From NCBI GenBank assembly GCA_965217705.1, contig CBDCJA010000002.1, positions 1,738,016 through 1,802,015 of the forward strand: 64,000 bases of DNA, in the 5' to 3' direction. The notes under the pieces were generated by a model that saw nothing but the letters and a program-made list of their open reading frames with translations, was not told the DNA's origin and did not search any database. Numbering within the stretch: the first letter of the stretch is position 1; every line of letters starts with the position of its first letter. Below, piece after piece: positions 1 to 64,000 of the stretch. This stretch comes from Dehalococcoidia bacterium (GTDB lineage: Bacteria; Chloroflexota; Dehalococcoidia; Lucifugimonadales; CATOSD01). The position numbers were made by a program, and so were the translations under genes.

Positions 1-769
1 GTGTAAGATAGTGTCGGACGGTTCCATACAGGGCGTCACCGGAGCGTTGCGCTCGCCGTACTGGTGCGACCCGAACGAGTCGGCGTGGCTGATCTACGAG
101 CAGGAAGAGCTGAACGAGATGGTGCTGGACCTGCACCGGCGGGGTTACCAGGTTATCATCCACGCCAACGGCGACGCCGCGATAGATGAGGTGCTGAACG
201 CCTACGAGTACGCGCTCGCGAAGAAGCCGGACCCGAACCAGCGGTTCAGGGTGGAGCACTGCCAGATGTGCTGGCCCGACCACATAAACCGCATGAGGCG
301 GCTGAACGTAATCCCCAACTACTTCGCCAACCACATATACTACTGGGGCGACCGGCACCGGGACATCTTCCTGGGGCCGGATCGCGGCCCGCACATAAGC
401 CCGGTGGGAGCGGCCATCCGAGCCGGCCTGCGTCCGCTGCTCCACTCCGACAGCCCGGTAACGCCCGTCAACCCGCTGATGTGCGTGCAGAGCGCCGTCA
501 GCCGGCTGACGGACACGGGAGACGTGCTCATGCCGGAGCTGCGGGCGCCCGTGCAGGAGTCTCTCCGGGCCGTCGGCTCGAACGCGGCGTTCGGCGCGTA
601 CGAGGAGCGGCTCAAAGGCTCGCTGGAGCTGGGCAAGCTGGGCGACGTGGTAGTTCTTGAGCACGACCCGTTCGTCGAGGCGGGTCACACGCTCAGCGGA
701 ATAGATGTTGCCGCCACAATCGTTGGCGGGCAGGTCATGTATGCCTCTAAGGAGCTCTCGATTGGCTAG
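1..769 (+). CDS. amidohydrolase (YtcJ-like, Amidohydro_3 type), C-terminal ~250 aa; N-terminus lies upstream of the window
   Basis: Frame is open from the window edge. About 60-65% aa identity by eye to the C-terminus of ORF 5735-7351 (shared IYEQEELNEMV, HANGDAAID, FR.EHCQ, WGDRHRD, LLHSD.PVTPV, GSLELGKLGD). Stop at 767-769. Confidence 0.85.
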   Translation, partial: CKIVSDGSIQGVTGALRSPYWCDPNESAWLIYEQEELNEMVLDLHRRGYQVIIHANGDAAIDEVLNAYEYALAKKPDPNQRFRVEHCQMCWPDHINRMRRLNVIPNYFANHIYYWGDRHRDIFLGPDRGPHISPVGAAIRAGLRPLLHSDSPVTPVNPLMCVQSAVSRLTDTGDVLMPELRAPVQESLRAVGSNAAFGAYEERLKGSLELGKLGDVVVLEHDPFVEAGHTLSGIDVAATIVGGQVMYASKELSIG

Positions 770-817
770 AAGCGATTCGGCGGCGCGACGCCGCTCTGGC
801 AAGGCGGGAGGAACAGC

Positions 818-1762
818 TTGACCGCGTACATCATCCGACGGTTTGTCGCGGCAGTGCCCGTGCTCTTCTTCGTCGCGCTGATCTCGTTTCTCATGTTCCG
901 CCTAACTCCTGGCGACCCGGCGGCTGTGCTCGCGGGCGAGAACGCGAAGTTGGAGGACATCGAGCAACTGAGGGTAAACCTCGGGTTGCACAGGCCGCTG
1001 CACATCCAGTTCGCGCTGTTTATCGGCCGAATGTTCAAGGGCGACTTCGGTGAATCGATTTTCCTCAACAAACCGGTGCTGGCGGCGGTCGTCGACCGCA
1101 TCGAGCCTACCTTGTCGCTCGCAATCGCGTCGGAAATCATCGCCCTGAGCTTTGCGATACCGATAGGGATCCTGGCGGCGTGGAAGGCGAACACCTTCGT
1201 CGACCAGGGGTTGATGTTCTTCGCGCTGCTCGGCATATCTATACCCGCCTTCTGGCTGGGCTTGATGCTCATATTCGGCATTGGAGTCGAGCTGAGGTGG
1301 CTTCCCGTGAGCGACTTCAAGTCAATAATCAGCGACGGCCCGGTGGACTTCTTCCGCCACATGATCATGCCCGCCTTCGCGCTGGGCTTCCTGCGCATGG
1401 CGCTGGTGGCCAGGCTTACGCGCTCCAGCATGTTGGAGGTGCTCCGAGAGGACTACATACGCACCGCATACGCCAAGGGGTTGGCGTCCAAGGTGGTGCT
1501 GATGCGTCACGCGATGCGCAACGCGCTGATTCCGACAGTCACCATCTGGGGCCTTGGGATGGCCAGCGTGCTCAGCGGCGCGGTGGTCATCGAGACCGTG
1601 TTCACCATTCCGGGCCTGGGTCGGCTGATCGCCGCGGCGCTGATAAACCAGGACTACCCGCTCATCCAGGCCGTTCTAATGCTGGTTGCCGGCCTGTTCA
1701 TAATCTTCAACCTGATAGTGGACATACTCTACGCCTACATGGACCCTCGAATACGTTACTAG
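818..1762 (+). CDS. ABC transporter permease, peptide/nickel type (DppB/OppB-like)
   Basis: TTG start a few nt after GGGAGG. 314 aa with multiple hydrophobic spans. N-terminal YIIRRF and the EAA-type loop EDYIRTAYAKGL are typical of family-5 binding-protein-dependent permeases. Confidence 0.9.
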   Translation: MTAYIIRRFVAAVPVLFFVALISFLMFRLTPGDPAAVLAGENAKLEDIEQLRVNLGLHRPLHIQFALFIGRMFKGDFGESIFLNKPVLAAVVDRIEPTLSLAIASEIIALSFAIPIGILAAWKANTFVDQGLMFFALLGISIPAFWLGLMLIFGIGVELRWLPVSDFKSIISDGPVDFFRHMIMPAFALGFLRMALVARLTRSSMLEVLREDYIRTAYAKGLASKVVLMRHAMRNALIPTVTIWGLGMASVLSGAVVIETVFTIPGLGRLIAAALINQDYPLIQAVLMLVAGLFIIFNLIVDILYAYMDPRIRY

Positions 1763-1870
1763 CGCCGGCGCACGTATCCGAAGGGGACTGCATGTGGGTC
1801 CTATCTCCTACCGGGGGAGAGGGGACTTTCGAAGGACCGAGGCTGGGCAGAGCATCGGACGGAGGACCAG

Positions 1871-2773
1871 TTGGAACTTACGACCACTGAAGTTGTATCG
1901 CTCCGGCGGCCGCTCAAGGAGCGTGTCAGGCGCAACATGCAGCGCGTGTGGGCCAGCGCCTACATGCGCTATGGCCTTGTCATCCTCATTACTCTCAGCC
2001 TGCTAGCCCTGTTCGCGGACGTCATCTCGACTCACGAAGCCACACGGCTCTATCCTGCCGATCGGTTGCAAGCGCCGTCCAGAGAGCACTTCTTCGGCAC
2101 CGACAACCTGGGGCGGGACGTGTACAGCCAGACGCTTGCCGGCGCGCGGTTGTCGCTGTTCATCGGCGCGACCGTCGTCGCCATATCCATACCGGTCGGC
2201 GCGGCCATAGGGATGGTGTCGGGCTACAATCGACGCGCCGACGCCGTTATCATGCGCATCGTGGACGGACTGAGCGCCTTCCCTTCGCTGGTGTTCGCGC
2301 TCGCGTTGATGGCCGCGCTGGGCGCGAGCGTGGTGAACGTCATAATCGCGCTGACTGTGACCTATCTGCCACGCACGGCGCGCATAGCGCGCGGCTCGAC
2401 TCTCGCCGTGCGGGAGCTGATGTACATCGACGCCGAACGCGCCATGGGGTCGTCGGCGTTCAGGATAATGCGCTACCACATTCTGCCCAACATCATGGCT
2501 CCCATACTGGTGCTGGCGTCGTTCACCTTTGCGACCGCCATCCTGGTAGAGGCGGGACTGAGCTTCCTGGGCGCCGGCGTGGGCGCGGACGTACCGAGCT
2601 GGGGCAGGATGATCTCGGACGCGCGGGAGTACATCAACAACAAGGGCTACCTGATGGTGTTCCCAGGCGTGGCCATTGCCGTCACGGTGCTTGGGCTGAA
2701 CCTGCTTGGCGACGGCCTGCGGGACGTGCTGGACCCGCGCCTGCGGGGGCAGTTCAAGGCAGGCGTGGACTAG
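1871..2773 (+). CDS. ABC transporter permease, peptide/nickel type (DppC/OppC-like)
   Basis: TTG start after GGAGGA. 300 aa. HFFGTDNLGRDV motif and MYIDAERAMG loop are typical of OppC/DppC. Immediately follows the DppB-like gene. Confidence 0.9.
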   Translation: MELTTTEVVSLRRPLKERVRRNMQRVWASAYMRYGLVILITLSLLALFADVISTHEATRLYPADRLQAPSREHFFGTDNLGRDVYSQTLAGARLSLFIGATVVAISIPVGAAIGMVSGYNRRADAVIMRIVDGLSAFPSLVFALALMAALGASVVNVIIALTVTYLPRTARIARGSTLAVRELMYIDAERAMGSSAFRIMRYHILPNIMAPILVLASFTFATAILVEAGLSFLGAGVGADVPSWGRMISDAREYINNKGYLMVFPGVAIAVTVLGLNLLGDGLRDVLDPRLRGQFKAGVD

Positions 2774-2779
2774 CCGTCT

Positions 2780-3389
2780 CTAGCGACCGTCCTCCGAACC
2801 GTAGTACCATCGGTCCACAACTTCGATGACGACTGCCGTAAGCTCTGGGCCAGCGGCGCCCACAAACGCGGCCTTTACCGAACATTCCCCACGCCCTATG
2901 CCTGTACACTCGCTATCACTCGTGAGCGTCTCACTCTTCAACGTTAGATACAGCTTCCGCAATCCATGCCGGAACCGCTCTTCGCCCAGACTGTCATACA
3001 GGTTATAGAACATCCCCCACCCCAACTTGTAGTGGCAGTACGAATCGTCGAGACGCTGGCGGTCGAGGAAAGCCAGGTTGTCGGATTCCTGGCACGACGA
3101 GTCGTAACCTTCCAATGGCGCTCCGATGCGTGAGTTCTCCGAGGCCCTTTCGAAGAAAACCGCCAGCCCTTCCCGAAGCCAGACGGGAGCAGACGCCCAA
3201 TACACGTGCGCCGCCTCGTGCGCGCGACTCCATTGCCGCCCGCGCTGCTCGAGAATTGGCTAAACCCGCTGACGTCAAGAGGCTCGCAGGAGTCGTCAGA
3301 ACAAATGACTTGTCCACCCAACCCTGTTTGACTGTTGCTAGAATCGTGACGAGAAGAGCAACGCAATTGCTCCCAGAGCCAACGGCCAA
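2780..3389 (-). pseudogene. remnant of a Peptidase_MA-like (HExxH ... EGLA) zinc metalloprotease, apparently frameshifted
   Basis: ORF 2780-3205 starts at a GTG. The in-frame codons just upstream read SRAHEAAH (HExxH at 3206-3220) and then hit a stop at 3260-3262. A hydrophobic N-terminal segment sits in a different frame (ORF 3003-3389). Downstream WLREGLAVFFE resembles [11 protein letters not shown] of the intact protease at 47144-48862. Confidence 0.4.
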
Positions 3390-3411
3390 CGTGACTCCAC
3401 GAAGTAGTTGC

Positions 3412-4812
3412 TCATGGACATTCTACCTCTGCAGAAATATCCTGGTCCTGTGAAGGGTCTGTTATGCGGAGACGACCATCAAAGTCCACCTGCACCAGTA
3501 TACGCACATCGGTTCCGTTACTGGACATAGTGCTGATTTCTCTACCTGGACGATGGATGGCGACTTTAGCCCCATCGGGTGACCAGGCGGCCGAAATAGG
3601 CGGCCAACTGGGAGCCAGACAACGTAGCCCGTCACCGTCCGTGCTCACGACGTAAACTGAACCAAACACGAAGAGCAACGCAGACCCCTCGGGCGACCAT
3701 ACAACTTGGGATATGTGCGTCGCTTCGTTGCCAGGCTTACCGCGCCAGATGGTATGTAGGCCCGTACCGTCAGGCCTGACCCTGCGGATTACTGGCGTCT
3801 CTCCATCAAGAGATGCAAAAGCAATCTCCTTGCCGTCTGGGGACCAAGTGGCGGGCGCCGTGGCTTGACCGATTCTGGTCAAGTCCGACCCGTCGAGGCC
3901 GACCACATATAGAACGATATCAAACGGAGGCTCTTCGCCTTCTTAGGCGAGATAAGCCAACCGCTGACCGTCGGGGGACCATACCGGCGGATACAAGGCG
4001 ACCCGGCCGGTGCCTCCAATCCGCCTGAACTCTCCTTCCGGCGATTCGGATTCGTCGGCTGCAATCAGCGCTATTTTTGCGTTCTTTTGGTAATAGGAAG
4101 TTGGGTAATGGTATTGGTTCAACGGCAGTGTACTGAATTCCCCTATGTGAGCCACGAAGGCAATTTGCTTACCGTCGGGTGACCACGAAGGGTGATTGAC
4201 TAATCCGGGGGCCTGCGTCAGCCGATTCCTCTCTTGGCCCCTGACGTCGACTGTTCCGAGCTCGTAGGCCTCAAGTGCCTCAAGGCGAGGTTCGGTGTTC
4301 CAAACCCCAATTCCCTCCCGTCGCTCGATTAACCTATTGTCGGGATATTCACAGGTGGAGTAGACGATGCGAGAACCGTCGGGGAATACGTCAGCGTGAA
4401 ATCCGTATAGAAACCTTAGGCTCGACCCGCGCGAGTCGACGGCGCTCTGGTAGTTAAGGTCCACGTCGGCAACCTGCAGCAGGTCGCTGCTTTCAAGGCC
4501 CAGTACCCGTATGGTGTCGTCATCATTGAACACCAGGTGGGAGCCGTCTCGGGTCCAGTGAAGGAAATTTTCTTGCGCTTCCTTACTGTATGGCATATGA
4601 GAAGGGCCGCATGGGTGAAGCTCGTGCGGTATCGCTTCTATGTAAGTCTCGGCAGGCGTACTGGTTGGCGACGTTGACTGCGAAATGGGGGGCGATGAGT
4701 TTGACCCCTCACTTCCGTTTTCGCCGGAATCGCACGCAGTGATCGTCAGCAGGAAAGCCAGCATCACCAACCCTACTCCCAACCCAGTGGGCACTCGTGT
4801 TGTACGCGTCAT
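3412..4812 (-). pseudogene. TolB-like PD40 beta-propeller lipoprotein interrupted by one in-frame TAA
   Basis: ORFs 3943-4842 and 3412-3906 are in the same frame, separated only by a TAA at 3943-3945. The read-through sequence ...WSPDGQRLAYLA*EGEEPPFDIVLYVVGLDGSDLTRIG is a normal PD40 repeat junction. There are repeated WSPDG motifs. N-terminus MTRTTRV...LLTITAC is a lipoprotein signal (ATG at 4812). Confidence 0.7.
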
Positions 4813-4819
4813 CTGTAGA

Positions 4820-5167
4820 TCACCTGCCTTGGTACAGGGCATACATGGCCATCACACGGTGTACGTGGGTCTCGCAGGGGTCGACTTGGCCGTCGTCCAG
4901 CGCGCCACAGCCGTCGCCGCTCAGGCGGTGCTGGACGTGGTGGCCCGACGCGGCACTCACAGCCAGCCACGACAGGTCTGCCGTCTCGTCGGCGGTAGCC
5001 ATGGCCGAGAGACTCGCCGTCGCTGGCGCGAACACCGGCGGCGGTCGGCTTTGTCGTCGGGTCGATCGTAGGGGCGCACAGGCCAGAGCCGCAGACAGGA
5101 ACAGCCCGGACGCGCACAACCGGAGGGTCCTACCGCAGGCTGTACCGCTGGTACAACGCATTCTCAC
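4820..5167 (-). CDS. hypothetical small secreted Cys/His-rich protein (weak call)
   Basis: 115-aa ORF with a signal-like LFLSAALACAP and a His/Cys/Asp-rich C-terminus. It ends 8 nt before the PD40 start. Three overlapping ORFs exist here, so the frame choice is uncertain. Confidence 0.3.
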   Translation of the reverse strand: MRMRCTSGTACGRTLRLCASGLFLSAALACAPLRSTRRQSRPPPVFAPATASLSAMATADETADLSWLAVSAASGHHVQHRLSGDGCGALDDGQVDPCETHVHRVMAMYALYQGR

Positions 5168-5209
5168 GACCGTCTGCCTATACCCCTGTCAACCTTCTGA
5201 TTTCGTCGC

Positions 5210-5243
5210 CCTGCGTGGGCAGTTCAGGGCGGGCGTGGACTAG
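5210..5243 (+). repeat. relic copy of the last 10 codons plus stop of the DppC-like permease gene
   Basis: cctgcgtgggcagttcagggcgggcgtggactag versus 2740-2773 cctgcgggggcagttcaaggcaggcgtggactag. 31/34 identical, same orientation. Confidence 0.8.
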
Positions 5244-5653
5244 GGGGCGTCCTCGGTCAGCCTGGCCTCGGCGTCCTCGAAGATCGCTGTCAACGATCTG
5301 GCGTTGTCTATTCCGCGCCGAACCAGATACTCGGGGAAGTTCTCTTCGTAGAAGTTGATATGGAGTTGCTCGATCGTCGACAGCTTGTCCACGTTTGGGC
5401 CATAATCGTCGGCTATGCTGAGCAGACGGTCAGCGTTCTTGCGGATGTGGTAGTGGGAAAAATGGTCCCAGCCATTCACTTCCGCAACGGCCTTGAGGTA
5501 GTGCGCCACCGCGCCCCAAGCCTTCTCCGACGCTTGGAGCAGGTCTCCCTTCTCGAACTCCTCCTCGGCCTGCCGTAGGAAGATTGCGCTGATTTCTTTG
5601 TGCCTTGCGGTAGTAGCCATAGCTTCCCCCAGTAGCCCCTCCGTGAACCCCAA
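5240..5653 (-). CDS. PaREP1-like (HEPN-superfamily) protein
   Basis: 137 aa. EKGDLLQASEKAWGAVAHYLKAVA ... SHYHIRKNADRL ... LHINFYE matches the PaREP1 signature (KGD..QASEK.WGA...K..A...SH...LH.NFYE) as I recall it. Confidence 0.65.
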   Translation of the reverse strand: MGFTEGLLGEAMATTARHKEISAIFLRQAEEEFEKGDLLQASEKAWGAVAHYLKAVAEVNGWDHFSHYHIRKNADRLLSIADDYGPNVDKLSTIEQLHINFYEENFPEYLVRRGIDNARSLTAIFEDAEARLTEDAP

Positions 5654-5734
5654 TCTATCGTGCTCTCGGGGCCAGCGTCAAGCGAACCTTGGCCAATGTG
5701 TTCGCCTCCGTACATCCAGGGGGCCTTGCATCCC

Positions 5735-7351
5735 TTACCCTATCGACAGCTCGTCGTCGTTGTACATGATCTGGCCGCCCACCACGGTGGCCGCCACCTC
5801 GATCTGGCCGATGTCCTTCGGCGCTTCGGCGAACGGGTCCTGATTCAGCACCACGAGGTCGCCCAGCTTGCCAAGCTCCAGGCTGCCCTTCACGTCCTCC
5901 TCGAACGCGCCCCGCGCCGCGTTGACCGTCATCGTCTCTATGGCCTGCCGCACGGATATTCGCTCCGGGTCGTTCAGCACCTCGCCCGAGCTGGTCACGC
6001 GGGCCGCGGCGCTCTGTATGCAGAAGAGCGGACTGACCGGCGTCACCGGGCAGTCGGAGTGCAGCAGCGGCTTGATGCCGGCCTGAACCGCCGAGCCTAC
6101 CGGATCCAGGTTGCGCACGCGGTCGGGTCCCAGGAACCGGTCACGGTGCCGGTCGCCCCAGAAGTAGACGTGGTTGGCGAAGAAGTCGGGAATTACCCCA
6201 AGCTCCCGCATCTTGTCGATGTGCTCGGGGTGGCACACCTGGCAGTGCTCGATGCGGAAGCGGTGGTCGGCCTTGGGGATGGCCCGCAGTGCATTCTCGT
6301 AGGCTATCAGCGTCGAGTCTATCGCGGCGTCGCCGTTCGCGTGGGTCGCGATCTGGTAGCCCCGCTCGTGCAGCGTCATCACCATCTCGTTCAGCTCTTC
6401 CTGCTCGTAGATAAGCCAGCCCTTCTGGCTGTCGTCGCAGAAGTACGGCTCGCGCAACGCCGCCGTTATACCCTGTATCGAGCCGTCGGACACTATCTTG
6501 CACCCGGCGACCCGAACCCACTCGTCGCCGAAACCGGACTGCAGGGCGAAGTCCAGCTCCTTGAGCAGCGCCCACTGTATGAACATGTTAACCCTGAACT
6601 TGAGGAATCCCTCGCGCCTGGCCTGCTGGTAGGTCTTCAGGATGTCCACGCCACGACCGCGGCCCACGCCGGCGTCGTGTATGGTTGTAACCCCCTGGCG
6701 CAGGTACTCGTCCTGGGCCATGGTGAAGCCCTTGCGAATCTCCTGCTCGTCGTAGGTGCGCACGATCTCCTGCACGGCGGTCTGGGCCGTTTCGTACAAC
6801 ATGCCGTCGGGTTCGGGACTGCCCGGGAAGCGCCCTATGAGTCCGCCCGACGGGTCGCGGGTCTCGGCGTGGATGTTGGCCATCTCCAGAGCGCGGCTGT
6901 TGGCCGCCAGCATGTGGCCGGAGTTGTGCACTATCATGATGGGGTGCTCGGTGGACACGTCATCCAGGTCGTTGCGGTTGGGATGCCGCATGTCCTCGAG
7001 GCCGGTGTCGTCGTAGCCGCGTCCGCGCACCCAGTCGCCCAGCGGGGTCACGGCCGCCCGCTCGCGCAGTCGTTCCACTATGTCGCCTATGTTGCGGTTC
7101 GGTGGCGTCCTGACGTCGACCTCGAGCAGGCTGGTACCGAAGCCCACCATGTGGTTGTGCGGCTCGATGAAGCCCGGGAGCACCGCCCTGCCCGCCGCGT
7201 CGATGACCGTGGTTCCGGAGGTGCGCCCCGCCAGCACGTCGGAGTTGGCGCCAAGCGCGACGAGTCTGCCGTCCTTCACGCCCACGGCCTCAAACACGCT
7301 GCCGGCGCTGTCCATAGTCTCGACTCTGGCGTTGACAACTATCAGGTCCAT
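5735..7351 (-). CDS. amidohydrolase (YtcJ-like metal-dependent hydrolase)
   Basis: 538 aa. N-terminal IVVNARV.TMD...GFIEPHNH metal-binding motif. HANGDAAID, EHCQ and HSD motifs. Paralogous to 1-769 and 42604-44214. Confidence 0.9.
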   Translation of the reverse strand: MDLIVVNARVETMDSAGSVFEAVGVKDGRLVALGANSDVLAGRTSGTTVIDAAGRAVLPGFIEPHNHMVGFGTSLLEVDVRTPPNRNIGDIVERLRERAAVTPLGDWVRGRGYDDTGLEDMRHPNRNDLDDVSTEHPIMIVHNSGHMLAANSRALEMANIHAETRDPSGGLIGRFPGSPEPDGMLYETAQTAVQEIVRTYDEQEIRKGFTMAQDEYLRQGVTTIHDAGVGRGRGVDILKTYQQARREGFLKFRVNMFIQWALLKELDFALQSGFGDEWVRVAGCKIVSDGSIQGITAALREPYFCDDSQKGWLIYEQEELNEMVMTLHERGYQIATHANGDAAIDSTLIAYENALRAIPKADHRFRIEHCQVCHPEHIDKMRELGVIPDFFANHVYFWGDRHRDRFLGPDRVRNLDPVGSAVQAGIKPLLHSDCPVTPVSPLFCIQSAAARVTSSGEVLNDPERISVRQAIETMTVNAARGAFEEDVKGSLELGKLGDLVVLNQDPFAEAPKDIGQIEVAATVVGGQIMYNDDELSIG

Positions 7352-7585
7352 CGGTGTTCACTCCCGGGGCAGGCTGCGCCGCCCGATCTATAGCCGCGGA
7401 TAACGGCGCCATTCTAACACAGCGAGCCAGACGGCCATCGGTCAGGACGTCGTTCTCCCCTGAAAGGGGCGGGGCCGAGGCCCACCCTGGGTGTGAGGGA
7501 CGGCGCCCAGTGGCGCGATTAGCCCGGAGCGGGGCGTATGGCCTATAATACCGCCGAGTAAAGCGCGTTGCGAGGAGGTTTCAGC

Positions 7586-9319
7586 ATGGCACTGAGAAGC
7601 GTTTGGAGGCCGTGGAAGGACGAGGTTGTCGCCGATGGCGGCGCGGTCGCGAGCGAGCGTCCGCTCACCTCGGAGGTGGGCATCGACGTGCTACGGCAGG
7701 GCGGCAACGCGGTCGATGCCGCGGTCGCGATGGGTTTCTGCGCTGCCGTGATAGAGCCGCAGAGCTCGTGCGTCGCCGGACACGGACAGATGCTGGTGCA
7801 CATGAACGGCCGGACCACGGCGCTGGACTTTTCGCACCGTGCGCCGAAGGCGGCTACGCCCGACATGTACAATATCCTGCGCCAGGTCGAGCACGGCAAC
7901 GGGCTATACGAGGTGGAGGGCCACGCCAACGCGGTCGGCCACCTATCGGCCGGAGTTCCAGGCACAATTGCCGGCATGTGCAAAGCGCACGAAATGTTCG
8001 GCACCCTGCCGCTGGAGCAGCTCGTGGAGCCGGCGATCCATTATGCCAGCGAGGGCTACCTGCCGGACTGGCAGAACGTGTTTGCGATCGGCCAGGCCAT
8101 GAACGACTTCCAGAAGTATGGGGAGCCGGCGAGGGTCTTCTTGCCCAACGGGCTGCCGCCCCGAATGGGCGTCGACAAGGTGGTCCAGCGCGACCTGGCC
8201 GACACGCTGCGGCGCGTGGCGCGCCACGGCAAGGCGGGCGTGTACGAGGGCGAAGTGCCCCACGCCGTCGAGGAGTACATGCGCGCGAACGGCGGCTGCC
8301 TGAGCGCGGCGGACTTCCACGATTACGAAGTGGTCGTGTTGGAGCCGGCGAGCATAACTTACAGGGGCATCGAGATATTGGGTGTGCCGGTGCCCAGCGG
8401 CTGCACGACGGCGATGCAGATCCTGAACGTGCTCGACAACTTCGACGTAGCAGCTCTCGGCCACAACTCGGCGGAGTACCTGCACCTGTTCGTCGAGGCG
8501 GCGCGCCATGCTTTCGCGGACCGCTACCGATACCTGGGCGATCCAGACTTCGGGCCGGTGCCGATGAGGGGAATTCTGTCGGACGGGTACGCTCGCTCAG
8601 TGGCGGCCGCTGTCGACACCGAGCGAGCGGCGTTGGAGGGCCGGTCGGACAAGCAGCCCTGGGTGGAGTACGCGGACGAGGCATTGCACGACCCATGGGT
8701 GTTCGACCCGCAGCCGCGCCCGCTCGTGGAAGCCGCCGCGTCGCCGCCAAGCGTGGGCGACTGCACGACGCACTACGGGGCGATCGACGCCGACCGCAAC
8801 ATGGTGTCGTGCACGCAGACGGCGGTCGGCGGATTCGGGTCGCGCGTCATCGTGCCGGGCACGGGGCTGTTGCTCACGAACGGAATGGTCGTCTTCAACC
8901 CAAAGCCGGGCACCGCAAACTCGATCGCCGGCTACAAGCGCGGCCTCGCGAACATGGTGCCGCTGCTGGCGCTGCGTGACGGCGAGCCTATGCTGAGCAT
9001 CGGCGCCCCGGGCGGGCGAAAGATCATGAACTGCAACGCGCAGATCATCATGAACGTGATCGACTTCGGCATGGGGATTCAGGAGGCGATCGCCGCACCG
9101 AGGGTGGACGCGGCGGACAGGGAGACGTACGTCGACTCGCGAATAGACTCCGGGACGGTGGACGCGCTGCGCGACATGGGCCACGGCGTGGAGGTGGTGG
9201 AAGAGACGCCGGCGCAGGGCAACTTCGCCGTGCCGGTGGGTCTGATGGTGGACGGCGACACGGGCCGCATTCACGCCGGTGTGGACGTGTTCAGGCAAGC
9301 CGAAGCCCGGGGGTTCTAG
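7586..9319 (+). CDS. ggt: gamma-glutamyltransferase
   Basis: ATG 8 nt after GAGGAGG. 577 aa. Autoprocessing/nucleophile region GDCTTHYGAID and C-terminal GAPGG.KI motifs are typical of GGT. Confidence 0.9.
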   Translation: MALRSVWRPWKDEVVADGGAVASERPLTSEVGIDVLRQGGNAVDAAVAMGFCAAVIEPQSSCVAGHGQMLVHMNGRTTALDFSHRAPKAATPDMYNILRQVEHGNGLYEVEGHANAVGHLSAGVPGTIAGMCKAHEMFGTLPLEQLVEPAIHYASEGYLPDWQNVFAIGQAMNDFQKYGEPARVFLPNGLPPRMGVDKVVQRDLADTLRRVARHGKAGVYEGEVPHAVEEYMRANGGCLSAADFHDYEVVVLEPASITYRGIEILGVPVPSGCTTAMQILNVLDNFDVAALGHNSAEYLHLFVEAARHAFADRYRYLGDPDFGPVPMRGILSDGYARSVAAAVDTERAALEGRSDKQPWVEYADEALHDPWVFDPQPRPLVEAAASPPSVGDCTTHYGAIDADRNMVSCTQTAVGGFGSRVIVPGTGLLLTNGMVVFNPKPGTANSIAGYKRGLANMVPLLALRDGEPMLSIGAPGGRKIMNCNAQIIMNVIDFGMGIQEAIAAPRVDAADRETYVDSRIDSGTVDALRDMGHGVEVVEETPAQGNFAVPVGLMVDGDTGRIHAGVDVFRQAEARGF

Positions 9320-9406
9320 GGCACAGGGCATACCGGTCGGCACGCAACCACGAATGGGGGGCCCGCGAGCCTCACGCGCCCGGGGGGCGGGCCAGCCGGG
9401 GCGATC

Positions 9407-9622
9407 CTATTCGGAGCAGCGGACGCACACGTAGCCGTCACCTTGTTCCTGTGCAATGCCGACCGCCACGTTCCGCTTGCGGCCGCACGCGGTGCACGTG
9501 ACAGCGACGAGCGGAGTGTTGCCCGGCCTGTCGGGCTCGTTCGCGTAGCCCCGGAAACCCCTGTAATCGGGGTTCAGGCGCTTCATACGTTCGTACCGCT
9601 GCGTGTCTCTACGTCGGCCCAT
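9407..9622 (-). CDS. small zinc-ribbon protein (CxxC...CxxC), function unknown
   Basis: 71-aa ORF with normal composition. Cys pairs TCTACGRK and VCVRCSE. Confidence 0.5.
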   Translation of the reverse strand: MGRRRDTQRYERMKRLNPDYRGFRGYANEPDRPGNTPLVAVTCTACGRKRNVAVGIAQEQGDGYVCVRCSE

Positions 9623-9665
9623 GTCGGTGCGGAACCTCGTTGGGGGTGAAGCGGCTAGCGCGACT

Positions 9666-9710
9666 CACCCCCATCCTAACCTTCCCCCATCAAGGGGGAA
9701 GGGACTTTGG
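9666..9710 (+). repeat. repeat family A module (catcctaaCCTTCCCCC-n5-GGGGGAAGGgact hairpin)
   Basis: cacccccatcctaaccttcccccatcaagggggaagggactttgg, directly downstream of rplL. Near-identical copies at 24821-24853, 26995-27022/28155-28173 (split by an IS), 37504-37546, 38743-38782 and 41636-41685. Confidence 0.9.
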
Positions 9711-9717
9711 CTGGCTG

Positions 9718-10107
9718 CTACTGGACGTCGACCTTGGCGCCGGCCTCTTCGAGCTTGACCTTGATCGCCTCGGCGGCCTCCTTGCTGATGGCCTCCTTGA
9801 TGGTCGTAGGCGCGCTCTCTACGAGTTCCTTGGCCTCCTTGAGGCCCAGCGTGGTCTCCTGCCTCACCGCCTTGATGACGTTGATCTTGTTTGGGCCGAT
9901 ATCCTGGAGGAGCACGTTGAACTCGGTCTGCTCTTCTTCTTCCTCGGCGGCCTCGGCGGTGGCGGCAACGCCCTGGACGGTCGCCATCGCGACGGGCGCG
10001 GCGGCGCTAACGCCGAAGGCCTCCTCGAGCTCTTTCACCAGATCGGCGATGTCGAGCACGGATAGCCCCTTGATTGCCTCTACGATTTCATCCTTGGTCA
10101 TGGTCAT
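9718..10107 (-). CDS. rplL: 50S ribosomal protein L7/L12
   Basis: [29 protein letters not shown]...[10 protein letters not shown]...[14 protein letters not shown] at 10107 follows GGAGG. The track ORF has a spurious N-terminal extension. Confidence 0.95.
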
Positions 10108-10168
10108 AGCGGTTAACCTCCATTCGACTGCTTGCTGCCTGTTGTTTGGGACGTTGTCTGCCCGGCGG

Positions 10169-10693
10169 CTACTGTTGTTCCAAGTTCTCCACGTGGCGTT
10201 GGAGCACCCTGGCGAGGCCGGCAATAGGGCCGTTGAGCACCCTGACCAGCCCCGCGGCGGGAGCGTTAAGCTGGCCCATCAGCCGCGAGACCAACTCCTC
10301 GCGCGAGGGCAGGAGGGCCAGGCTTCTCACTTGTTCGGCGCTCAGCGCCCGGTCACCCAGCATCCCGCCCCGTACTTCGATGCGCAGCCTGTTGGCGCGT
10401 ATGTATTCCGACAGCGTCTTGGCCGGGTCGGTCGGCTCGCCGTACCCTATCGCGATTCCCGTTGGGCCGGAGATTATCTCCTTGAAGCCGGGCCGGTTCG
10501 CGGCGTCGGCGGCCAGATGCGCGAGCCTGTTCTTGACCACGCGGTACTCGATGTCCTTGTCCCTGAGCGCGCGCCTCAGTCCGGTCATCACGCTCACGCC
10601 GATGCCCGTGTAGTCGGTGGAGACGGCGACCGTGCACTTCTCCATCCATTGGCGCATGTCTTCTACCTGTTGGACTTTGCGTTCTGCGGGCAA
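10169..10693 (-). CDS. rplJ: 50S ribosomal protein L10
   Basis: 174 aa. Position between rplA and rplL, with L10-like sequence (TDYTGI.V..MT.LR..LR). Confidence 0.93.
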
Positions 10694-10919
10694 TCTGCAC
10701 CTCTATTCTTGGCGATTGTTCAGGGTCCGCCCCGGAGCCAGAAAAAAGAACCCCGGGCCTCGGCCCAGGGCGGTGGACACGGCACGGTCTGGCGCTGCGT
10801 CTCTCGTTGGGCCTGGGCGGGCCGGTTGGTTTAATCCGCGGCGGCGGAACCCGCTGTCTTCGGCGTATTCGGTTGTTGCCGCATCCGTGCCATACGACGC
10901 GGGCAGCGTAGAGTCGTGG
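10694..10919 (-). ncRNA. possible L10 (rplJL) leader / autoregulatory 5' UTR
   Basis: 226-nt GC-rich non-coding gap between rplA and rplJ, the usual location of the L10 leader. Structure was not verified. Confidence 0.3.
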
Positions 10920-11636
10920 CTATTCTACCTTCAGGGCGGTGGCGCCGACAACGTCCATCTCGATGCCCGGCCCCATGGTTGTCGTGAGGTACGCCGACCT
11001 TATGAACTGCCCCTTGACGCCGCTGGGGCGCGCGCGGACTATGGCGTCCATGACGGCGGTGAGGTTATCCATGAGCTGTTCCTCTTCGAAGCTGGCCTTG
11101 CCGATTGCGGCGTGGATGAGCGCCGTGCGGTCGAGGCGGTACTCCACCCTGCCCTTCTTAGCGTCGGCAATCGCCCGGGGCAGGTCTTCGGCCTGAACCA
11201 CGGTGCCCGTTCTGGGGTTGGGCATAAGCCCCTTGCGGCCCAGGTGCCGTCCCAGCCTGCCAATGCGGCCCATCACTTCGGGCGTGGCAATCGAGACGTC
11301 GAAGTCGGACCAGCCGCCCTCGATGCTCTTGATTATCTCGTCGTCGGCGATGTAGTCGGCGCCGGCGCCGTCAGCAATCGAAACCGCCTCGCCGCTGGTG
11401 AACACCATGACGCGGATGGGCTTGCCCACGCCGTGGGGTAACTGCGCCACTCCGCGCACCATCTGGTCGGCGTGGCGCGGGTCTGCGCCGGTGCGCAGAT
11501 GGACCTCTACCGTCTCGTCGAACTTCGCCGTGGCGGTGCGCTTGATGAGAGCCACAGCGTCGTCTGGGGCGTAGTTGTGACCCTGTTCGATGAGGCTCTC
11601 GGCCTCCTTGTATCGCTTTCCTCGCTTGGTTGCCAT
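10920..11636 (-). CDS. rplA: 50S ribosomal protein L1
   Basis: 238 aa. KRGKRY...FDETVEVH..LG.DPR..DQ.VRG motifs. Confidence 0.95.
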   Translation of the reverse strand: MATKRGKRYKEAESLIEQGHNYAPDDAVALIKRTATAKFDETVEVHLRTGADPRHADQMVRGVAQLPHGVGKPIRVMVFTSGEAVSIADGAGADYIADDEIIKSIEGGWSDFDVSIATPEVMGRIGRLGRHLGRKGLMPNPRTGTVVQAEDLPRAIADAKKGRVEYRLDRTALIHAAIGKASFEEEQLMDNLTAVMDAIVRARPSGVKGQFIRSAYLTTTMGPGIEMDVVGATALKVE

Positions 11637-11684
11637 CGTTTGGCTCCTATGCCCGGCCCCTCAAGACACTCCCAGGGGAAGTCT

Positions 11685-12113
11685 CTACGCTCTTATGACC
11701 TCAATGCCCATGCTGCGCGCGGTGCCTTCGATGATGCTGATCGCGCCGTCGATATCGGCGGCGTTGAGGTCTTTCATCTTGGCCTCGGCGATCTCCCGAA
11801 CCTGGTCGCGCCTGATGGTGGCGATCTTATCGGTGCGGGCGCTTCCGCTGCCCTTTTCGACCCCGGCGGCCTTTTTGAGCAGTTCCGACGCAGGAGGACT
11901 CTTGATAACGAAATTGAACGAGCGGTCCTCGAAGACGGTAAGCTCTACCGGGATGATGGTGCCCATCTGCGAGGCGGTGCGCTCGTTGTATTCCTTCACG
12001 AAGCCCATTATGTTGACGCCGTGCTGACCCAGGGCAGGGCCGACCGGCGGCGCGGGCGTCGCTTTGCCCGCGCTTATCTGTAACTTGATTATGGCCCTGA
12101 CTTTCTTAGCCAA
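11685..12113 (-). CDS. rplK: 50S ribosomal protein L11
   Basis: 142 aa. [31 protein letters not shown] motif. Confidence 0.95.
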
Positions 12114-12173
12114 GAGCTGCCACCTCTCTCCGGGCAGGGGCCGCCCCTCTCGGGCGGCGGAAGGCGGGGCTTG

Positions 12174-12743
12174 CTAGGCCCGTTCCACCTGCAAAAAATC
12201 CAACTCAACGGGAGTCTCACGTCCGAAGAAGGACACGAGCACCCTCACCTTTGCCCTGTCCGAGAACACCTCGTCGACAGTGCCCATGAAATCCACGAAC
12301 GGACCATCGGTTATCCGCACCTTCTGGCCCTTGTCGTAGCCGACGCGCACGCGCGGCTTGTCGGAGACCATCTGTTTGAGGATGAGTCCGACCTCCCGTT
12401 CCTCGAGTGGCACGGGCTTTGGCCGTCGCTCAATCTCGTCCTCGACCGAGACGAAGCCGGACACGCCGGGGGTGTTGCGTACAGCGTACCAACCCTCGTC
12501 GTCCATCTTCATCTGTACCAGTATGTAACCCGGGAATATCTTGCGGGCTACGGACCTGCGCTGGCCGCCCTTGATCTCAATTTCTTCCTCGGTCGGCACG
12601 ACGACTTGGAGGATCTTCTCCTTCATGTCCATCGTGGCGACGCGCTGCTCGAGGTTTCGCTTAACGCGCTCTTCCTGTCCCGAGTAGGCGTGGATTATGT
12701 ACCAGCGGGCCTCGGGCTCTTGATCTTGTCTAGGCTCTTCCAT
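12174..12743 (-). CDS. nusG: transcription termination/antitermination factor NusG
   Basis: ATG at 12743 (track ORF is over-extended). [22 protein letters not shown] and the KOW region G..V.I.DGPF..F.G.V. Confidence 0.93.
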
Positions 12744-12748
12744 ATAGC

Positions 12749-12985
12749 TCAACCGCCAAGGATAAAGGTGAGCAGCTCGCCGAACCCGAGGTCGACGATG
12801 CCGAGGAACACGCCAATGACGGCGGACACGGCGACGACCATGAGCGACAGTCGCCAAGTCTCCCGGGGCGTGGGCCAGGTGACGCGGCGCAGCTCAGAGA
12901 CTACGTCTCCGAACATGCGGAAGCTGAGAGCTCTGCGGGCCGCATCCGTTGTAACGCGGCGGGATGCCCCCGCGTTTCGCGCCAT
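12749..12985 (-). CDS. secE: preprotein translocase subunit SecE
   Basis: 78 aa. ELRRVTWPT..ET motif followed by a single TM helix. Lies between rpmG and nusG. Confidence 0.9.
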   Translation of the reverse strand: MARNAGASRRVTTDAARRALSFRMFGDVVSELRRVTWPTPRETWRLSLMVVAVSAVIGVFLGIVDLGFGELLTFILGG

Positions 12986-12989
12986 GCGG

Positions 12990-13157
12990 CTACCTCACCT
13001 CTCGGTGCAGGGTGTGTGCGCGGCAGCGTGGGCAGAATTTCTGGAGCTCAATACGTTGCGGGTCGCTTCGCCTATTCTTCGAGGACGTGTAGGTGCGCTC
13101 TCTGCAATCGACGCAGCCCAGGGTTATGACCAATCTTGCTTCGGTTCTGCGAGCCAT
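12990..13157 (-). CDS. rpmG: 50S ribosomal protein L33
   Basis: Not in the ORF track (55 aa). My translation is MARRTEARLVITLGCVDCRERTYTSSKNRRSDPQRIELQKFCPRCRAHTLHREVR with stop at 12990-12992. CxxC...CxxC L33 pattern and conserved position after tuf. Confidence 0.85.
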   Translation of the reverse strand: MARRTEARLVITLGCVDCRERTYTSSKNRRSDPQRIELQKFCPRCRAHTLHREVR

Positions 13158-13162
13158 AACGC

Positions 13163-14362
13163 CTACTTGATGACCTTGATGATCACGCCGGAGCCAACGG
13201 TGCGCCCGCCTTCGCGGACGGCGAACCGTAGCTGCTCGTCCATGGCGACCGGCGTGATGAGCTTGATCTTCATCTCGATGTTGTCGCCGGGCATCACCAT
13301 TTCGATGCCTTCAGGCAGCTCAATCTCACCCGTCACGTCGGTGGTGCGGATGTAGAACTGCGGCTTGTAGCCGTTGAAGAAGGGCGTGTGCCGTCCGCCC
13401 TCCTCCCTGCTGAGCACGTACACGTTGGCCTCGTACTCGGTGTGCGGCATAATGCTGCCGGGCGCTGCAAGCACCTGGCCTCGCTCGATGCCGTCGCGAT
13501 CCACGCCGCGCAGCAGCACGCCAACGGCGTCGCCGGGCTGGGCCTCGTCCAACGTCTTGTGGAACATCTCCACGCCGGTCACCACCGTGGCGTTCGTATC
13601 GCGTATACCCACCACCTCGATGGGCTGGCCTACCTTGACGACGCCCTGCTCGACGCGGCCGGTGACGACGGTTCCACGGCCCTTGATACCGAACACGTCC
13701 TCCACAGGCATGAGGAAGGGCTGGTCCATGGGCCGGTCCGGTATGGGGATGTACTGGTCGACGGCCTCCAGCAACTCCCAGATGCCCTTGCCCCACTCTG
13801 AGTCGCGGCTCACGTCCTCCGCTTCGAGGGCGTTGAGGGCGCTGACGCGGACTATGGGGATGTCGTCGCCGGGGAAGCCGTACTCGGACAGCAGGTCTCG
13901 CAGCTCGAGCTCGACAAGCTCCAGCAGTTCCTCGTCGTCCATGGCGTCCACCTTGTTGAGCGCCACCACGATAGCGGGCACCTCGACCTGGCGGGCGAGC
14001 AGGATGTGCTCGCGCGTCTGCGGCATAGGCCCGTCGGGGGCGCTAACCACGAGTATGGCGCCGTCCATCTGCGCCGCGCCGGTAATCATGTTCTTGATGT
14101 AGTCGGCGTGGCCGGGGCAGTCGACGTGCGCGTAGTGACGGCCATCGGTCTCGTATTCCACGTGCTGGATGGCAATGGTAACGCCGCGCGCCTTTTCTTC
14201 GGGGGCGTTGTCGATGCTGTCGAACGGCCGGTAGTTCGCCAGGCCCTGCTCGCCAAGCACGCGTGTTATCGCCGACGTCAGCGTGGTCTTGCCGTGGTCC
14301 ACGTGCCCAATCGTGCCCACGTTCACGTGCGGCTTTGTCCTCTCAAACCTTACCTTTGCCAA
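13163..14362 (-). CDS. tuf: elongation factor Tu
   Basis: 399 aa. [18 protein letters not shown] and NKVD GTPase motifs. TTG start. Confidence 0.97.
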
Positions 14363-14381
14363 CTTTTGCCCTCCCTGGTTG

Positions 14382-14457
14382 TGGAGCCCACAAGCAGATT
14401 CGAACTGCTGACCTCGTTCTTACCAAGAACGCGCTCTACCTACTGAGCTATGTGGGC
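14382..14457 (-). tRNA. tRNA-Thr (anticodon GGU), CCA encoded
   Basis: Reverse complement folds as a canonical cloverleaf: GCCCACA TA GCTC AGTAGGTA GAGC G CGTTC TTGGTAA GAACG AGGTC AGCAG TTCGAAT CTGCT TGTGGGC T CCA. Confidence 0.9.
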
Positions 14458-14487
14458 GGTGTGTTGTGATTTGCGTCTCATCTGTGC

Positions 14488-14575
14488 TGGTGGGGGGGAC
14501 AGGATTCGAACCTGTGTAGTCCTTCCGGACGCCAGATTTACAGTCTGGTGGTATTAACCACTCACCCACCCCCCC
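14488..14575 (-). tRNA. tRNA-Tyr (anticodon GUA), long variable arm, CCA encoded
   Basis: Reverse complement: GGGGGGG acceptor, anticodon loop CTGTAAA, long extra arm, T arm ACAGG TTCGAAT CCTGT, then CCCCCCC A CCA. Confidence 0.85.
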
Positions 14576-14599
14576 AAGTCGGGGCCAAGCACGGCTACA

Positions 14600-14628
14600 A
14601 TTTTAGCATAGCGCTACATTCAATCCAA
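14600..14628 (-). promoter_or_regulatory. candidate sigma-70 promoter for the tRNA-Tyr/tRNA-Thr/tuf unit
   Basis: Minus strand reads TTGGAT (14623-14628), a 17-nt spacer, then TAAAAT (14600-14605), about 25 nt upstream of the tRNA-Tyr 5' end. Confidence 0.5.
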
Positions 14629-14638
14629 TACTTGGCGA

Positions 14639-14671
14639 CCTCACCGCGCGCCCTCCGGCTGCGCGGTGAGG
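14639..14671 (-). terminator. GC-rich hairpin downstream of tRNA-Thr(UGU); possible terminator or processing site
   Basis: cctcaccgcgc-n11-gcgcggtgagg gives an 11-bp stem. There is no clear U-tract. Confidence 0.3.
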
Positions 14672-14737
14672 CTGCAATCGGCAATGTTGCGACGGGGTGT
14701 TCGAAGTCCGGGCGAGCGGCTTGAGGCGTAGTCGAAA

Positions 14738-14811
14738 AGCCCCAGAGGGGACTCGAACCCACTAACCTGCCGATTACAAATCGGCTGCGCTGCCTGTTGC
14801 GCCACTGGGGC
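14738..14811 (-). tRNA. tRNA-Thr (anticodon UGU), slightly atypical, no encoded CCA
   Basis: Reverse complement: GCCCCAG TG GCGC AACAGGCA GCGC A GCCGA TTTGTAA TCGGC AGGTTA GTGGG TTCGAGT CCCCT CTGGGGC T. It has a 6-nt variable loop and one T-stem mismatch. Confidence 0.6.
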
Positions 14812-15004
14812 ACGATCCGCCCGAATGCGGACGCGGACGCCGCCCGCGCTCGTCTCGGACTGCTTTCCGGGGGCCTCCTCGATGCTCCAACACCAAACAG
14901 GCTAGCCGTCACACGTCGACAACTAGCCCGAAACTGGCCTTTCATGCTAGCAGAAGCGGCCAGTCAGGTCAAGCAAGTCGTAGTTGTTTTCCGCGGGGAC
15001 GGTT

Positions 15005-15030
15005 CCGCCACCTGCCATGGCAGGTGGCGG
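15005..15030 (-). terminator. perfect palindromic hairpin just downstream of larC
   Basis: ccgccacctgc catg gcaggtggcgg gives an 11-bp stem and 4-nt loop, 22 nt after the larC stop. The U-tract is weak. Confidence 0.35.
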
Positions 15031-15051
15031 AGCGGCGAGTCGACAGGTCGC

Positions 15052-16239
15052 TTACAGCAGGTTGGATTCGGCCTGGCGCTGTGTCTCGCGGTACACGTGC
15101 TGCAGCGGCAAGCCGCGCTCCAGCGCCACGCGTCGGCAGTCGTCGAACTCGGGAGCAACGGATACGGTGCGCCCGTCCAGGCGCTTGACCTTGACGCGCA
15201 TGATGCCGAACTCGGTTTCGACGCTGACCACTTCGCGCTCTACTTCGTATCGCCTGAGTGGTCGCACGCGGACGCCCAGCGTCGAAGTCTCGGCTACCAT
15301 CGCGCGGAGGGCGTCCGCCTCGGCATCCCTTGGAACGATGGCGCTCAGCATTGTCCCGGGGCGGTTCTTCTTCATCTGTATGGGCGTGAACCAGACGTCC
15401 CTCGCTCCGAGCGCGAAGAGCCGCTCCTGCGCGTATGCGAGCATCTCGCCGCTCATGTCGTCGATGTTCGTCTCCAGAAGCGTAACTCCCTCGGAGTATG
15501 CCGCCCCGGTCTCCTCGCCGAGCCAGAGGCCCAGCGCGTTCGGATACTGCTCCGGGTCTCGCGAGCCAAGCCCGTAGCCCACGCGCGTCAGCGCCATTTC
15601 GGGCTGCCGGAACTCCGCGAGCGTCGTTAGTATGGCCGCCCCCGTTGGCGTCACCATCTCCCCCGTCCGGCGGGCGTTGCGAGGCGCGGGCACCACGGGC
15701 GTGTTGGACATGGCGAACAGGGCAGCCGTTGCGGGCGACGGCACTGGCAACAGGCCGTGTGCGCTGTCGATTACCCCGGAGCCGGTGGGCAGCGGCGAGC
15801 AGTAGACGCGGTCCACGCCGAGCAGGTGCAACCCTGCCACGGCACCCACAACGTCGACGAGCGTGTCCAGCTCGCCGAGCTCGTGCAGTCGCGTGCTCTC
15901 CGCGGCCGTGCCGTGCACGCGCGACTCCGCCTCGCCGAGCCTGTTGAAGACGGCGCACGCGCGGTCGACGACCTCCCTGGGCAAGTCCGAGGCGCGGGTG
16001 ATCCGTATGAAGTCTTGCCAGTGGCGGGGGCGCCTGGCCTCGTCGGTCAGCTCGACTGTGACGAGCGTTCCGTTCACTCCGCGCCGGCTGGCACGGCCCA
16101 CGTCCAGCGCGAACCCCTCCGCGTCGAGCCTGGCGAGCTGCGCCTCGAGGTCGGCGGGTCGCACGCCGCAATCGACGAGCGCGCCGAGGATCATGTCCCC
16201 GCTCGCGCCGCCTATGGAATCGAAGTACGCGACGCTCAA
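15052..16239 (-). CDS. larC: nickel insertion protein LarC (UPF0272 family)
   Basis: 395 aa. N-terminal YFDSIGGASGDMILGALVD is the LarC family signature. 4-nt overlap with radA. Confidence 0.85.
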   Translation of the reverse strand: MSVAYFDSIGGASGDMILGALVDCGVRPADLEAQLARLDAEGFALDVGRASRRGVNGTLVTVELTDEARRPRHWQDFIRITRASDLPREVVDRACAVFNRLGEAESRVHGTAAESTRLHELGELDTLVDVVGAVAGLHLLGVDRVYCSPLPTGSGVIDSAHGLLPVPSPATAALFAMSNTPVVPAPRNARRTGEMVTPTGAAILTTLAEFRQPEMALTRVGYGLGSRDPEQYPNALGLWLGEETGAAYSEGVTLLETNIDDMSGEMLAYAQERLFALGARDVWFTPIQMKKNRPGTMLSAIVPRDAEADALRAMVAETSTLGVRVRPLRRYEVEREVVSVETEFGIMRVKVKRLDGRTVSVAPEFDDCRRVALERGLPLQHVYRETQRQAESNLL

Positions 16240-17666
16240 CGCTGACTGCCGAATCCGGCACCGGCCGGCTGCGGCCTTACCTGTGCCCGCTCCTGGGGTG
16301 GGAGCGCAAGCCGCAGTGCCTCCGCCAGCGTTCGAACCTGGCTCACGGCTGGCCCGCCGGGAGCGCGGGGGCGTTCGTCATCGCCCGGGCCGCCTGGCCC
16401 TATGCAGGGTCCGAGACCTAGGCGGGTTACCTCTTGCGCGCGCCGCTCGAGCTGGGACACCGCCCTCACCTCGCCGGTCAGGCCGAGTTCGCCCACGGCC
16501 GCGATTCCGGGGGCTATGGGCTGGTTCTTCAGGCTGGATGCTATGGCGAGGGCCACGCCCAGGTCACCGGCGGGCTCGCTGAGACGAACGCCTCCCGCGA
16601 CGTTGACGACGATGTCCTGTCCGGCGAGGGCGACGCCGGCGTGGCGGCTCATCACGGCGCACACCAGAAGCAACCGATTGAAGTCGATGCCGGTCGCCAC
16701 GCGCCTCGGCTGGGGGAGCATCGAGGGCATGGTCAACGCCTGCACCTCCACGAGCATGGGCCGGCTGCCCTTCATCGTCGCCACGATAACCGAGCCGACG
16801 GCGCCGTCGGTGCGCCCGGCGAGAAACGTGCGGGAAGGATCTCTTACCTCTTTCAGGCCCTCGGCTGCCATGTCGAACACGCAGATCTCGTTGGTGGAGC
16901 CGAAGCGGTTCTTGGTGCTCCTCAGCAGACGCCAAGCGCCGTTGGCGTCGCCCTCCATGTAGAGCACAACGTCGACCAGGTGCTCGAGCAGCCTGGGGCC
17001 GGCGACGTCGCCCTCCTTGGTCACGTGGCCGCTCAGGAACGCGGGCGTGCCGGTAGCCTTGACCCACTCCATCAGCCTCTGGGCGCACTCGCGAATCTGG
17101 GCCACGCTGCCCGGGGCGGCAGTGAGGCTGTCGTCGTGCAGTGTCTGGATGGAGTCGACCACGACCAAGGCAGGCCTATGGGCGTCAAGCCGCGCGAGCA
17201 CTGCGGAGAGGTTGGTCTCTGGCAACAGGAACAGGCCGCGCCCGTCGATTCCGAGCCGGTCGGCGCGCATCTTCACCTGCGGCGCCGACTCTTCTCCCGA
17301 CACGTACAGGGTCTGACCGTGCGAGGCCGAAACGTCGGCCGCCAACTGGAGCAGCAGGGTGGACTTGCCTATGCCCGGCTCACCGTACAGCAGCGCGAGC
17401 GAGCCTGGAACGACGCCGCCGCCGAGCACGCGGTTGAACTCGTCAAGAGAGAGCTCGATGCGGGGCAGCTCCCTGGTGGAGACCTGGGACAACTCGCGCG
17501 CGGGCGTCGAGGGGATGTCGGCCCTGACGGCCGCGACACGATCCGCTACCGCGACCTCGAAGAGCGTGTTCCATTCAGAGCACGCGGGGCACCGGCCTTC
17601 CCACTTGGGCGTCTCGTTGCCGCAGCTATCGCATACGAAGGCGGACTTTAGTCTGGCCCTGGGCAT
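16236..17666 (-). CDS. radA: DNA repair protein RadA/Sms
   Basis: ATG at 17666. N-terminal zinc finger FVCDSCGNETPKWEGRCPAC, Walker A GEPGIGKST, KNRFG motif and a Lon-like C-terminus. Confidence 0.93.
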   Translation of the reverse strand: MPRARLKSAFVCDSCGNETPKWEGRCPACSEWNTLFEVAVADRVAAVRADIPSTPARELSQVSTRELPRIELSLDEFNRVLGGGVVPGSLALLYGEPGIGKSTLLLQLAADVSASHGQTLYVSGEESAPQVKMRADRLGIDGRGLFLLPETNLSAVLARLDAHRPALVVVDSIQTLHDDSLTAAPGSVAQIRECAQRLMEWVKATGTPAFLSGHVTKEGDVAGPRLLEHLVDVVLYMEGDANGAWRLLRSTKNRFGSTNEICVFDMAAEGLKEVRDPSRTFLAGRTDGAVGSVIVATMKGSRPMLVEVQALTMPSMLPQPRRVATGIDFNRLLLVCAVMSRHAGVALAGQDIVVNVAGGVRLSEPAGDLGVALAIASSLKNQPIAPGIAAVGELGLTGEVRAVSQLERRAQEVTRLGLGPCIGPGGPGDDERPRAPGGPAVSQVRTLAEALRLALPPQERAQVRPQPAGAGFGSQR

Positions 17667-17744
17667 GATCAGTGGCCTCGCAGGCGACGCGCAGGCGCGA
17701 CTACACCGCACACGGGAGCGCACCCGGAGTTAGTCGGCCCGCGT

Positions 17745-20237
<2,493 letters not shown>

Positions 20238-20281
20238 GTCTTTTCTCCTATCAGAAGTTTGCGATTGTCACAGAATAGAGC

Positions 20282-21433
20282 CTAGAATCCTCCAAACTCC
20301 CCTTCTTCCAAAGCCTGTTTCAGGCTAAGGCCCAATCGCCTTCTCTCCGGTTCGATCTTCAAGATCTTCAGCTTTAGGGTCTCACCCTCTCGAACTATCT
20401 CTCGCGGATGGCCAATCATCCTCGTGCTAAGTTCGGAGATGTGCACCAAGCCCTCAACCGAGCCCTCGACCCGGGCGAAAGCGCCAAAGTTCATCAGCTT
20501 GGTTATGGTCGCGTCGACGATGTCACCGACAACGTGCCGCTCGTGGATGGTCTCCCACGGCTCCGGTTGCAGACGCCTGAGGCTCAGGGCGATCTTCTTG
20601 TTCTGCGCGTCGACCCGCAGCACGTACACGTCGATCTCGTCGCCGAGCTTGACGATCTCCTCGATGGACTTGACCGGGTGCCAGGACAGCTCCGAGATGT
20701 GGATAAGCCCATCGGCTCCACCCAGATCGACGAATGCGCCGAAGCTGCTGATACCGGTAACTTTGCCGCTGCGGACGTCGCCCTCGGTCAGCTCCTTGAT
20801 GAGCCGCGCTTTCTGGGCCTCGCGCTGCTCCTGTACCGCCTGCCGTTCGGAGAAGATGGCGCGGTTTCGGCCCCGGTTGATCTCCAAAATCTTAAGCTGG
20901 AGCACCTTGCCAACGGACTCGGCACGGGGATCGACCGTAGGTGGCTGTTTCTCGCCGGTCTGCTCCGACTTGGTGTCGGACTCTTCCTGCCTGCGCTGGT
21001 ACTCGCGGAACTGGTCGTGGGGCACGCTCACCAGTTGCGACATGGGGACAAAGCCCTGAATAGTCTCAACGTCCACTATGGCGCCGCCGCGGTTAAAGCC
21101 CAGTATGGTGCCCTGCACGGTGTCGCCGTTGCCCATCATCGCTTCCAGCTCGTGCCAGGCCTTTTCGCCAATGGCCCTGTCGATGGACAGGATGGCAGAG
21201 CCTTCGTCGGAGGAATCGCGAATGACGAACGTCACGACGGAGGAGCCGACTTCCAGTCGCTCCGCGTCCTCCGGGCTGATCGAGCGCATCTCTCTCTGAG
21301 GAACGACGCCCTCGGCCTTGTGGCCTATGCTAACGAGCAGGCCTTCGGAATCGACGCGCATCACGATGCCCTCGACAACGTCGCCCCGCCGCAGAGGCTT
21401 CAGTGACTCCACGGAGTCAATGAATTCCCCCAT
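20282..21433 (-). CDS. rpsA: 30S ribosomal protein S1
   Basis: ATG at 21433 (track ORF is over-extended). 383 aa with four tandem S1/OB repeats (G.V.G.V..I..FGAFV.L.G..GL.H.SE). Confidence 0.9.
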
Positions 21434-21631
21434 GTCTTGGACTTGGCCTTGCTCCTCCGGAGAATTCAAACTCAACAAAACAACTACCACCGTGTTTATT
21501 CGGGCATTGCCCAACACCCACAATTATATGTGCATAGCTAGGGCGTGTAAAGCCGAAACGTATCGGCAAATCGGAAGGGATTGGGGAAAACGGGGCTTTG
21601 AGCGAGTTTCGACCGGCCACAATGCAGCGAG

Positions 21632-21752
21632 CCCCCTGGCAGTGACCTATTTTCCCACGTCCTTGCGGGCGCAGTATCGTCAGCGCTGAGGCGTTTCACT
21701 GCCGTGTTCGGGATGGGAACGGGTGGGACCGCCTCGCCAGAACCACCAAGGG
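21632..21752 (-). rRNA. rrf: 5S ribosomal RNA, unlinked to any 23S/16S gene in this window
   Basis: Reverse complement is CCCTTGGTGGTTCTGGCGAGGCGGTCCCACCCGTTCCCATCCCGAACACGGCAGTGAAACGCCTCAGCGCTGACGATACTGCGCCCGCAAGGACGTGGGAAAATAGGTCACTGCCAGGGGG. It matches the universal bacterial 5S core (CCCACC.G..CCAT.CCGAAC.C.G.AGT.AAAC...AGCGC.GA.GATACT), and the ends pair as helix I. Confidence 0.92.
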
Positions 21753-21820
21753 ACGCTCGTTTGCGATTGTGGCATGCCGCCCAGGAAATGCTCTTCCAGA
21801 CGACTGCCGTTTGGCGGCAC

Positions 21821-21850
21821 AGTCTACACCAGCGCAGGGCGCGGTGTCAA
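21821..21850 (-). promoter_or_regulatory. candidate sigma-70 promoter driving the orphan 5S gene
   Basis: Minus strand reads TTGACA (21845-21850), an 18-nt spacer, then TAGACT (21821-21826), about 65-70 nt upstream of the 5S 5' end. Confidence 0.5.
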
Positions 21851-22036
21851 CGCTCGTATTGCCCGGAACTGAGTGACGTGGGGATAGGTGAGCGTGGCAC
21901 GGAAGCGGGGCTGTCGGCTACGCCATCGGCTGGTGTACCATAGGCCGAGCACGGCCGAGCGCGGGAGGCGAGAGGAGGGTAATCACGATGAACTCTCAGA
22001 TCAAAATGGGGGGCAATCGCGCTGGTCGGCGCACCC

Positions 22037-22663
22037 GTGTTGTCGCTGATTTTCTTTGGCCTGGAGCCGGGCGGCCTCATCATCGACAACGTGAACGCGG
22101 ACAACCTGGTGGAGGAGACGCGGCTGAAGATAGAGGCCCTATCCTCCACCACATTCATGACGCACCTGAGCGCGTTCGTAGTGCTGCTCTCGCTCGCGTT
22201 CGCGCTGTTCGGCATGTGGGTGGTCGAGAGCGACGCCAGGGCGAGCGGCGAGAGCAGCGCCATCTGGCGCGCCGGCCTCGTGCTGCTCGCCTTCACCATC
22301 ACCGGCTGGGTTACGAGCCAGTCGCTGAATCACCAGATCGCCAACACCGGGCTAGATTCCGGCCCCGACCAGGCGACGGCCAGCGCGCTGTACGCGGTGG
22401 ACGTGGGCATAACCCAGCTATTCGGCGTGTTTGCCGCGGTGGGCTTCTTCTGCTACTGCCTGGGAACGGCCGCCGCGGGCCGCGCCAACAAGTGGGCGTC
22501 ATGGATCGCCGCGGCATTCTCGGTAGTGTCCATGGCCGCAATGCTGACAGGCACGTTCGAGCCCGAACTCTTCCAGCCGATGCGCAACATCGTCTGGGCC
22601 ATCTACATCGTCTGGACCTTTTGGCTTGTGCACCTGGGCGTACGCACGCTCAGGAGCGGATAG
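22037..22663 (+). CDS. hypothetical integral membrane protein (start uncertain; see G6-run finding)
   Basis: 208 aa with several hydrophobic helices and normal composition. GTG start has no SD. A good SD plus ATG at 21988 lies in the +1-offset frame. Confidence 0.6.
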   Translation: MLSLIFFGLEPGGLIIDNVNADNLVEETRLKIEALSSTTFMTHLSAFVVLLSLAFALFGMWVVESDARASGESSAIWRAGLVLLAFTITGWVTSQSLNHQIANTGLDSGPDQATASALYAVDVGITQLFGVFAAVGFFCYCLGTAAAGRANKWASWIAAAFSVVSMAAMLTGTFEPELFQPMRNIVWAIYIVWTFWLVHLGVRTLRSG

Positions 22664-22696
22664 CCGTGAACCGGCATCGCCAACGGTGACGCTACC

Positions 22697-23962
22697 ATGA
22701 GCACAGGGGCAACCTATCCGCTGAGCGCGGCGCGGGCGGTCGCGCTGGACGCACAGGGACTGGCGGAACAGCCCGATCTGGACACGCCTTCCACGCCGGA
22801 ACAGGTCTACGCCGCCATCGAGCGCGTGGGCTGCCTTCAGATAGACACGCTGCAGATGGTGCGGCGCAGCCACTACCTGGCGCTGTGGAGCCGTCTGGGC
22901 GCGTACGATCCGGAGGACCTCGACGCGCTTGTGTACGACCCTGCCCGTCGGCGGTTGTTCGAGTACTGGCTGCACGCCGCGAGCATCATCCCGCTCAGCG
23001 AGTACCGGTACCGGCTGCTCCTGATGCGCCACTGCGCCGAAGGCACGTTCAGGTCTCGGCGGCGCTGGCTGGAAGAGCCGGGCAACGTTGAGACTGTCGA
23101 CGGGGTGCGGCGGCGAGTGCGCGAAGAGGGCGCGGTGCGGGTCTCCGACTTTTCCGACGAGCGCGTCGACGCCAGAAAGGGCTGGTGGGACTGGAAGCCG
23201 GCCAAGCGCGCCCTGGAGCACCTGTTCGACCTGGGCGAGTTGATGGTGTCCGGCCGCGTGAGCTTTCAGCGCGTGTACGACCTGCGGGAGCGGGTGTTGC
23301 CTAGCTGGGTCGAGACGAGCGAGCCGACGGAAGAGGAGGCCATCCGCCACCTGCTGGAGTGGTCGATGCGGCGTGTTGGCATCTGCACTCCCCGCCAGCT
23401 TGTGGACTACGCCCGCATGAAGGTCGGCGAGACCCGGGCGCACCAGCGCGCGCTGATGGACGAGGGCGTCTTCGTGGAGGTGTCGTGCCTCACCGCGTCG
23501 GGCCGAGCGGAGCGGTTCATCGTGCACCGCGACGGCATGGACACGCTCAAGCGGGCCGCGGACGGCGGGCTTGTTCCGAGCGCGACGACGTTCCTGACGC
23601 CGTTCGACAGCCTGTTCTGGGCACCGGGCCGGGACGAGCAGCTTTGGGATTTCGAGCAGAGGCTGGAGGCATACGTGCCGGCACCGAAGCGGCGGTGGGG
23701 CTACTTCTGCCTGCCCATCGTCCACGGCGACCGGCTGGTGGGCCGGTTCGACCCCAAGCTCGAGCGGGCAACCGGCACGCTGAGGCTCAAGGCGCTGCAC
23801 CTGGAGCCGGGCGTCGAGCCCGACGAGGAGTTGGCAACGTCCTTCTCGCGTGCCATGCGGGGGTTCATGGCGTTTCACGGGGCGACCGACCTGGTGGTCG
23901 AGGGCGGCAACGGCGCCGCCGTGCTGGAGCTTGCCGGGGTGAGCGCCAGCGGGCGGGTTTGA
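22697..23962 (+). CDS. winged-helix DNA glycosylase-like protein (YcaQ/AlkZ family)
   Basis: 421 aa. N-terminal ...ERVGCLQIDTLQMV.RSHYL.LWSRL and FEYW.HAAS are typical of the YcaQ (DUF1006) crosslink-repair glycosylase family. Confidence 0.7.
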   Translation: MSTGATYPLSAARAVALDAQGLAEQPDLDTPSTPEQVYAAIERVGCLQIDTLQMVRRSHYLALWSRLGAYDPEDLDALVYDPARRRLFEYWLHAASIIPLSEYRYRLLLMRHCAEGTFRSRRRWLEEPGNVETVDGVRRRVREEGAVRVSDFSDERVDARKGWWDWKPAKRALEHLFDLGELMVSGRVSFQRVYDLRERVLPSWVETSEPTEEEAIRHLLEWSMRRVGICTPRQLVDYARMKVGETRAHQRALMDEGVFVEVSCLTASGRAERFIVHRDGMDTLKRAADGGLVPSATTFLTPFDSLFWAPGRDEQLWDFEQRLEAYVPAPKRRWGYFCLPIVHGDRLVGRFDPKLERATGTLRLKALHLEPGVEPDEELATSFSRAMRGFMAFHGATDLVVEGGNGAAVLELAGVSASGRV

Positions 23963-24009
23963 AACCCGCCCCTACGAGTGAATTACGGTCACATTTGAGG
24001 AGGTTTGAC

Positions 24010-24699
24010 ATGGACTCGGCGTTGATTTCGGAATACAAGCAGAAGATCATTGAGGCGGGGCGGTTCGTCACGAGCTGCGGTGTGATGTCGATCAGCAAGC
24101 ACGGCAACATAAGCGCGCGGCTGCCGGGCGAGGACGTCTTCCTGCTGACGGCGGGAGGCACGCTGTCCGAGCTGAGGCCGGAGAACATCGCGCTCTACGA
24201 GCTGGACGGCACGCTGGTGGAGGGCGCGGTGGAGCCGACGTCCGCCGAGATCGTGGACATGCACGGCGTGGTGTACCGGTTGCGGCCCGACGCGGGCGGC
24301 GCGTTGCACACCCACTCGCCGGCCGCGACGAGCCTGGCGGTGGCCTACGAGCCGATACCGCTCATCTACGAGGCGATGGCCCGCTTCGACATGACGGACG
24401 GCGTGCCGCTGGCCGCCTACGGCCCCAGGGGTTCGAGCGAGTCGGTGGATAACATTGCCCGGGCCATACGCGAGAACCCCAACACCGGAGGCGTGCTGCT
24501 GGCCAACCACGGCGTGCTGGCGTTCGCGGCCGACCCGGTGTCGTCGGTGAGGGCCAACGTGGTGATCGAGGAGGCGGCGATTCTGTACATGAACGCCAGG
24601 GCCGTCGGCAAGGCCAACCCGATACCCGCGAACATGGTGGAGCAGACCCGGCAGCGGCGCGACGACTTCGCCTCGATGGGCGTGCAGCGGGCGGGCTAG
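24010..24699 (+). CDS. class II aldolase/adducin-domain protein
   Basis: ATG at 24010 follows GAGGAGG. 229 aa. ISKHGNISAR, E..MH..VY and the LHTHSP metal-binding region. Confidence 0.85.
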   Translation: MDSALISEYKQKIIEAGRFVTSCGVMSISKHGNISARLPGEDVFLLTAGGTLSELRPENIALYELDGTLVEGAVEPTSAEIVDMHGVVYRLRPDAGGALHTHSPAATSLAVAYEPIPLIYEAMARFDMTDGVPLAAYGPRGSSESVDNIARAIRENPNTGGVLLANHGVLAFAADPVSSVRANVVIEEAAILYMNARAVGKANPIPANMVEQTRQRRDDFASMGVQRAG

Positions 24700-24728
24700 G
24701 CGAGCGCGAAAGCGGTGCGCGCGACGCA

Positions 24729-24853
24729 CCCCCATCCCCGTATCGAGTACGGGGCAGGCCCCACGTGTCGCCCACGCGCCGGGATTAACCAGCCCATCCC
24801 CGTATCGAGTACGGGGCAGGCTCTAACCTTCCCCCGTCGAGGGGGAAGGGACT
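24729..24853 (+). repeat. composite repeat array: family B, family B, family A
   Basis: Two copies of catCCCCGTAtcgagTACGGGGcagg (24729-24758, 24795-20) followed by ctctaaCCTTCCCCCgtcgaGGGGGAAGGgact (24821-24853). Confidence 0.9.
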
Positions 24854-24866
24854 CCTTGGAGCGGCT

Positions 24867-25454
24867 CTAGGCCAGGCAGAGGGCGCGGGCGACTCTGAGC
24901 ACCAGCTCCGGCACCGGGCGGACCAGCCAGAACAGCGTGAACACGACGAAGGTGACCACGGCGGCGATCGCGAAGCCGCCGGCTACGTCCAGCGGGTAGT
25001 GCACGCCGGCGAACACGCGGGCGAAGGCGTAGAGCGCTGCCGCCGCCAGGAAGGCCGCGCCGACGCGGCGGTCCACCCACCACACGGCAATCGCGATGGC
25101 GGACGCGGCCGCGATCGCGTTGGACGGGAACGACGAGTCGGTGGGGGCGTAGAACAGCAGATTTACCTGATCGGGGAACTCGACGAATGGGCGCGGGCGG
25201 AAGTAGTACCAGTTGACTACGTAGACAGCCCAGTTGGACAGGCCCATCGACGTGAGCGCGGCGAACACGCCCACCTGGCGGCGGGAGCGCGTCGCGGCGT
25301 CCCGGCCCGTGTACCAGAACGCGATGAGGGCGAGGGCCATGCCCACGGGTATGAGGTAGTCGCTGACCACCCAGGTGATCATCGTGTCCACGGGCGAGAA
25401 CTCGCCCGCCATCCCGTTTATCCAGAGGAACAGCTTCTCGTCCGCGCTCTCCAT
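24867..25454 (-). CDS. PAP2-family phosphatase (undecaprenyl-diphosphatase-like)
   Basis: 195 aa membrane protein with PAP2 motifs RPRP, SFPSNA and FAGVHYPLDV. Confidence 0.85.
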   Translation of the reverse strand: MESADEKLFLWINGMAGEFSPVDTMITWVVSDYLIPVGMALALIAFWYTGRDAATRSRRQVGVFAALTSMGLSNWAVYVVNWYYFRPRPFVEFPDQVNLLFYAPTDSSFPSNAIAAASAIAIAVWWVDRRVGAAFLAAAALYAFARVFAGVHYPLDVAGGFAIAAVVTFVVFTLFWLVRPVPELVLRVARALCLA

Positions 25455-25858
25455 TTGCCAAGCCGGTGTCCGATACTGCGGGCCAGGGCGTCCGCGTAGT
25501 TGCGGCGCCTCAGGGCCTCCAGGCCCTCTACCGGCTCATCCGTCCCTCCTCTCATACCTAGATTTACCAGGGACGACGCCAGCAGGGTGAAGACCACCGC
25601 CGACGATGAGCCAAGAAAGAAGAACAGGGCCTGCGTCGGGGCGTCCAGCCCTCCTTCGTAGTCGTTGATGTTCCTGTCCTCGACGGCGAAGAACCAGACG
25701 AACGCCCCGACGATAAGGACGAGGCCGAGCAGCCTGGCCGGGATGGGCTGTTTAAGAAACAGCAGGCCGTCGAGTCTGCCGAGGGATGCGGCTATCTGGA
25801 GGGTCCCCGTCGCGGCGACGGCCACGAGAATGTAGTAGTCGGTCGCGAAGGTGAACAT
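25418..25858 (-). CDS. hypothetical membrane protein
   Basis: 146 aa with 3-4 hydrophobic helices. 37-nt overlap with the PAP2 gene. No SD; heptamer repeats abut the start codon. Confidence 0.55.
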   Translation of the reverse strand: MFTFATDYYILVAVAATGTLQIAASLGRLDGLLFLKQPIPARLLGLVLIVGAFVWFFAVEDRNINDYEGGLDAPTQALFFFLGSSSAVVFTLLASSLVNLGMRGGTDEPVEGLEALRRRNYADALARSIGHRLGKWRARTRSCSSG

Positions 25859-25860
25859 GG

Positions 25861-25895
25861 GTTAGTTGTCAGTGGTTAGTTGTCAGTGGTCAGTG
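25861..25895 (+). repeat. repeat family E: tandem GTCAGTG-type heptamers
   Basis: gttagttgtcagtg gttagttgtcagtg gtcagtg. Related arrays at 38701-38730, 39887-39927 and 44224-44263. Confidence 0.85.
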
Positions 25896-25930
25896 ATCCG
25901 CTGGCAGGGCCGACAGACTGACAAACCGGC

Positions 25931-26863
25931 CTACCAGCTCTCCAGGGCTACGGCCGTGCACCAGTCGGAGTAGTCGGGGTCGTTGCCGCGTATCACGTCC
26001 AGGTACTTGTCCCTTATGTGTCCCGTAATCGGGCCGATGCCGCCTTCGCCGATGGGTCGGCTGTCCAGCTCGCCCACGGGCGTCACGTGTGCGGCGGTGC
26101 CGGTGAGGAAGACCTCGTCGGCCAGGTACAGCTCACTCCTTCGGATGTTGCGCTCCACTATCTCGAGTCCGAGCTCGCGCTTGGCCAGGGTGATGGCGGA
26201 GTCGCGGGTGATGCCCACCAGGTTGTTGTCCGCAACGAGCGGGGTGTGGACGACGCCGTTGGAGATCATGAACAGGTTTTCGCCGCTGCCCTCGGAGACG
26301 TTGCCGTCCTGGGTGAGCATGATGGCCTCGTCGAAGCCGGCGAGCACGGCCTCGGTCTTGGCGAGGATGCTGTTGACGTAGTGGCCGGAGATCTTGACGC
26401 GCGGGGGAATGATGGTGTCGTCTATGCGCCGCCAGGACGAGGTGCAGCACCGGATGGCGCCCTCGGCGTCGATGTAGGCGCCGAACGGGTTGACGATGAG
26501 GGTGAAGTCGCTGGCGAGCTCGTGGAGCTTGAGATTGGCGACGCGCTCGGCGCTCTTGTAGGCGAGGGGCCTGATGTAGAGGTCCTCGCGGTAGCCGCAC
26601 TTGGCGACGAGGTCTGTGGTGATTTCGCAGAGTTCGTCGGCGCTGTAGGGGATGTCGAGCATCATCATGCGGCAGCCCTGGAGGAAGCGCAGGTAGTGTT
26701 CTCTCATGCGGAAGACCATTATCTTGCCCTGGCCTTCGTTCCAGTTGCCCCGGATGCCCTCGAACACCGCGGTGCCGTAGTGCAAGGCGTGGGTCATCAC
26801 GCTCACCTTGGCGTCGGCGAGGGGCACGACACCACCACGGAAGAAGGCTAGGGCTTGAGGCAT
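25931..26863 (-). CDS. ilvE: branched-chain amino acid aminotransferase
   Basis: 310 aa. Fold-type IV aminotransferase motifs (HYGTAVFEGIR, EGSGENLF, LTGTAA). Confidence 0.92.
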   Translation of the reverse strand: MPQALAFFRGGVVPLADAKVSVMTHALHYGTAVFEGIRGNWNEGQGKIMVFRMREHYLRFLQGCRMMMLDIPYSADELCEITTDLVAKCGYREDLYIRPLAYKSAERVANLKLHELASDFTLIVNPFGAYIDAEGAIRCCTSSWRRIDDTIIPPRVKISGHYVNSILAKTEAVLAGFDEAIMLTQDGNVSEGSGENLFMISNGVVHTPLVADNNLVGITRDSAITLAKRELGLEIVERNIRRSELYLADEVFLTGTAAHVTPVGELDSRPIGEGGIGPITGHIRDKYLDVIRGNDPDYSDWCTAVALESW

Positions 26864-27022
26864 CGCTCGATACTCCTGTTGTGCAGAACTCCGGGGCGGA
26901 CTCCGCGGCCGGCGGCGGAGGGCGGCCTGCCATATGGCTGCGGGCCATTATACGCGCAAGGGCGCGGGATAACAAAGCGGCGGCGGGGGGGTGTCACACC
27001 CATCCTAACCTTCCCCCATCAA

Positions 27023-28154
27023 ACGCGTGATGCAAATTAGGTCTTCAGCGATTGAAGAGTGTGGCGACTGCCAGGTCGGGACGTCCGAAGAGTCGATTCA
27101 GCAAGATGCCCAGGTTCATGGCGGCCACCTTGGAGGCTACACGGCTGAGCAATCCCCACTTGCTGCGAGCGCCGGGGAAGTGAAGGCCGAATACACTCTC
27201 AAGGTGGCCGTTGATGGTCTCGACCACCTGTTTCCAGCGCGAATGTTGTCGTCTCGCCGCGTGGGCCCCGGCTCCACTATAGTTTTTGGGTGTGAGCACG
27301 GTTGCCCCATAGCGTTTACGCCAATGCTTCTGCCACCATGCCCCGAAGAAGCCGTTGTCGCCAAGATAGGGTTGGGCGCTGGCCCTGCCGGCTGCCGACC
27401 TGGGCCACACAGGGCCTGTGGCTCCCACGTACTTCCTGCCATTGCTCCGGTAGAGGCTGGGAAGGTCGGAAGGTTTGTACGGCTGCGCGCGCGGATTGGC
27501 TCGCCAGCACAGAAAGCTCTCTGCAACCCAACGGTCTTCGGTACTCGCGGGCGCCAGCGTGAAGCCGGTTATCATCCCTTCGGGCGATACCCCAAGCAGA
27601 AGTTTGCAGCCGTAGTAGAAATCCCTGTCGCTCCCTCCCTTTCCGATGGCGGCGTCATCGCCAAACAGACGATGGCGCTTGCCGCGACAGCGACGCATCA
27701 AAGGCACGGGAACGCTGTCTATGCTCTGATATGCCGCGGCATGTGCTCCCAACTGCTCTGCCGCCACTGCCGACAGACCTACCACAACCCCTGCCAGGTC
27801 TCGGCTGCGCCGGTTGAAAGCGCTCTGGGTGATCATACTGGGAAAGTAGCTTCCCCAATGCTCGGCGACGTATGCCACGAACCTCCGCTCCGATTTTCCA
27901 GACCATTGAGCGCACAGCATCAAAGTCAGAACCTCGCTGTCGGAGAGCTCAGGCCGTCTGCCCGGACGGCTCGGCTTGTTCTGGGCCAAAAACCGCTTAT
28001 AGAAGTCATCGACAATCGTGTACAATGCCGTGAGGAAGGTGTTGAGGTCTAAGGTCATAGCTAGTTCTCCTTTGGTAGGGATAGGACTAGCTTATACCAT
28101 TCCTTGACGCCTTCCTAAACTTTTTTGGCCCTGCTCCTAATCTGCATCACGCGT
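27023..28154 (-). mobile_element. IS982-family insertion sequence (~1.13 kb) inserted in the loop of a family A hairpin
   Basis: Terminal inverted repeats ACGCGTGATGCAAATTAGG (27023-27041) and the reverse complement of cctaatctgcatcacgcgt (28136-28154), 18/19 match. Flanks are ...ccttcccccatcaa | IS | gtcaagggggaaggg, so the repeat-module loop is duplicated (TCAA). Confidence 0.8.
27045..28058 (-). CDS. IS982-family DDE transposase
   Basis: 337 aa. N-terminal LTALYTIVDDFYK ... LSDSEVLTLML is typical of IS982 transposases. C-terminal VETINGHLESVF. Confidence 0.75.
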   Translation of the reverse strand: MTLDLNTFLTALYTIVDDFYKRFLAQNKPSRPGRRPELSDSEVLTLMLCAQWSGKSERRFVAYVAEHWGSYFPSMITQSAFNRRSRDLAGVVVGLSAVAAEQLGAHAAAYQSIDSVPVPLMRRCRGKRHRLFGDDAAIGKGGSDRDFYYGCKLLLGVSPEGMITGFTLAPASTEDRWVAESFLCWRANPRAQPYKPSDLPSLYRSNGRKYVGATGPVWPRSAAGRASAQPYLGDNGFFGAWWQKHWRKRYGATVLTPKNYSGAGAHAARRQHSRWKQVVETINGHLESVFGLHFPGARSKWGLLSRVASKVAAMNLGILLNRLFGRPDLAVATLFNR

Positions 28155-28177
28155 GTCAAGGGGGAAGGGACTCCTAG

Positions 28178-29375
28178 GGATACTCTGAACAAGTCTGGTG
28201 TATTGTGGCATAGTACTATGCCATACACAAAGCAGAGATGTTTGGGGTGAAGGCACGATGGACCAGCCAACATTTGCCGACTTGGAATACGATAGCAAGA
28301 AGCGCAAGACCCGGCGGGAGATATTCCTTGAGCGCATGGACGGTCTGATCCCGTGGGAACAGTTCGCAGAACGCATCCGCCCGTTCTATCCCAGGGCAGG
28401 CCGGGGCCGGCGACCCTATGAGTTGTCTGTGATGCTGCGGATTCACTGCGTGCAGATGTTCTACAACCTCAGTGATCCTGGTATGGAGGACATGCTCTAC
28501 GAGGTCGAGTCGGTGAGACGGTTCGTAGGGTTGAGGCTGTCGGGCCCGCTCCCGGACGAGACGACGATCCTGAACTTCCGCCATCTGCTGGAAGAGCACG
28601 AGTTGGGACAGGGTCTGTTCGAGGAGATCAACCGTCATCTGGAGTCCCAGGGGCTGCGGCTTCGGGAGGGAACGATCGTGGACGCGAGCATCATCGAGGC
28701 GCCATCGTCAACGAAGAATCGTGCAGGTAAGCGAGACCCTGAGATGCGTCAGACGAAGAAGGGGAATGAGTGGCGCTTCGGGATGAAGGTACACATCGGT
28801 GCGGACGCTGAGACGGGAGTAGTACATAGCGTGACGACGACACCCGCGAACGTTCATGACGTGACGGAGGCTCACCGGCTGCTGCACGGCGGGGAGAATC
28901 GGGTGTGGGGCGATGCGGGGTATCAGGGAGTCGACAAGCGAATGGAGAATCGCGAGTTGGATGTGGACTGGCAGGTAGCGATGAGACCCGGGAGACGTCG
29001 GCAACTGGAGCCGGGAAGCTATGAGGCGCTTATGGAGAAGCGCAAGGCGTCGACCAGGGCGAAGGTGGAGCATCCGTTCCTGTACGTGAAGCGGCACTTT
29101 GGATACGCCAAGGTGCGTTACCGAGGGTTGGCAAAGAACACGCAACGACTGACGTTGCTACTGGGGATGACGAACTTGATAAGGGCGGAGCGGTACCTGG
29201 CAGCCTGACGAGGGCGAAGTGCGCCCAAGCTGGACAAACGAACGTAGATAGGCCTTAGCGGAGCCGTTTCAGGACCACAAGACCTCTATCGACACACCGT
29301 AGGAGGAAGAAACCCCTCGGACAGTCCACTTACTGTCCATCACAAACGAGATACCCTCAGTTGTTCAGAGGTTCC
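28178..29375 (+). mobile_element. IS5-family (IS5 group) insertion sequence, 1,198 bp, CTAG target duplication
   Basis: IRs GGATACTCTGAACAAG (28178-) and the reverse complement of ...cagttgttcagaggttcc (ends 29375). Both are flanked by CTAG (28174-28177, 29376-29379). Confidence 0.85.
28258..29208 (+). CDS. IS5-family transposase
   Basis: 316 aa from ATG 28258. FADLEY, LSDPGMEDMLYEVESVRRFVGL, DASIIEAPSSTKN and DAGYQG...VEHPF..VK motifs of IS5-group DDE transposases. Confidence 0.9.
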   Translation: MDQPTFADLEYDSKKRKTRREIFLERMDGLIPWEQFAERIRPFYPRAGRGRRPYELSVMLRIHCVQMFYNLSDPGMEDMLYEVESVRRFVGLRLSGPLPDETTILNFRHLLEEHELGQGLFEEINRHLESQGLRLREGTIVDASIIEAPSSTKNRAGKRDPEMRQTKKGNEWRFGMKVHIGADAETGVVHSVTTTPANVHDVTEAHRLLHGGENRVWGDAGYQGVDKRMENRELDVDWQVAMRPGRRRQLEPGSYEALMEKRKASTRAKVEHPFLYVKRHFGYAKVRYRGLAKNTQRLTLLLGMTNLIRAERYLAA

Positions 29376-29385
29376 CTAGCACCCA

Positions 29386-29737
29386 ATCCCCGTATCGGGT
29401 ACGGGGCAGGCGCTAGCCTTCACCCTGAGGGAGAGGGAACTGGCGGCCTTCATCCGCATTCTGACCTTCCCTTATCGCGGGGGAAGGGGCTTTGGGGGCG
29501 GAAAATCGCGAAATCTGTCTCATTTTGTTTCATTTTGTCTCGCCCCGTAGCTGGGAGTGTCGCCGGTTTGCGACGGATTGAAACGCTGGCGAGACATATT
29601 TGGGCAGGAAAGTTACAAATTGTGACAGGAATGAGACAGGCGGGCCGGGGCGCCAGCGGGTGCGTTTTCATGCCCGTGACCGTATCGAGTACGGGGCAGG
29701 CTCCGGCCTTCGCCCGTCGAAGGGGGAGGGCCTCCGG
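29386..29737 (+). repeat. mosaic of family B and degenerate family A modules
   Basis: B copies at 29386-29410 and 29673-29700. A-variants at 29411-29443 (ccttcaccctgagggagagggaa), 29461-29495 and 29701-29737. Confidence 0.8.
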
Positions 29738-30016
29738 TTGGCAGGGCCGGTGCGTCACGGAAGGGAGGATAGCACGGATGTGCGGGTGAGGTCAAGGGGG
29801 TGTTGCAGGGCGGACGCCGGGGCTATGGGATGCTATGCAAGAGTCGTTGGGGGTGAGACGAATCAGGTACGGTTTTTCGCGTGTATGGGCCAATTCAGGG
29901 GACTTACAAGTCCCAAGTGGCACTCGATTGCGCTGATTCGGGGCAGGTTTTGAGCCGTCAGATGTGAGGGCACGCCTGATTTGGGGCGGAGGAGTTAGTG
30001 TGCGAGAGGGCTTCGG

Positions 30017-33000
30017 TTATTCCTCCGGCTCGTCGGCGTACTGGTTGTAGCCGAGGCCGCGCACGTGGGGTTCGTTGTGCAGCAGCAGGCGCAGTCGTGT
30101 CAGTTCGTCGGCGTCCCAGCCCATGGCCTCGGCTACGGCCTCGTCCCAGAGTCGGCGGACCTCGCATTCGCCGTCGCGGAACTGGGGGACGATCATGTCC
30201 TTGGTGCGCTGCCAGCAGTCGGCGAGGATGGAAAGGATGCGAGTGTCCTTGACGTCAGGAATTCTTATGGTGGAAACCCCTGCCGGATTGAAAAAGGGGA
30301 AGACCAGTGTTCTGCCTGCGTTTCGCATGAGTTGCAGCCGGCCGGGCGTCGAGTTGATGAATACTGCTGCCCCTTTTGCCTCAGTTCCCGATAGGCCCGT
30401 GACCGGTAACCATCCACCCCCCACGTACTGCTCATCATTGGCAACGGCGGTTAGGCGTGCCGTGCTGCTATTCTGCCCCATGGTAATCAGCAGGTGTCCA
30501 GCCTTCTGCATTAGCTTGGATGACTCTGGATAAATGCCACCATTCAAAGCGAGATCAGCTTCGTTACGCTGTTTGGGAATCCAGCGCTCATCCGGCGTAC
30601 TCATGATTGACTGCTGACCATCTGCGCCTTTGGACATCACCACCGAAAAGCTTCCCAAGTCGTGGGGTTTTGCGCGCTCGAAGGAACCATACAGGACTTG
30701 AAGAGTCGCGTGTATGGACAGATCAGAAACATTGCTTATGCGCAACAGTTCTGAACTGCTTGAACATCTTGCTGCAGCCTCAGCGAGCGCATACGAACGC
30801 CAAATTGCGGGTGTCCAGTCGCCCTGCTCCATACGGCCAGATGGCCAGTACGACACTTCGCCCCATCCGTTCGCCATGAGCCCTTCTTCAGAGCACTCCA
30901 GCAGGCAGCGATGAAAGTCGGCGACCTCGTTATCATCGACTGGCATCCTATCTATGTTCACGAACCGCGTTGGCGGATTAGGACCGTCATGCCGACGCAT
31001 TACGACGATACTCTCATTGAGGCCGGTGTTCTGGCTCAAATTTACGTTGCCCGGTTCGTGGCAACTGAGCACTGTGTGGATGTGAAACCGTTGAGCGAGT
31101 ACACGTCGCTTTCGCAGGGCGGAAGGCGCGGTGAGTGCGATGGTCGGGTTGATCATTGTTAGAATCCCATCCGACCGATCTACACAGTGGTCCGCAAGGC
31201 CGACGAATAGCGGTTCTATTGCGTTCTTGTCTGCAAACCCCATCAAGCTGTGGTCGGCCTGTGTGAGCTTCTGCTCCATTAGGTCAGCACGGTCACGCAG
31301 TGCCTTTTGTGTCTCCGTGGGGAACTTTTCGCCCATGTTTCCACGGTTTGTGAATGGCGGATTCATTATCACGACACGCGCGTTCCGCACTGCATCTACC
31401 GCGTCCTCGAGTTCCACGTCAGTGGATGCTTGCCATGTCGCTCGCGAGGCGATGGCATCGTCGGCTAGATCAAGTTCGTCCGGCCTCGAGACGACAGACT
31501 TCTGGCCCAGCAGCTCGACGGTTCCCACAGCCACGCTGCTGGGGTTGTCTCTGTGGGGGCCATACGGCATCTGGTGAAGTCCCATTCTGCGGTAACTCAC
31601 CCGTTGGTTGCCAGCGGTTAGTTGGGACGCGGCAAGCTGTAGGGAGACGGGGTTTATGTCCAAACCCTTCAAGACCTCCTCGACCGCTAGTTTCTGGAGC
31701 GCAGTCAGTTGCTCGTCTCCAGCCCCACAGTCGCGGGCTCTTCGCTTCATATCGGCGAGCATAGCGGCCAACAGGGTGCCGCTCCCACATGCCAGATCGA
31801 CCGTCTTGTGGGTTCGCCACACTCGCGGGTCGGACCAGTCGAGGTCGCCGCAGACGTCCAATGTCAGTCGGGCGGCCAAGGACGCCGCTACCGGGCGAGT
31901 GAAGAATGCGCCGTCCGACACCTGGTTTCCCATGACGCGGTTGAACAGCGGCCCGGCGTGGTCCGCCCCCATGTCGGCGTAGGTCTCGGCAATACGTTCA
32001 GCCTCAGCCGCGAGGTGATGCAGGGCGCGTTCGAGGCCTGCGAGCCTTCCAGTGTCTTCAACGGCCTCGACGGCTTCGAGTGCCGGTTCAAGTACAGGAC
32101 GGAAATCGTGTCGCAGAATGCGCCCCCACTCGCGGTTCACGGTTCGGACGACGTTGACCTCGTTTTTGATGGTGGACAGGTCGCTGATGCCCGGCAGCCA
32201 GCCGCCGTTGCTAATGCGCTGATGCAACATTGCAGCGTTCATCATCAGAAGTGCGGCAATCGTACAACCGTCGGCCTGTTTCTTGTCGGTCTCTTTGAGT
32301 TTGTCCAGTCCGAAGTGGCGGTTCAGCGGGGACAGCAGCCCGTCGGCGCGCAAATGATGGGCCGCCTCGCTGACACTCGACTCCAGAATGTTCAGATCAC
32401 GCATCACGCGGTTTTCGCTCAGGCCGGACTTCGTCAGAAGGTTCATCTTAATAGCATGGCCGTGGTCTTCCAGGCCGCTAAGCTTGAGCATGAGCTGGCC
32501 CGATTCCTCAGCTCGCTCCCGGGCGGTCTTGCGGCGCCTGCGCTGACGGGCGGGCGGTACGCGCACGCCGCCCTCGCCGGTGTTAATCATCTTGCGAGCC
32601 TTCGCTTTGGTCTTCAGAATGTTGACCACGCCGCGGGCCTCGCCAGCTTGAGGCTTGTCGCGGGAAACGGTGTCACTGCGTAGCTCGACGCTTCCGTCGT
32701 CGTTCATCTTGCCGGTAACCACTTGAGCAGGTTCGCGAGGCTGGTACTCCGGCGCGCCTGGGTCGGCGGCGCCTAGCAGGTCTCCCCCAAGCTGTTTGAA
32801 GTGGTCACCACGCTGGTCGTACAGCCCGATCTGAGCAGGCTCAGTGGTTGTTAACCCGGGCGGGCCTCCTGGTATCGGCTCCGTAACAACGTCCGTAATG
32901 CGACGAAATTCCCTGGCGAGTGTGCTCCTCCCATCGAGCACACGCTCCACTGCCTCAACAGCTTCGCCGGGGGCACCGTCGTGCTGGCGGTACTGGATAC

Positions 33001-35176
33001 GGCGGTCTTCCCCGGTGGCGACGGCTACTATGGTGCGCTCCACGGGCGGGGGCTTGGGTATGTAGAGGTACAGGAGGTCCTCGAGGTTGTCCTCGATACG
33101 CTGGTCGTGAGCACGCAGCGCGAGGAGTATCTGACCCAGCTCCTGCCACCCTTCTTCCGGACCGCTGCTGCTGAGCCAGCTTTCGGGGTCTGCGGTGGGC
33201 GATATGAGTATGGGGCAGACGATATAGCCGAGTTTTTTGCCGGGGGAGGTGCGCATCGCGCGCCCGACGGCCTGAATGACGTCGATTGGGCTCTTGCGCT
33301 CTTCGAGGAAGGCAACCGCGCTCAGGGACGGCGAGTCCGTGCCTTCTCCGAAGATGCCCACGTTGATGATGCCGTGGGGGTTAGCGGTGTCCGCTTCGGC
33401 AAGCCGGTTCTTGGCGATCTCGCGGGCGGCGGCGTTGCTTGAAGCGTCCAGGTGTTCGAGACTGTAGTTGGCCAGGGGCTGCCCGTTGGCGTTCTCGTCC
33501 AGCCACCTGGATACCCATTTCTTGACCCTATCAGTCTGGAGGTCGGACGCCATGTTCTTCGACTTGTCCACGGTGTTCATGAAGGCAATGCAGGACTTTA
33601 TGTCCACTTCTTCGCCCTGCGTGCCGCCACCCATCGTGAGGGCGAACGCCAGTCCCCGCAGGTAATCGGTGGTCGTCAGCTTGCGGCGGCCCTTGCTTTG
33701 TGTGTTCTTGGCGAGTAGGTTGGCGGCTTTAAACGCCTCGCGGTCGTTGATGGCCATCGCGATTATGCGGTAGTCGGACAGCCAGCCGTTGCGGACGGCT
33801 TCCAGGTAGCTCTTGCGGTACAGCTCGACCCCGAAGGTGGACTCGTCGTCCATCGAGCGGACAATCCAATCGGGATTGCCGGTGGCCGGCCTGCCGCCGT
33901 ATGTGCGCGGCGTAGCCGTTTGATAGATGCGGTAGGTTGCGGGAAATCTACGACTGTCGTGGCAGACCGTAAAGTCTCGAAGACGCCTCTCTTCGGAGGT
34001 TGCCTTGGCAGACGCCGACTTTTTTCGCCTTAAACCGGCGGTTCTGTGCGCTTCGTCGGCAATCAGGACGTGCGCCTTGCCACCGACGTTCAGTAGGGCT
34101 TCGGATACCCTGTCGCTGCTCTGGTAGGTGCCTATGAGGACCTTGATTCCCTTGTCGAGGACGCCCTGACGCATCCAGGCGACAATCTCGCCTGCGTCTG
34201 TGGTGACCCTGCCCTTCACTTCGGATGCGCTGAAATTGCTGTTGTCGGCGGTCGGGTCCTTCGCGGTGTTGCGGGTGCCTTCTTTCGAGGGGGCGTATCC
34301 GGCGGTAGCGTCGGAGCAGACCGCGAGCACGTCCAGTGGAACGGTGGCATGCTGGAGGTACTCCCGTCTTATCTGGGCGACGAGTGCGATTGAAGGACAC
34401 AGAACGATGGACAGTTCGCCTGGGGGCGTCAACTCCTCAATGATGCGCAGGGATATTCGGGTCTTGCCGGTACCGCAAGGCAAAATGATTCTGCCGCGAG
34501 CTTCACCGACCGGCAGCCCTCCGCTGTCATAGTTCTCATGCTCTCTGAGAATGCGGACGCTGTTGGCGACCGCTTCGTTCTGCATGCAGGACTTGGTCTG
34601 AATGCGTTCTTCGCTGTTGGGGTTAAGCTGGCAGTGTTCGCATTCTTCGTAAGCGGCGTTAGCTTGTTGCTGCTGATGAAGGTCGTTAGTGACGTTTACG
34701 ACCTTGATGGGCTTTTCGCTCATGGACGCCGACTGACTCGCGCCACTGGCTAAGGCGCCGTCTCCGTTGGTGACGATCCAGCGTTCGGTCCAGAAATCAC
34801 CAGAGGACGCGGCGGCGAACTTGGCAACTTCTATGTTACTGATGGAAGAGCCGTGACCGTACTCATCAAGCTGGCGCGACTTGCATTGTATTGCTAGGTA
34901 CTTCCCATCGCTTCGGCGAATTGCCACAACATCAATCCCCACGTCAAGCCGCGTTGTGTCGGGGAAATGAGCTTCGCGGTCCGGCCACTCGTCCCAGCGC
35001 CAGCACCTCTCGATGTCCCACTCTTTGATGTGCGGAGCAGCCTCGTCGGTAACGACCTCAAGCCAATCGCCGTCGGTCTCTTGTGGATTCATTTCTGCGG
35101 CCTTTTGGATTGCCGCAGCGATGATTGCGTTGCCATTGTTGTGATTCATGGGAGTGCTCGTCAACCGGTCGTGCAT
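30017..35176 (-). CDS. Type ISP-like single-polypeptide restriction-modification/defence enzyme (Mrr-type nuclease + SF2 DEAH helicase + N6-adenine DNA methyltransferase + putative target-recognition domain)
   Basis: 1,719-aa uninterrupted ORF. Nuclease DVGIDVVA-x10-AIQCK (aa 78-99, nt 34880-34945). Walker A CGTGKT (aa 234-239, nt 34460-34477). DEAH (aa 374-377, nt 34046-34057). QTATP (aa 419-423). Motif VI QAVGRAMR (aa 635-642, nt 33251-33274). MTase FFTRPVAASL, motif I VDLACGSG (aa 1126-1133, nt 31778-31801) and motif IV NPPF (aa 1272-1275, nt 31352-31363). Confidence 0.8.
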   Translation of the reverse strand: MHDRLTSTPMNHNNGNAIIAAAIQKAAEMNPQETDGDWLEVVTDEAAPHIKEWDIERCWRWDEWPDREAHFPDTTRLDVGIDVVAIRRSDGKYLAIQCKSRQLDEYGHGSSISNIEVAKFAAASSGDFWTERWIVTNGDGALASGASQSASMSEKPIKVVNVTNDLHQQQQANAAYEECEHCQLNPNSEERIQTKSCMQNEAVANSVRILREHENYDSGGLPVGEARGRIILPCGTGKTRISLRIIEELTPPGELSIVLCPSIALVAQIRREYLQHATVPLDVLAVCSDATAGYAPSKEGTRNTAKDPTADNSNFSASEVKGRVTTDAGEIVAWMRQGVLDKGIKVLIGTYQSSDRVSEALLNVGGKAHVLIADEAHRTAGLRRKKSASAKATSEERRLRDFTVCHDSRRFPATYRIYQTATPRTYGGRPATGNPDWIVRSMDDESTFGVELYRKSYLEAVRNGWLSDYRIIAMAINDREAFKAANLLAKNTQSKGRRKLTTTDYLRGLAFALTMGGGTQGEEVDIKSCIAFMNTVDKSKNMASDLQTDRVKKWVSRWLDENANGQPLANYSLEHLDASSNAAAREIAKNRLAEADTANPHGIINVGIFGEGTDSPSLSAVAFLEERKSPIDVIQAVGRAMRTSPGKKLGYIVCPILISPTADPESWLSSSGPEEGWQELGQILLALRAHDQRIEDNLEDLLYLYIPKPPPVERTIVAVATGEDRRIQYRQHDGAPGEAVEAVERVLDGRSTLAREFRRITDVVTEPIPGGPPGLTTTEPAQIGLYDQRGDHFKQLGGDLLGAADPGAPEYQPREPAQVVTGKMNDDGSVELRSDTVSRDKPQAGEARGVVNILKTKAKARKMINTGEGGVRVPPARQRRRRKTARERAEESGQLMLKLSGLEDHGHAIKMNLLTKSGLSENRVMRDLNILESSVSEAAHHLRADGLLSPLNRHFGLDKLKETDKKQADGCTIAALLMMNAAMLHQRISNGGWLPGISDLSTIKNEVNVVRTVNREWGRILRHDFRPVLEPALEAVEAVEDTGRLAGLERALHHLAAEAERIAETYADMGADHAGPLFNRVMGNQVSDGAFFTRPVAASLAARLTLDVCGDLDWSDPRVWRTHKTVDLACGSGTLLAAMLADMKRRARDCGAGDEQLTALQKLAVEEVLKGLDINPVSLQLAASQLTAGNQRVSYRRMGLHQMPYGPHRDNPSSVAVGTVELLGQKSVVSRPDELDLADDAIASRATWQASTDVELEDAVDAVRNARVVIMNPPFTNRGNMGEKFPTETQKALRDRADLMEQKLTQADHSLMGFADKNAIEPLFVGLADHCVDRSDGILTMINPTIALTAPSALRKRRVLAQRFHIHTVLSCHEPGNVNLSQNTGLNESIVVMRRHDGPNPPTRFVNIDRMPVDDNEVADFHRCLLECSEEGLMANGWGEVSYWPSGRMEQGDWTPAIWRSYALAEAAARCSSSSELLRISNVSDLSIHATLQVLYGSFERAKPHDLGSFSVVMSKGADGQQSIMSTPDERWIPKQRNEADLALNGGIYPESSKLMQKAGHLLITMGQNSSTARLTAVANDEQYVGGGWLPVTGLSGTEAKGAAVFINSTPGRLQLMRNAGRTLVFPFFNPAGVSTIRIPDVKDTRILSILADCWQRTKDMIVPQFRDGECEVRRLWDEAVAEAMGWDADELTRLRLLLHNEPHVRGLGYNQYADEPEE

Positions 35177-35340
35177 GTTGTACAGAGCTAGGTGGAGCCC
35201 TCAGGAGAGTGCAAGAGGTTGCCATTGAATGCCGGAATTGTAGCGATGGGACAACGGCGGCCAAAGGCGAGTGAGGGCGCGCTTTCGACAGAATCGGCGA
35301 GGCACGCTTGCGAAGGCGATGGTTGAGGTTGGGCGGGGGC

Positions 35341-35372
35341 TTTAGATTCCTCGGCTACGCTCGGAATGACAA
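35341..35372 (+). repeat. repeat family C module (tttagattcctcggcKNcgctcggaatgaca)
   Basis: Copies at 35341, 37367, 42551, 45749, 49024, 52020 and 53201, all in the same orientation. Confidence 0.9.
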
Positions 35373-35601
35373 GGTGGAGCGGGCGCGTGATGACGCGGAG
35401 TGCGCGGGGTCGGGATGACGGTGGCGGTTGTGTGAGCGATGGCCTGGATGGATGAAGCGCGGCCTCCCCTGCCCTTGGGTTCCCCCTCCTCGTTTCCACG
35501 GGGACAAGCTTCGCGGGAATGACGAAAGAGATGGGGCCGGAATGGCTGATGCCAAGGGGCGCGGGGCGGCGTGGACTGAGGGAATACGGGTGTGAGCCCC
35601 A

Positions 35602-35762
35602 GCGGGTGGGTTGCAAACCCGCCCCTACAGGGTGTCGGGGGAAGGCGGCGTTGACCCTCATCCATCCCTTCGGCAGGCTCAGGGCGGGCTCTGGCGTTGG
35701 CACGCTCGGAGGGGAGGGACTGGCGGGCAGGCATGAAACCTGCCTCTATAGCGTGGTGGGGG
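35602..35762 (+). repeat. two family D modules (gcgggcggg-n-cccgcccctacag) plus a cccttcggcaggctcagggcggg module
   Basis: 35602-35634 and 35723-35762. Other D copies at 23949, 36223-36293 (tandem), 39949, 41577 and 42425. The ggcaggctcagggc module recurs at 49128-49152. Confidence 0.85.
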
Positions 35763-35852
35763 AAGGCGGCGCTTTCACACACTTAACGTTACGCTTGCAG
35801 TCGCGCACTGAGCTTCTTGCAGCGACGCTAGACATTGTTCCACAATAGGTCA

Positions 35853-35957
35853 ATGCGAAGCAGGCACCGGCAGACGCTCGAACGCATGCGCACCCGACCG
35901 ACGCCGGCGGACATCAGGTGGACTGAGATTGCGTTCCTATCGGAGGCGCTGAGTAAT
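35853..35957 (+). pseudogene. hicA: hicA toxin remnant (N-terminal ~34 codons only)
   Basis: MRSRHRQTLERMRTRPTPADIRWTEIAFLSEAL matches the N-terminal third of HicA (K.R.TL..IF..P....I.W.EI..L...LG). The rest of the fold is missing and the frame runs into hicB. Confidence 0.55.
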
Positions 35958-36198
35958 GTTGGAGTACAAGGGTTACGTGGGCACGGTCGCCTACGACGAT
36001 GTAGCGGAAGTGCTCTATGCCAGGGTAACTAGCAGTGGTCCGTACTCTGTCGCAGAGGCAGAGGCGACCGACGTTGAGGGGATAAAGAGGGAGTTCCGCA
36101 AGTCTATCGATTTGTACCTTGCTTCATGCGCCGAGGACGGCGTGGAGCCGGCGCCGCCGACCGGGGTGCCTGTCGAGCCCCAAACGACTGCTGGGTAG
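35956..36198 (+). CDS. hicB: HicB-family antitoxin, N-terminal domain only (no DNA-binding RHH tail)
   Basis: MLEYKGYVGTVAYDD...EGIKREFRKSIDLYLASCAEDGVEP is the HicB (COG4226-type) core. The ORF ends after 80 aa, just before a family D repeat. Confidence 0.7.
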   Translation: MLEYKGYVGTVAYDDVAEVLYARVTSSGPYSVAEAEATDVEGIKREFRKSIDLYLASCAEDGVEPAPPTGVPVEPQTTAG

Positions 36199-36284
36199 CC
36201 AGGTCCTGCCGAGCTGGAGCTCGTCACAGACCGCCCTTACAGGGTGGTGGGGAAGGGACCGGCGGGCGGGTCACAGACCCGCCC

Positions 36285-37346
36285 CTACAGCTGGGATGGG
36301 TGGACCCACTGGGCGGTGTCGGAGGACTGGTAGATGGCGATGATTACGCGGAGGACGCTTTCGGAGAAGTGGATGTCCATCATGGGTTGGCGGTTTTCGA
36401 GGATGCCGTCTATGAAGTCGGCGGCCGCGCCGTTGAAGCTCTCCAGCCAGTTCATGGGCAACTGGAATGAGACGGTCTCGGCTCCGCGGTGCAGGACGAG
36501 CGGGGGAAGGTCGAGCATCTCTCCGGTGCAGCGGGTGACCCACAGCACGCCTTCCGATCCGATAATCTCCATGAACTCGTCGGCGGCGTAGTAGGACGTC
36601 CTGATGGGCATGTGGCGCGCGCTGGCGTACTCGATGGAGGCGAGGGTGTCGCGGCCGGCGTACTTCCAGGTCGCGGAGGCAGGCAGCTCCATGAGGAAGT
36701 CGTCGTCTGAGCGCGTGATGATCGCGGACACCTTCTCGACGTCTCCGCCCCACCAGATGGCGGTCGCCACTTTGTGCCAGCCGTCGTCGTAGATCATGCC
36801 GCCCAGGTTGCGATCGGGGTCTTGCCGCCATGTGTACGCGCCTTCCGTAAAGGAAATGGGGCTTTTGCGGATGTCGCCCCTGAGCGTGCGGATGCGGACC
36901 AGCGACAGTTCACCGATGGCGCCATCCTCTATCAGCTCGCGCGCCTTGACGATTGGCGGGTAGTACAGGAAGTTTTCCGTGGTCCTGTAGAACGTGGACG
37001 CGCGGCCGGCGGCCTCTGCCATGCGGCGTATGTCCTGGATCGAGCCGGCGGCCGGTTTCTGGCAAGAGACGTGTTTGCCTGCCTCGAGGCCGGCGATGGA
37101 CTGGTCGGGGTGCAGGAAGGTCGGCGTCAGGAGTTCCACGGCGTCGATGCGGTCGTCGGCCAGGACGTCGTCGTAGCTGGTGTATATGCGCGGCGATATT
37201 CCCCACTCTCTGGCGCGCAGCTCGGCGCGCTCCGGCGCCGGGTCGCACAGCGCCGCGACCTCGCACCGGTCGTGCGCCAGGTAGCCGGGCGCGTTGAGCT
37301 GGGAGATGGTGCCGCAGCCGACTATGGCGAGGCGTACTTTGTCCAT
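36285..37346 (-). CDS. Gfo/Idh/MocA-family oxidoreductase
   Basis: ATG at 37346. VRLAIVGCGTIS Rossmann start and EKP-like CQKP motif. The track ORF N-terminal extension reads through repeat modules. Confidence 0.85.
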   Translation of the reverse strand: MDKVRLAIVGCGTISQLNAPGYLAHDRCEVAALCDPAPERAELRAREWGISPRIYTSYDDVLADDRIDAVELLTPTFLHPDQSIAGLEAGKHVSCQKPAAGSIQDIRRMAEAAGRASTFYRTTENFLYYPPIVKARELIEDGAIGELSLVRIRTLRGDIRKSPISFTEGAYTWRQDPDRNLGGMIYDDGWHKVATAIWWGGDVEKVSAIITRSDDDFLMELPASATWKYAGRDTLASIEYASARHMPIRTSYYAADEFMEIIGSEGVLWVTRCTGEMLDLPPLVLHRGAETVSFQLPMNWLESFNGAAADFIDGILENRQPMMDIHFSESVLRVIIAIYQSSDTAQWVHPSQL

Positions 37347-37556
37347 GGTTGGGTCTCTCTCAGCGGTTTTAGATTCCTCGGCTGCGCTCGGAATGACAGG
37401 GGCGGCGGGCGGGAAGGGGCTGCGGACGGCCCCCGCCCCTGGCTTCCCGCTTTCGCGGGAATGACGAGAGGGGCGAGGGGAAGGGACTGCGGCGGGCGGC
37501 GCGGTCACCCCCATCCTAACCTTCCCCCGTCGAGGGGGAAGGGACTAGGCACGCCC

Positions 37557-38660
37557 CTACGTTATGGAGGCTAGGACTCGCTTGGCGAAGCCGTCGAAGT
37601 GCTCGGTGGCTACCCAGCGGAGGACGGCGACGAGGTCGTGCTCGGGGTCGACCCATATCTTGTTGGCGCCGGCGCCGAGGTGGTAGAAGCTGCTTTCGGG
37701 GACGCTGGGCATGAGCGCGCGGTCGGTGTTGAGGAACCAGTTCATGAAGCCGTAGGTGGGCTGTATGGGCGTGGGCGTGGTTGCCATGTCGACCCACTTG
37801 CGGGAGAGGAGCTGCTTGCCCTTCCACTCGCCGCGTCGGAGGGAGAGGAGGCCGAAGCGGGCCTGGTCGCGGGCGGAGATCCACATGCCGCCGCCCCAGT
37901 GTCCGCCGCCGCTGACGGACCACATGCGCTCGCCGTCCACGTTGACCCAGGAGTTGCGGTAACCGTTCCACTTCCAGGTGTCCGAGGCGTCGATGGGGTC
38001 CATCACGTGCTCCTTGAGCACCTCCGGCAGGGGGCGCTTCCACAGGCGGAGCAGCGAGAGCGAAAAGCGGTTCACGCGCACGTCATTGTACTCGTAGGCG
38101 GTGCCCGGCTCCTCCACCGGTCGCATCAGGTCTTCGTGGTTGCCGGCGGAGTAGTGCTTGTCCCACAGGGTGCCGTCCCACTCGCTTATCTGGCGCAGGG
38201 AGTGGTCCCAAGTGATCTTGGCGTTGTGTGGTGAGTCGTAGCCGCCGTCGTCCACGTAGCTGGCGACTTTGTCGTGGACGTCGCGAATCAGGCCGCGGTC
38301 GTAAGCGAGGCCGGCGACGGTGGACAGGAAGCTCTTGGTCACGCTGAAGGTCATGTCCACGCGCTCGGGCTCGCCCCACTCGGCGACGAGGTAGCCGTTG
38401 CGCAGCACGACGCCGGTGACGGCGCCGCGGGTCTTGGTCGGGCCGAGGGTCGCGCCGTCGTCGTATTGCTTGTTGGCGTTGTTCTGGCGGATCTGCTCGG
38501 CGAGGTCGCGCAGGTGGCCCTCGCGGTGGGGTTCGTTGGAGTAGTCGATGGCCTTCTGGAGCAGGTCGGGGTCCATGCCGACCTGTTCGGGTGTGCGGCG
38601 ATCCCAGTCGGTGCCGGGGCCGGGGAAGTATGTGGCGGTTTGGGTGGTTTGGGTTGTCAT
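37557..38660 (-). CDS. serine hydrolase (beta-lactamase/class C family)
   Basis: 367 aa. SVTKSF (SxxK) active-site motif. Confidence 0.8.
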   Translation of the reverse strand: MTTQTTQTATYFPGPGTDWDRRTPEQVGMDPDLLQKAIDYSNEPHREGHLRDLAEQIRQNNANKQYDDGATLGPTKTRGAVTGVVLRNGYLVAEWGEPERVDMTFSVTKSFLSTVAGLAYDRGLIRDVHDKVASYVDDGGYDSPHNAKITWDHSLRQISEWDGTLWDKHYSAGNHEDLMRPVEEPGTAYEYNDVRVNRFSLSLLRLWKRPLPEVLKEHVMDPIDASDTWKWNGYRNSWVNVDGERMWSVSGGGHWGGGMWISARDQARFGLLSLRRGEWKGKQLLSRKWVDMATTPTPIQPTYGFMNWFLNTDRALMPSVPESSFYHLGAGANKIWVDPEHDLVAVLRWVATEHFDGFAKRVLASIT

Positions 38661-38700
38661 GGGCGCCTCCTGGGTATGATGGGTGATTGTAGCATAGTTT

Positions 38701-38782
38701 GTCGGTTGGTCAGTTGGTCAGTTTGTCAGGGGTTGGTGGGTTGCCCCCATCCTAACCTTCCCCCTGCGAGGGGGAAGGGACT
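38701..38782 (+). repeat. family E heptamer array followed by a family A module
   Basis: gtcggtt ggtcagtt ggtcagtt tgtcagg, then gcccccatcctaaccttccccctgcgagggggaagggact. Confidence 0.85.
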
Positions 38783-39867
38783 GGGATGTGGGTGCGGAGG
38801 CGGTGGAACCAGCGGCGGAGGGCGCTGTCGCAGGCGACGGACAGCGCCGAGAGCGCCATGGTGCGGTATACCCACCCGCGGGTGACCTTGGAAGGGCGGG
38901 ACGGGTCTAGCCAGCGGTCGTTGCTGGCGAGCAGGGCCAGCGTGGCGAGTCCCATGAGTGCGGGCCATAGGACGGCGAGGCGGAGGCGGACGCAGCGGCG
39001 GGGGATGGCGAGGGCGTAGGTCTCGGCGTCTCGGAAGTGTTCCAGGGCGGCTCGGAGGCCGCGGGCGAGGACGGGCCGGGCGCGGTCGGAGTTGGCGGGG
39101 TCGAGCAGGTCGGCGGGGGTCAGGCCCTCGGCGGCGAGCCAGTCGGCGGGGAGGTAGCAGCGGCCGGCGCGGAGGTCGGCGGGGAAGTCGCGGAGGACGT
39201 TGGTGAGCTGGAGGGCCTTGCCGAAGGCGACGCCGAGGTCGGACATGCGGGGGACGTCCCAGCGCGACAGGGCGGGGGTCTTGGCGACGGACGTCTCGGT
39301 CCAGAACTCGCCGACGCAGCCGGCGACGAGGTAGGTGTAGCGGTCCAGGTCGTCGAAGGTGCGGAACGCGCCGGGCGCGCCGGCGGCCTCGCCGGGGAAA
39401 AACGTCAGGTCGACCTCCATGCCCCGCGTGAGGGTGGTGACGACGGAGCGGACGCGGGCGGCGTCCTCCCGCGGCAGCGATTCGAGCAGGGAGAGCTGTA
39501 CCGGCAGCGAGTCGGCGAGGGCGCGTTCGGCGTCGGTGGCGGCGAACCGGGCTGCTAGTACGGACAGCGCGCGGGCGTCTTCAGCGACGGCGGGACGCGC
39601 GATCGTGGCGCGAAAGCGGCACAGCGCGACCAGGCGCCGCGTGGGCGTTGCAGCGCGGGAGTCCGCGATGGTGTCGGCGGCGCGGGCGAGGAGGTAGGCG
39701 AGGCCGACGGGGGTGCGGAGGGGGCCGGGGAGGATGCGGATGGTGAGGTAGAACGCCCTGGACACGCGGCGGAGTACGCCGGTCAGGAGGCGTCTGCGGT
39801 CGCGCGGGCCGACGCTGGGGAGGGGGTCGGCGGCGTGGGGCTGGCGGCTGTCGCTGCGGGTGCTCAC
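38752..39867 (-). CDS. squalene/phytoene synthase-family protein
   Basis: 371 aa. SRAFYLTIRILP, YLLARAADTIAD and D..DD-type regions of trans-isoprenyl diphosphate synthases. The last ~10 codons and the stop lie inside a family A repeat. Confidence 0.75.
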   Translation of the reverse strand: MSTRSDSRQPHAADPLPSVGPRDRRRLLTGVLRRVSRAFYLTIRILPGPLRTPVGLAYLLARAADTIADSRAATPTRRLVALCRFRATIARPAVAEDARALSVLAARFAATDAERALADSLPVQLSLLESLPREDAARVRSVVTTLTRGMEVDLTFFPGEAAGAPGAFRTFDDLDRYTYLVAGCVGEFWTETSVAKTPALSRWDVPRMSDLGVAFGKALQLTNVLRDFPADLRAGRCYLPADWLAAEGLTPADLLDPANSDRARPVLARGLRAALEHFRDAETYALAIPRRCVRLRLAVLWPALMGLATLALLASNDRWLDPSRPSKVTRGWVYRTMALSALSVACDSALRRWFHRLRTHIPVPSPSQGEG

Positions 39868-39886
39868 GCGGGTATTGTACGGGGGG

Positions 39887-39975
39887 TAGTGGTCAGATGT
39901 CAGTAGTCAGTGGTCAGTGGTCGGTGGATCGCCAGCCCCCGCCCACCAGCGGGCGGGTCACAGACCCGCCCCTAC
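39887..39975 (+). repeat. family E heptamer array plus a family D module
   Basis: gtagtg gtcagat gtcagta gtcagtg gtcagtg gtcggtg, then gcgggcgggtcacagacccgcccctac (39949-39975). Confidence 0.85.
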
Positions 39976-40126
39976 CGTGCCTTGAGAAGGGACTGACGGT
40001 GAAATGTTCGGGGGAATTGTCACGCTCAGTTCTGCCAAGTATCATTGGACGGTGGCCGGGAGGCGGGTACGCTCGCCTTTACCGGCCTTAGAATCTCAAG
40101 AACTTTTGACTGGGGAAACACTCCAT

Positions 40127-40318
40127 ATGGCTACGGAAGAGCAAATTCAGAAGGTTGTGAACAGCCTGTACGAGGTCGAGAGCTGCAACCGGTGCGGAAC
40201 GCGGCTGCGCTTCGGCGACATGGACTGTCCGCGATGCGGCGCCGACATCGAGGACAACCTGCGGGACTGGGCCGAGCGCCTGGTGGACTCCCTGTTGCTC
40301 ATGGACGACGACAATTGA
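40127..40318 (+). CDS. small zinc-ribbon protein, translationally coupled to the downstream peptidase
   Basis: 63 aa. CNRCG...CPRCG. The stop TGA overlaps the TTG start of the next gene (TTGA at 40315-40318). Confidence 0.55.
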   Translation: MATEEQIQKVVNSLYEVESCNRCGTRLRFGDMDCPRCGADIEDNLRDWAERLVDSLLLMDDDN

Positions 40319-41571
40319 GCGCCAACGCGGGAGCGGCGGACGAACGCCGGGGCGGTGTCACTTCGCGGCGCGAGGACGAGAGGGCGCTGGAGATACTGGC
40401 GCGGCTCGGCGCGCGACCGGCGGCTCCGTTCCACGAGCGGGGAGTCGCCGAGAGCGTGGAGGGCACGCTGCGGGAGAGCGGCCTGGAGCATAGGCGCGAC
40501 GAGTTCGGCAACGTGCTGGCGCGATACGCCAGCCCCGCAAAGGAGCACGGGCGGCGGCCCATCGCGTTCGTGGCTCACATGGACCATCCCGGCTTCGAGA
40601 TAATCGAGGGGTCGGGGCGGCGCTACGTGGCGCGGGCGCTCGGCGGCGTGCCGGCGGCGTCGCTGGGCAAGCCGACGCCGGCGCTGGCGTTGCTGCCCGA
40701 CGGGCGGCGCGTGCCGTGCGAGCTTACACCCTACGACGGCGCGGAGCGAGGCGGTTCGGACCGGCTTGTGGTCGCGACGCTGGCGGAGGAAGCCGAGTTG
40801 GCGCCGCCGGTGCCGGTGGTGTTCGACCTGCCGGACTTCGAGCTGGACGGCGACACGATTCGCATGAGGGCGCTTGACGACCTCGCGGGCTGCGCGAGCA
40901 TCCTGGCGGCGATGGAGCGGCTGGCGGCCGAGGGGGCGCGCGCCGATGTGTTCGCGGTGTTCACACGCGGCGAGGAGGGCGGCCTGTTCGGTGCGCGGCT
41001 GATGGCGCAGGCGGGCACGCTGCCAGGAGACACCGTGGTGGTGTCGATCGAGTCCAGCCCGGTCATTCCGGGCGTGGCGCAGGGCCGGGGTCCGGTCATC
41101 CGCACGGGCGACGCCGCAAGCACGTTCGACGGACGCGCGGAGCAGGCGCTGATCGCCGCGAGGCAGCGCATCCTGGAGCGCACGCCGGAGTTCCGGTGCC
41201 AGCGGCAGCTCATGAGCGGCGGCACCTGCGAGGCGACGGCGTTCGCGATGTACGGGTACAGCGTGACGGGGATCGCCTTCCCGCTGGGCAACTACCACAA
41301 CGCGACTACGGACCTGCGCGACCCCGATGGGGGCGTGGGCGCGGAGTACATCGCGCTGGCCGACTTCCTGGGGGGCGTGGAGCTGATAGCCGAGGGGATG
41401 CGGGGATCCGGCGGAGCGGCTGCCGAGCGGGGGCTGCCCGACGTGGGGCAGGACGTGCGCGAACGGATGACGGCGACGGCGCGGGAGTGGGCAGGCGCGC
41501 CGTCACCCCCATCCCCGTATCGAGTACGGGGCAGGCTCAGTCCCTTCCCCCGTCGAGGGGGAAGGGACTGA
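40315..41571 (+). CDS. M42/M20-type metallopeptidase (FrvX-like aminopeptidase)
   Basis: FVAHMDHPGF, DDLAGCA and TRGEEGGLFGA motifs. TTG start was chosen by frame and coupling. The C-terminal ~25 codons read into family B/A repeats. Confidence 0.7.
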   Translation: MSANAGAADERRGGVTSRREDERALEILARLGARPAAPFHERGVAESVEGTLRESGLEHRRDEFGNVLARYASPAKEHGRRPIAFVAHMDHPGFEIIEGSGRRYVARALGGVPAASLGKPTPALALLPDGRRVPCELTPYDGAERGGSDRLVVATLAEEAELAPPVPVVFDLPDFELDGDTIRMRALDDLAGCASILAAMERLAAEGARADVFAVFTRGEEGGLFGARLMAQAGTLPGDTVVVSIESSPVIPGVAQGRGPVIRTGDAASTFDGRAEQALIAARQRILERTPEFRCQRQLMSGGTCEATAFAMYGYSVTGIAFPLGNYHNATTDLRDPDGGVGAEYIALADFLGGVELIAEGMRGSGGAAAERGLPDVGQDVRERMTATAREWAGAPSPPSPYRVRGRLSPFPRRGGRD

Positions 41572-41685
41572 GCGCCGGCGGGCGGGTTTGAAACCCGCCT
41601 CTACTGGCTGGAGGGAGAGGGGACTTTGAGCGCGCCGTCACCCCCATCCTAACCTTCCCCCATCGAGGGGGAAGAGACTTTGGAA
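41502..41685 (+). repeat. dense composite array: family B + A + D + A-variant + A
   Basis: gtcacccccatCCCCGTAtcgagTACGGGGcagg / ctcagtCCCTTCCCCCgtcgaGGGGGAAGGGactgag / ggcgggcgggtttgaaacccgcctctac / ggagggagaggggactttgag / gtcacccccatcctaaccttcccccatcgagggggaagagact. Confidence 0.9.
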
Positions 41686-41692
41686 ACGCCCA

Positions 41693-42346
41693 CTAGGGCT
41701 CGCTTCTGTCCCAGCCGTCCAGCACCCAGTAGCCCACGCGGGGGACGTCCACGACCGTCTCCAGGCCCTGGGCGCGCTTGAGGCGCTGGATGTTGTATAG
41801 GTGGGTCGTCTCTTCGAAGTAGACGTGGCGGATGGTGGCCTCGAGCGTCATGCGGCCCTCGCCGCCGTCCTCGCCGGGAGTCAGGCCCGTGGGGTGCGCC
41901 CGAGCCATGGGCACCCACGTCGCGCCGCCGGCGTAGGCGATCGAGGCGCGCCTGGCGAACCCGGCGTCGTGGTCGGCGAGCACCGACCGCACCAGGTCGA
42001 TGCCCTCGCGCAGCTTGGGCATGATCACGCCGAGGTCGTGGTAGACGGTGTCGTCGAGCCGGCGGTCTGAGGGGGAGTCCGCGAGGCTCTTAACGTCGTC
42101 AACGCCGTGGCCGCCGGGAAACAGCGCGTCGACCCAGCGAATGAGCATCCACCTGAACGTCACCGAGGCCATGTGGCTGAGCTGCATACGGATGCTCCAC
42201 TCGCTCCACCCCCACCTGCCCGACACGAAGTCCAGCTGCTCATCGGTCAGGCCGTCGACCTCGCGCGCGATGAGGTCGTAGAGGCCGTCGAATTCGGGGA
42301 ACAGCCGCGCCGCGGGGGCGTCGTCGGGGATGTTGGGGTTGATCAT
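41693..42346 (-). CDS. DinB-like (four-helix-bundle, His-rich) family protein
   Basis: 217 aa from ATG 42346. LTDEQLDF, QLSHMA and EETTHLYNIQRL fit the DinB/YfiT pattern. Moderate confidence only. Confidence 0.5.
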   Translation of the reverse strand: MINPNIPDDAPAARLFPEFDGLYDLIAREVDGLTDEQLDFVSGRWGWSEWSIRMQLSHMASVTFRWMLIRWVDALFPGGHGVDDVKSLADSPSDRRLDDTVYHDLGVIMPKLREGIDLVRSVLADHDAGFARRASIAYAGGATWVPMARAHPTGLTPGEDGGEGRMTLEATIRHVYFEETTHLYNIQRLKRAQGLETVVDVPRVGYWVLDGWDRSEP

Positions 42347-42603
42347 GTAGGACCTCCGTGGAGCGTTTCTCCCTCTTACGCTCACCCTAACCCTCTCCCT
42401 CAAGGGAGAGGGGACTGTGGCGACGCGGGCGGGCGGGTTGCAAACCTGCCCCTACAGGCGCGGGCCGCGAGTGGCGGGCGTGGTCGGCATGGGGCTAAAA
42501 TATGGCATCTCACGGCGGGCAGCGTCAAGGGGTAGCCGCGAACATGGACGCTAGATTCCTCGACTGCGCTCGGAATGACATTACTTATGGTGGGAGGTGC
42601 GGT

Positions 42604-44214
42604 ATGGACCTGGTGCTGACGGGGGGCAACGTGCTTACGATGGATGGGCGAAACAGCCGGGCGGCGGCGGTGGCCGTGCGGGACGGCAGGCTGCGGGCTG
42701 TGGGAGCCAGCGCGGAGATTGCGAAGCTTGCCGGCCCGGATACTCGGGTGGTGCGCCTGAACGGGCGAACGCTGCTGCCCGGCTTCGTGGACCCGCACAA
42801 TCACTTCAGCCTGACGACGTTCCAGCCGGTGTCGGTCGATTGCAGCGTGCCGCCGCACATGAGCGTGAACAGCATACTGGACGCCATCGCCAACGCCGCC
42901 AAGGACGTCCCGCGCGGGCGCTGGCTGTGGGGATGGGGGTTCCGCAGCCGCATGATGCCGGACGGCGCGCGGCTCACGCGCGGTCAGTTGGACGAGGCCG
43001 CGCCCGACAATCCCGTGTGCGTGATGGACGGCTCGGTGCACGCCTGCTACGCCAACTCCGCCGCGCTGGCGATGGCCGGCATAGACCGGCACACGCCCGA
43101 CCCGTCGCACGGCCAGATCCTGCACGACGACCGCGGCGAGCCGGACGGCACGCTGTGGGAAGGGGCGATTGACCCAGTGTACAACCTGTCTATGCGCAAC
43201 TTCATCGACTACTACGGCGACGATGGCGCGGCTGAGCTGGTACGGCAGAACTGCCTCCGCCACCTGGCGTGCGGCATAACCTCGGTGGGCGACGCGCTCG
43301 TCACGCCCAACGCCGCGCACATGTACCGCGCCGCCGAGAGCAGGGGCAAGCTGCCCATGACGGTACACCAGATGCTCGGAGGCCAGGGCTTCTTCGCCGC
43401 GCCGGAGGAGGCATCGCGGGGCGAGTTGGGCGATGGCAACGTGTCGGACAGGCTGCGGGGCGGCACCATGAAGATGTTCATGGACCCGGTCTTCCCCAGC
43501 GCGGCGCTCATACGATTCCACGCGCACGGCGGAGAGGAGCGTTTCGGCGAACGCTATTACACGCAGGATGAGGCGGACGCCCTGACGGTGAACGCGCACG
43601 GGCGCGGGATGCAGGTGGCGATTCACTGCCTGGGCACCTGGGCGATCGAGCAGGCGCTCAACAGCTTCGAGGCCGCGCTGAGGGAGCGCCGCGCCGAGGA
43701 GCCGCGCTTCCGTATCGAGCACTACGGCTTCCCCACGCCGTCGCAGATGCGCCGGGCCAAGTCGCTGGGCGTGGTGCCGGTGGTGCAGCCGCCGTTCGTA
43801 TACACCGGCGGCGATTCGGCGGTGCAGCGCGCGGAGGAGTTGGGCGGCGGAGTGGGCGCCCACCCGTTCAGGTCGATGCTGGACGAGGGCCTGACAGTGG
43901 CGGCAAGCTCGGACTGCCCGTGCGCGCCGCTGGAGCCGCTGCTGGGTCTGTACTCCATCGTCACGCGGCGCACGCGAGGCGGCGAGCCCGCCGGACCGGA
44001 CGAGGCGGTGACGCCGGAGGAGGGGCTGCGCATGTACACGGCCAACGCTGCCTACGCCATGTCGCGGGAGTCGGAGGTGGGTTCGCTCGAGGTTGGCAAG
44101 CGTGCCGACCTGCTGGTGCTGAGCCACGATCCGACGAGCATCGCGCCGGAGCATATACGCGAGATCTACGTGGACCAGACATTCGTGGACGGCGAGCTGG
44201 TGTATGAGCGGTGA
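42604..44214 (+). CDS. amidohydrolase (YtcJ-like), third paralogue
   Basis: ATG 42604 after GGGAGG. MDLVLTGGNVLTMDG...GFVDPHNH, AIHCLG, IEHYG and ASSDCP motifs. Confidence 0.9.
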   Translation: MDLVLTGGNVLTMDGRNSRAAAVAVRDGRLRAVGASAEIAKLAGPDTRVVRLNGRTLLPGFVDPHNHFSLTTFQPVSVDCSVPPHMSVNSILDAIANAAKDVPRGRWLWGWGFRSRMMPDGARLTRGQLDEAAPDNPVCVMDGSVHACYANSAALAMAGIDRHTPDPSHGQILHDDRGEPDGTLWEGAIDPVYNLSMRNFIDYYGDDGAAELVRQNCLRHLACGITSVGDALVTPNAAHMYRAAESRGKLPMTVHQMLGGQGFFAAPEEASRGELGDGNVSDRLRGGTMKMFMDPVFPSAALIRFHAHGGEERFGERYYTQDEADALTVNAHGRGMQVAIHCLGTWAIEQALNSFEAALRERRAEEPRFRIEHYGFPTPSQMRRAKSLGVVPVVQPPFVYTGGDSAVQRAEELGGGVGAHPFRSMLDEGLTVAASSDCPCAPLEPLLGLYSIVTRRTRGGEPAGPDEAVTPEEGLRMYTANAAYAMSRESEVGSLEVGKRADLLVLSHDPTSIAPEHIREIYVDQTFVDGELVYER

Positions 44215-44223
44215 GGGGCGGTG

Positions 44224-44373
44224 GGTCAGTTTATCAGTAGGTCAGTTTGTCAGTGGTCAGTGGGCGGGATGACGAGTTTCCATGCTGGGTTGAGCAGGAC
44301 AATGACAACCTCGCCCCCGTATCGAGTACGGGGCAGGCACTAGCCCTCTCCCCCAAGGGAGAGGGGACTTTGG
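44224..44373 (+). repeat. family E heptamers + family B + A-variant between convergent genes
   Basis: ggtcagtt tatcagt aggtcagtt tgtcagt ggtcagt; cgCCCCCGTAtcgagTACGGGGcagg (44312-44337); cactagCCCTCTCCCccaaGGGAGAGGGgactttgg (44338-44373). Confidence 0.85.
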
Positions 44374-45488
44374 CGGCGGGTGCGGGGGCCGTTGAGCATC
44401 GTTCCCACCGGCGTGTATCGCACGGCGAACTGGTAGACCACGAGCAATAGGGCGGTGACGGCCAGATTTATCAGGGCGAACTTCGCGTGGGAGCCGATGC
44501 GCCAGCCGGCGATCAGCTCGAACGCGACCACCACCAGGGGCAGGTGCCACAGGTAGATCCAGTAGGAAGCGTCGGACAGGTAGCGTATCCAGAACCGCTC
44601 CCGGTGCGCTATCAGCCTGAACAGGCCCATCAGCCCGAAGCACATCAGCCAGGCGAAGGCCACCTGAGCCACGGCGGCCAACGGCCTGGCCCAGTCTTCC
44701 TTCACGTCGTAGAGCAGCGTGAGGCCGGCCCAGAACACCAGCGTCAGCGCGGGGGCCAGCGCAAGCGTCCACCACCGGCTTGCCTGTATCCCGCGGCGGT
44801 AGAGGAACGCGCCGAAGACGAAGAAGAGCGTGTAGTAGGCCAGCACGACCGGGTCGAAGGCCAGTCCCTCGGAGGTGTCGGGGCCGAAGACGGGTTCCGT
44901 CATCAAAAGCTGCGGCAGAAGCGTTAGCGGAATGGCGAGCCACCAGACAATCGGGTTGTCGAACCTCACGCCCAGCTTCGCGGCCACGATGAATCCGCCG
45001 CACAGCCAGAGGAGGAACCAGAGGAACCAGAGATGGTTCAGGGTGCTCAGCCAGATGAACGGCCACCAGAAGATCGAGAACTCGACCTCCTGGAAGACGT
45101 CGAAGGCCCAGAGGAACGCAATCGTCGTGACCGGAATGACCGTGAACGCGCCGACGGCGAGGGGAATTCCTATGCGCTTGAGCCGTTGCACGGCCAGCGG
45201 GCGCAGTCCTCTGCGCTGCCAGAGCAGCGCGGTGAAGAATCCGCTGAGCAGGAAGAAGACGGGCATACGAAAGCCGTGTATGGCGTAGAACAGGAGCGTG
45301 TAGAAGCCGGAGACTTCGGCGGGGTATCCCTCGGCGGAGTAGGCCTTCGACCAGGCGTCGGGCATGAAGAAGAGCGCGGTGTGAAGCACCACGCCGAGCA
45401 GCATGGCGAAGGCGCGCAGGGCGTCCAGCTCGTGGAAGCGCTGCGCGGGGGCGGCGTCCGCGGCCGGCTGTTCGGTTTCGGTGTCCAA
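44340..45488 (-). CDS. acyltransferase family 3 (OafA/OpgC-like) membrane protein
   Basis: RFHELDALRAFAMLLGVVLH start of the acyltransferase_3 family, about 10 TM spans. TTG start at 45488 is inferred. The stop lies inside an A-variant repeat. Confidence 0.7.
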   Translation of the reverse strand: MDTETEQPAADAAPAQRFHELDALRAFAMLLGVVLHTALFFMPDAWSKAYSAEGYPAEVSGFYTLLFYAIHGFRMPVFFLLSGFFTALLWQRRGLRPLAVQRLKRIGIPLAVGAFTVIPVTTIAFLWAFDVFQEVEFSIFWWPFIWLSTLNHLWFLWFLLWLCGGFIVAAKLGVRFDNPIVWWLAIPLTLLPQLLMTEPVFGPDTSEGLAFDPVVLAYYTLFFVFGAFLYRRGIQASRWWTLALAPALTLVFWAGLTLLYDVKEDWARPLAAVAQVAFAWLMCFGLMGLFRLIAHRERFWIRYLSDASYWIYLWHLPLVVVAFELIAGWRIGSHAKFALINLAVTALLLVVYQFAVRYTPVGTMLNGPRTRRQSPLSLGGEG

Positions 45489-45748
45489 TGGGGCGCGATT
45501 CCTCCGTGCCAGGGCGTGTTTTGGGTTGGCGGGCGTGCGTGGGCACGCTGCGGGCGAGTCTGGTATGTTCTGGCGAGTACGGTAGCATAGTGAGGGGTGT
45601 GGGGCGCGAGAATGTCGTGAGGGGTGATCGGTGTCCGCAGCCCGGCCCCTGGATTCCGGCTCGGGGTCCGGAATGACGAAAGAGAGATCGTGGAATGACG
45701 GGAGAGCGGGCCGGTATGCCGGAGACAGGAGGGAATTGCGGACGAGGG

Positions 45749-45826
45749 CTTTAGATTCCTCGGCTACGCTCGGAATGACACGAACGGATGGGCGGAATGA
45801 CACGAACGGATGGGCGGAGTGACGGG
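45749..45826 (+). repeat. family C module followed by a 22-nt tandem duplication
   Basis: ctttagattcctcggctacgctcggaatgaca, then cgaacggatgggcggaatgaca / cgaacggatgggcggagtgac. Confidence 0.85.
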
Positions 45827-45850
45827 ACATGGCAGCGGAATGGCGGGACA

Positions 45851-46708
45851 ATGGCAGGCAGGAGGAGAATAGTGGCTAGCGATTATCAGGAGAAGCACGT
45901 AACGGTGAACGGGGTGAGGCTTCGCTACCTGGACTGGGGCAGCGAGGGTAAGCCGCCGCTGGTGTGCCTGCACGGCCACACGGGCCAGGCGCACATCTGG
46001 GACGAGTTTGCGGAGGCAGCATCTTCCGCGTACCACGTGTACGCGGTGGACCAGCGCGGCCACGGCGGCAGCGGACGGGCCGGCGACGGCTACGCGCGCG
46101 ACAGGTTCGTGGAGGACCTGGCGGCGTTCGTCGACGCGCTTGGGCTGTCCAGGTTCACGCTGGCGGGGCTGTCGATGGGCGGCTGGCACTCGCTGCTGTA
46201 CACGGCGGACAACCCTGACAGAGTGGAGCGCATCGTGATAGTGGACATCGCGCCGGAGCCGAACCCGGCGGCGGCGGCCTCGCGGGCGAACCGCCCGCCC
46301 ACGCCGATGGAGTTCGCGACGGTGGACGACGCCGTCGCATGGGCGCGCGAGGGCAACCCGTGGGCGAGTGACGCGAGGCTGCGCAAGGACATCGAGGAAA
46401 AGACTACGCAGCGCGAGGACGGATCTTGGACTTGGAAGGCGGACCCGGTGTTGTTCAACAGCCCGCTTCCGGACATGACGGACCAGGGACTGATAGGCCG
46501 GTACTGGAAGGCGGTGGAGACTATCCCCTGCCCCATCCTGGAGGTGCGCGGAGCGGATAGCGGGCTGGTGGCGGACGAAACGCTGGAGCGGATGAAGCGG
46601 GTCGGCGCGGCGTTCGACTGGGTGGACGTGGCGGACGCGGGGCACGTGGTAACGGTGGACAAGCCGCAGGAGTTCATCGAGGCGACGCGGGGGTTTCTGG
46701 GCATGTGA
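45851..46708 (+). CDS. alpha/beta-fold hydrolase
   Basis: 285 aa from ATG 45851. HGHTG oxyanion region, nucleophile elbow GLSMGG, C-terminal AGH. Confidence 0.85.
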   Translation: MAGRRRIVASDYQEKHVTVNGVRLRYLDWGSEGKPPLVCLHGHTGQAHIWDEFAEAASSAYHVYAVDQRGHGGSGRAGDGYARDRFVEDLAAFVDALGLSRFTLAGLSMGGWHSLLYTADNPDRVERIVIVDIAPEPNPAAAASRANRPPTPMEFATVDDAVAWAREGNPWASDARLRKDIEEKTTQREDGSWTWKADPVLFNSPLPDMTDQGLIGRYWKAVETIPCPILEVRGADSGLVADETLERMKRVGAAFDWVDVADAGHVVTVDKPQEFIEATRGFLGM

Positions 46709-46943
46709 GGGGTGTGGGCGTGGCACCTCCATCCGAGTTTATCCACTAAGGACACTAAGGGACACGAAGTGGGAGGAGTCGGAGCCGAAGTAGTGGGGAG
46801 CGGCCGCTGAAGGCGTGCTCTGGCGGGGGATGAGCGCGATGGGGCGATCGAGGATGGCGAGCCCTGCGGGCGACACCACGGCAATCCACCGAACTGCCGG
46901 GTCGCCTGCCTATGGTTACGGGCTGACACTTCCCGTGCGCTGA

Positions 46944-46972
46944 CCGCGCCGACCGGTCGGCGCGGTGTTTGT
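46944..46972 (+). terminator. candidate rho-independent terminator
   Basis: ccgcgccga ccgg tcggcgcgg followed by tgtttgt. Confidence 0.4.
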
Positions 46973-47143
46973 ACGTCAACTTTGTCGCAGGAGCCATGTC
47001 AGCAGCCTTGACCTCTGCCTCGTATTCCCCGACCATCCGGCTAGATTCTCTGAGAACCTTGACGCTCGAATTCGTGGATGTTCCTCATTCGGGTGTTCTC
47101 GCCAGCCGCGTATCCAAAGGTGGGCGGCCTAGTCAAGACGCTG

Positions 47144-48862
47144 TCAGTTGCTTTGCGAGCAGAGGTTCTCTTCCTGCCCCGCGCGCGGCAGCGCGGCGGG
47201 ATGCACAGGGAGAACCCACTCAATGTCCTTCGACACGCCGGTGAACTCGACGCGCGTGGCCTGCTCGATGGAAGTGACCAGTTTCCCGTTTTGATAGTAA
47301 CCGAGAGGCCAATACGTGCACCCGTCGTGCGTCCACATCAGTGTGAGAATGCCGTCCCCCGTGACGCCCCTGTTGTAGATGAAGTAGGCGACGTTGCGCT
47401 TCCAGCCGGGCGAGACCATGGTGGCCGGGCCCGAGGAGCCATTCCAGTTTAGGTCCAGCACCCGGAAAATGGGCCTTCCCCAGTCTCTGCTGTCGATGGG
47501 CGCCGTGGGCCAGCGAAACTGTATCTTCAACCTGACCCTGGTGGTGGGCTCGCCGACAATGTTCGCGTCGAACCACTCCCGGAAGGCCGGATAAAACTCC
47601 TCCACGGGCATTCCGAATGCGTCCTTGAAGGCGCGCTTCCAATCCCCCCGATCGTGCAACAATCGCCAGTAGTGGATATGAGACCCCTCGCGCTCAGCCG
47701 CCACCTCCTCGACAAGGAACACGGACGCGTAAAAGCTGAGGGCGAACGACAGGAGCGACGTGTCGTGGAAGGTGTCATAGTCCTCCATCCTCTCCAACTC
47801 GGCGGCAACGTCCCGTATGGACTCGGGCTCGCGCACGCGCTGTTCCTCCAGGTACTCCGTTAGCCAGTCCGTGCCGAAGTAGGGCACGGGTCGGTTGGCA
47901 ACCTCGGAGTAGGCGTCGTCTGCGTATCCGGCGAGGCCCTCCACCAGCCAATAAGCACCATTGGCTGCTCCGCCCCTGAAGTCCTTCTCCCCGCTGGGCA
48001 GCGTCGCGAACCCCCGGAATTGCTGTCCCTGCAGGACGTGGAAATATTCGTGGGCGATGGCGTAGTACGGCAGGTTATCCTCGTCCGGCCGGTACATAAG
48101 GACAATCAGGGCTCCACCACGCTCCGTGGTCGTGGTCCACCCGCTGAACCCCCATTTGACCAGGTAGTTTCTCGTAACCTCCCTGCCGGTTAGGCTCATA
48201 TACGTGTTCGCCACTGCTTCGGGGCCGTCGCCCACGAGCACAGTGAACCCAGTCGCCTCGACGCCGTACAGACTGTCATAGAATCCGCGGACGCCCTCCA
48301 AGTCCTTTTGCAACAGCACCTTGTGCTCGTCGGGGATGTCACCGGCGAACACCCACGTCGGCGGGGCGGACGACGCCACGGGAACCGGCGTTGCGGTCGC
48401 CGTGGCAGTGGGGGTTGGGGTCTGCGTCGGCGTGTTCGTCGGCGTCGGGGTGAAGGTGGCCGTAGCGGTCGGGACTGGTGTTGGGGTTTGCGTCGCCGTG
48501 GCGGTGCGTGTGGGGGTGAAGGTGGCGGTCGGGGTTGGGCTGGGGGTCTGTGTCGGCGTGGGAGTGAATGTCGGCGTCTCGGTTGGTGTTGGGGTCTGTG
48601 TCGCGGTGGCGGTTGGCGTCCGGGTCGGCGTTGCCGTGGATGTCGGCCTGGGCGTCCGCGTGGCCGTGGGTTCGGGGGTACTGGTCGGCGTCGAGGTCGG
48701 GGTCTGAGTCGGCCTCGGAGTCTCCGTGGCCGTGGGCACGGGCGCGAGCGTGGGCACGACGACCCGGGCCACGACGGGCGATTCGCCGGCTTCGTCGCTG
48801 GAGCACCCAACCAAGAGTGCGGCGAGAACCAAGACGCAGGCGAGCGTGAGCGTTATCTTCAT
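47144..48862 (-). CDS. secreted lipoprotein: Thr/Pro-rich linker + Peptidase_MA-like HExxH metalloprotease domain
   Basis: Lipobox LLVGC. About 135-aa TP-rich linker. [12 protein letters not shown] (HExxH) followed by [12 protein letters not shown]. Confidence 0.75.
48337..48751 (-). repeat. coding low-complexity Thr-Pro repeat (PTxTPTPT)n
   Basis: Translation is [71 protein letters not shown]... All six frames are open over this stretch, which is typical of such repeats. Confidence 0.85.
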
Positions 48863-49188
48863 GGAGGTTTCTTCTGTCGGGGAGGCAGCGGAGGGACCTC
48901 CCCGATACTTTCTTTGACTAGTAACGCATATAGGCTCCGGGCGCTCGAGGGCGCGAGCCCTCTCCCCGCCGGCCCCTGACAGAAGTAGGTTTGGGGGCTT
49001 TAGCTTGGATACTGTATCACGGCTCTAGATTCCTCGGCTACGCTCGGAATGGGACGGTGAAAAGGGGCGCTCGGAATGGCACGGGTGGAGGGTGAGGGGA
49101 TATGGCTGAGCGTCCCTCTCACCCTCACCCCTTCGACAGGCTCAGGGCAGGCACTAGCCCTCTCCCTGAGGGAGAGGGGATTTTCTTG

Positions 49189-51339
49189 TTAGTTGCTGTA
49201 GCCAGAGGGCTTGGGCGGGCGGGCCTGCACGCTGTCGGTGATGCGCTCGAGCAGGTAGGCGAAGTCGTGGTATGCGTCGAGGTGGCCCAAGTCGGGCCTC
49301 AGGACGTCCAGGTGACCCCACAGTCTGTCGAGGTCTTCGCGTATGGCGTAGTGGCCCTCGGCCGGGGCCTGCGGCAGGGCGCTGTAGCGGTCTGCCGTGA
49401 GGCCGACTATGGCGGCCAGGCGCAGCATCGCGTCGGTACCGCCGCCGAAGCCAGCGTCCGCCCTGCCCGTCACGTCCGCGCGCTGGCTGCGTGCCTGCTG
49501 GGTGTCGGGGACGATCCAGCGCAGCTCGACGCGACCCAAGTCGACGTTTTGGCCGCGGGGGAGCCGGGCGTCGCCGCGCAGCTCCAGCTCGTAGAGCACC
49601 GTGGTGGCGGCGCCGGAGTAGATTTCGGCGAACTCCTTGCGGTCTTCCGCGAATGTCTCGTCCGGGGTGACCCGGTTTTCGTAGCCGACTATGCGCCACG
49701 AGTAGACGAGGTTCGGATCCCAGGTCACCTGGGCGCGGGTCTGGTCGGCGAACGGCGTGGACAAGGCGAGCCAGTTCTCGCGGCTGAAGGTTGCCCGCGC
49801 CTGGTCGACGGTGTTCAGGTAGCGGTACCAGCCGTTTCCGTGCTGGGCGAGCTGCTCCAGCAGGTAATCGTTGTAGTTCTCGATTCCGACGCCCACGGTA
49901 ATCAGCCGCAGCGGGTTCGCGGCGTCGCGGTCGTATGCGGTCTCGAGAATGCCGAACGGGTCTGTGGCATCCACGTTGGCGACGCCGTCGGACATGAGGA
50001 TGACGTAGTTGTAGGCGTCGGGGCGCTGGCGGCGAGCCTGGTCGGCCAGGCGAACGCCCTCGTCCAGGCCGGCTTGCACGTTGGTGCTTCCGTGTGGGGC
50101 GAGCCAGCCGATAGAGTTGGCGACGGCGGAGTCGTCAGGAACCCGGTGATCGACCGTCAGGTTGTGGAGGACGTCGGTGGTGAAGTGCACGACCGCCATG
50201 CGGTCCTGCGGGCGCAGGCTCTGGCGGATGGCCTCGGCGGCGGCGCGCGCGATGTCGACGCGGTTGCCGTTCGCCATCGATCCGGAGGCGTCGAGTACGA
50301 GCGTCACGTTTAGCGGCCTGTCGTCGGGCAGGTGCGGCGCTTGGAACCCGATGCGCGCGATCAGCTTGCCGGCGTCCAGCGGGTGGGCCACGAGACCGGT
50401 CTCCACGCCGAAGCCCCTCTCGTCGGAGGGAGGTTCGTAGCCGTAGTCGAAGGCGTTGACCCACTCTTCGGCGCGGACCGAGTCCGGCTCGACGTTGTAG
50501 CCCGTCCGCGCCCATTCGAGGGCGAGGAAGTACGACGTGCGGTCCACGTCCAGGCTGAACGTGGACACGGCGTCCTCGGAGGCGAGCACGGCGGGCTGGC
50601 GCGCGAAGTCCGCGAAGGTGGTTGCGCCGGGCTGCGCGGGCGGTGCGGGCGGCGGCTCGGCGGCTGCGGGCGCAACGGAGAGTCCGTATGGCAGCGGCGT
50701 GGCTGCGGGGGCAGCGGCCGCTGAGCGGGCGGCCGTGTCCGCCTCGGAGGTCACAGCGGTGGGCTGCGCGGCCTGCAAGACCTGCGGGACTACCGTGGCC
50801 ACCGGAGCAGCGGTGGGGGCGGCCTGCGCGCGCGCCGGCGCGGGTGTGGGCTGCCGGTACGCCGCCATGGGCGTGACGACGACAACTGGCGCGGGGGCCG
50901 CCGGCATCGCCGTAGCAGCGGCGGGGGGCGGCGCGGGGGCCGCAGACTGGGCAGCGGGTGGCGCAGTGGGCTGGGCCATGGCCGGGGGTGGCGGCGGCGA
51001 GGAACGCTCCATCATTTCGACGGAGGCAGGGGCTGCGGCGGCTGTGGCCTGTATGTGAGCTATGACCGCGGCTGCTTCCTGGGCTTCCTCGATTTCAGAC
51101 GAATTGCCAGCAACGTTGATAGCGACGATGATCAACACGGCGGCGACGACGGTCCCCGCCCCGGCCGTTAGTATCTTCCACATGTTTCCTCCAAACCAGT
51201 CGAGCCGGCGCGGGCGCTCCAGGCGGCGCTCCAGACGCGCCCAGGTGTCCGCGGGGGCTTCGAGCGCGCGGGAGCGGGCGGCGTAGTAGTCTCTGAGTGT
51301 GTGTTCCATTCCGCGGTCGATCGGATCGTTGGTGCTCAT
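49189..51339 (-). CDS. anti-sigma factor fused to an extracytoplasmic von Willebrand factor A (YfbK-like) domain
   Basis: ATG at 51339 overlaps the sigma gene stop (ATGA). One TM helix (WKILTAGAGTVVAAVLIIVAI) and an Ala/Pro-rich spacer. VWA MIDAS LVLDASGSM...SDG plus a conserved C-terminal YfbK-type region. Confidence 0.75.
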   Translation of the reverse strand: MSTNDPIDRGMEHTLRDYYAARSRALEAPADTWARLERRLERPRRLDWFGGNMWKILTAGAGTVVAAVLIIVAINVAGNSSEIEEAQEAAAVIAHIQATAAAAPASVEMMERSSPPPPPAMAQPTAPPAAQSAAPAPPPAAATAMPAAPAPVVVVTPMAAYRQPTPAPARAQAAPTAAPVATVVPQVLQAAQPTAVTSEADTAARSAAAAPAATPLPYGLSVAPAAAEPPPAPPAQPGATTFADFARQPAVLASEDAVSTFSLDVDRTSYFLALEWARTGYNVEPDSVRAEEWVNAFDYGYEPPSDERGFGVETGLVAHPLDAGKLIARIGFQAPHLPDDRPLNVTLVLDASGSMANGNRVDIARAAAEAIRQSLRPQDRMAVVHFTTDVLHNLTVDHRVPDDSAVANSIGWLAPHGSTNVQAGLDEGVRLADQARRQRPDAYNYVILMSDGVANVDATDPFGILETAYDRDAANPLRLITVGVGIENYNDYLLEQLAQHGNGWYRYLNTVDQARATFSRENWLALSTPFADQTRAQVTWDPNLVYSWRIVGYENRVTPDETFAEDRKEFAEIYSGAATTVLYELELRGDARLPRGQNVDLGRVELRWIVPDTQQARSQRADVTGRADAGFGGGTDAMLRLAAIVGLTADRYSALPQAPAEGHYAIREDLDRLWGHLDVLRPDLGHLDAYHDFAYLLERITDSVQARPPKPSGYSN

Positions 51340-51884
51340 CGCCGCGCCTCCCTGTCGCATGTCTGCGTGAGTTCTTCTCGTAGGCGGCTGAGCGCGCGGC
51401 TCAGCCTGGACTTTACTGTGCCCTCCCGCACTCCAAGCGCTTCCGCGACCTCGCGCAGCGAAAGCTCCGCGAAGTAGCGGAGGACCACCACCCGGTGGTG
51501 CCGCGGGCTGAGGCGGCTGAGCGCGGCCTGGACTTCGTCGCGCCTTTCCGCTGACATCGCAGACTCCAGGACATCGGCTGCGCCGGTGACGCGCTCGGCA
51601 TCCTCGAGCGGCGCCGTTGGCAGGGCGCGCGCCCTGCGGCTGGATACGATGCGGTTGACCAGGATGCGGACGACCCAGGGCTTGAATGGGCTGCCCCGAC
51701 GGAATCCGCATATGCCTCGCCACGCGGACAGGAAGGCTTCCTGGACGTGCTCTTCCGCGGCCGCCCTATTGCCGGTCATGAGCACCGCGGTGCCGAAGAG
51801 CGTGTTCTTGTGTTGCTCAACCAGGTGCCGGAAGGCGTCCGGGGAGCCTTCCTGGCAGAGCCGTATGGCCTCGGCTTCGGTCAT
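51336..51884 (-). CDS. ECF-type RNA polymerase sigma factor (sigma-70 family, group 4)
   Basis: 182 aa. Region 2 (FRHLVEQHKN.LF..A..M.G....AEE.VQEAFL.AW) and region 4 HTH (LREVAEALG...GTVKSRL.RA). Confidence 0.9.
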   Translation of the reverse strand: MTEAEAIRLCQEGSPDAFRHLVEQHKNTLFGTAVLMTGNRAAAEEHVQEAFLSAWRGICGFRRGSPFKPWVVRILVNRIVSSRRARALPTAPLEDAERVTGAADVLESAMSAERRDEVQAALSRLSPRHHRVVVLRYFAELSLREVAEALGVREGTVKSRLSRALSRLREELTQTCDREARR

Positions 51885-52089
51885 AGCCTGCCTCCAGCCG
51901 GGAGTTTGAGAGTCCTCTCACCAGATAATACGCGGGCGGCGGGGGAAAGGTTCCACTGGGGCAGCGGGGGCCGGGGTGTGTGGGCGTGGGTGTGACTGGC
52001 GGATTAAGGGTTTTAGATTCCTCGGCTCCGCTCGGAATGACACGGGGATGGGCCGGGGCGATTGACAGGGGGATGGGCCGGGGCGGCGG

Positions 52090-53115
52090 TTACTGGATGG
52101 GGAGGGGGGGCTGGAGCCACTTGGGGGTTTCGTTGACGCGGACGTCGACTACCCACTTCACCCATTCGAAGCCGCGCTTGTCGGGCGCGACCAGGCGCAT
52201 GGGGAAGCCGTGGCCGTGGGCGAGGGTCTCGCCGCCGACGTGGGACGCGAGCAGATAGCCTGCGGCCTCGTCCATCGAGAAGCGGCGGTAGTAGCCTGTA
52301 ACCGAGGTGAAGGTGACGCTGGACGCCGCATCGGTGGGCGCGGACCGCGCCAGCAGGTCCGAGACCGCGACGCCCCGCCACACCTGAGTGGAGTACCAGC
52401 CGCCGGTGCAGTCGATGGTCGCGGTAGTCTCCGCGTCGGCGGCAAGCTCGTCGTAGGCGAGCGAGAACTCACGCTCGACGGCGCCGCCTACGGTGAGCCG
52501 CCACGAGGTGGGGTCCACGCGAGCCGGGGCGTCGTTGAGCCACGACGTGAGCGGGAAGGAGTTGCCGGAGAAGCTGTTCGCCTCGTGGGAGCCGGTGAAT
52601 CTGCGCCGCGCGCCGCTGAGCCCGCCCACCTTCGCGCCAAGCTCGCCCGCCTGCCACGCGGCGGCGGCGGCGACGGCGAGGGCGGCAAGCCTGAGGAAGG
52701 TGCGGCGGTCGGCCCAGAAGCCGATGGGGAAGCCGCGGGTGTGGTAGAGGGAGTGCCACACGAGGATTGGCACGAGCGCGGCGCCCACGTAGATGTGCCA
52801 GCTTACGCCGCTGAACCATCCCCAGCCGAACGGGCCTACGAAAGACCACACGAACCCCAGCGCGAGCGTCACGGCGAGCAGCGCCATCAGCGCCACAGAG
52901 GCCGTGCGCGGCGTGGCGGACCGTTTCCAGCGCAGCGAGAAGAGGACGTTCGCGCCCTTCCAGGCCAGGATGACGATGATTCCGTAGCCGCTTACGCGGT
53001 GCGCGACGATGAAGTACCACTCACGTGGGGACCCGGACACCAGGCCGAAGAAGCCGCTGACCAGCTCGGCGGCGATGAGCGCCAGCAGCAGGGTGTTGGC
53101 CCATGGGAATTTCAT
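52090..53115 (-). CDS. molybdopterin-dependent oxidoreductase (sulfite-oxidase/MsrP-like domain) with an N-terminal membrane domain
   Basis: ATG at 53115. Four to five N-terminal TM helices, then ...IDCTGGWYS...GYYRRF...GHGFPMRLV.P...G...VKW typical of the YedY/SUOX fold. Confidence 0.75.
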   Translation of the reverse strand: MKFPWANTLLLALIAAELVSGFFGLVSGSPREWYFIVAHRVSGYGIIVILAWKGANVLFSLRWKRSATPRTASVALMALLAVTLALGFVWSFVGPFGWGWFSGVSWHIYVGAALVPILVWHSLYHTRGFPIGFWADRRTFLRLAALAVAAAAAWQAGELGAKVGGLSGARRRFTGSHEANSFSGNSFPLTSWLNDAPARVDPTSWRLTVGGAVEREFSLAYDELAADAETTATIDCTGGWYSTQVWRGVAVSDLLARSAPTDAASSVTFTSVTGYYRRFSMDEAAGYLLASHVGGETLAHGHGFPMRLVAPDKRGFEWVKWVVDVRVNETPKWLQPPLPIQ

Positions 53116-53248
53116 GGCGCGGACGCCTTCCTTATCCGTGCGGTAGCGCCGAGGAGTCTTGGCCCGCCCGCCACTTGGCAACCAGCCTTGTGGGTCAGGG
53201 CTTTAGATTCCTCGGCTGCGCTCGGAATGACAGCGAGAGAAGTGCCTC

Positions 53249-54304
53249 CTAATCCTCGTAGGCGTAGCTGTAGGCGGCGCCTACCACCCGACCGCCGTCC
53301 ACTATCAGGTAATCGCGGTCGAGCTGTTCGCCGGCGAAGAAGCGCTGCAGGCAGTCGCGAATGCCGTCGGAGTAGCGCTTCTGCGCCTCCAGGCTGGTGC
53401 CGGACACGTGCGGCGTCATGGCGTGGTTGGGCATGGAGCGCCAGGGATGGTCGGCGGGCGCGGGCTGTGGATACCAGACGTCGCCGGCGTATCCGGCCAG
53501 GTGGCCCTGCTCCATCACCTCGACCAGCGCGTCAGTGTCGACGATGGCGCCGCGGGCGGTGTTGACGAGGTAGGCGCCCTTCTTCATGCTGAGCAGCAGG
53601 TCCTTGTCGAACAGGCCTCTGGTCTGGGGGGTGAGCGATATGTGAATGGTGACCACGTCGCAGGTCTGGAGGAGCGGGTCGAGCCGCATATATCGCGCTC
53701 CGAGGGCGGCCTCGTCCACGGTGCTCAGGTGCATGAGGTCGTAGTAGTACATGGTGACGTCGAACGGCTTCAACCGCGCGGCCACGCGCTGGCCGATACG
53801 GCCCATGCCCACGATGCCGACGGTCTTGTCCTCGAGGTCGTGCGAGCGAGCGGCGATCTTGCCTATGTCCCAGCCGCCGGACACCACCTCGTTGTAGGAC
53901 GGGAAGTAGTTGCGCACGAGGGTGAGTATCTGCATGACGGCGTGCTCGGCGACGCTCACGACGTTACTGCCGGTAATCTCGGCGACGGTGACGTTGCGCT
54001 CGGCGGCCGTGGCGAGGTCCACGTGGTCGGAGCCTACGCCGGCGGTGAGTACGGCCTGCAGACCGGGGGCCTTCTCCATCTTCTCCTTGGTGACGTAGGT
54101 GGGCCAGAAAGGCGTGGTGATGATGACGTTGGTGGTGGGCAGATGGCTGTCCAGCTCCTCGCCCGGGTCGGTGATAGCCACCAGCTCATGGCCGGCGCCC
54201 TCCACCATCTCGCGCAGGCCCAGTGCGTTCTCGGCACAGCCCAACAGCTCGGGAGTGTTCTTTGCCTCGGGGCCACCGGGGTACAGTACTGCGACGATTT
54301 TCAT
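53249..54304 (-). CDS. fdh: NAD-dependent formate dehydrogenase
   Basis: 351 aa. Close to the classical FDH pattern: TPFWPTYVT, TAGVGSDHVDL, NVVSVAEH, GRIG, YAGDVWYPQPAP.DHPWR.MP and TPH.SGTSL.AQ. Confidence 0.88.
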   Translation of the reverse strand: MKIVAVLYPGGPEAKNTPELLGCAENALGLREMVEGAGHELVAITDPGEELDSHLPTTNVIITTPFWPTYVTKEKMEKAPGLQAVLTAGVGSDHVDLATAAERNVTVAEITGSNVVSVAEHAVMQILTLVRNYFPSYNEVVSGGWDIGKIAARSHDLEDKTVGIVGMGRIGQRVAARLKPFDVTMYYYDLMHLSTVDEAALGARYMRLDPLLQTCDVVTIHISLTPQTRGLFDKDLLLSMKKGAYLVNTARGAIVDTDALVEVMEQGHLAGYAGDVWYPQPAPADHPWRSMPNHAMTPHVSGTSLEAQKRYSDGIRDCLQRFFAGEQLDRDYLIVDGGRVVGAAYSYAYED

Positions 54305-54441
54305 GACTCTCCTCTCTGTGTGAATCTATGTGCTATTCGGTGCGTGAGAGCGCCTCAGAGCGTATCGGAAACCAGGTAAGCCGTGGTGAGCGGCTCACCG
54401 TCCAGGAGTATGGGGTAGGCGTTCAGCGCGGTTTCGTCTAA

Positions 54442-55290
54442 GAGGGTGTGTGAGAAGTTCAAATTAGGTTGGTGCTAAGCGTCGGAGCATTAGATGAATC
54501 ATAGCTATGTGGATCCAGGCCTCCGTTGTCTCGGACAGAGCTTCGTAGTCCTTGCTCAGCCGACGGCACCTGCTGAGCCACGCGAATGTCCGTTCAACCA
54601 CCCATCTTCGCGGCAGCACCTGAAAGTGGTGGCTGTCCCTGGGGCGCTTGACAATCTCGAGCGCCCAGCCTGTCAGGGCCCAGACCCACTCGATCAGCTT
54701 TCCAGCATAGCCAGCATCGGCCCAGACCAACCTCATGCGGGGAAACCGCCCTGTCAATTTATCGATGACCAGCTTCGCTCCATCTCTATCCTGGATATTG
54801 GCAGGATGCACCACCACCGCCAGCAGCAACCCCATGGTATCTACAATGATGTGTCGCTTTCGACCGTTGACCTTCTTGCCAGCATCATAGCCACGAGGCC
54901 CCCTTTTTCCGTCGTCTTAACAGACTGGCTGTCTATGATGGCCGCGCTAGGTGTCGGGTTGCTGCCTTCGGCCATCCGAACTTTGGGCCGCAGGGCCTCA
55001 TGGACTCGTTCCCATGTACCATCCTGTCTCCATTCCCGAAAATACCACCACACGGTGCCCCAAGGTGGGAGGTCATGCGGCATGGCTCGCCACGTGCAGC
55101 CGTTGCGCAGAACGTACACAATGCCGTTGACGACCTCCCGTAGGTCTACAGTACGTGGCCTTCCCCCGGTCTTGGCTGATGGGAGTAGGGAAGCCAGAAC
55201 ATCCCACTGTTCGTCGGTCAGGTCGCTGGGGTATGGTTTGCGTTTCATGCCTCCATTCTAATATATATACAAGACTTCTCACACACCCTC
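54442..55290 (-). mobile_element. IS5-family (IS427-group-like) insertion sequence, copy A, 849 bp, TAA target
   Basis: IRs GAGGGTGTGTGAGAAGT (54442-) and its reverse complement ending at 55290. Flanked by TAA (54439-54441) and TAA (55291-55293). Confidence 0.85.
54464..55248 (-). CDS. IS5-family transposase, orfA/orfB with probable -1 frameshift
   Basis: orfA is 54841-55248 ([10 protein letters not shown]...). orfB frame continues ...[17 protein letters not shown]...DAGY...ERTF.WL. Slippery GAAAAAGGGGG on the coding strand at 54900-54910. Confidence 0.85.
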
Positions 55291-55293
55291 TAA

Positions 55294-56152
55294 GAGCCTG
55301 TTTACGATCTATTCAGGATTAGCGCAGTGAACGCGAGCACCACCATTTGCAGGCTGGTATTGAGTTTTCCTTCGCAGTTCTTCCAGAGCCGACGGCGCTT
55401 CTCCAGCCAGGCGAAAGACCGCTCCACGACCCATCTCTTCGGCATCACCACGAAGGTGTGCAGTTTGTTGCGCTTCACGACTTCCACCGTGGCTCCCAAC
55501 CGGCTTTTCACCGCATCGGCAAAGGGCTTCCCGGTGTAACCCCCATCCACCAGCACGTTCTGCACCTGACTGAGGCCATCCCGACGCCGGTCAAACATCG
55601 CCAGGGCCCCAGCCCGATCTGTGACGTTGGCCGTGGTTATGTGGATCGCGTGAGGCAACCCCTCCGTGTCCACCGCGATGTGACGCTTGATTCCGGACAC
55701 CTTCTTGCCCGCGTCATAGCCCTTGCTCCCGGCGCTATCCGTGTTCTTAACGCTTTGGGAGTCCACGATACAGAAGCTGGTCCGCTCTTTCCGTCCATTG
55801 CTTTGCCGGGCCTCGCCAACCCATTTTTTAAGACCTGCTCCAGAATGGTGTCCTCATCCGGGCCGGACCGCTCGCTCCATTGCCGGAAATACTTGTAGCA
55901 GGTGTGCCAATCGGGGAAGTCGGCAGGCAGCATTCGCCACTGGCAGCCGCTTTTCAGGAGGTACAGCACCCCGCAGAAAACATCGTACAGGTCCACGGTG
56001 CGGGGCTTGGTCCGGCGTCGAGCCGACTCCAACGTGGGAAGAATCCGGGCGAATTGCTCCCGGCTGATGTCGCTGGGGTAAGAATGAGACATGATTACCC
56101 TGCCTTAGTATTAGTCTCAACTCAACATACCACAGAGATTGTAAACAGGCTC
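55294..56152 (-). mobile_element. IS5-family (IS427/IS1031-group-like) insertion sequence, copy B, 859 bp, TAA target
   Basis: IRs GAGCCTGTTTACGATCT (55294-) and the reverse complement of agattgtaaacaggctc (ends 56152). Flanked by TAA (55291-55293) and TAA (56153-56155). Confidence 0.85.
55302..56092 (-). CDS. IS5-family transposase in two overlapping frames
   Basis: orfA is 55637-56092 (YPSDISREQF...CQWRMLP). orfB is 55302-55766 (DSQSVKNT...[20 protein letters not shown]...DGGY...ERSFAWL). Confidence 0.85.
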
Positions 56153-56473
56153 TAAGAACACCACCGGGAACTCCTGGGTTACGGCCTGGGTGAAGACGTT
56201 CCGGTGCTGCGGCAGTATCTCGAAGCTCACAGGCTTCATGTACTCGTAGCCTTCGTGGAAGAACGAGAGGGTGTGGCGCCCTTCGGAGGCGTACACCATC
56301 ACGAACAGGGTCGTGCGATGGCGCTTCACCCCTGTATGCCCCGAATGGGCGGGGATGACGGCAACGTGGTTGCGGACATTCAACAGGTCGAATCCGCCGC
56401 CGCGCGGCCGGAACTCGTCGGCGAACACTGCGAACAGGCAGCGTGGCTCGATGCGAACCATGGGCGAGCACGC

Positions 56474-58306
56474 TCACCGCACTGGCACGACCGGCAGCAC
56501 TACGTGGGAGGGCCGGTCCGCGTCGTGGTAAACGGTGTTGCGCGCGACCTCGGTGCGCCTGCTCAGTCCCAGCGGCTCGCCGGTGTTGGGGTTAACGTCC
56601 AGCCGGGGGAAGTTGCTGCTGGCGACGTCCACGCGGATGCGGTGGCCCCTGGCGAAGAGGTTGCTGGTGGGGTACAGCTCGACGGTGAACTCGTACACCG
56701 TGCCCGGCTCCATTAGCTGTGCCCGCTCGAACGAGTTGCGGTAGCGGGCGCGTATCACGCCGTCCGTGATGTTCATGTCGAAGCCGTGAGGGTAGTCGGG
56801 GCTGGGCGGGTACACGTCCACGAGCTTGGCCGTGAAGTCGGTGTCGACGCACGACGAGGAGGCCCAGAGCTTCGCGACGACCGGGCCGGTTACCTCCACC
56901 GCCTCCTCGAGCGGCGGCGTCTGGAACGTGAGCACGTCGTGGCGGGAGGCCAGGGGCAGGTACGGCTCGCGCGAGCCGTAGAAGCGTGGCTCTTCTTGCT
57001 GGTGGAACGCGCCACCCTCCATGATGTCGGCGCCGGAGGAGATGTTGCCTCCGATGGTGGGCACCGGGTTGTTGGGGTCGAACAGGTACTCGCTGGGCCG
57101 CGAACCGGCGCGGGGCGCCTGGGCAGACAGCGCGCCGCCGGCGTGCAGGTAGAACGCGGTGTCGCTGGCGCGGGCGAGCGGCCAGTCCTGCTCGTCTCGC
57201 CAGCGGCCGCCGTGGTTCAGGCGGCCGTCGGCGTTTTTGCGGCCGTCGCCGCCACCCATGACGAACAGCTTCACCGGCGCGTCGCGCCCAACGCCGTTGT
57301 CCATGTCCTTCAGCCAGCGGTCGAACCAGCGCAGCCGCATGTGGTTGTAGTCGTCGGCCAGGCTGCCCGACACCACCGACAGCGGCCCGAAGTCCACGTC
57401 GCCGGAGTAGCTCACGTCGTGCGCGCCGTGGGTCCACGGCCCCAGCACCATGCGAATGGGGCCATTCTTAGTAGGAGCAAGCCCCGTGTAGTTGCGGGTG
57501 GTCGTGCGGGTGTATGGGTCGTACCAGCTTCCCAGGTGAAGCTGGGGGATGTCGGCGTACTGGTCGAAGTACAGCTCGTTGCAGATGCCTATCTGCTGCC
57601 AGTACTCGCCGAAGTCGGCCTGCGTCCACATGTCGAATACGTAGTCCTCGTAGTCGGGCGTCCAGCGCAGGGGGGACTGGCCCTTCTTCCAGGGCATTCG
57701 CTTGAACCACTCGCGAAGGTCTTCGGCCTCCAGCGCGGCCTTGACGGTGGGGTCAGCGAGCGCCTCTTTGCTGTTGCGCGCGTGGGTGAAGGCCCAGCAG
57801 ACCTGGCGCAGCTCCAGGGTGCCGCTGTTGCGGCAGGAGTTGTCGTAGGCGTTGGTGAAGCCGCCACAGTCCATGAACGTGCAGGCCAGGTTGGGCGGGT
57901 TGGTCGCGGCCATCGCGGCCTGGGTGTGGGCGCCGTAGGAGATGCCGAAGGTGCCGACGCGGCCGTTGGACCAGGGCTGGTTGCCGATCCACTCCAGGGT
58001 ATCGTAGCCGTCCTGTGGGTCGTTGAGGTACTTTACGAAGGAGCCTTCGGACTTGAACCTGCCGCGGTTGTCCTGGAAGATGACGACGTAGCCCCGGCTG
58101 CCGAAGTACCGGGCGGCGGCGCGATTGCGCTGCGTCTCCTTGTTGTAGGGCGTCCGCTCCATCACGGTGGGGAATCTGCCCTCGACCGGCTTGCCGTTCC
58201 TTGCGGGGAAGTACAGGTCGGTGGCCAGGCGCACGCCATCGCGCAGCGTGACCATGACGTCGCTCTTAAGTTGGACTTCGTACTCGGGCTGGGACTGTTG
58301 GGTCAT
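56474..58306 (-). CDS. CocE/NonD-family hydrolase (X-Pro dipeptidyl-peptidase S15 family)
   Basis: 610 aa from ATG 58306. VMV.LRDGVRLATDLYFP, ERTPYNK and GISYGA nucleophile elbow. C-terminal beta-sandwich (PTSN.F..GHRIRVD..SSNFPR). Confidence 0.88.
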   Translation of the reverse strand: MTQQSQPEYEVQLKSDVMVTLRDGVRLATDLYFPARNGKPVEGRFPTVMERTPYNKETQRNRAAARYFGSRGYVVIFQDNRGRFKSEGSFVKYLNDPQDGYDTLEWIGNQPWSNGRVGTFGISYGAHTQAAMAATNPPNLACTFMDCGGFTNAYDNSCRNSGTLELRQVCWAFTHARNSKEALADPTVKAALEAEDLREWFKRMPWKKGQSPLRWTPDYEDYVFDMWTQADFGEYWQQIGICNELYFDQYADIPQLHLGSWYDPYTRTTTRNYTGLAPTKNGPIRMVLGPWTHGAHDVSYSGDVDFGPLSVVSGSLADDYNHMRLRWFDRWLKDMDNGVGRDAPVKLFVMGGGDGRKNADGRLNHGGRWRDEQDWPLARASDTAFYLHAGGALSAQAPRAGSRPSEYLFDPNNPVPTIGGNISSGADIMEGGAFHQQEEPRFYGSREPYLPLASRHDVLTFQTPPLEEAVEVTGPVVAKLWASSSCVDTDFTAKLVDVYPPSPDYPHGFDMNITDGVIRARYRNSFERAQLMEPGTVYEFTVELYPTSNLFARGHRIRVDVASSNFPRLDVNPNTGEPLGLSRRTEVARNTVYHDADRPSHVVLPVVPVR

Positions 58307-58482
58307 CCGCGCGACTCTCCGGCCTGCTTTAACGTGACGGTCATCGGGCTGCCGGGCGACTGGCGCTGCGATTATATTGGGGCGGGTGGCGGGCGTCAAC
58401 AAGAGGTGGTATGTGTAGTTGACTGCCATGGGATCTTTCCGAACCATTTAATCTCGCTGGCAGTTAGAAACGTTATAATGGT

Positions 58483-59436
58483 GTGAAGACCATGCGACAC
58501 CAGCCCAACAATCCCGGTCAGTACTTCCCAGTGATTCCGATTGGGAGGCCAAGCGGTGAGATTGAGAACCGAGGCGCACGACGCAAGTTCTGGGTGACTT
58601 TGGGAGACGATGGGAGCGAGTGGTTGCTGAAGTTCCCTCGGCCGGACACTGGCGAACACTGGGCCGAAAAGGTCGCGGCGGAAATTGGAAGATTGTTAAA
58701 TATCCAGACTGCCGTGGTCGAACTGGCGAGGGTTGGGGATGAACTAGCAACAATTTGCCTATCGTTCTTGACCGATAAAGGGGCGTCCCACTATTATAGA
58801 GTTCCTTACCCTGGGCGTCTGCATGGGTCCGAATTTTTGGGTATGACCGTCCTTGACTATGACCCCCGTGTTGTTTGGTCCAATCGCGCTCACAATGTCA
58901 AGACCATAATCAATGCGATTGTAGAAGCGGGTAGTACAAGCAAGATTCCCAATTGGGAGAAACTGTTGGGAGATTTGGCTTCGTTCGCATTGCTGGACGC
59001 TCTGATTGGCAACACCGACAGGCATCACGACAATTGGACGTTGTTGTACAGCTTGAGCGATGGCAACCTCCGGATGCGGGCCGCGCCGTCTTACGACCAC
59101 GCCTCTTCGCTAGGACGCGAGTTGACGGACAAGCGCCGCGAACGATTTCTGTCCTCAAAAGGCGGAGTTCTTAGCTACTTGAAGAAAGGTAGAGGCGGCG
59201 TATTTCTCACCGCCAATCGACGAGCACCGTCCCCACTCAGACTGGCGCAGTTACTTTGCCGATGGAATCGAGCACTGGCTAGCAACTGGTGCCGCCGACT
59301 CCACTCCGTTTCGGACGCCGATTTTCGAGCCGTAATCAATAGAGTCCCTCCTGAGTTCATGACCGAATCAGCCAGAGAATTCGCCTTCCAAGTGGTTACA
59401 ACGAGCAAAGCCGAACTGTTGTGGAGCATCAGATGA
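58483..59436 (+). CDS. HipA-homologous Ser/Thr kinase, core kinase domain only (HipT-like size)
   Basis: 317 aa (GTG 58483, or ATG 58492). Catalytic loop LIGNTDRHHDNW. No N-terminal HipA subdomain. Lower GC than neighbours. TATAAT at 58474-58479. Confidence 0.75.
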   Translation: MKTMRHQPNNPGQYFPVIPIGRPSGEIENRGARRKFWVTLGDDGSEWLLKFPRPDTGEHWAEKVAAEIGRLLNIQTAVVELARVGDELATICLSFLTDKGASHYYRVPYPGRLHGSEFLGMTVLDYDPRVVWSNRAHNVKTIINAIVEAGSTSKIPNWEKLLGDLASFALLDALIGNTDRHHDNWTLLYSLSDGNLRMRAAPSYDHASSLGRELTDKRRERFLSSKGGVLSYLKKGRGGVFLTANRRAPSPLRLAQLLCRWNRALASNWCRRLHSVSDADFRAVINRVPPEFMTESAREFAFQVVTTSKAELLWSIR

Positions 59437-60209
59437 ATATCTTGTATCTCGCTTGGCAAGACCCGGGCAGCCGCAAGTGGTACCCAGTGGGGAGACTTGT
59501 CCGTCACGAGGTCGGGCACGACGACCACAAGTACGAATTCGGGTACGTCCGGGGCGCGGTACAGGCGCAGCGAGAGGCGGGATTCTTCATGGCACCCGGA
59601 TTCGCGGAATTTGGCCGTGCCTACACGGCGCCCGTTATTTTCCCCGCTTTCCGCAATCGAATTATGAATCTGAGTCGGCCCGATCGTCCGGAGTATCTGG
59701 CGTTGCTCGGCATGAATCCCGATAGTTGGGACGTGGTAACAGAGCTTTCGCTTTCAGGCGGCCGCGTTCGATCAGACAGCTTCGAGACATTCCCAGCGAT
59801 TACGCCCGACGAGTCAGGCCACTTCGCTACGCGCTTTATCCTGCACGGCCTGCGTTACACAAACCTCGACTCAGTTCAGCGTTCCGAATTGCTTGAACCT
59901 GGAGAGTCGCTAGAGTTCGCCTTTGAGTTAAATAACCCCGTAGCAACGCACTCGATAATCGTCAAGACGACTGACCACTACGTGGTGGGCTGGTTGCCGC
60001 ATTATCTGCTCGCCGGGATGCACCAAGACAATGCGTGGATGGTAGACGACGTTGAGGCAACGGTGGCGCAGGTGAATCGTGATGCGCCGCTGAGCCACCG
60101 GCTGCTGGTGGACTTCAAGGGCAGGCTGCCGGTGGGGTTCAACCCTATGCGGGATCTGCCGGAGTACCAACCCATCACTGCCGTAGATGCGCCGATAGCC
60201 GCCCCCTAG
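59433..60209 (+). CDS. HipS-like (HipA N-subdomain) + HIRAN-like domain fusion protein; putative antitoxin/sensor
   Basis: ATGA overlap with the kinase gene. N-terminal [19 protein letters not shown]...[22 protein letters not shown] resembles the HipA N-subdomain. C-terminal HGLRYTN...[13 protein letters not shown]...HSIIVKT.D..VVGWLP.YL is HIRAN-like. Confidence 0.55.
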
Positions 60210-61843
60210 TACCAGGTGGGCTGGTACTCGCCCCACTCCTCCCGGAGCACGCCCATCATCTCGCCCAGCGTGGCGTAGGCTCTCACCGCCTCGAGAATGT
60301 AGGGCATGAGGTTGGCGTCGCCGGAGGCGGCGTCGCGGAGGCGCCGGAGCGCGACCGACGCCGCCTCGGCGTCCCGCTCGCGCCGAACGCGGTTGAGCCG
60401 CTCCAGGTGGCGGCGCTCGCCCTTCTCGTCCACGCGCAGCAGCGGAATGTCCAGCGCCTCGTCGCCGGTGTACTCGTTGACGCCAACCACCACGCGCTCA
60501 TTGCGCTCCAGCTCGCGCTGGAAATCGGACGCGGCGTCCGCTATCTCGCGCACGAAGAAGCCGTCGTCCACGGCGGCCCTCACGCCTCCCGCCTCCTCGA
60601 TGCGGCGGAAGTAGTCGTAGGCCCCGGTCTCGAGCCGGTCCGTGAGCCACTCCAGGTAGTGGCTGCCGCCCAGGGGGTCTACGGTGTCCGTGACGCCCGT
60701 CTCGTGCGCGATGATCTGCTGGGTGCGCAGGGCGAGGCGAGCGGCGCTCTCGCTGGGCAACGCCCAGGCCTCGTCCATCGAGTTCGTGTGCAGGGACTGC
60801 GTGCCGCTCAGGACCGCCGCCAGGGCCTGGATGGCCACCCTGACGATGTTGTTCTCCGGCTGTTCGGAGGTCAGCGTCGCGCCCGCCGTTTGCGCGTGGG
60901 TGCGCAGCCACCACGAGCGTTCCTTCTTGGCTCCGAACCGCTCTCGCATCTCGCGGGCCCATATCCGGCGCGCCGCGCGGAACTTTGCGATCTCCTCGAA
61001 GAAGTCCTGGTGAACGTTGAAGAAGAAGCTGAGGCGGGGGGCGAAGTCGTCCACGTCCATCCCGCGCTCCACGCACGCCCGGACGTATTCGAACCCGTCG
61101 GCCAGCGTGAACGCCAGCTCCTGTACGGCGGTAGAACCGGCCTCCCGTATGTGGTAGCCGCTGATGCTGATGGGATTCCAGCGCGGCAGATTCTCGGAGG
61201 CGTATTCGATGGTGTCCACCACCAGCCGCATTGAGGGTTCCACCGGGAAGATGTACTCGTTCTGGGCGGTGTACTCCTTGAGGATGTCGTTCTGAATGGT
61301 GCCGCCCAGCGCCGCGGCGGGGATGCCGCGCTTTTCGGCTGCGGCGATGTACATGGCCCAGAGGATGGCCGCGGGCGCGTTGATGGTCATCGAGGTGGTG
61401 ACCTGGTCCATAGGTATGCCGTCGAAGAGCACCTCCATGTCGGCGAGGGAGGAGACGGCCACGCCGCACTTGCCGAACTCGCCCCGAGCGGGCGGGTCGT
61501 CGGTGTCGTAGCCATACAGAGTGGGCATGTCGAATGCGACACTCAGCCCCGACTGTCCCTGCTCGAGCAGGTACTTGAACCGCTGGTTGGTATCCTCGGC
61601 GGTCCCGAATCCGGCGAACATGCGCATGGTCCACAGCCTTCCGCGGTAGCCGGTGGCGTGGACGCCGCGCAGGAAGGGATAGCGGCCGGGAACATCCGGC
61701 TCGTCCGGCTCGCGCTCGCGGCTGTCCGCCGTGTAGGCGCGCTCGACGGGGATGCCCGATACGGTGGCGAATCGCTCTTTGCGTTCGGCGGGCGGCGCCG
61801 GGGGCGTGCTGGCGCTCTTGGGGTTGTCGGCTTCACCGGCCAT
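60206..61843 (-). CDS. methylmalonyl-CoA mutase family, large catalytic (N-terminal TIM-barrel) subunit
   Basis: 545 aa. YPFLRGVH...[25 protein letters not shown] and [22 protein letters not shown] motifs. No B12-binding domain in this ORF. Confidence 0.9.
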
Positions 61844-61969
61844 TGGGGACGCTCCTCGCTTGGCTTGGGGAAGGCAGTTTGGCGTTATTCTATCACGGGC
61901 CGGCGTGATGCGACGGGAGGTGGCGGGTGGTACGGAGGGCCGAGATTGCCTTACCAGCCGGGAGGCTTA

Positions 61970-62838
61970 GAGGGTGTCTAAGAAGTGGTCACATAATACC
62001 TGTACACAGGAGTGGGGGATGATGTAAACCATACCCATGAACAGACAAGCCTACCCCAGCGATCTCAGTGACACCGAGTGGCGACTGCTAGAGCCTCTGT
62101 TGCCCGCTCCTAAACCGGGAGGCCGTCCGGTCAAGTATCCTCGCCGGGAGGTGGTGAACGCCATCATGTACGTACTTCGGAGCGGGTGTCCGTGGCGGAT
62201 GCTTCCACACGACCTTCCCCCTTGGCGCACGGCGTTTCACTACTTCCGCACCTGGCGAAAGGACGGAACCTGGGAGAGGGTCCATCAAGCCCTGCGCGAG
62301 AGGGTACGGACAGCCGATGGACGACAGACTTCTCCCAGCGCGGCTATCATAGACAGCCAGAGCGTGAAGACGACCGAAAAAGGGGGCCTCGTGGCTATGA
62401 TGCTGGCAAGAAGGTCAACGGTCGAAAGCGACATATCATTGTAGATACCATGGGGTTGCTGCTGGCGGTGGTGGTGCATCCTGCCAATATCCAGGATAGG
62501 GATGGTGCGAAGCTGGTCATCGATAAATTGGCAGGAAGGTTTCCACGCCTGCAATTGATCTGGGCTGATGCTGGTTACGCGGGCCAGTTGGTTGATTGGG
62601 CCATGTGCTTGTCGGGTTGGGCGCTGGAGATTGTGAGGCGTCCGAGAAGCAGCCATCAGTTCGAGGTGTTGCCGCGAAGATGGGTGGTTGAGAGAACATT
62701 TGCATGGCTGGGACGCTGCCGTCGGCTGAGCAAGGACTATGAAGAACTGCCGGAGACCACCGAGGCGTGGATCTACAGTGCCATGACGAGACTGATGCTG
62801 AAACGGTTAGCACGCACACCCACCTTTTAGACACCCTC
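61970..62838 (+). mobile_element. IS5-family (IS427-group-like) insertion sequence, copy C, 869 bp, TTA/TAA target
   Basis: IRs GAGGGTGTCTAAGAAGT (61970-) and the reverse complement ending at 62838. Flanked by TTA (61967-61969) and TTA (62839-62841). Related to copy A. Confidence 0.85.
62037..62830 (+). CDS. IS5-family transposase, orfA/orfB with probable -1 frameshift
   Basis: orfA is 62037-62444. orfB frame runs to 62830. Slippery GAAAAAGGGGG at 62376-62386. Same motifs as copy A. Confidence 0.85.
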
Positions 62839-63485
62839 TTAGTGATGACACCAACGTCGTCCGTCAGCGCGTCGGGGAACTGGCTGCGCCGCAGGTGGCT
62901 TCTCCAGAGGCGCTTGACGTAGGTCGCAGCGTCGGCCAGCCGGCTGGGACTGCGGGTCTTGGCGTCTGGGTTCACCAGCGTCACGCGAAGCCCCAAGTCG
63001 TTGCGAACATAGCGCATCGCGCCTGCGAAATCGGCGTCGTTCGACACGACGACCGCCTGCTCGTAGTCCCTGTTGAAGCCGTCCACCAAAAGGCGCGTCA
63101 CAAGGTTCACGTCCGATCCTTTCTCTTCGGATTCCCTGACCAGGACGTGGGTGGGCAGACCCGGAACAGGCTCGGCCAGCGGGCGGCGCCTGAAGCCGGA
63201 GCGAAACACGCCGTAGTAGGCTTCGTAGCCAGGCAAAGTCGCCAGCGCTCTCAAGTACGCCTGTTGCCGCTGAGGTTGATAAAGATTGCCCGAGCGCGCC
63301 TCTAGCCGCGCGGTGAAGTAACAGACCTTTTGGATAGTGTCATCCGGGAATAGAGTCTCGGCAAGCTTACGCAGGTCAAGCCATCTGAAGGGGGTATCCT
63401 TGAGGGCGCGGTAGTAGAGATTGAATCCATCTACATAGACGTTGGTGAGCAATAGATGTTCCCTTACAAAAACAGAGACCGCCAC
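62839..63485 (-). CDS. NYN/LabA-like (DUF88) domain protein, 3' end clipped by IS copy C
   Basis: VYVDGFNLYY ... KGSDV ... VVVSNDADF NYN motifs. The native last codons (KPPGW-stop) lie on the other side of the IS at 61951-61969. Confidence 0.7.
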
Positions 63486-63579
63486 AGAGGGCGGTCTCGG
63501 GCCTACCGCCGAAGCGATAGGTGCGGTGTCAAGAGAGTATCACTAAGCCGCAGCAGTCGTCAACCATGATTGTTGGTCG

Positions 63580-63723
63580 GAGCCTGTATCAGTTTAGTCG
63601 GTATGGTTCTTGGGTCGAGGCCGACTCCGCGTTCCAGCCTGTGAACTCCCCCGAAAGCGGGAGTGACGGTTGGGGTGCAGCACTGGCCCACGAAATGACC
63701 ACCGACTAAACTGATACAGGCTC
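63580..63723. mobile_element. 144-bp MITE with perfect 23-bp terminal inverted repeats and a 9-bp target duplication
   Basis: GAGCCTGTATCAGTTTAGTCGGT at 63580-63602 and its exact reverse complement at 63701-63723. Flanked by direct repeats TGTTGGTCG at 63571-63579 and 63724-63732. No ORF inside. Confidence 0.85.
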
Positions 63724-63774
63724 TGTTGGTCGAGAGAAGTGCAAAACTGCTGAAATGCTGTCAATGCGCTATTC

Positions 63775-64000
63775 TCACACCACCTTCGCCACCATCCAGC
63801 GCGGCCTCTCAGCGCCCGCGAGCGTTTGGACAAGCAGCGTCGCGCTGTAGGCTAATACCGACATCGCAGCGTGAAGTGCCACCCTCTTCAGCCCTCGGAC
63901 ACAGTGCCCGTTCAGCCGGCGCGATTGCTTCATGGACTTGAACACCCGCTCGACGGATTGGCGTAGCCGGTAGAGCTGCCGCCACTCTGCGCTGTTCCTG
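63775..64000 (-). CDS. DDE transposase (IS4/IS5-superfamily type), C-terminal 74 codons; rest is beyond the window edge
   Basis: My translation of the minus strand is ...RNSAEWRQLYRLRQSVERVFKSMKQSRRLNGHCVRGLKRVALHAAMSVLAYSATLLVQTL... with stop at 63775-63777. It shows the Y..R..VE..F...K......RG..KV motif of the DDE_Tnp_1 C-terminus. Absent from the ORF track because no start lies in the window. Confidence 0.65.
   Translation of the reverse strand, partial: RNSAEWRQLYRLRQSVERVFKSMKQSRRLNGHCVRGLKRVALHAAMSVLAYSATLLVQTLAGAERPRWMVAKVV

Follow-up and report, generated by a model that had tools for sequence, protein, structure and literature searches.

The locus analysed here raises the question of whether one very long open reading frame (ORF), lying in a 64,000-nucleotide stretch of Dehalococcoidia DNA (the window), encodes a complete restriction-modification enzyme in a single polypeptide, and how such an enzyme relates to those already studied. 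The order nuclease, helicase-like motor, coupler, methyltransferase (MTase) and target-recognition domain (TRD) defines the Type ISP enzymes, such as LlaGI and LlaBIII. A preliminary description of the sequence had proposed a Type ISP-like defence enzyme with divergent spacer and C-terminal domains. The gene and the features of its N-terminal half are as follows.

30017..35176, minus strand: whole gene, Type ISP-like restriction-modification enzyme, 1,719 aa (ORF list and translation)
35237..35264, minus strand: possible sigma-70-like promoter, TTGGCC-16-TACAAT, ~60 nt before the ATG start (weakly supported)
34667..35014, minus strand: Mrr-type PD-(D/E)xK nuclease, aa 55-170 (Pfam Mrr_cat_2, 1.6e-12)
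34922-34945, minus strand: nuclease motif DVGIDVVA, aa 78-85
34880-34894, minus strand: nuclease motif AIQCK, aa 95-99
33053..34585, minus strand: SF2 helicase-like ATPase/translocase, N-core and C-core, aa ~198-708 (ResIII, Helicase_C, PDB matches)
34460-34477, minus strand: Walker A motif CGTGKT, aa 234-239
34046-34057, minus strand: DEAH motif, aa 374-377
33908-33922, minus strand: motif III QTATP, aa 419-423
33251-33274, minus strand: motif VI QAVGRAMR, aa 635-642

The single unbroken minus-strand ORF was confirmed: it runs from an ATG start to a stop codon at 30017-30019, 5,160 nt without an internal stop according to the ORF list and the translation, and all the motifs quoted earlier were found at the residues given for them. 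The stop codon corresponds to the end position of other short-form members in the family alignment, and the gene ends at the same place in a sister genome (L024) whose locus carries no insertion sequences (IS). The gene stands at a conserved chromosomal site in this Dehalococcoidia lineage. Every catalytic motif is invariant in full-length homologues at 65-77% identity; D78/D82/Q97/K99, GTGKT, DEAH, TATP, QAVGRAMR, DxACGSG, FxTRP and NPPF were unchanged among 36-46 homologues, indicating that the ORF is not due to chance and pointing to purifying selection. The window copy is intact and encodes a real, stand-alone Type ISP-like enzyme that is probably functional, its biochemical activity being an extrapolation. 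Scanning for promoter consensus sequences gave 3 sites where 1.8 +/- 1.3 were expected, no more than chance would give, and counts from the terminator scan were likewise at chance level.

The proposed Mrr nuclease and complete SF2 motif set were upheld by Pfam profiles and by sequence matches to LlaBIII and LlaGI. The Mrr_cat_2 match exceeds the Pfam gathering score, the alignment with the LlaBIII nuclease starts at aa 75, and 36 homologues all retain the candidate catalytic residues D78, D82, Q97 and K99. SF2 motifs I, II, III and VI are all present and invariant in homologues, with Pfam matches to ResIII (aa 198-423, 8e-13) and Helicase_C (aa 563-643, 2e-4, slightly below the gathering score). 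A phmmer search of the PDB matched aa 75-708 to LlaBIII (4xqk, 1.1e-44) and LlaGI (5ffj, 5.4e-43), and a family-profile search of the PDB matched the nuclease-motor half to the solved Type ISP enzymes at 2.4e-60. Using hhalign with the lactococcal LlaBIII-like protein from plasmid pUC109C, 602 columns were aligned over aa 28-699 with a probability of 100%. PADLOC matches were REase_MTase_IIG (4e-87, N-terminal part only) and REase_MTase_I (2e-46). The N-terminal ~700 aa is therefore homologous to LlaBIII/LlaGI.

The remainder of the protein, which contains the following features, was more difficult to assign.

32408..33052, minus strand: clade-specific insertion separating the motor from the helical coupler, aa ~709-923 (short in compact relatives)
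32738-32893, minus strand: variable disordered linker, aa 762-813 (AF2 pLDDT < 50)
32504-32551, minus strand: conserved basic patch ARQRRRRKTARERAEE, aa 876-891
31907..32407, minus strand: all-alpha region, aa ~924-1090 (AF2 helices; column conservation 0.77-0.97)
30992..31906, minus strand: predicted gamma-class N6-adenine DNA methyltransferase, aa ~1091-1395 (motif order, Foldseek, distant relatives)
31892-31906, minus strand: motif X FFTRP, aa 1091-1095
31778-31801, minus strand: motif I VDLACGSG, aa 1126-1133
31649-31663, minus strand: motif II-like LDINP
31397-31621, minus strand: conserved low-confidence insert in the MTase, aa 1186-1260
31352-31363, minus strand: motif IV NPPF, aa 1272-1275
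30020..30991, minus strand: predicted TRD, aa ~1396-1719 (AF2 and Foldseek)

The C-terminal domain is as divergent as first described: beyond aa ~700 neither phmmer nor a family-profile hmmsearch gave a PDB match at E<=10, and hhalign aligned nothing past aa 699 of the pUC109C comparison. The profile searches suggested in the preliminary description accepted the nuclease and the motor (Mrr_cat_2, ResIII), while the MTase families were weak on the window protein (MTS 6e-4 and Eco57I 0.095, both below the Pfam thresholds), so for the MTase-TRD half the assignment comes from its motifs, from structure prediction and from remote relatives. In the sequence the motifs follow the order X-I-IV, and 46 homologues carry them unchanged. 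Distant family members (28-33% identity) pass the Pfam thresholds for Mrr_cat_2, ResIII, Helicase_C, N6_Mtase and Eco57I, and a remote member could be aligned with the lactococcal enzyme around motif I only (E 8e-4). The MTase insert at aa 1186-1260 has no Pfam family.

The C-terminal half was resolved only by structure prediction and Foldseek. The AF2 model of 1,020 residues is of moderate confidence (mean pLDDT 68.5, pTM 0.58) and is based on a shallow alignment of sequences at 64-76% identity. Its Foldseek matches were BpuSI (4e-14), PglX/BrxX (4e-13) and CamA (1.7e-11, TM 0.65 on target), together with M.BseCI, LlaBIII (4.5e-9) and HsdM, all at E <= 1e-8, so the AlphaFold comparison proposed earlier places this region among DNA-methyltransferase/TRD folds, LlaBIII included. 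A gamma-class N6A-MTase plus TRD fold is thus predicted for the C-terminal ~1,000 aa. The last ~320 aa, in which no motif had been recognised, are better described as having a TRD-type fold (BpuSI, M.TaqI, HsdS) that ends in a conserved helical tail at aa 1650-1719. A model of this part alone (aa 1395-1719) reached pLDDT 85.7 and pTM 0.86, and its best Foldseek matches were TRDs without exception: BpuSI (1.2e-4, probability 1.0), with weak matches (E 0.05-1) to PglX (0.05), M.TaqI (0.07-0.08) and the EcoR124I HsdS (1.1).

Comparison with solved or studied Type ISP enzymes was limited to LlaGI and LlaBIII, two close lactococcal homologues, which were the only ones found in PDB and literature searches. 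Like these, the window enzyme combines, in one polypeptide and in the same order, an Mrr nuclease, an SF2 N-core and C-core, a helical region, a gamma N6A-MTase and a TRD; the nuclease-motor halves share ~30% identity (E 1e-44 to 2e-60), and the Foldseek match between LlaBIII (4xqk) and the whole C-terminal model extends over 880 columns. In contrast, no similarity to theirs could be detected in the MTase-TRD half by sequence or profile, which places the clade outside the LlaGI/LlaBIII subfamily. The window enzyme is also longer (1,719 aa vs ~1,570 aa) and has two segments without counterpart in the solved enzymes: a conserved ~75-aa insert between MTase motifs II and IV, and an insertion that follows the motor and includes a disordered linker and a basic patch. 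These two segments could alter the coupling between domains. Its gene is located on the chromosome of an uncultured high-GC Dehalococcoidia, whereas theirs are on a lactococcal plasmid, and some relatives in its family have a 97-aa tail and a DUF7689 gene. Homology in the MTase-TRD half does not define Type ISP, since the type is set by architecture and mechanism. The Type ISP-like assignment is supported by the domain order, the N-terminal homology and the C-terminal MTase/TRD folds, and we give a probability of about 0.78 to the reading that this is an ATP-dependent restriction-modification enzyme of LlaGI/LlaBIII architecture, acting as a stand-alone single polypeptide.

The closest structural matches for the MTase and TRD module, BpuSI (3s1s), PglX/BrxX (8c45, 9ewz) and CamA (7lni), share 9-14% sequence identity with the C-terminal half, and all of them lack an SF2 motor. 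In BpuSI, a Type IIG enzyme, the N-terminal nuclease is of another kind and cleavage occurs near the enzyme's own site, PglX acts in a six-gene BREX operon, and CamA is a solitary orphan methyltransferase. The gene could encode an MTase-centred enzyme of Type IIG/IIL or BREX-PglX kind, acting without long-range translocation and collision, with a helicase used for remodelling, or mainly a methyltransferase with a vestigial nuclease. This is unlikely. The C-terminal half does match BpuSI and PglX/BrxX better than LlaBIII structurally, its sequence similarity to LlaGI/LlaBIII is undetectable, and a weak NCBIfam match to BREX_2 PglX (6.5e-5, far under the cut-off) points the same way. However, the nuclease-motor half is clearly LlaBIII/LlaGI in kind with all nuclease and ATPase motifs invariant, BREX or other partner genes are absent near the window gene and its relatives, and a BpuSI-like fold is no argument against Type ISP. 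A Type IIG enzyme should lack an NTP-dependent motor, and here a complete SF2 ATPase lies between nuclease and MTase.

Other defence systems were also considered. BREX membership was rejected (20.8 bits for BREX_2 PglX against a cut-off of 400), and none of brxA/B/C, pglX, pglZ or brxL was found as a neighbour in the window or in the relatives. DISARM and Dnd membership were rejected as well, with NCBIfam matches far under the cut-offs and the gene context missing. Type I restriction-modification systems (HsdR, HsdM, HsdS) share the ATP-dependent SF2 motor with a PD-(D/E)xK nuclease, the gamma-class N6A MTase and the HsdS-type TRD fold, as reflected in the structure matches to HsdM (3lkd, 2okc) and the EcoR124I HsdS, but in the window enzyme all functions are in one chain, and hsdM and hsdS are absent nearby. 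The presence of a single TRD predicts an asymmetric, non-bipartite target.

The mechanism can be outlined only by analogy with LlaGI/LlaBIII (PMC3553950, PMC4666363, PMC7049714). The C-terminal MTase and TRD would clamp an asymmetric DNA target, and the MTase would methylate one adenine using S-adenosylmethionine, marking host DNA as self. At an unmethylated target the SF2 motor would hydrolyse ATP, leave the site and translocate along the DNA, and the collision of two convergently translocating enzymes would lead the N-terminal Mrr nucleases to make double-strand breaks. Activity as an enzyme, methylation of one strand, translocation over long distances and cleavage upon collision between head-to-head sites are thus carried over from the lactococcal enzymes and should be read as predictions.

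The long spacer of the preliminary description corresponds mainly to the clade-specific insertion. Uncharacterised compact relatives from the same superfamily (for example P0226, P0199 and P0242; 1,468-1,499 aa) are homologous to the window protein at aa 25-711 and 929-1706 (27-33% identity) and have the same Pfam content (Mrr_cat_2, ResIII, Helicase_C and N6_Mtase, some with Eco57I or MmeI_Mtase), but they lack most of aa 705-958, and their MTase passes the Pfam thresholds that the window protein's does not. They contain ~45-85 aa in place of the insertion, so that aa ~705-958 exceeds their equivalent by ~170-210 aa; neither Pfam nor PADLOC gave a family match for aa 700-959, in agreement with the divergent spacer first reported. 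The insertion comprises two small beta-hairpin/helix elements (pLDDT 58-82), the variable linker and the conserved basic patch, with pLDDT < 50 at aa 762-813 and 877-926, and aa 751-810 form the least conserved, gap-rich stretch of the family alignment. It possibly lengthens the tether or adds a contact to DNA. AF2 predicted consecutive helices at model residues 225-386, and the all-alpha region (aa ~924-1090) would comprise the coupler and the N-terminal helical subdomain of the methyltransferase; its presumed equivalence to the LlaGI coupler is based on position only.

The specificity domain had been proposed as possibly novel. Its sequence is indeed divergent, but it is not unique to this gene: the TRD is the most variable and recombining part of the family, being the least conserved block among 70 relatives (mean 55% vs 67-79% in the other blocks compared). 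In Type ISP enzymes the TRD, with the M.TaqI/Type I fold, sets specificity jointly with the MTase and differs among close relatives. Comparison with the sister genome, whose flanks are 88-95% identical in nucleotide sequence, delimited the following segment.

30227..31729, minus strand: probable swapped specificity cassette, MTase C-terminal/TRD segment (window vs L024 mosaic)

Amino acid identity between the two proteins is 1.00 at aa 500-750, 0.50-0.63 at 1150-1650 and 0.96 at 1650-1719, and at identical residues the synonymous differences in these three intervals are 0.01, 0.57 and 0.09; window positions 30367-31320 were unmatched by blastn, with 85-95% identity on either side. The low identity and saturated synonymous change at aa 1150-1650, against the identical aa 500-750, show that a specificity cassette was swapped. 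GC3 is 0.62 in the cassette vs 0.886 in the tail. Cassette-like recombination of this segment between close relatives is as expected for a specificity determinant, and LlaGI and LlaBIII show the same exchange of the TRD-containing segment in an otherwise near-identical background (PMC3553950, PMC4872093). A near-identical donor was not found, the best identity being 67% in a search that returned mainly fragmentary ORFs and little on intact proteins. The cassette boundaries, with conserved anchors at ~aa 1050-1110 and 1650-1710, could guide specificity engineering, which has been described as an unaccomplished challenge (PMC4872093).

Genes within +/-8 kb encode two DDE transposases, a class IV aminotransferase, a GFO/IDH/MocA oxidoreductase, a beta-lactamase-like protein and a squalene/phytoene synthase, and separate S, M or C subunit genes are absent from this interval, as had been stated. 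The supposed hicAB relic was not recovered: the ORFs at 35835-36032 and 35956-36198 (plus strand) had no Pfam or NCBIfam match even at permissive thresholds (Pfam E<=1, NCBIfam E<=10). Partner genes were surveyed by all-against-all clustering of flanking ORFs at 84 loci (83 related and the window), and no neighbour family recurred in more than 9 of them, apart from an optional cassette formed by the 97-aa C-terminal tail and a downstream DUF7689 gene that overlaps the enzyme gene (identity supported at 5e-33 and 4e-35). The window copy has neither component, as judged by tblastn against the whole window. There is no obligatory partner gene.

The strict association of tail and DUF7689 (both at 37/84 loci, neither at 47/84, and one alone at none) could mean that the complete form is a multi-part system including both, of which the window copy is an incomplete or altered derivative. 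This seems quite improbable, since the 47 loci without the cassette mostly keep long intact ORFs, the aligned homologues keep all catalytic motifs unchanged, and short and long forms are mixed in the tree. Moreover, tail homologues also occur as a free-standing, ~110-aa ORF in unrelated contexts, for example beside a Cas9 locus, which fits an accessory or hitch-hiking cassette, and DUF7689 and the tail had no PADLOC or PDB matches.

Under the favoured Type ISP-like reading, the gene represents a large uncharacterised branch in which the nuclease-motor engine is kept with another MTase/recognition module and a much longer linker, and is thus a natural experiment on the coupling of target recognition to a translocating nuclease. 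It is conceivable, if rather doubtful, that it forms a distinct subtype, joining a LlaGI-type Mrr-motor, a new basic-patch linker and an MTase-TRD of different lineage in a habitat-specific gene with a recombining specificity cassette, spread across unrelated sponge-microbiome phyla, with the tail and DUF7689 as a novel partner in regulation or addiction. In that case the coupling of target recognition to motor activation could differ mechanistically from that in LlaGI/LlaBIII.

Relatives are encoded in 411 species genomes, and the MTase-TRD half was matched by 1,810 clusters at 50% identity. The best 80 relatives (58-80% identity) belong to at least 8 phyla and are mostly sponge symbionts, judged by genome record names. 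In the family tree, members from different phyla are interspersed, and so are short and long forms. The family moves between phyla, mostly among sponge-associated bacteria by record titles. The gene is less GC-rich than the backbone, as noted initially (GC 0.598 vs 0.647 in the remainder of the window; GC3 0.71 vs 0.78-0.93 in seven host genes), and this low GC3, together with the interleaved phyla, supports a horizontal origin. Lateral spread of restriction-modification genes among sponge symbionts has been reported in aggregate only (PMC8163846), and this family offers a concrete, traceable case.

Related loci broken into fragments had been named as evidence that would weigh against the assignment. 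Frameshifts or in-frame stops were indeed found in 8 of the 80 related loci, including the closest relative, L024 (frameshift at aa ~365), and on long contigs numerous C-terminal fragments of 420-880 aa were called as proteins in their own right; the window copy itself is intact, and the disrupted relatives look like ordinary turnover. That the gene is a horizontally acquired relic among IS elements, in decay or no longer functional, as these disruptions and fragments and the two IS 0.8 kb downstream might suggest, is very improbable given an ORF unbroken over its full length that retains all invariant catalytic residues, ends like other short-form members and has the IS outside it.

The IS cluster described next to the gene was found downstream of it, as two transposase genes.

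27045-28058, minus strand: IS transposase gene (Pfam)
28198-29208, plus strand: IS transposase gene, IS5-type (Pfam)

Their Pfam matches were DDE_Tnp_1 (1e-30) with DUF772, and DDE_Tnp_1_3. Truncation of the enzyme gene by these elements was rejected, as its stop matches the short-form members and the IS-free sister locus. The syntenic locus of L024 has neither IS, and there the aminotransferase region is separated from the enzyme gene by 565 bp; the two IS are recent insertions, outside the restriction system.

The gene is a single ORF of 1,719 codons with an ATG start (window 30017..35176, minus strand; ORF list and translation), and its product is read here as a functional stand-alone Type ISP-like restriction-modification (R-M) enzyme, with a probability of about 0.78. 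A motif check on the translation recovered every motif named in the preliminary description at the residue where it had been placed:

aa 78-85: DVGIDVVA
aa 95-99: AIQCK
aa 234-239: CGTGKT
aa 374-377: DEAH
aa 419-423: QTATP
aa 635-642: QAVGRAMR
aa 876-891: basic patch ARQRRRRKTARERAEE
aa 1091-1095: FFTRP
aa 1126-1133: VDLACGSG
aa 1272-1275: NPPF

Pfam identified Mrr_cat_2 at aa 55-170 (1.6e-12), ResIII at aa 198-423 (8e-13) and Helicase_C at aa 563-643, the last slightly under the cut-off (2e-4). The methyltransferase (MTase) gave sub-threshold Pfam matches only (MTS, 6e-4; Eco57I, 0.095), and the PADLOC model REase_MTase_IIG (1,646 positions) matched at 4e-87, limited to aa 56-699 against profile positions 45-648. 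This pattern indicates that up to about residue 700 the protein is typical of its kind of enzyme and that the other 1,000 residues are missed by existing sequence models.

Against all PDB chains, phmmer returned the lactococcal Type ISP enzymes LlaBIII (4xqk, 1.1e-44 over aa 75-708) and LlaGI (5ffj, 5.4e-43), with no other notable match, and a profile built from 36 homologues strengthened the match to this pair to 2.4e-60. With hhalign, aa 28-699 aligned to the lactococcal LlaBIII-like protein encoded on plasmid pUC109C (probability 100%, 30% identity), and no alignment to that protein was obtained past aa 699. P0226, an uncharacterised compact relative, aligned with the lactococcal enzyme at 31% identity in its N-terminal half, and its C-terminal half aligned only near MTase motif I (E 8e-4). 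The lactococcal enzymes thus have the nuclease-motor module in common with this family, and the lineage of its MTase and target-recognition domain (TRD) can no longer be linked to them by sequence methods.

An AlphaFold2 model of aa 700-1719, with an input alignment of 45 homologues, was of moderate confidence (mean pLDDT 68.5, pTM 0.58), with pLDDT 80-96 in the final ~340 residues and low confidence at aa 762-813, 877-926 and 1186-1260. All its Foldseek matches in the PDB were DNA adenine methyltransferases and their recognition domains, including the following.

Foldseek matches of the aa 700-1719 model
BpuSI: 4e-14, 843 columns
BREX PglX/BrxX: 4e-13 to 6e-12
CamA: 1.7e-11, TM 0.65 on target
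M.BseCI: matched
LlaBIII: 4.5e-9, 880 columns
HsdM proteins: matched

Modelled separately, aa 1395-1719 gave a confident fold (pLDDT 85.7, pTM 0.86), and every protein among its best ten PDB matches bears a recognition domain (BpuSI, 1.2e-4, probability 1.0; PglX, 0.05; M.TaqI, 0.07-0.4; EcoR124I HsdS, 1.1). The motif order X, I, IV is that of gamma-class N6-adenine methyltransferases, and in the enzyme X (FFTRP), I (DLACGSG) and IV (NPPF) follow one another in this order, all of them invariant in the homologue alignment. The fold matches and the motif order thus identify the final ~320 residues as the TRD. The preliminary description recognised no motif in these residues, and the idea that their domain is of an unrecognisable kind does not hold given the model matches to BpuSI, PglX, M.TaqI and HsdS; Foldseek found a TRD fold, where a non-DNA-binding fold would have spoken against the call. 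A fold common to M.TaqI, Type I TRDs and BpuSI also forms the TRD core of LlaGI and LlaBIII (PMC4872093).

With BpuSI and PglX among these matches, the enzyme might work in a Type IIG- or PglX-like manner, without long-range translocation, which we consider unlikely. Helicase motifs I, II, III and VI and nuclease residues D78, D82, Q97 and K99 are invariant in the family alignment, and the enzyme has all the testable architectural features of Type ISP; the helical region predicted at aa 924-1090 may be the equivalent of the coupler. By analogy with LlaGI and LlaBIII (PMC3553950, PMC4666363, PMC7049714), a Type ISP-like enzyme would recognise an asymmetric site through its MTase-TRD clamp and methylate one adenine, providing self-protection; on unmodified DNA, ATP-driven site release would be followed by downstream translocation, and the collision of two convergent enzymes would lead to a double-strand break by the Mrr nuclease. 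No new principle is involved. The enzyme lies outside the LlaGI/LlaBIII subfamily, with an MTase-TRD half of its own, a long linker and, in its relatives, an optional accessory cassette.

A search of 1.84 billion representative proteins, with aa 700-1719 as the query, gave 1,810 clusters that pass E<=1e-3, of which 358 also pass E<=1e-30. Compact full-length relatives (1,468-1,499 aa) aligned with enzyme aa 25-711 and 929-1706 at 27-33% identity, and were above the Pfam thresholds for Mrr_cat_2, ResIII, Helicase_C and N6_Mtase, some also for Eco57I or MmeI_Mtase. Since their spacer is short (~45-85 residues vs ~250 in the enzyme), aa ~705-958 are a lineage-specific expansion, with ~170-210 extra residues, between the motor and the helical region. 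Within it lie two small beta-hairpin/helix elements, a conserved basic patch and a disordered linker (aa 751-810) that is variable and rich in gaps (column conservation 0.41-0.48). No Pfam or PADLOC family matched this spacer; our guess is that it could serve as a longer tether or an additional DNA contact.

Clustering of the ORFs flanking the enzyme gene in 84 loci (the window and 83 related loci) revealed one recurrent neighbour: where present, a gene for a DUF7689 protein of ~150-180 aa overlaps the enzyme gene at its 3' end. This gene and a 97-aa extension at the enzyme's C-terminus always occur together (both in 37 loci, neither in 47, only one in 0), as in L002:15029-15761, L063:13119-13893 and 35 other loci outside the window. 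The enzyme could depend on this tail and partner and have lost them here, which we also consider unlikely; the window copy, like its closest relatives, is a short form that lacks both. Neither the extension nor DUF7689 matched PDB or PADLOC. The extension also occurs as a free-standing ORF of ~110 aa, for example beside a Cas9-Cas1-Cas2 locus in L086.

The gene stands alone among the following genes within 8 kb on either side:

27045-28058, minus strand: DDE transposase
28198-29208, plus strand: DDE transposase
class IV aminotransferase
PAP2-type protein (by synteny with L001, a related locus)
GFO/IDH/MocA oxidoreductase
beta-lactamase-family protein
squalene/phytoene synthase

A hicAB relic proposed upstream was not supported by Pfam or NCBIfam; apart from this and the C-terminal domain, the preliminary description stands in both observation and interpretation. 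The site flanked by the oxidoreductase and the aminotransferase is common to the window and L024 (OZ245405.1), a Dehalococcoidia MAG and sister genome with syntenic DNA on either side of the gene, at 88-95% nucleotide identity. The downstream side is common to L001, and the upstream side to L041 (flanks 83-88% identical, its allele just 62%). The locus is a chromosomal site of long occupancy, with alleles turning over. The two different IS transposase genes lie side by side downstream of the gene (27045-29208), one matching DDE_Tnp_1_3 weakly and the other IS5-type with DUF772 and DDE_Tnp_1. Both are absent from L024, where the corresponding interval (L024:13374-13939) is 565 bp. They did not truncate the enzyme gene, as its end coincides with the ends of other short forms.

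Comparison with the L024 allele revealed a mosaic.

Enzyme vs L024: identity; synonymous differences among identical residues
aa 500-750: 1.00; 0.01
aa 1150-1650: 0.50-0.63; 0.57
aa 1650-1719: 0.96; 0.09

The jump in synonymous divergence indicates that recombination exchanged aa ~1150-1650 for the segment of a diverged family member, and rules out local fast evolution as the source of the divergence. Within the gene, GC3 is lowest in this cassette (0.62; tail 0.886), and aa 1290-1650 are the least conserved block among 70 full-length relatives (mean 55% vs 67-79% elsewhere). LlaGI and LlaBIII are >95% similar across their first three domains and diverged in the recognition unit (PMC3553950, PMC4872093), a pattern that the enzyme and its L024 counterpart repeat. 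At the sequence level this is evidence for a cassette that would set specificity. No donor of near-identical sequence was found, 67% being the best identity. The nuclease end (aa 1-250, window 34427-35176) is likewise mosaic (synonymous differences 0.35 vs 0.01-0.14 mid-gene), which suggests a second recombination tract.

When each GTDB species was represented by one genome, the scan found relatives encoded in 411 genomes. The best 80, full-length or almost (58-80% identity), span at least eight phyla by record title: Dehalococcoidia, other Chloroflexota, Caldilineaceae, several gammaproteobacterial orders, Gemmatimonadota, Rhodothermales, Candidatus Poribacteria, Candidatus Entotheonella, Pedosphaera, Cyanobacteria and the sponge-named candidate genera Poriferihabitans and Porisulfidus. 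From the titles of these best 80 loci, we infer that the carriers are mostly marine sponge-symbiont MAGs. Several bin labels (RHO, CAR) resemble those of sponge-metagenome bins, in view of the sponge species named in PMC8163846, where the labels themselves were not found. Two MAG assemblies contain two copies each (L043 and L048; L011 and L072).

Phyla were interleaved in a neighbour-joining protein tree, where the window protein clusters with one Dehalococcoidia copy, then with Verrucomicrobiota, Gammaproteobacteria, Rhodothermales and Gemmatimonadota, before most other Dehalococcoidia. Together with the low GC3 of the gene (0.71 vs 0.78-0.93 in host genes), this indicates repeated inter-phylum transfer. 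An enrichment of R-M genes in sponge symbionts, and their lateral transfer between these hosts, was reported in PMC8163846, so their spread is already known in aggregate; in a limited literature search, this family was not found described. It is an uncharacterised branch, apparently widespread and with natural boundaries to its cassette, useful to restriction-enzyme specialists.

Broken ORFs in related genomes, which would argue against the call, were found in 8 of 80 related loci (frameshifts in L024, L050 and L068; in-frame stops in L021, L031, L037, L056 and L082), and many MTase-TRD fragments appear as separate ORFs on long contigs; turnover of this kind is to be expected in defence genes. 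In the window, the copy is intact, with every invariant family residue present, and is very unlikely to be an inactive relic. In L024, the closest relative, the frame changes at ~aa 365 (L024:9060-9130), between ...ALLSTG and GQARVLIADEAH..., which may be a true pseudogenisation or an assembly indel.

The intergenic region upstream of the enzyme gene is unusually long (~1.1 kb). Short dispersed direct repeats (27-49 nt, 66-86% identity) fill both intergenic regions around the gene (29390-29425 / 29680-29715; 35599-35650 / 35720-35771 / 36231-36290) and may be MITE-like elements. A REP-like palindromic hairpin, CCTTCCCCC-N5-GGGGGAAGG, has five copies at gene ends (9680-9702, 24827-24849, 37520-37542, 38756-38778 and 41543-41565; 0 expected in shuffles). 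A site in L022, another Dehalococcoidia MAG, matches this element (~45 nt) at 96-98% identity, and translation of the element in different frames produces the recurrent peptide ends PSPSTGEG and PPSRGKGL of many mechanical ORFs. In the Dehalococcoidia MAG of L043, a very large ORF (~2,400 aa; L043:3-7262), in which fibronectin- or cadherin-like TATWTAP... segments recur, is located directly upstream of the family member.

Follow-up and report, generated by a model that had tools for sequence, protein, structure and literature searches.

HipA-family kinases are textbook persistence toxins. In the HipBST systems of E. coli O127 and Legionella pneumophila, the HipA fold is divided between two proteins, a core kinase and one with the HipS fold; the genes are ordered hipB-hipS-hipT, where HipB is an HTH protein and HipS stands alone at about 100 residues, and HipS neutralises HipT by binding it directly at its glycine-rich loop (PMC10627512). 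A bicistronic architecture designated hipIN was predicted computationally by Gerdes et al. (mBio 2021; PMC8262856), in which the gene for a short core kinase of 279–321 residues comes first, a downstream gene encodes a HipS-like domain joined to a HIRAN domain, and HipB is absent. HipL carries kinase, HipS-like and HIRAN parts in this same order within a single polypeptide, and in Actinobacteria a diDNase is reported beside HipA-HIRAN pairs (PMC11706625). PADLOC lists the hipI-hipN pair as the phage-defence candidate PDC-M03. In the literature searched, we found no experiments on any HipI/HipN pair, no reported experimental test of the HIRAN-linked branch (HipIN and HipL), and no validation of PDC-M03. 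A "HIRAN" match in the preprint of Millman et al. proved to be the surname Hirano and was discarded.

We analysed a stretch of 64,000 nucleotides (the window) from the genome of a Dehalococcoidia bacterium (Chloroflexota). On the + strand, ORF1 spans window positions 58483..59436 and includes LIGNTDRHHDNW. A first-pass annotation of this DNA had placed ORF1 correctly but gave it 317 residues, the GTG at 58483 adding three codons. In relatives the ATG at 58492 is conserved and this GTG is not, and a protein in the database that matches ORF1 at 100% identity has 314 residues. We therefore place the start at ATG 58492, which makes hipI (58492..59436, +) a gene for a 314-residue HipA-family core Ser/Thr kinase lacking HipA N-subdomain 1. 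The upstream gap is thereby 185 nt long rather than the 176 nt given earlier; no coding sequence within it is conserved in relatives. The second gene, hipN (59433..60209, +), encodes a HipS-like domain at its N-terminus and a HIRAN fold at its C-terminus. Its ATG at 59433 lies, as first annotated, within an ATGA overlap with the hipI stop codon (59433..59436, +), and a GGAG Shine-Dalgarno sequence precedes it at 59423–59426 (+). Overlap and GGAG, both read directly from the sequence, suggest translational coupling. In 27 of 77 related loci, the aligned kinase sequence extends as far as the base with which the hipN start codon begins.

A TATAAT hexamer at 58474..58479 (+), 12 nt upstream of the hipI ATG, is invariant in the window and four syntenic relatives, whereas the surrounding intergenic DNA is variable and contains indels. 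It is probably the −10 box of a cassette promoter, and its distance from the ATG would leave only a very short leader. The cassette is flanked by genes for an S15 peptidase and a methylmalonyl-CoA mutase, both on the opposite strand, and a check of ORFs and domains found no adjacent HTH gene; both observations had been made in the first-pass annotation and are confirmed here. Rfam gave no match within 58000–60600, no direct repeats or att-like sites were found flanking the cassette, and no operator-like inverted repeat was found upstream of hipI or in the promoter region.

The pair matches PDC-M03, as adjacent genes overlapping by 4 nt: profile PDC-M03A matches HipI (1.1e-61, profile positions 5–299 of 305) and PDC-M03B matches HipN (2.1e-64, positions 5–242 of 245). 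The window's pair differs from the PADLOC candidate in lying outside any defence island. The architecture does not differ from that of hipIN: it is bicistronic, the short kinase (314 residues) with the Hip motifs and without N-subdomain 1 is encoded first, the HipS-like and HIRAN gene is downstream, and HipB is absent. This organisation, with a HipA-core kinase first, a fused HipS-like/HIRAN partner second and HipB lacking, is what the first-pass annotation had described, and its account of the HipS-HIRAN operons in Gerdes et al. was accurate when compared with that paper. The mechanism it put forward, with HipS-like neutralisation, HIRAN as DNA sensor and abortive infection as outcome, is likewise that proposed for hipIN, and the idea that DNA-end sensing could control a translation-targeting kinase repeats a published hypothesis. 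The HipI proteins in the published tree, where HipI subclades belong to main clade XI, came from Actinobacteria, Firmicutes, Proteobacteria and Cyanobacteria (PMC8262856), whereas this copy is from Dehalococcoidia; moreover, HipI mostly has Ser or Thr near the glycine-rich loop (PMC8262856), whereas a conserved Glu occupies the HipA Ser150 position here.

As in HipBST, the core kinase and the HipS-fold part of HipA are encoded by different genes, but by the definition of HipBST given above the pair is not a member: HipB is missing, the kinase gene precedes its partner instead of following it, HIRAN is joined to the HipS-like domain, and the glycine-rich loop of HipI lacks the Ser-Ile-Ser autophosphorylation motif. 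It differs from HipL in consisting of two overlapping ORFs with a stop codon, and close relatives are split too. A phage family with a fused kinase-HipS-HIRAN protein, phrog_26212, aligns with ORF1 and then ORF2 in succession. Clustering of 684 neighbouring ORFs revealed no conserved third gene, such as a diDNase, and only lineage-specific synteny. The hipIN pair is already catalogued by computer (PADLOC PDC-M03; Gerdes et al., 2021), and the locus adds a member to the family.

ORF1 matches Pfam HipA_C at 48.5 bits (curated threshold 30.5; E 1.1e-12) and phrog_8728 matches HipI (2.7e-40), while NCBIfam has no model for HipI or HipN. The glycine-rich ATP-binding loop, E25-N-R-G28-A-R-R-K32-F-W34 (58564..58593, +), shows no variation at G28, K32 and W34 in alignment A3, where conservation of E25 is 90% or above; its counterpart in E. 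coli K-12 HipA reads RISVAGAQEK. Because this loop is already reached at residues 25–34, the HipA N-subdomain of about 125 residues is missing from HipI. Together with the HipA_C match, this agrees with the earlier description of ORF1 as having the HipA catalytic loop without the N-terminal subdomain. Also invariant in A3 are K47 (58630–58632, +; HipA K181), the catalytic loop D176-R-H-H-D-N181 (59017..59034, +; HipA D309...N314) and the Mg-binding D202 (59095–59097, +; HipA D332), and BLASTP pairs the catalytic block of HipI with HipA residues 294–337. All catalytic positions being present, HipI is catalytically intact as judged by its residues. E25 stands where HipA has its autophosphorylation site, Ser150, and is a conserved Glu in this subfamily; autophosphorylation control at the canonical HipA serine is therefore unlikely in HipI.

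The N-terminal domain of HipN (residues 1–126; 59433..59810, +) is HipS-like by its predicted fold. When its AF2 model (pLDDT 86.1) was compared with the PDB using Foldseek, the sole strong match was 7vkb_B, which is HipS(Lp) of the Legionella HipBST system (probability 1.00, E 0.02, TMt 0.72, TMq 0.60); neither E. coli HipS nor the N-domains of HipA appeared among the best 50 matches. Similarity to HipS is undetectable by sequence: Pfam Couple_hipA does not match ORF2, a profile of 43 HipN sequences gave only chance matches to PDB sequences, and hhalign of the N-domain profile with HipA residues 1–110 was not significant (E 0.37). A profile search with this domain returned 1279 clusters at 50% identity, of which the best 150 were all HipN-like. 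The motif-level resemblance of this part of ORF2 to the HipA N-subdomain, noted at first pass, therefore finds support in the fold comparison and not in sequence statistics.

The C-terminal part of HipN (residues 127–258; 59811..60209, +) was assigned as a HIRAN fold using Foldseek and Pfam matches in relatives. The best 18 Foldseek matches are all HIRAN domains (probability 0.90–1.00, and 1.00 for the first 16), and the structures matched include HLTF (4s0n, 4xzg and 5bnh), lp_0118 (3k2y) and Rad5 (6l8n). On ORF2 alone the Pfam HIRAN match is sub-threshold (E 0.011; 15.9 bits against a threshold of 24.7), and it is present in 39 of 43 HipN family members; the original identification of this part as HIRAN is thus borne out. 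This part of HipN matches HLTF and Rad5 HIRAN in fold (TM 0.54–0.66, target-normalised) and carries the motifs GLRY (59847–59858, +), NNP (59931–59939, +) and GWL (residues 186–188). The HLTF pocket for the DNA 3′ end comprises R71/Y72, N90/N91, Y93 and D94, with Tyr93 and Asp94 holding the 3′-OH. A weak hhalign alignment (E 0.052) sets HipN NNP opposite HLTF N90-N91-P92, and sets HLTF Y93-D94 opposite HipN V170-A171, which are variable in the family. No conserved HipN residue answers to HLTF Tyr93/Asp94 or Phe142, and a near-invariant His173 is peculiar to the HipN family.

There are 170 full-length HipN homologues. In genome loci retrieved with HipN, the kinase lies immediately upstream in 77 of 80; in metagenome loci retrieved with the kinase, HipN lies immediately downstream in 75 of the 78 that could be assessed. 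Only one locus (L129) has sufficient downstream DNA and no HipN match, and it is disrupted by an IS. An intact HipN beside a truncated or absent kinase was seen at L005, L008, L035, L070 and L083, usually with an adjoining IS; because loci entered this count through a good match to HipN, the asymmetry is no more than suggestive. Long-read assembly errors may account for some of the split kinases. The near-obligate linkage, with HipN outlasting the kinase, is in line with a toxin-antitoxin or defence role. The pair is found on eight plasmids and adjoins integrases on temperate phages of Vibrio and C. difficile; phage-borne homologues include those of the Vibrio PE001 elements and of C. difficile phiCDKH02. 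Defence genes neighbour it at some loci, and at one (L086) it lies inside a defence island. A pattern scan of IMG/VR returned no relatives.

The cassette has a GC content of 0.52–0.58 compared to 0.64–0.72 in its flanks, and GC3 values of 0.60 and 0.69 in its two genes compared to 0.91 and 0.92, in agreement with the lower GC reported at first pass. The same GC deficit relative to flanking DNA is seen in 73 of 75 loci. Five related Dehalococcoidia genomes carry it at one shared chromosomal site, and two further fixed sites occur in other clades; each of the three is represented by 5–13 species-level genomes and lies amid metabolic genes. Its position is stable and outside defence islands both in the window and across three Dehalococcoidia clades. 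According to the first-pass annotation, conservation as a housekeeping locus with native GC would speak against its reading: conservation at the same site is seen in relatives, but native GC is not. Given this non-native GC, and a faster turnover than that of the flanks, the cassette is not a housekeeping locus.

Within the cassette, dS reaches 1.1–2.3 in some segments compared to about 0.4 in the flanks. Sliding nucleotide identity, with which dS agrees, places an approximate recombination breakpoint inside hipN at 59660..59720 (+). Relative L002 is 85–98% identical to the window over 58414–59660 and 62–75% identical thereafter, whereas relative L001 is 57–77% identical upstream of the breakpoint and 91–94% identical over 59660–60200. 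The cassette is thus a recombinant mosaic whose alleles have been exchanged at a fixed site. Both genes are under purifying selection, with dN/dS of 0.10–0.21 across the two and 0.12–0.19 for hipI. We weighed positive selection as the source of the strong divergence between proteins and discarded it, because dN/dS is 0.1–0.2 and the inflation is in dS; inflated dS with low dN/dS points to allele replacement. The two genes are almost never apart, and they form an exchangeable, compositionally foreign cassette.

A toxin-antitoxin or abortive-infection mechanism for the hipIN cassette is plausible. We think it reasonably probable that the locus is a chromosomal hipIN-type kinase module (PDC-M03) in which inhibition by the HipS-like domain is relieved via HIRAN and growth is arrested. 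The full-length PDC-M03 matches, the carriage beside phage integrases and on plasmids, the atypical GC and the exchange of mosaic alleles are in line with a toxin-antitoxin or defence role. Points against it are the stable positions amid metabolic genes, the single Foldseek match behind the HipS-like assignment, and the lack of counterparts of HLTF Tyr93/Asp94. By analogy with HipBST, HipN's HipS-like domain would neutralise HipI. The HIRAN half would sense a signal, for which the most plausible candidates are single-stranded DNA or DNA ends that arise when phages replicate or DNA is damaged, and relieve the inhibition; like HipA and HipT, the freed HipI would phosphorylate a factor essential for translation, an aminoacyl-tRNA synthetase being the likeliest; and the resulting growth stop would lead to abortive infection or dormancy.

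The absence of an HTH gene, the DNA binding of HIRAN domains (PMC8262856), the plasmid copies and the tight linkage of kinase and HipN would also suit a plain addiction toxin-antitoxin module without phage sensing, in which HipN is a labile antitoxin and HIRAN replaces HipB as operon autorepressor. However, the HIRAN domains known so far recognise single strands or the ends of DNA rather than operators, the promoter region lacks an inverted repeat, and among close relatives only the −10 box is conserved upstream of hipI, the remainder having large indels. The fused HipL form also speaks against differential proteolysis, as a fused partner (phrog_26212, HipL) allows no separately degraded antitoxin. 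We regard a plain addiction module as unlikely. Single-chain fusions (again phrog_26212 and HipL) can also be cited for a different function of HipN, namely to provide the N-subdomain in trans, so that the active holoenzyme consists of HipI plus HipN and is recruited by HIRAN to DNA that is damaged or replicating. On this view the pair would regulate stress responses or growth in these slow-growing bacteria and be maintained vertically. The homologous N-subdomain of HipA is indeed integral to the enzyme and non-inhibitory (PMC10627512), and purifying selection on both genes and the three fixed sites amid metabolic genes would fit such a regulator. Nevertheless, a kinase that is lost or truncated while HipN stays, and that is almost never found without HipN, is easier to reconcile with a harmful kinase than with half of an enzyme that is inert by itself, and foreign GC3, mosaic alleles and carriage on phages and plasmids would be atypical for a housekeeping regulator, so that a split holoenzyme appears quite unlikely. 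Finally, the foreign composition, the activity of IS elements in this genome and the truncated kinases in some relatives could indicate the decaying remnant of an old insertion, with ORFs intact by chance and function gone. This we consider extremely improbable in view of the low dN/dS in both genes, the invariance of all the catalytic residues, the conservation of the −10 box, start codon and ATGA coupling, and the number of full-length HipN homologues.

Within the hipIN-type module that we favour, we tentatively suggest, as a possibility on the doubtful side, that HipN is a sensor switch and not a labile antitoxin. The HipS-like domain would clamp the kinase, and a divergent HIRAN pocket, with His173 for the HLTF Tyr-Asp, would read a nucleic-acid cue other than a canonical 3′-OH end; the cassette would be long resident at fixed Dehalococcoidia sites, its alleles shuffled by recombination. 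Were this so, the module would be a stably resident, diversifying kinase-based immune or stress sensor, and the first kinase effector gated directly by a DNA-structure sensor.

What the locus adds to the catalogued family is its fixed chromosomal sites, recombinant mosaic, purifying selection, linkage asymmetry, and phage and plasmid carriage, together with a HIRAN domain without counterparts of the HLTF Tyr-Asp and a conserved Glu where HipA has its autophosphorylation serine. At 1.7 kb, with two coupled genes and a full set of catalytic residues, it is a minimal intact example, for which the comparative data indicate the half of HipN that co-varies with the kinase, the family-specific HIRAN residues, and natural variants that have lost the kinase. 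If the HIRAN half gates the kinase, the module would tie the sensing of DNA structure to the shutdown of translation.

ORF1, the HipA-type kinase HipI, matches the Pfam family HipA_C above its curated threshold. An alignment of 38 relatives shows invariant columns at G28, K32 and W34 in the glycine-rich loop, at K47, at D176 and N181 in the catalytic loop, and at D202, including the equivalents of HipA G153, K157, K181, D309, N314 and D332. ORF1 is an intact kinase. Its glycine-rich loop starts at residue 25, and the approximately 125 N-terminal residues of HipA are therefore missing, which bears out the HipA-core kinase without an N-subdomain proposed in the first-pass annotation. Where HipA has its autophosphorylation site Ser150 (IS-VAGAQEK), ORF1 has a glutamate (IE-NRGARRK; Glu25, 58564–58566, plus strand) that is nearly invariant in the kinase subfamily. 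This residue may act as a built-in phosphomimic, or just mark the absence of autophosphorylation regulation.

ORF2 (HipN) has 170 homologues with 50–89% identity and full-length coverage. The Pfam HIRAN model falls below threshold for ORF2 itself, and picks up 39 of the 43 family members. The leading structural matches of the AlphaFold model (pLDDT 85.5, pTM 0.82) are HIRAN domains (HLTF, lp_0118 and Rad5), with a probability of 1.00 for the first 16. In a separate model, residues 1–126 (pLDDT 86) give one strong match in the PDB, 7vkb_B, which is HipS from the Legionella HipBST complex (probability 1.00; TM 0.72 on the target and 0.60 on the query). All sequence-profile tests for similarity to HipS or to the HipA N-subdomain were negative. 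The HIRAN assignment made at first reading thus stands, and the HipS-like N-domain holds as a predicted fold and not as profile similarity. On these models HipN is a predicted HipS-fold and HIRAN-fold partner of the kinase. Alignment with the HLTF HIRAN domain using hhalign places NNP on HLTF N90-N91-P92 and GWL on G109-H110-L111, whereas HLTF Y93-D94 align with V170-A171, which vary across the HipN family; His173 is nearly invariant. We note that at another locus (L148, 1309–2130) a HipI-like kinase is followed downstream by a 273-residue protein with a HipS-like N-domain, 67% identical over 100 residues to the HipN of locus L053. Its C-terminal half, which matches none of seven HipN query sequences, may be an alternative sensor domain.

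The ORF1 frame (58483..59436, plus strand) overlaps hipN on the same strand, whose ATG at 59433 lies within the ATGA containing the ORF1 stop and has GGAG 7 nt upstream. The true ORF1 start is ATG 58492: this codon and a TATAAT box 12 nt 5′ of it (58474–58479) do not vary among the window and four syntenic relatives; GTG 58483 and the remaining intergenic DNA do. A 314-residue database protein is 100% identical to ORF1, so that of the original reading the frame is retained and the length of 317 residues is not. Both flanking genes are on the minus strand. The one on the hipN side encodes methylmalonyl-CoA mutase (60206..61843). The other (56474..58306) encodes an S15/CocE-NonD-type peptidase and has a conserved promoter of its own at 58399..58371. 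The GC content is 0.52–0.58 in the cassette against 0.64–0.72 in the flanks, and GC3 is 0.60 and 0.69 against 0.91–0.92. The ATGA overlap, opposite-strand flanks and lower GC had all been recognized in the first-pass annotation. CTAG at 60206–60209 contains the stop codons of both hipN and the convergent mutase gene, leaving no space for a terminator. A 13-nt inverted repeat (60162–60174/60217–60229) straddles this junction because both proteins carry an EYQP-like motif at their C-termini. Searches of the cassette for Rfam families, flanking repeats and operator-like palindromes found none. Two-ORF IS5-family elements (DUF4096 and DDE_Tnp_1) at 54438–56150 and 61905–62838 are missing from the syntenic relatives L001–L004; a 95% identical copy of one adjoins a truncated kinase at L008. 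An NYN-domain gene (62520–63485, minus strand; Pfam 3.8e-08) runs at its 3′ end into the IS at about 62838, and NYN-domain genes are among the nearest neighbors at two other loci (e.g., L035, 3603–4295).

Scanning a single genome for each species gave 213 loci, spread over Dehalococcoidia/SAR202, Vicinamibacterales, Latescibacterota, Proteobacteria, Verrucomicrobiota, Cyanobacteria and Planctomycetota. The kinase lies immediately 5′ of HipN in 77 of 80 fetched loci, and in kinase-based retrieval from metagenomes HipN is directly 3′ of the kinase in 75 of 78 assessable loci. The two genes are tightly coupled. The sole metagenome locus with sufficient downstream DNA yet no HipN match (L129, 295–2632) has an IS110-type transposase right after a C-terminally altered kinase, at the place expected for HipN. 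An intact HipN stands next to a truncated or absent kinase, mostly adjoining an IS, at L005 (5345–6004, first ~80 kinase residues missing), L008, L035, L070 and L083 (8093–10753, IS in place of the kinase). This asymmetry, in genome loci selected for good HipN matches, is compatible with a harmful kinase. Two loci may represent divergence, fusion or artefact: in L017 (Latescibacterota) an apparent open frame of 1485 codons includes, in frame, a kinase-like segment (~5534–6001), and in L016 only kinase residues 14–104 are recognizable, in a 376-codon ORF.

The cassette occupies the same position beside the mutase in five species-level genomes of Dehalococcoidia; four (L001–L004) also retain the peptidase, and the fifth, L005, has its upstream side replaced. 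Two other clades have it at two other fixed sites. Among the same-site relatives the flanking proteins are 93–98% identical, while the kinases are 56–65% identical to each other (one pair 89%) and HipN is 70–84% identical to the window copy; the other two clades show the same contrast. The contrast arises because synonymous divergence differs: dS is 0.36–0.48 in the flanks, and for the kinase and hipN of the window respectively it is 1.44 and 0.44 against L001, 0.32 and 1.11 against L002, and 2.3 and 1.08 against L003. Throughout, dN/dS is 0.10–0.21; both genes are under purifying selection. Sliding identity places a breakpoint at ~59660–59720, within hipN. We conclude that the cassette is a functional mosaic, in which alleles are swapped by recombination at a stable locus.

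The cassette is foreign and exchangeable in character. Its GC is below that of the flanks in 73 of 75 loci (mean gap 6 points), and distant homologous pairs adjoin integrases, both in temperate Vibrio Vinavirales elements and in C. difficile phage phiCDKH02; such pairs also occur on eight plasmids. One metagenomic copy lies among AbiEii, type I restriction-modification, GmrSD and AAA_15 genes; among 117 nearest neighbors at 31 diverse loci, defense genes are a minority and most are metabolic. In another syntenic group (L082–L085, ~14850–18270), the DNA 4–8 kb downstream of the cassette holds two paralogous class Ib aminoacyl-tRNA synthetases (Pfam tRNA-synt_1b), one of them a 772-residue fusion; this is curious given that the HipT target is TrpS, and is perhaps coincidence.

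Both proteins match the PADLOC models of the phage-defense candidate PDC-M03 full length (1.1e-61 and 2.1e-64); a 2026 paper gives the composition of PDC-M03 as one HipA and one HIRAN protein. Exactly the architecture seen here was defined as hipIN by Gerdes et al. 2021 (PMC8262856), the bicistronic HipS-HIRAN operons named at first reading. That identification was correct and well read overall. PHROGs has one family for each protein; along the 547 positions of phrog_26212, ORF1 aligns at 108–258 and then ORF2 at 329–531, this phage-carried family being a HipL-like fusion of kinase, HipS and HIRAN, whereas the cassette here has two genes. Deoxydinucleotide nucleases adjoin HipA-HIRAN pairs in Actinobacteria (NAR 2025, PMC11706625); a third gene of this type is absent here. 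The literature searched yielded no experimental study on HipI, HipN, HipL or PDC-M03, and the cassette belongs to a family that is already catalogued and still uncharacterized. In HipBST, HipS neutralizes HipT directly at the glycine-rich loop (PMC10627512); by analogy, HipN's HipS-like domain would neutralize HipI. In the proposal of Gerdes et al., the kinase is released when the HIRAN domain senses the ends of phage DNA. A nucleic-acid trigger would act through the HIRAN half, and the target of the kinase would probably be a translation factor.
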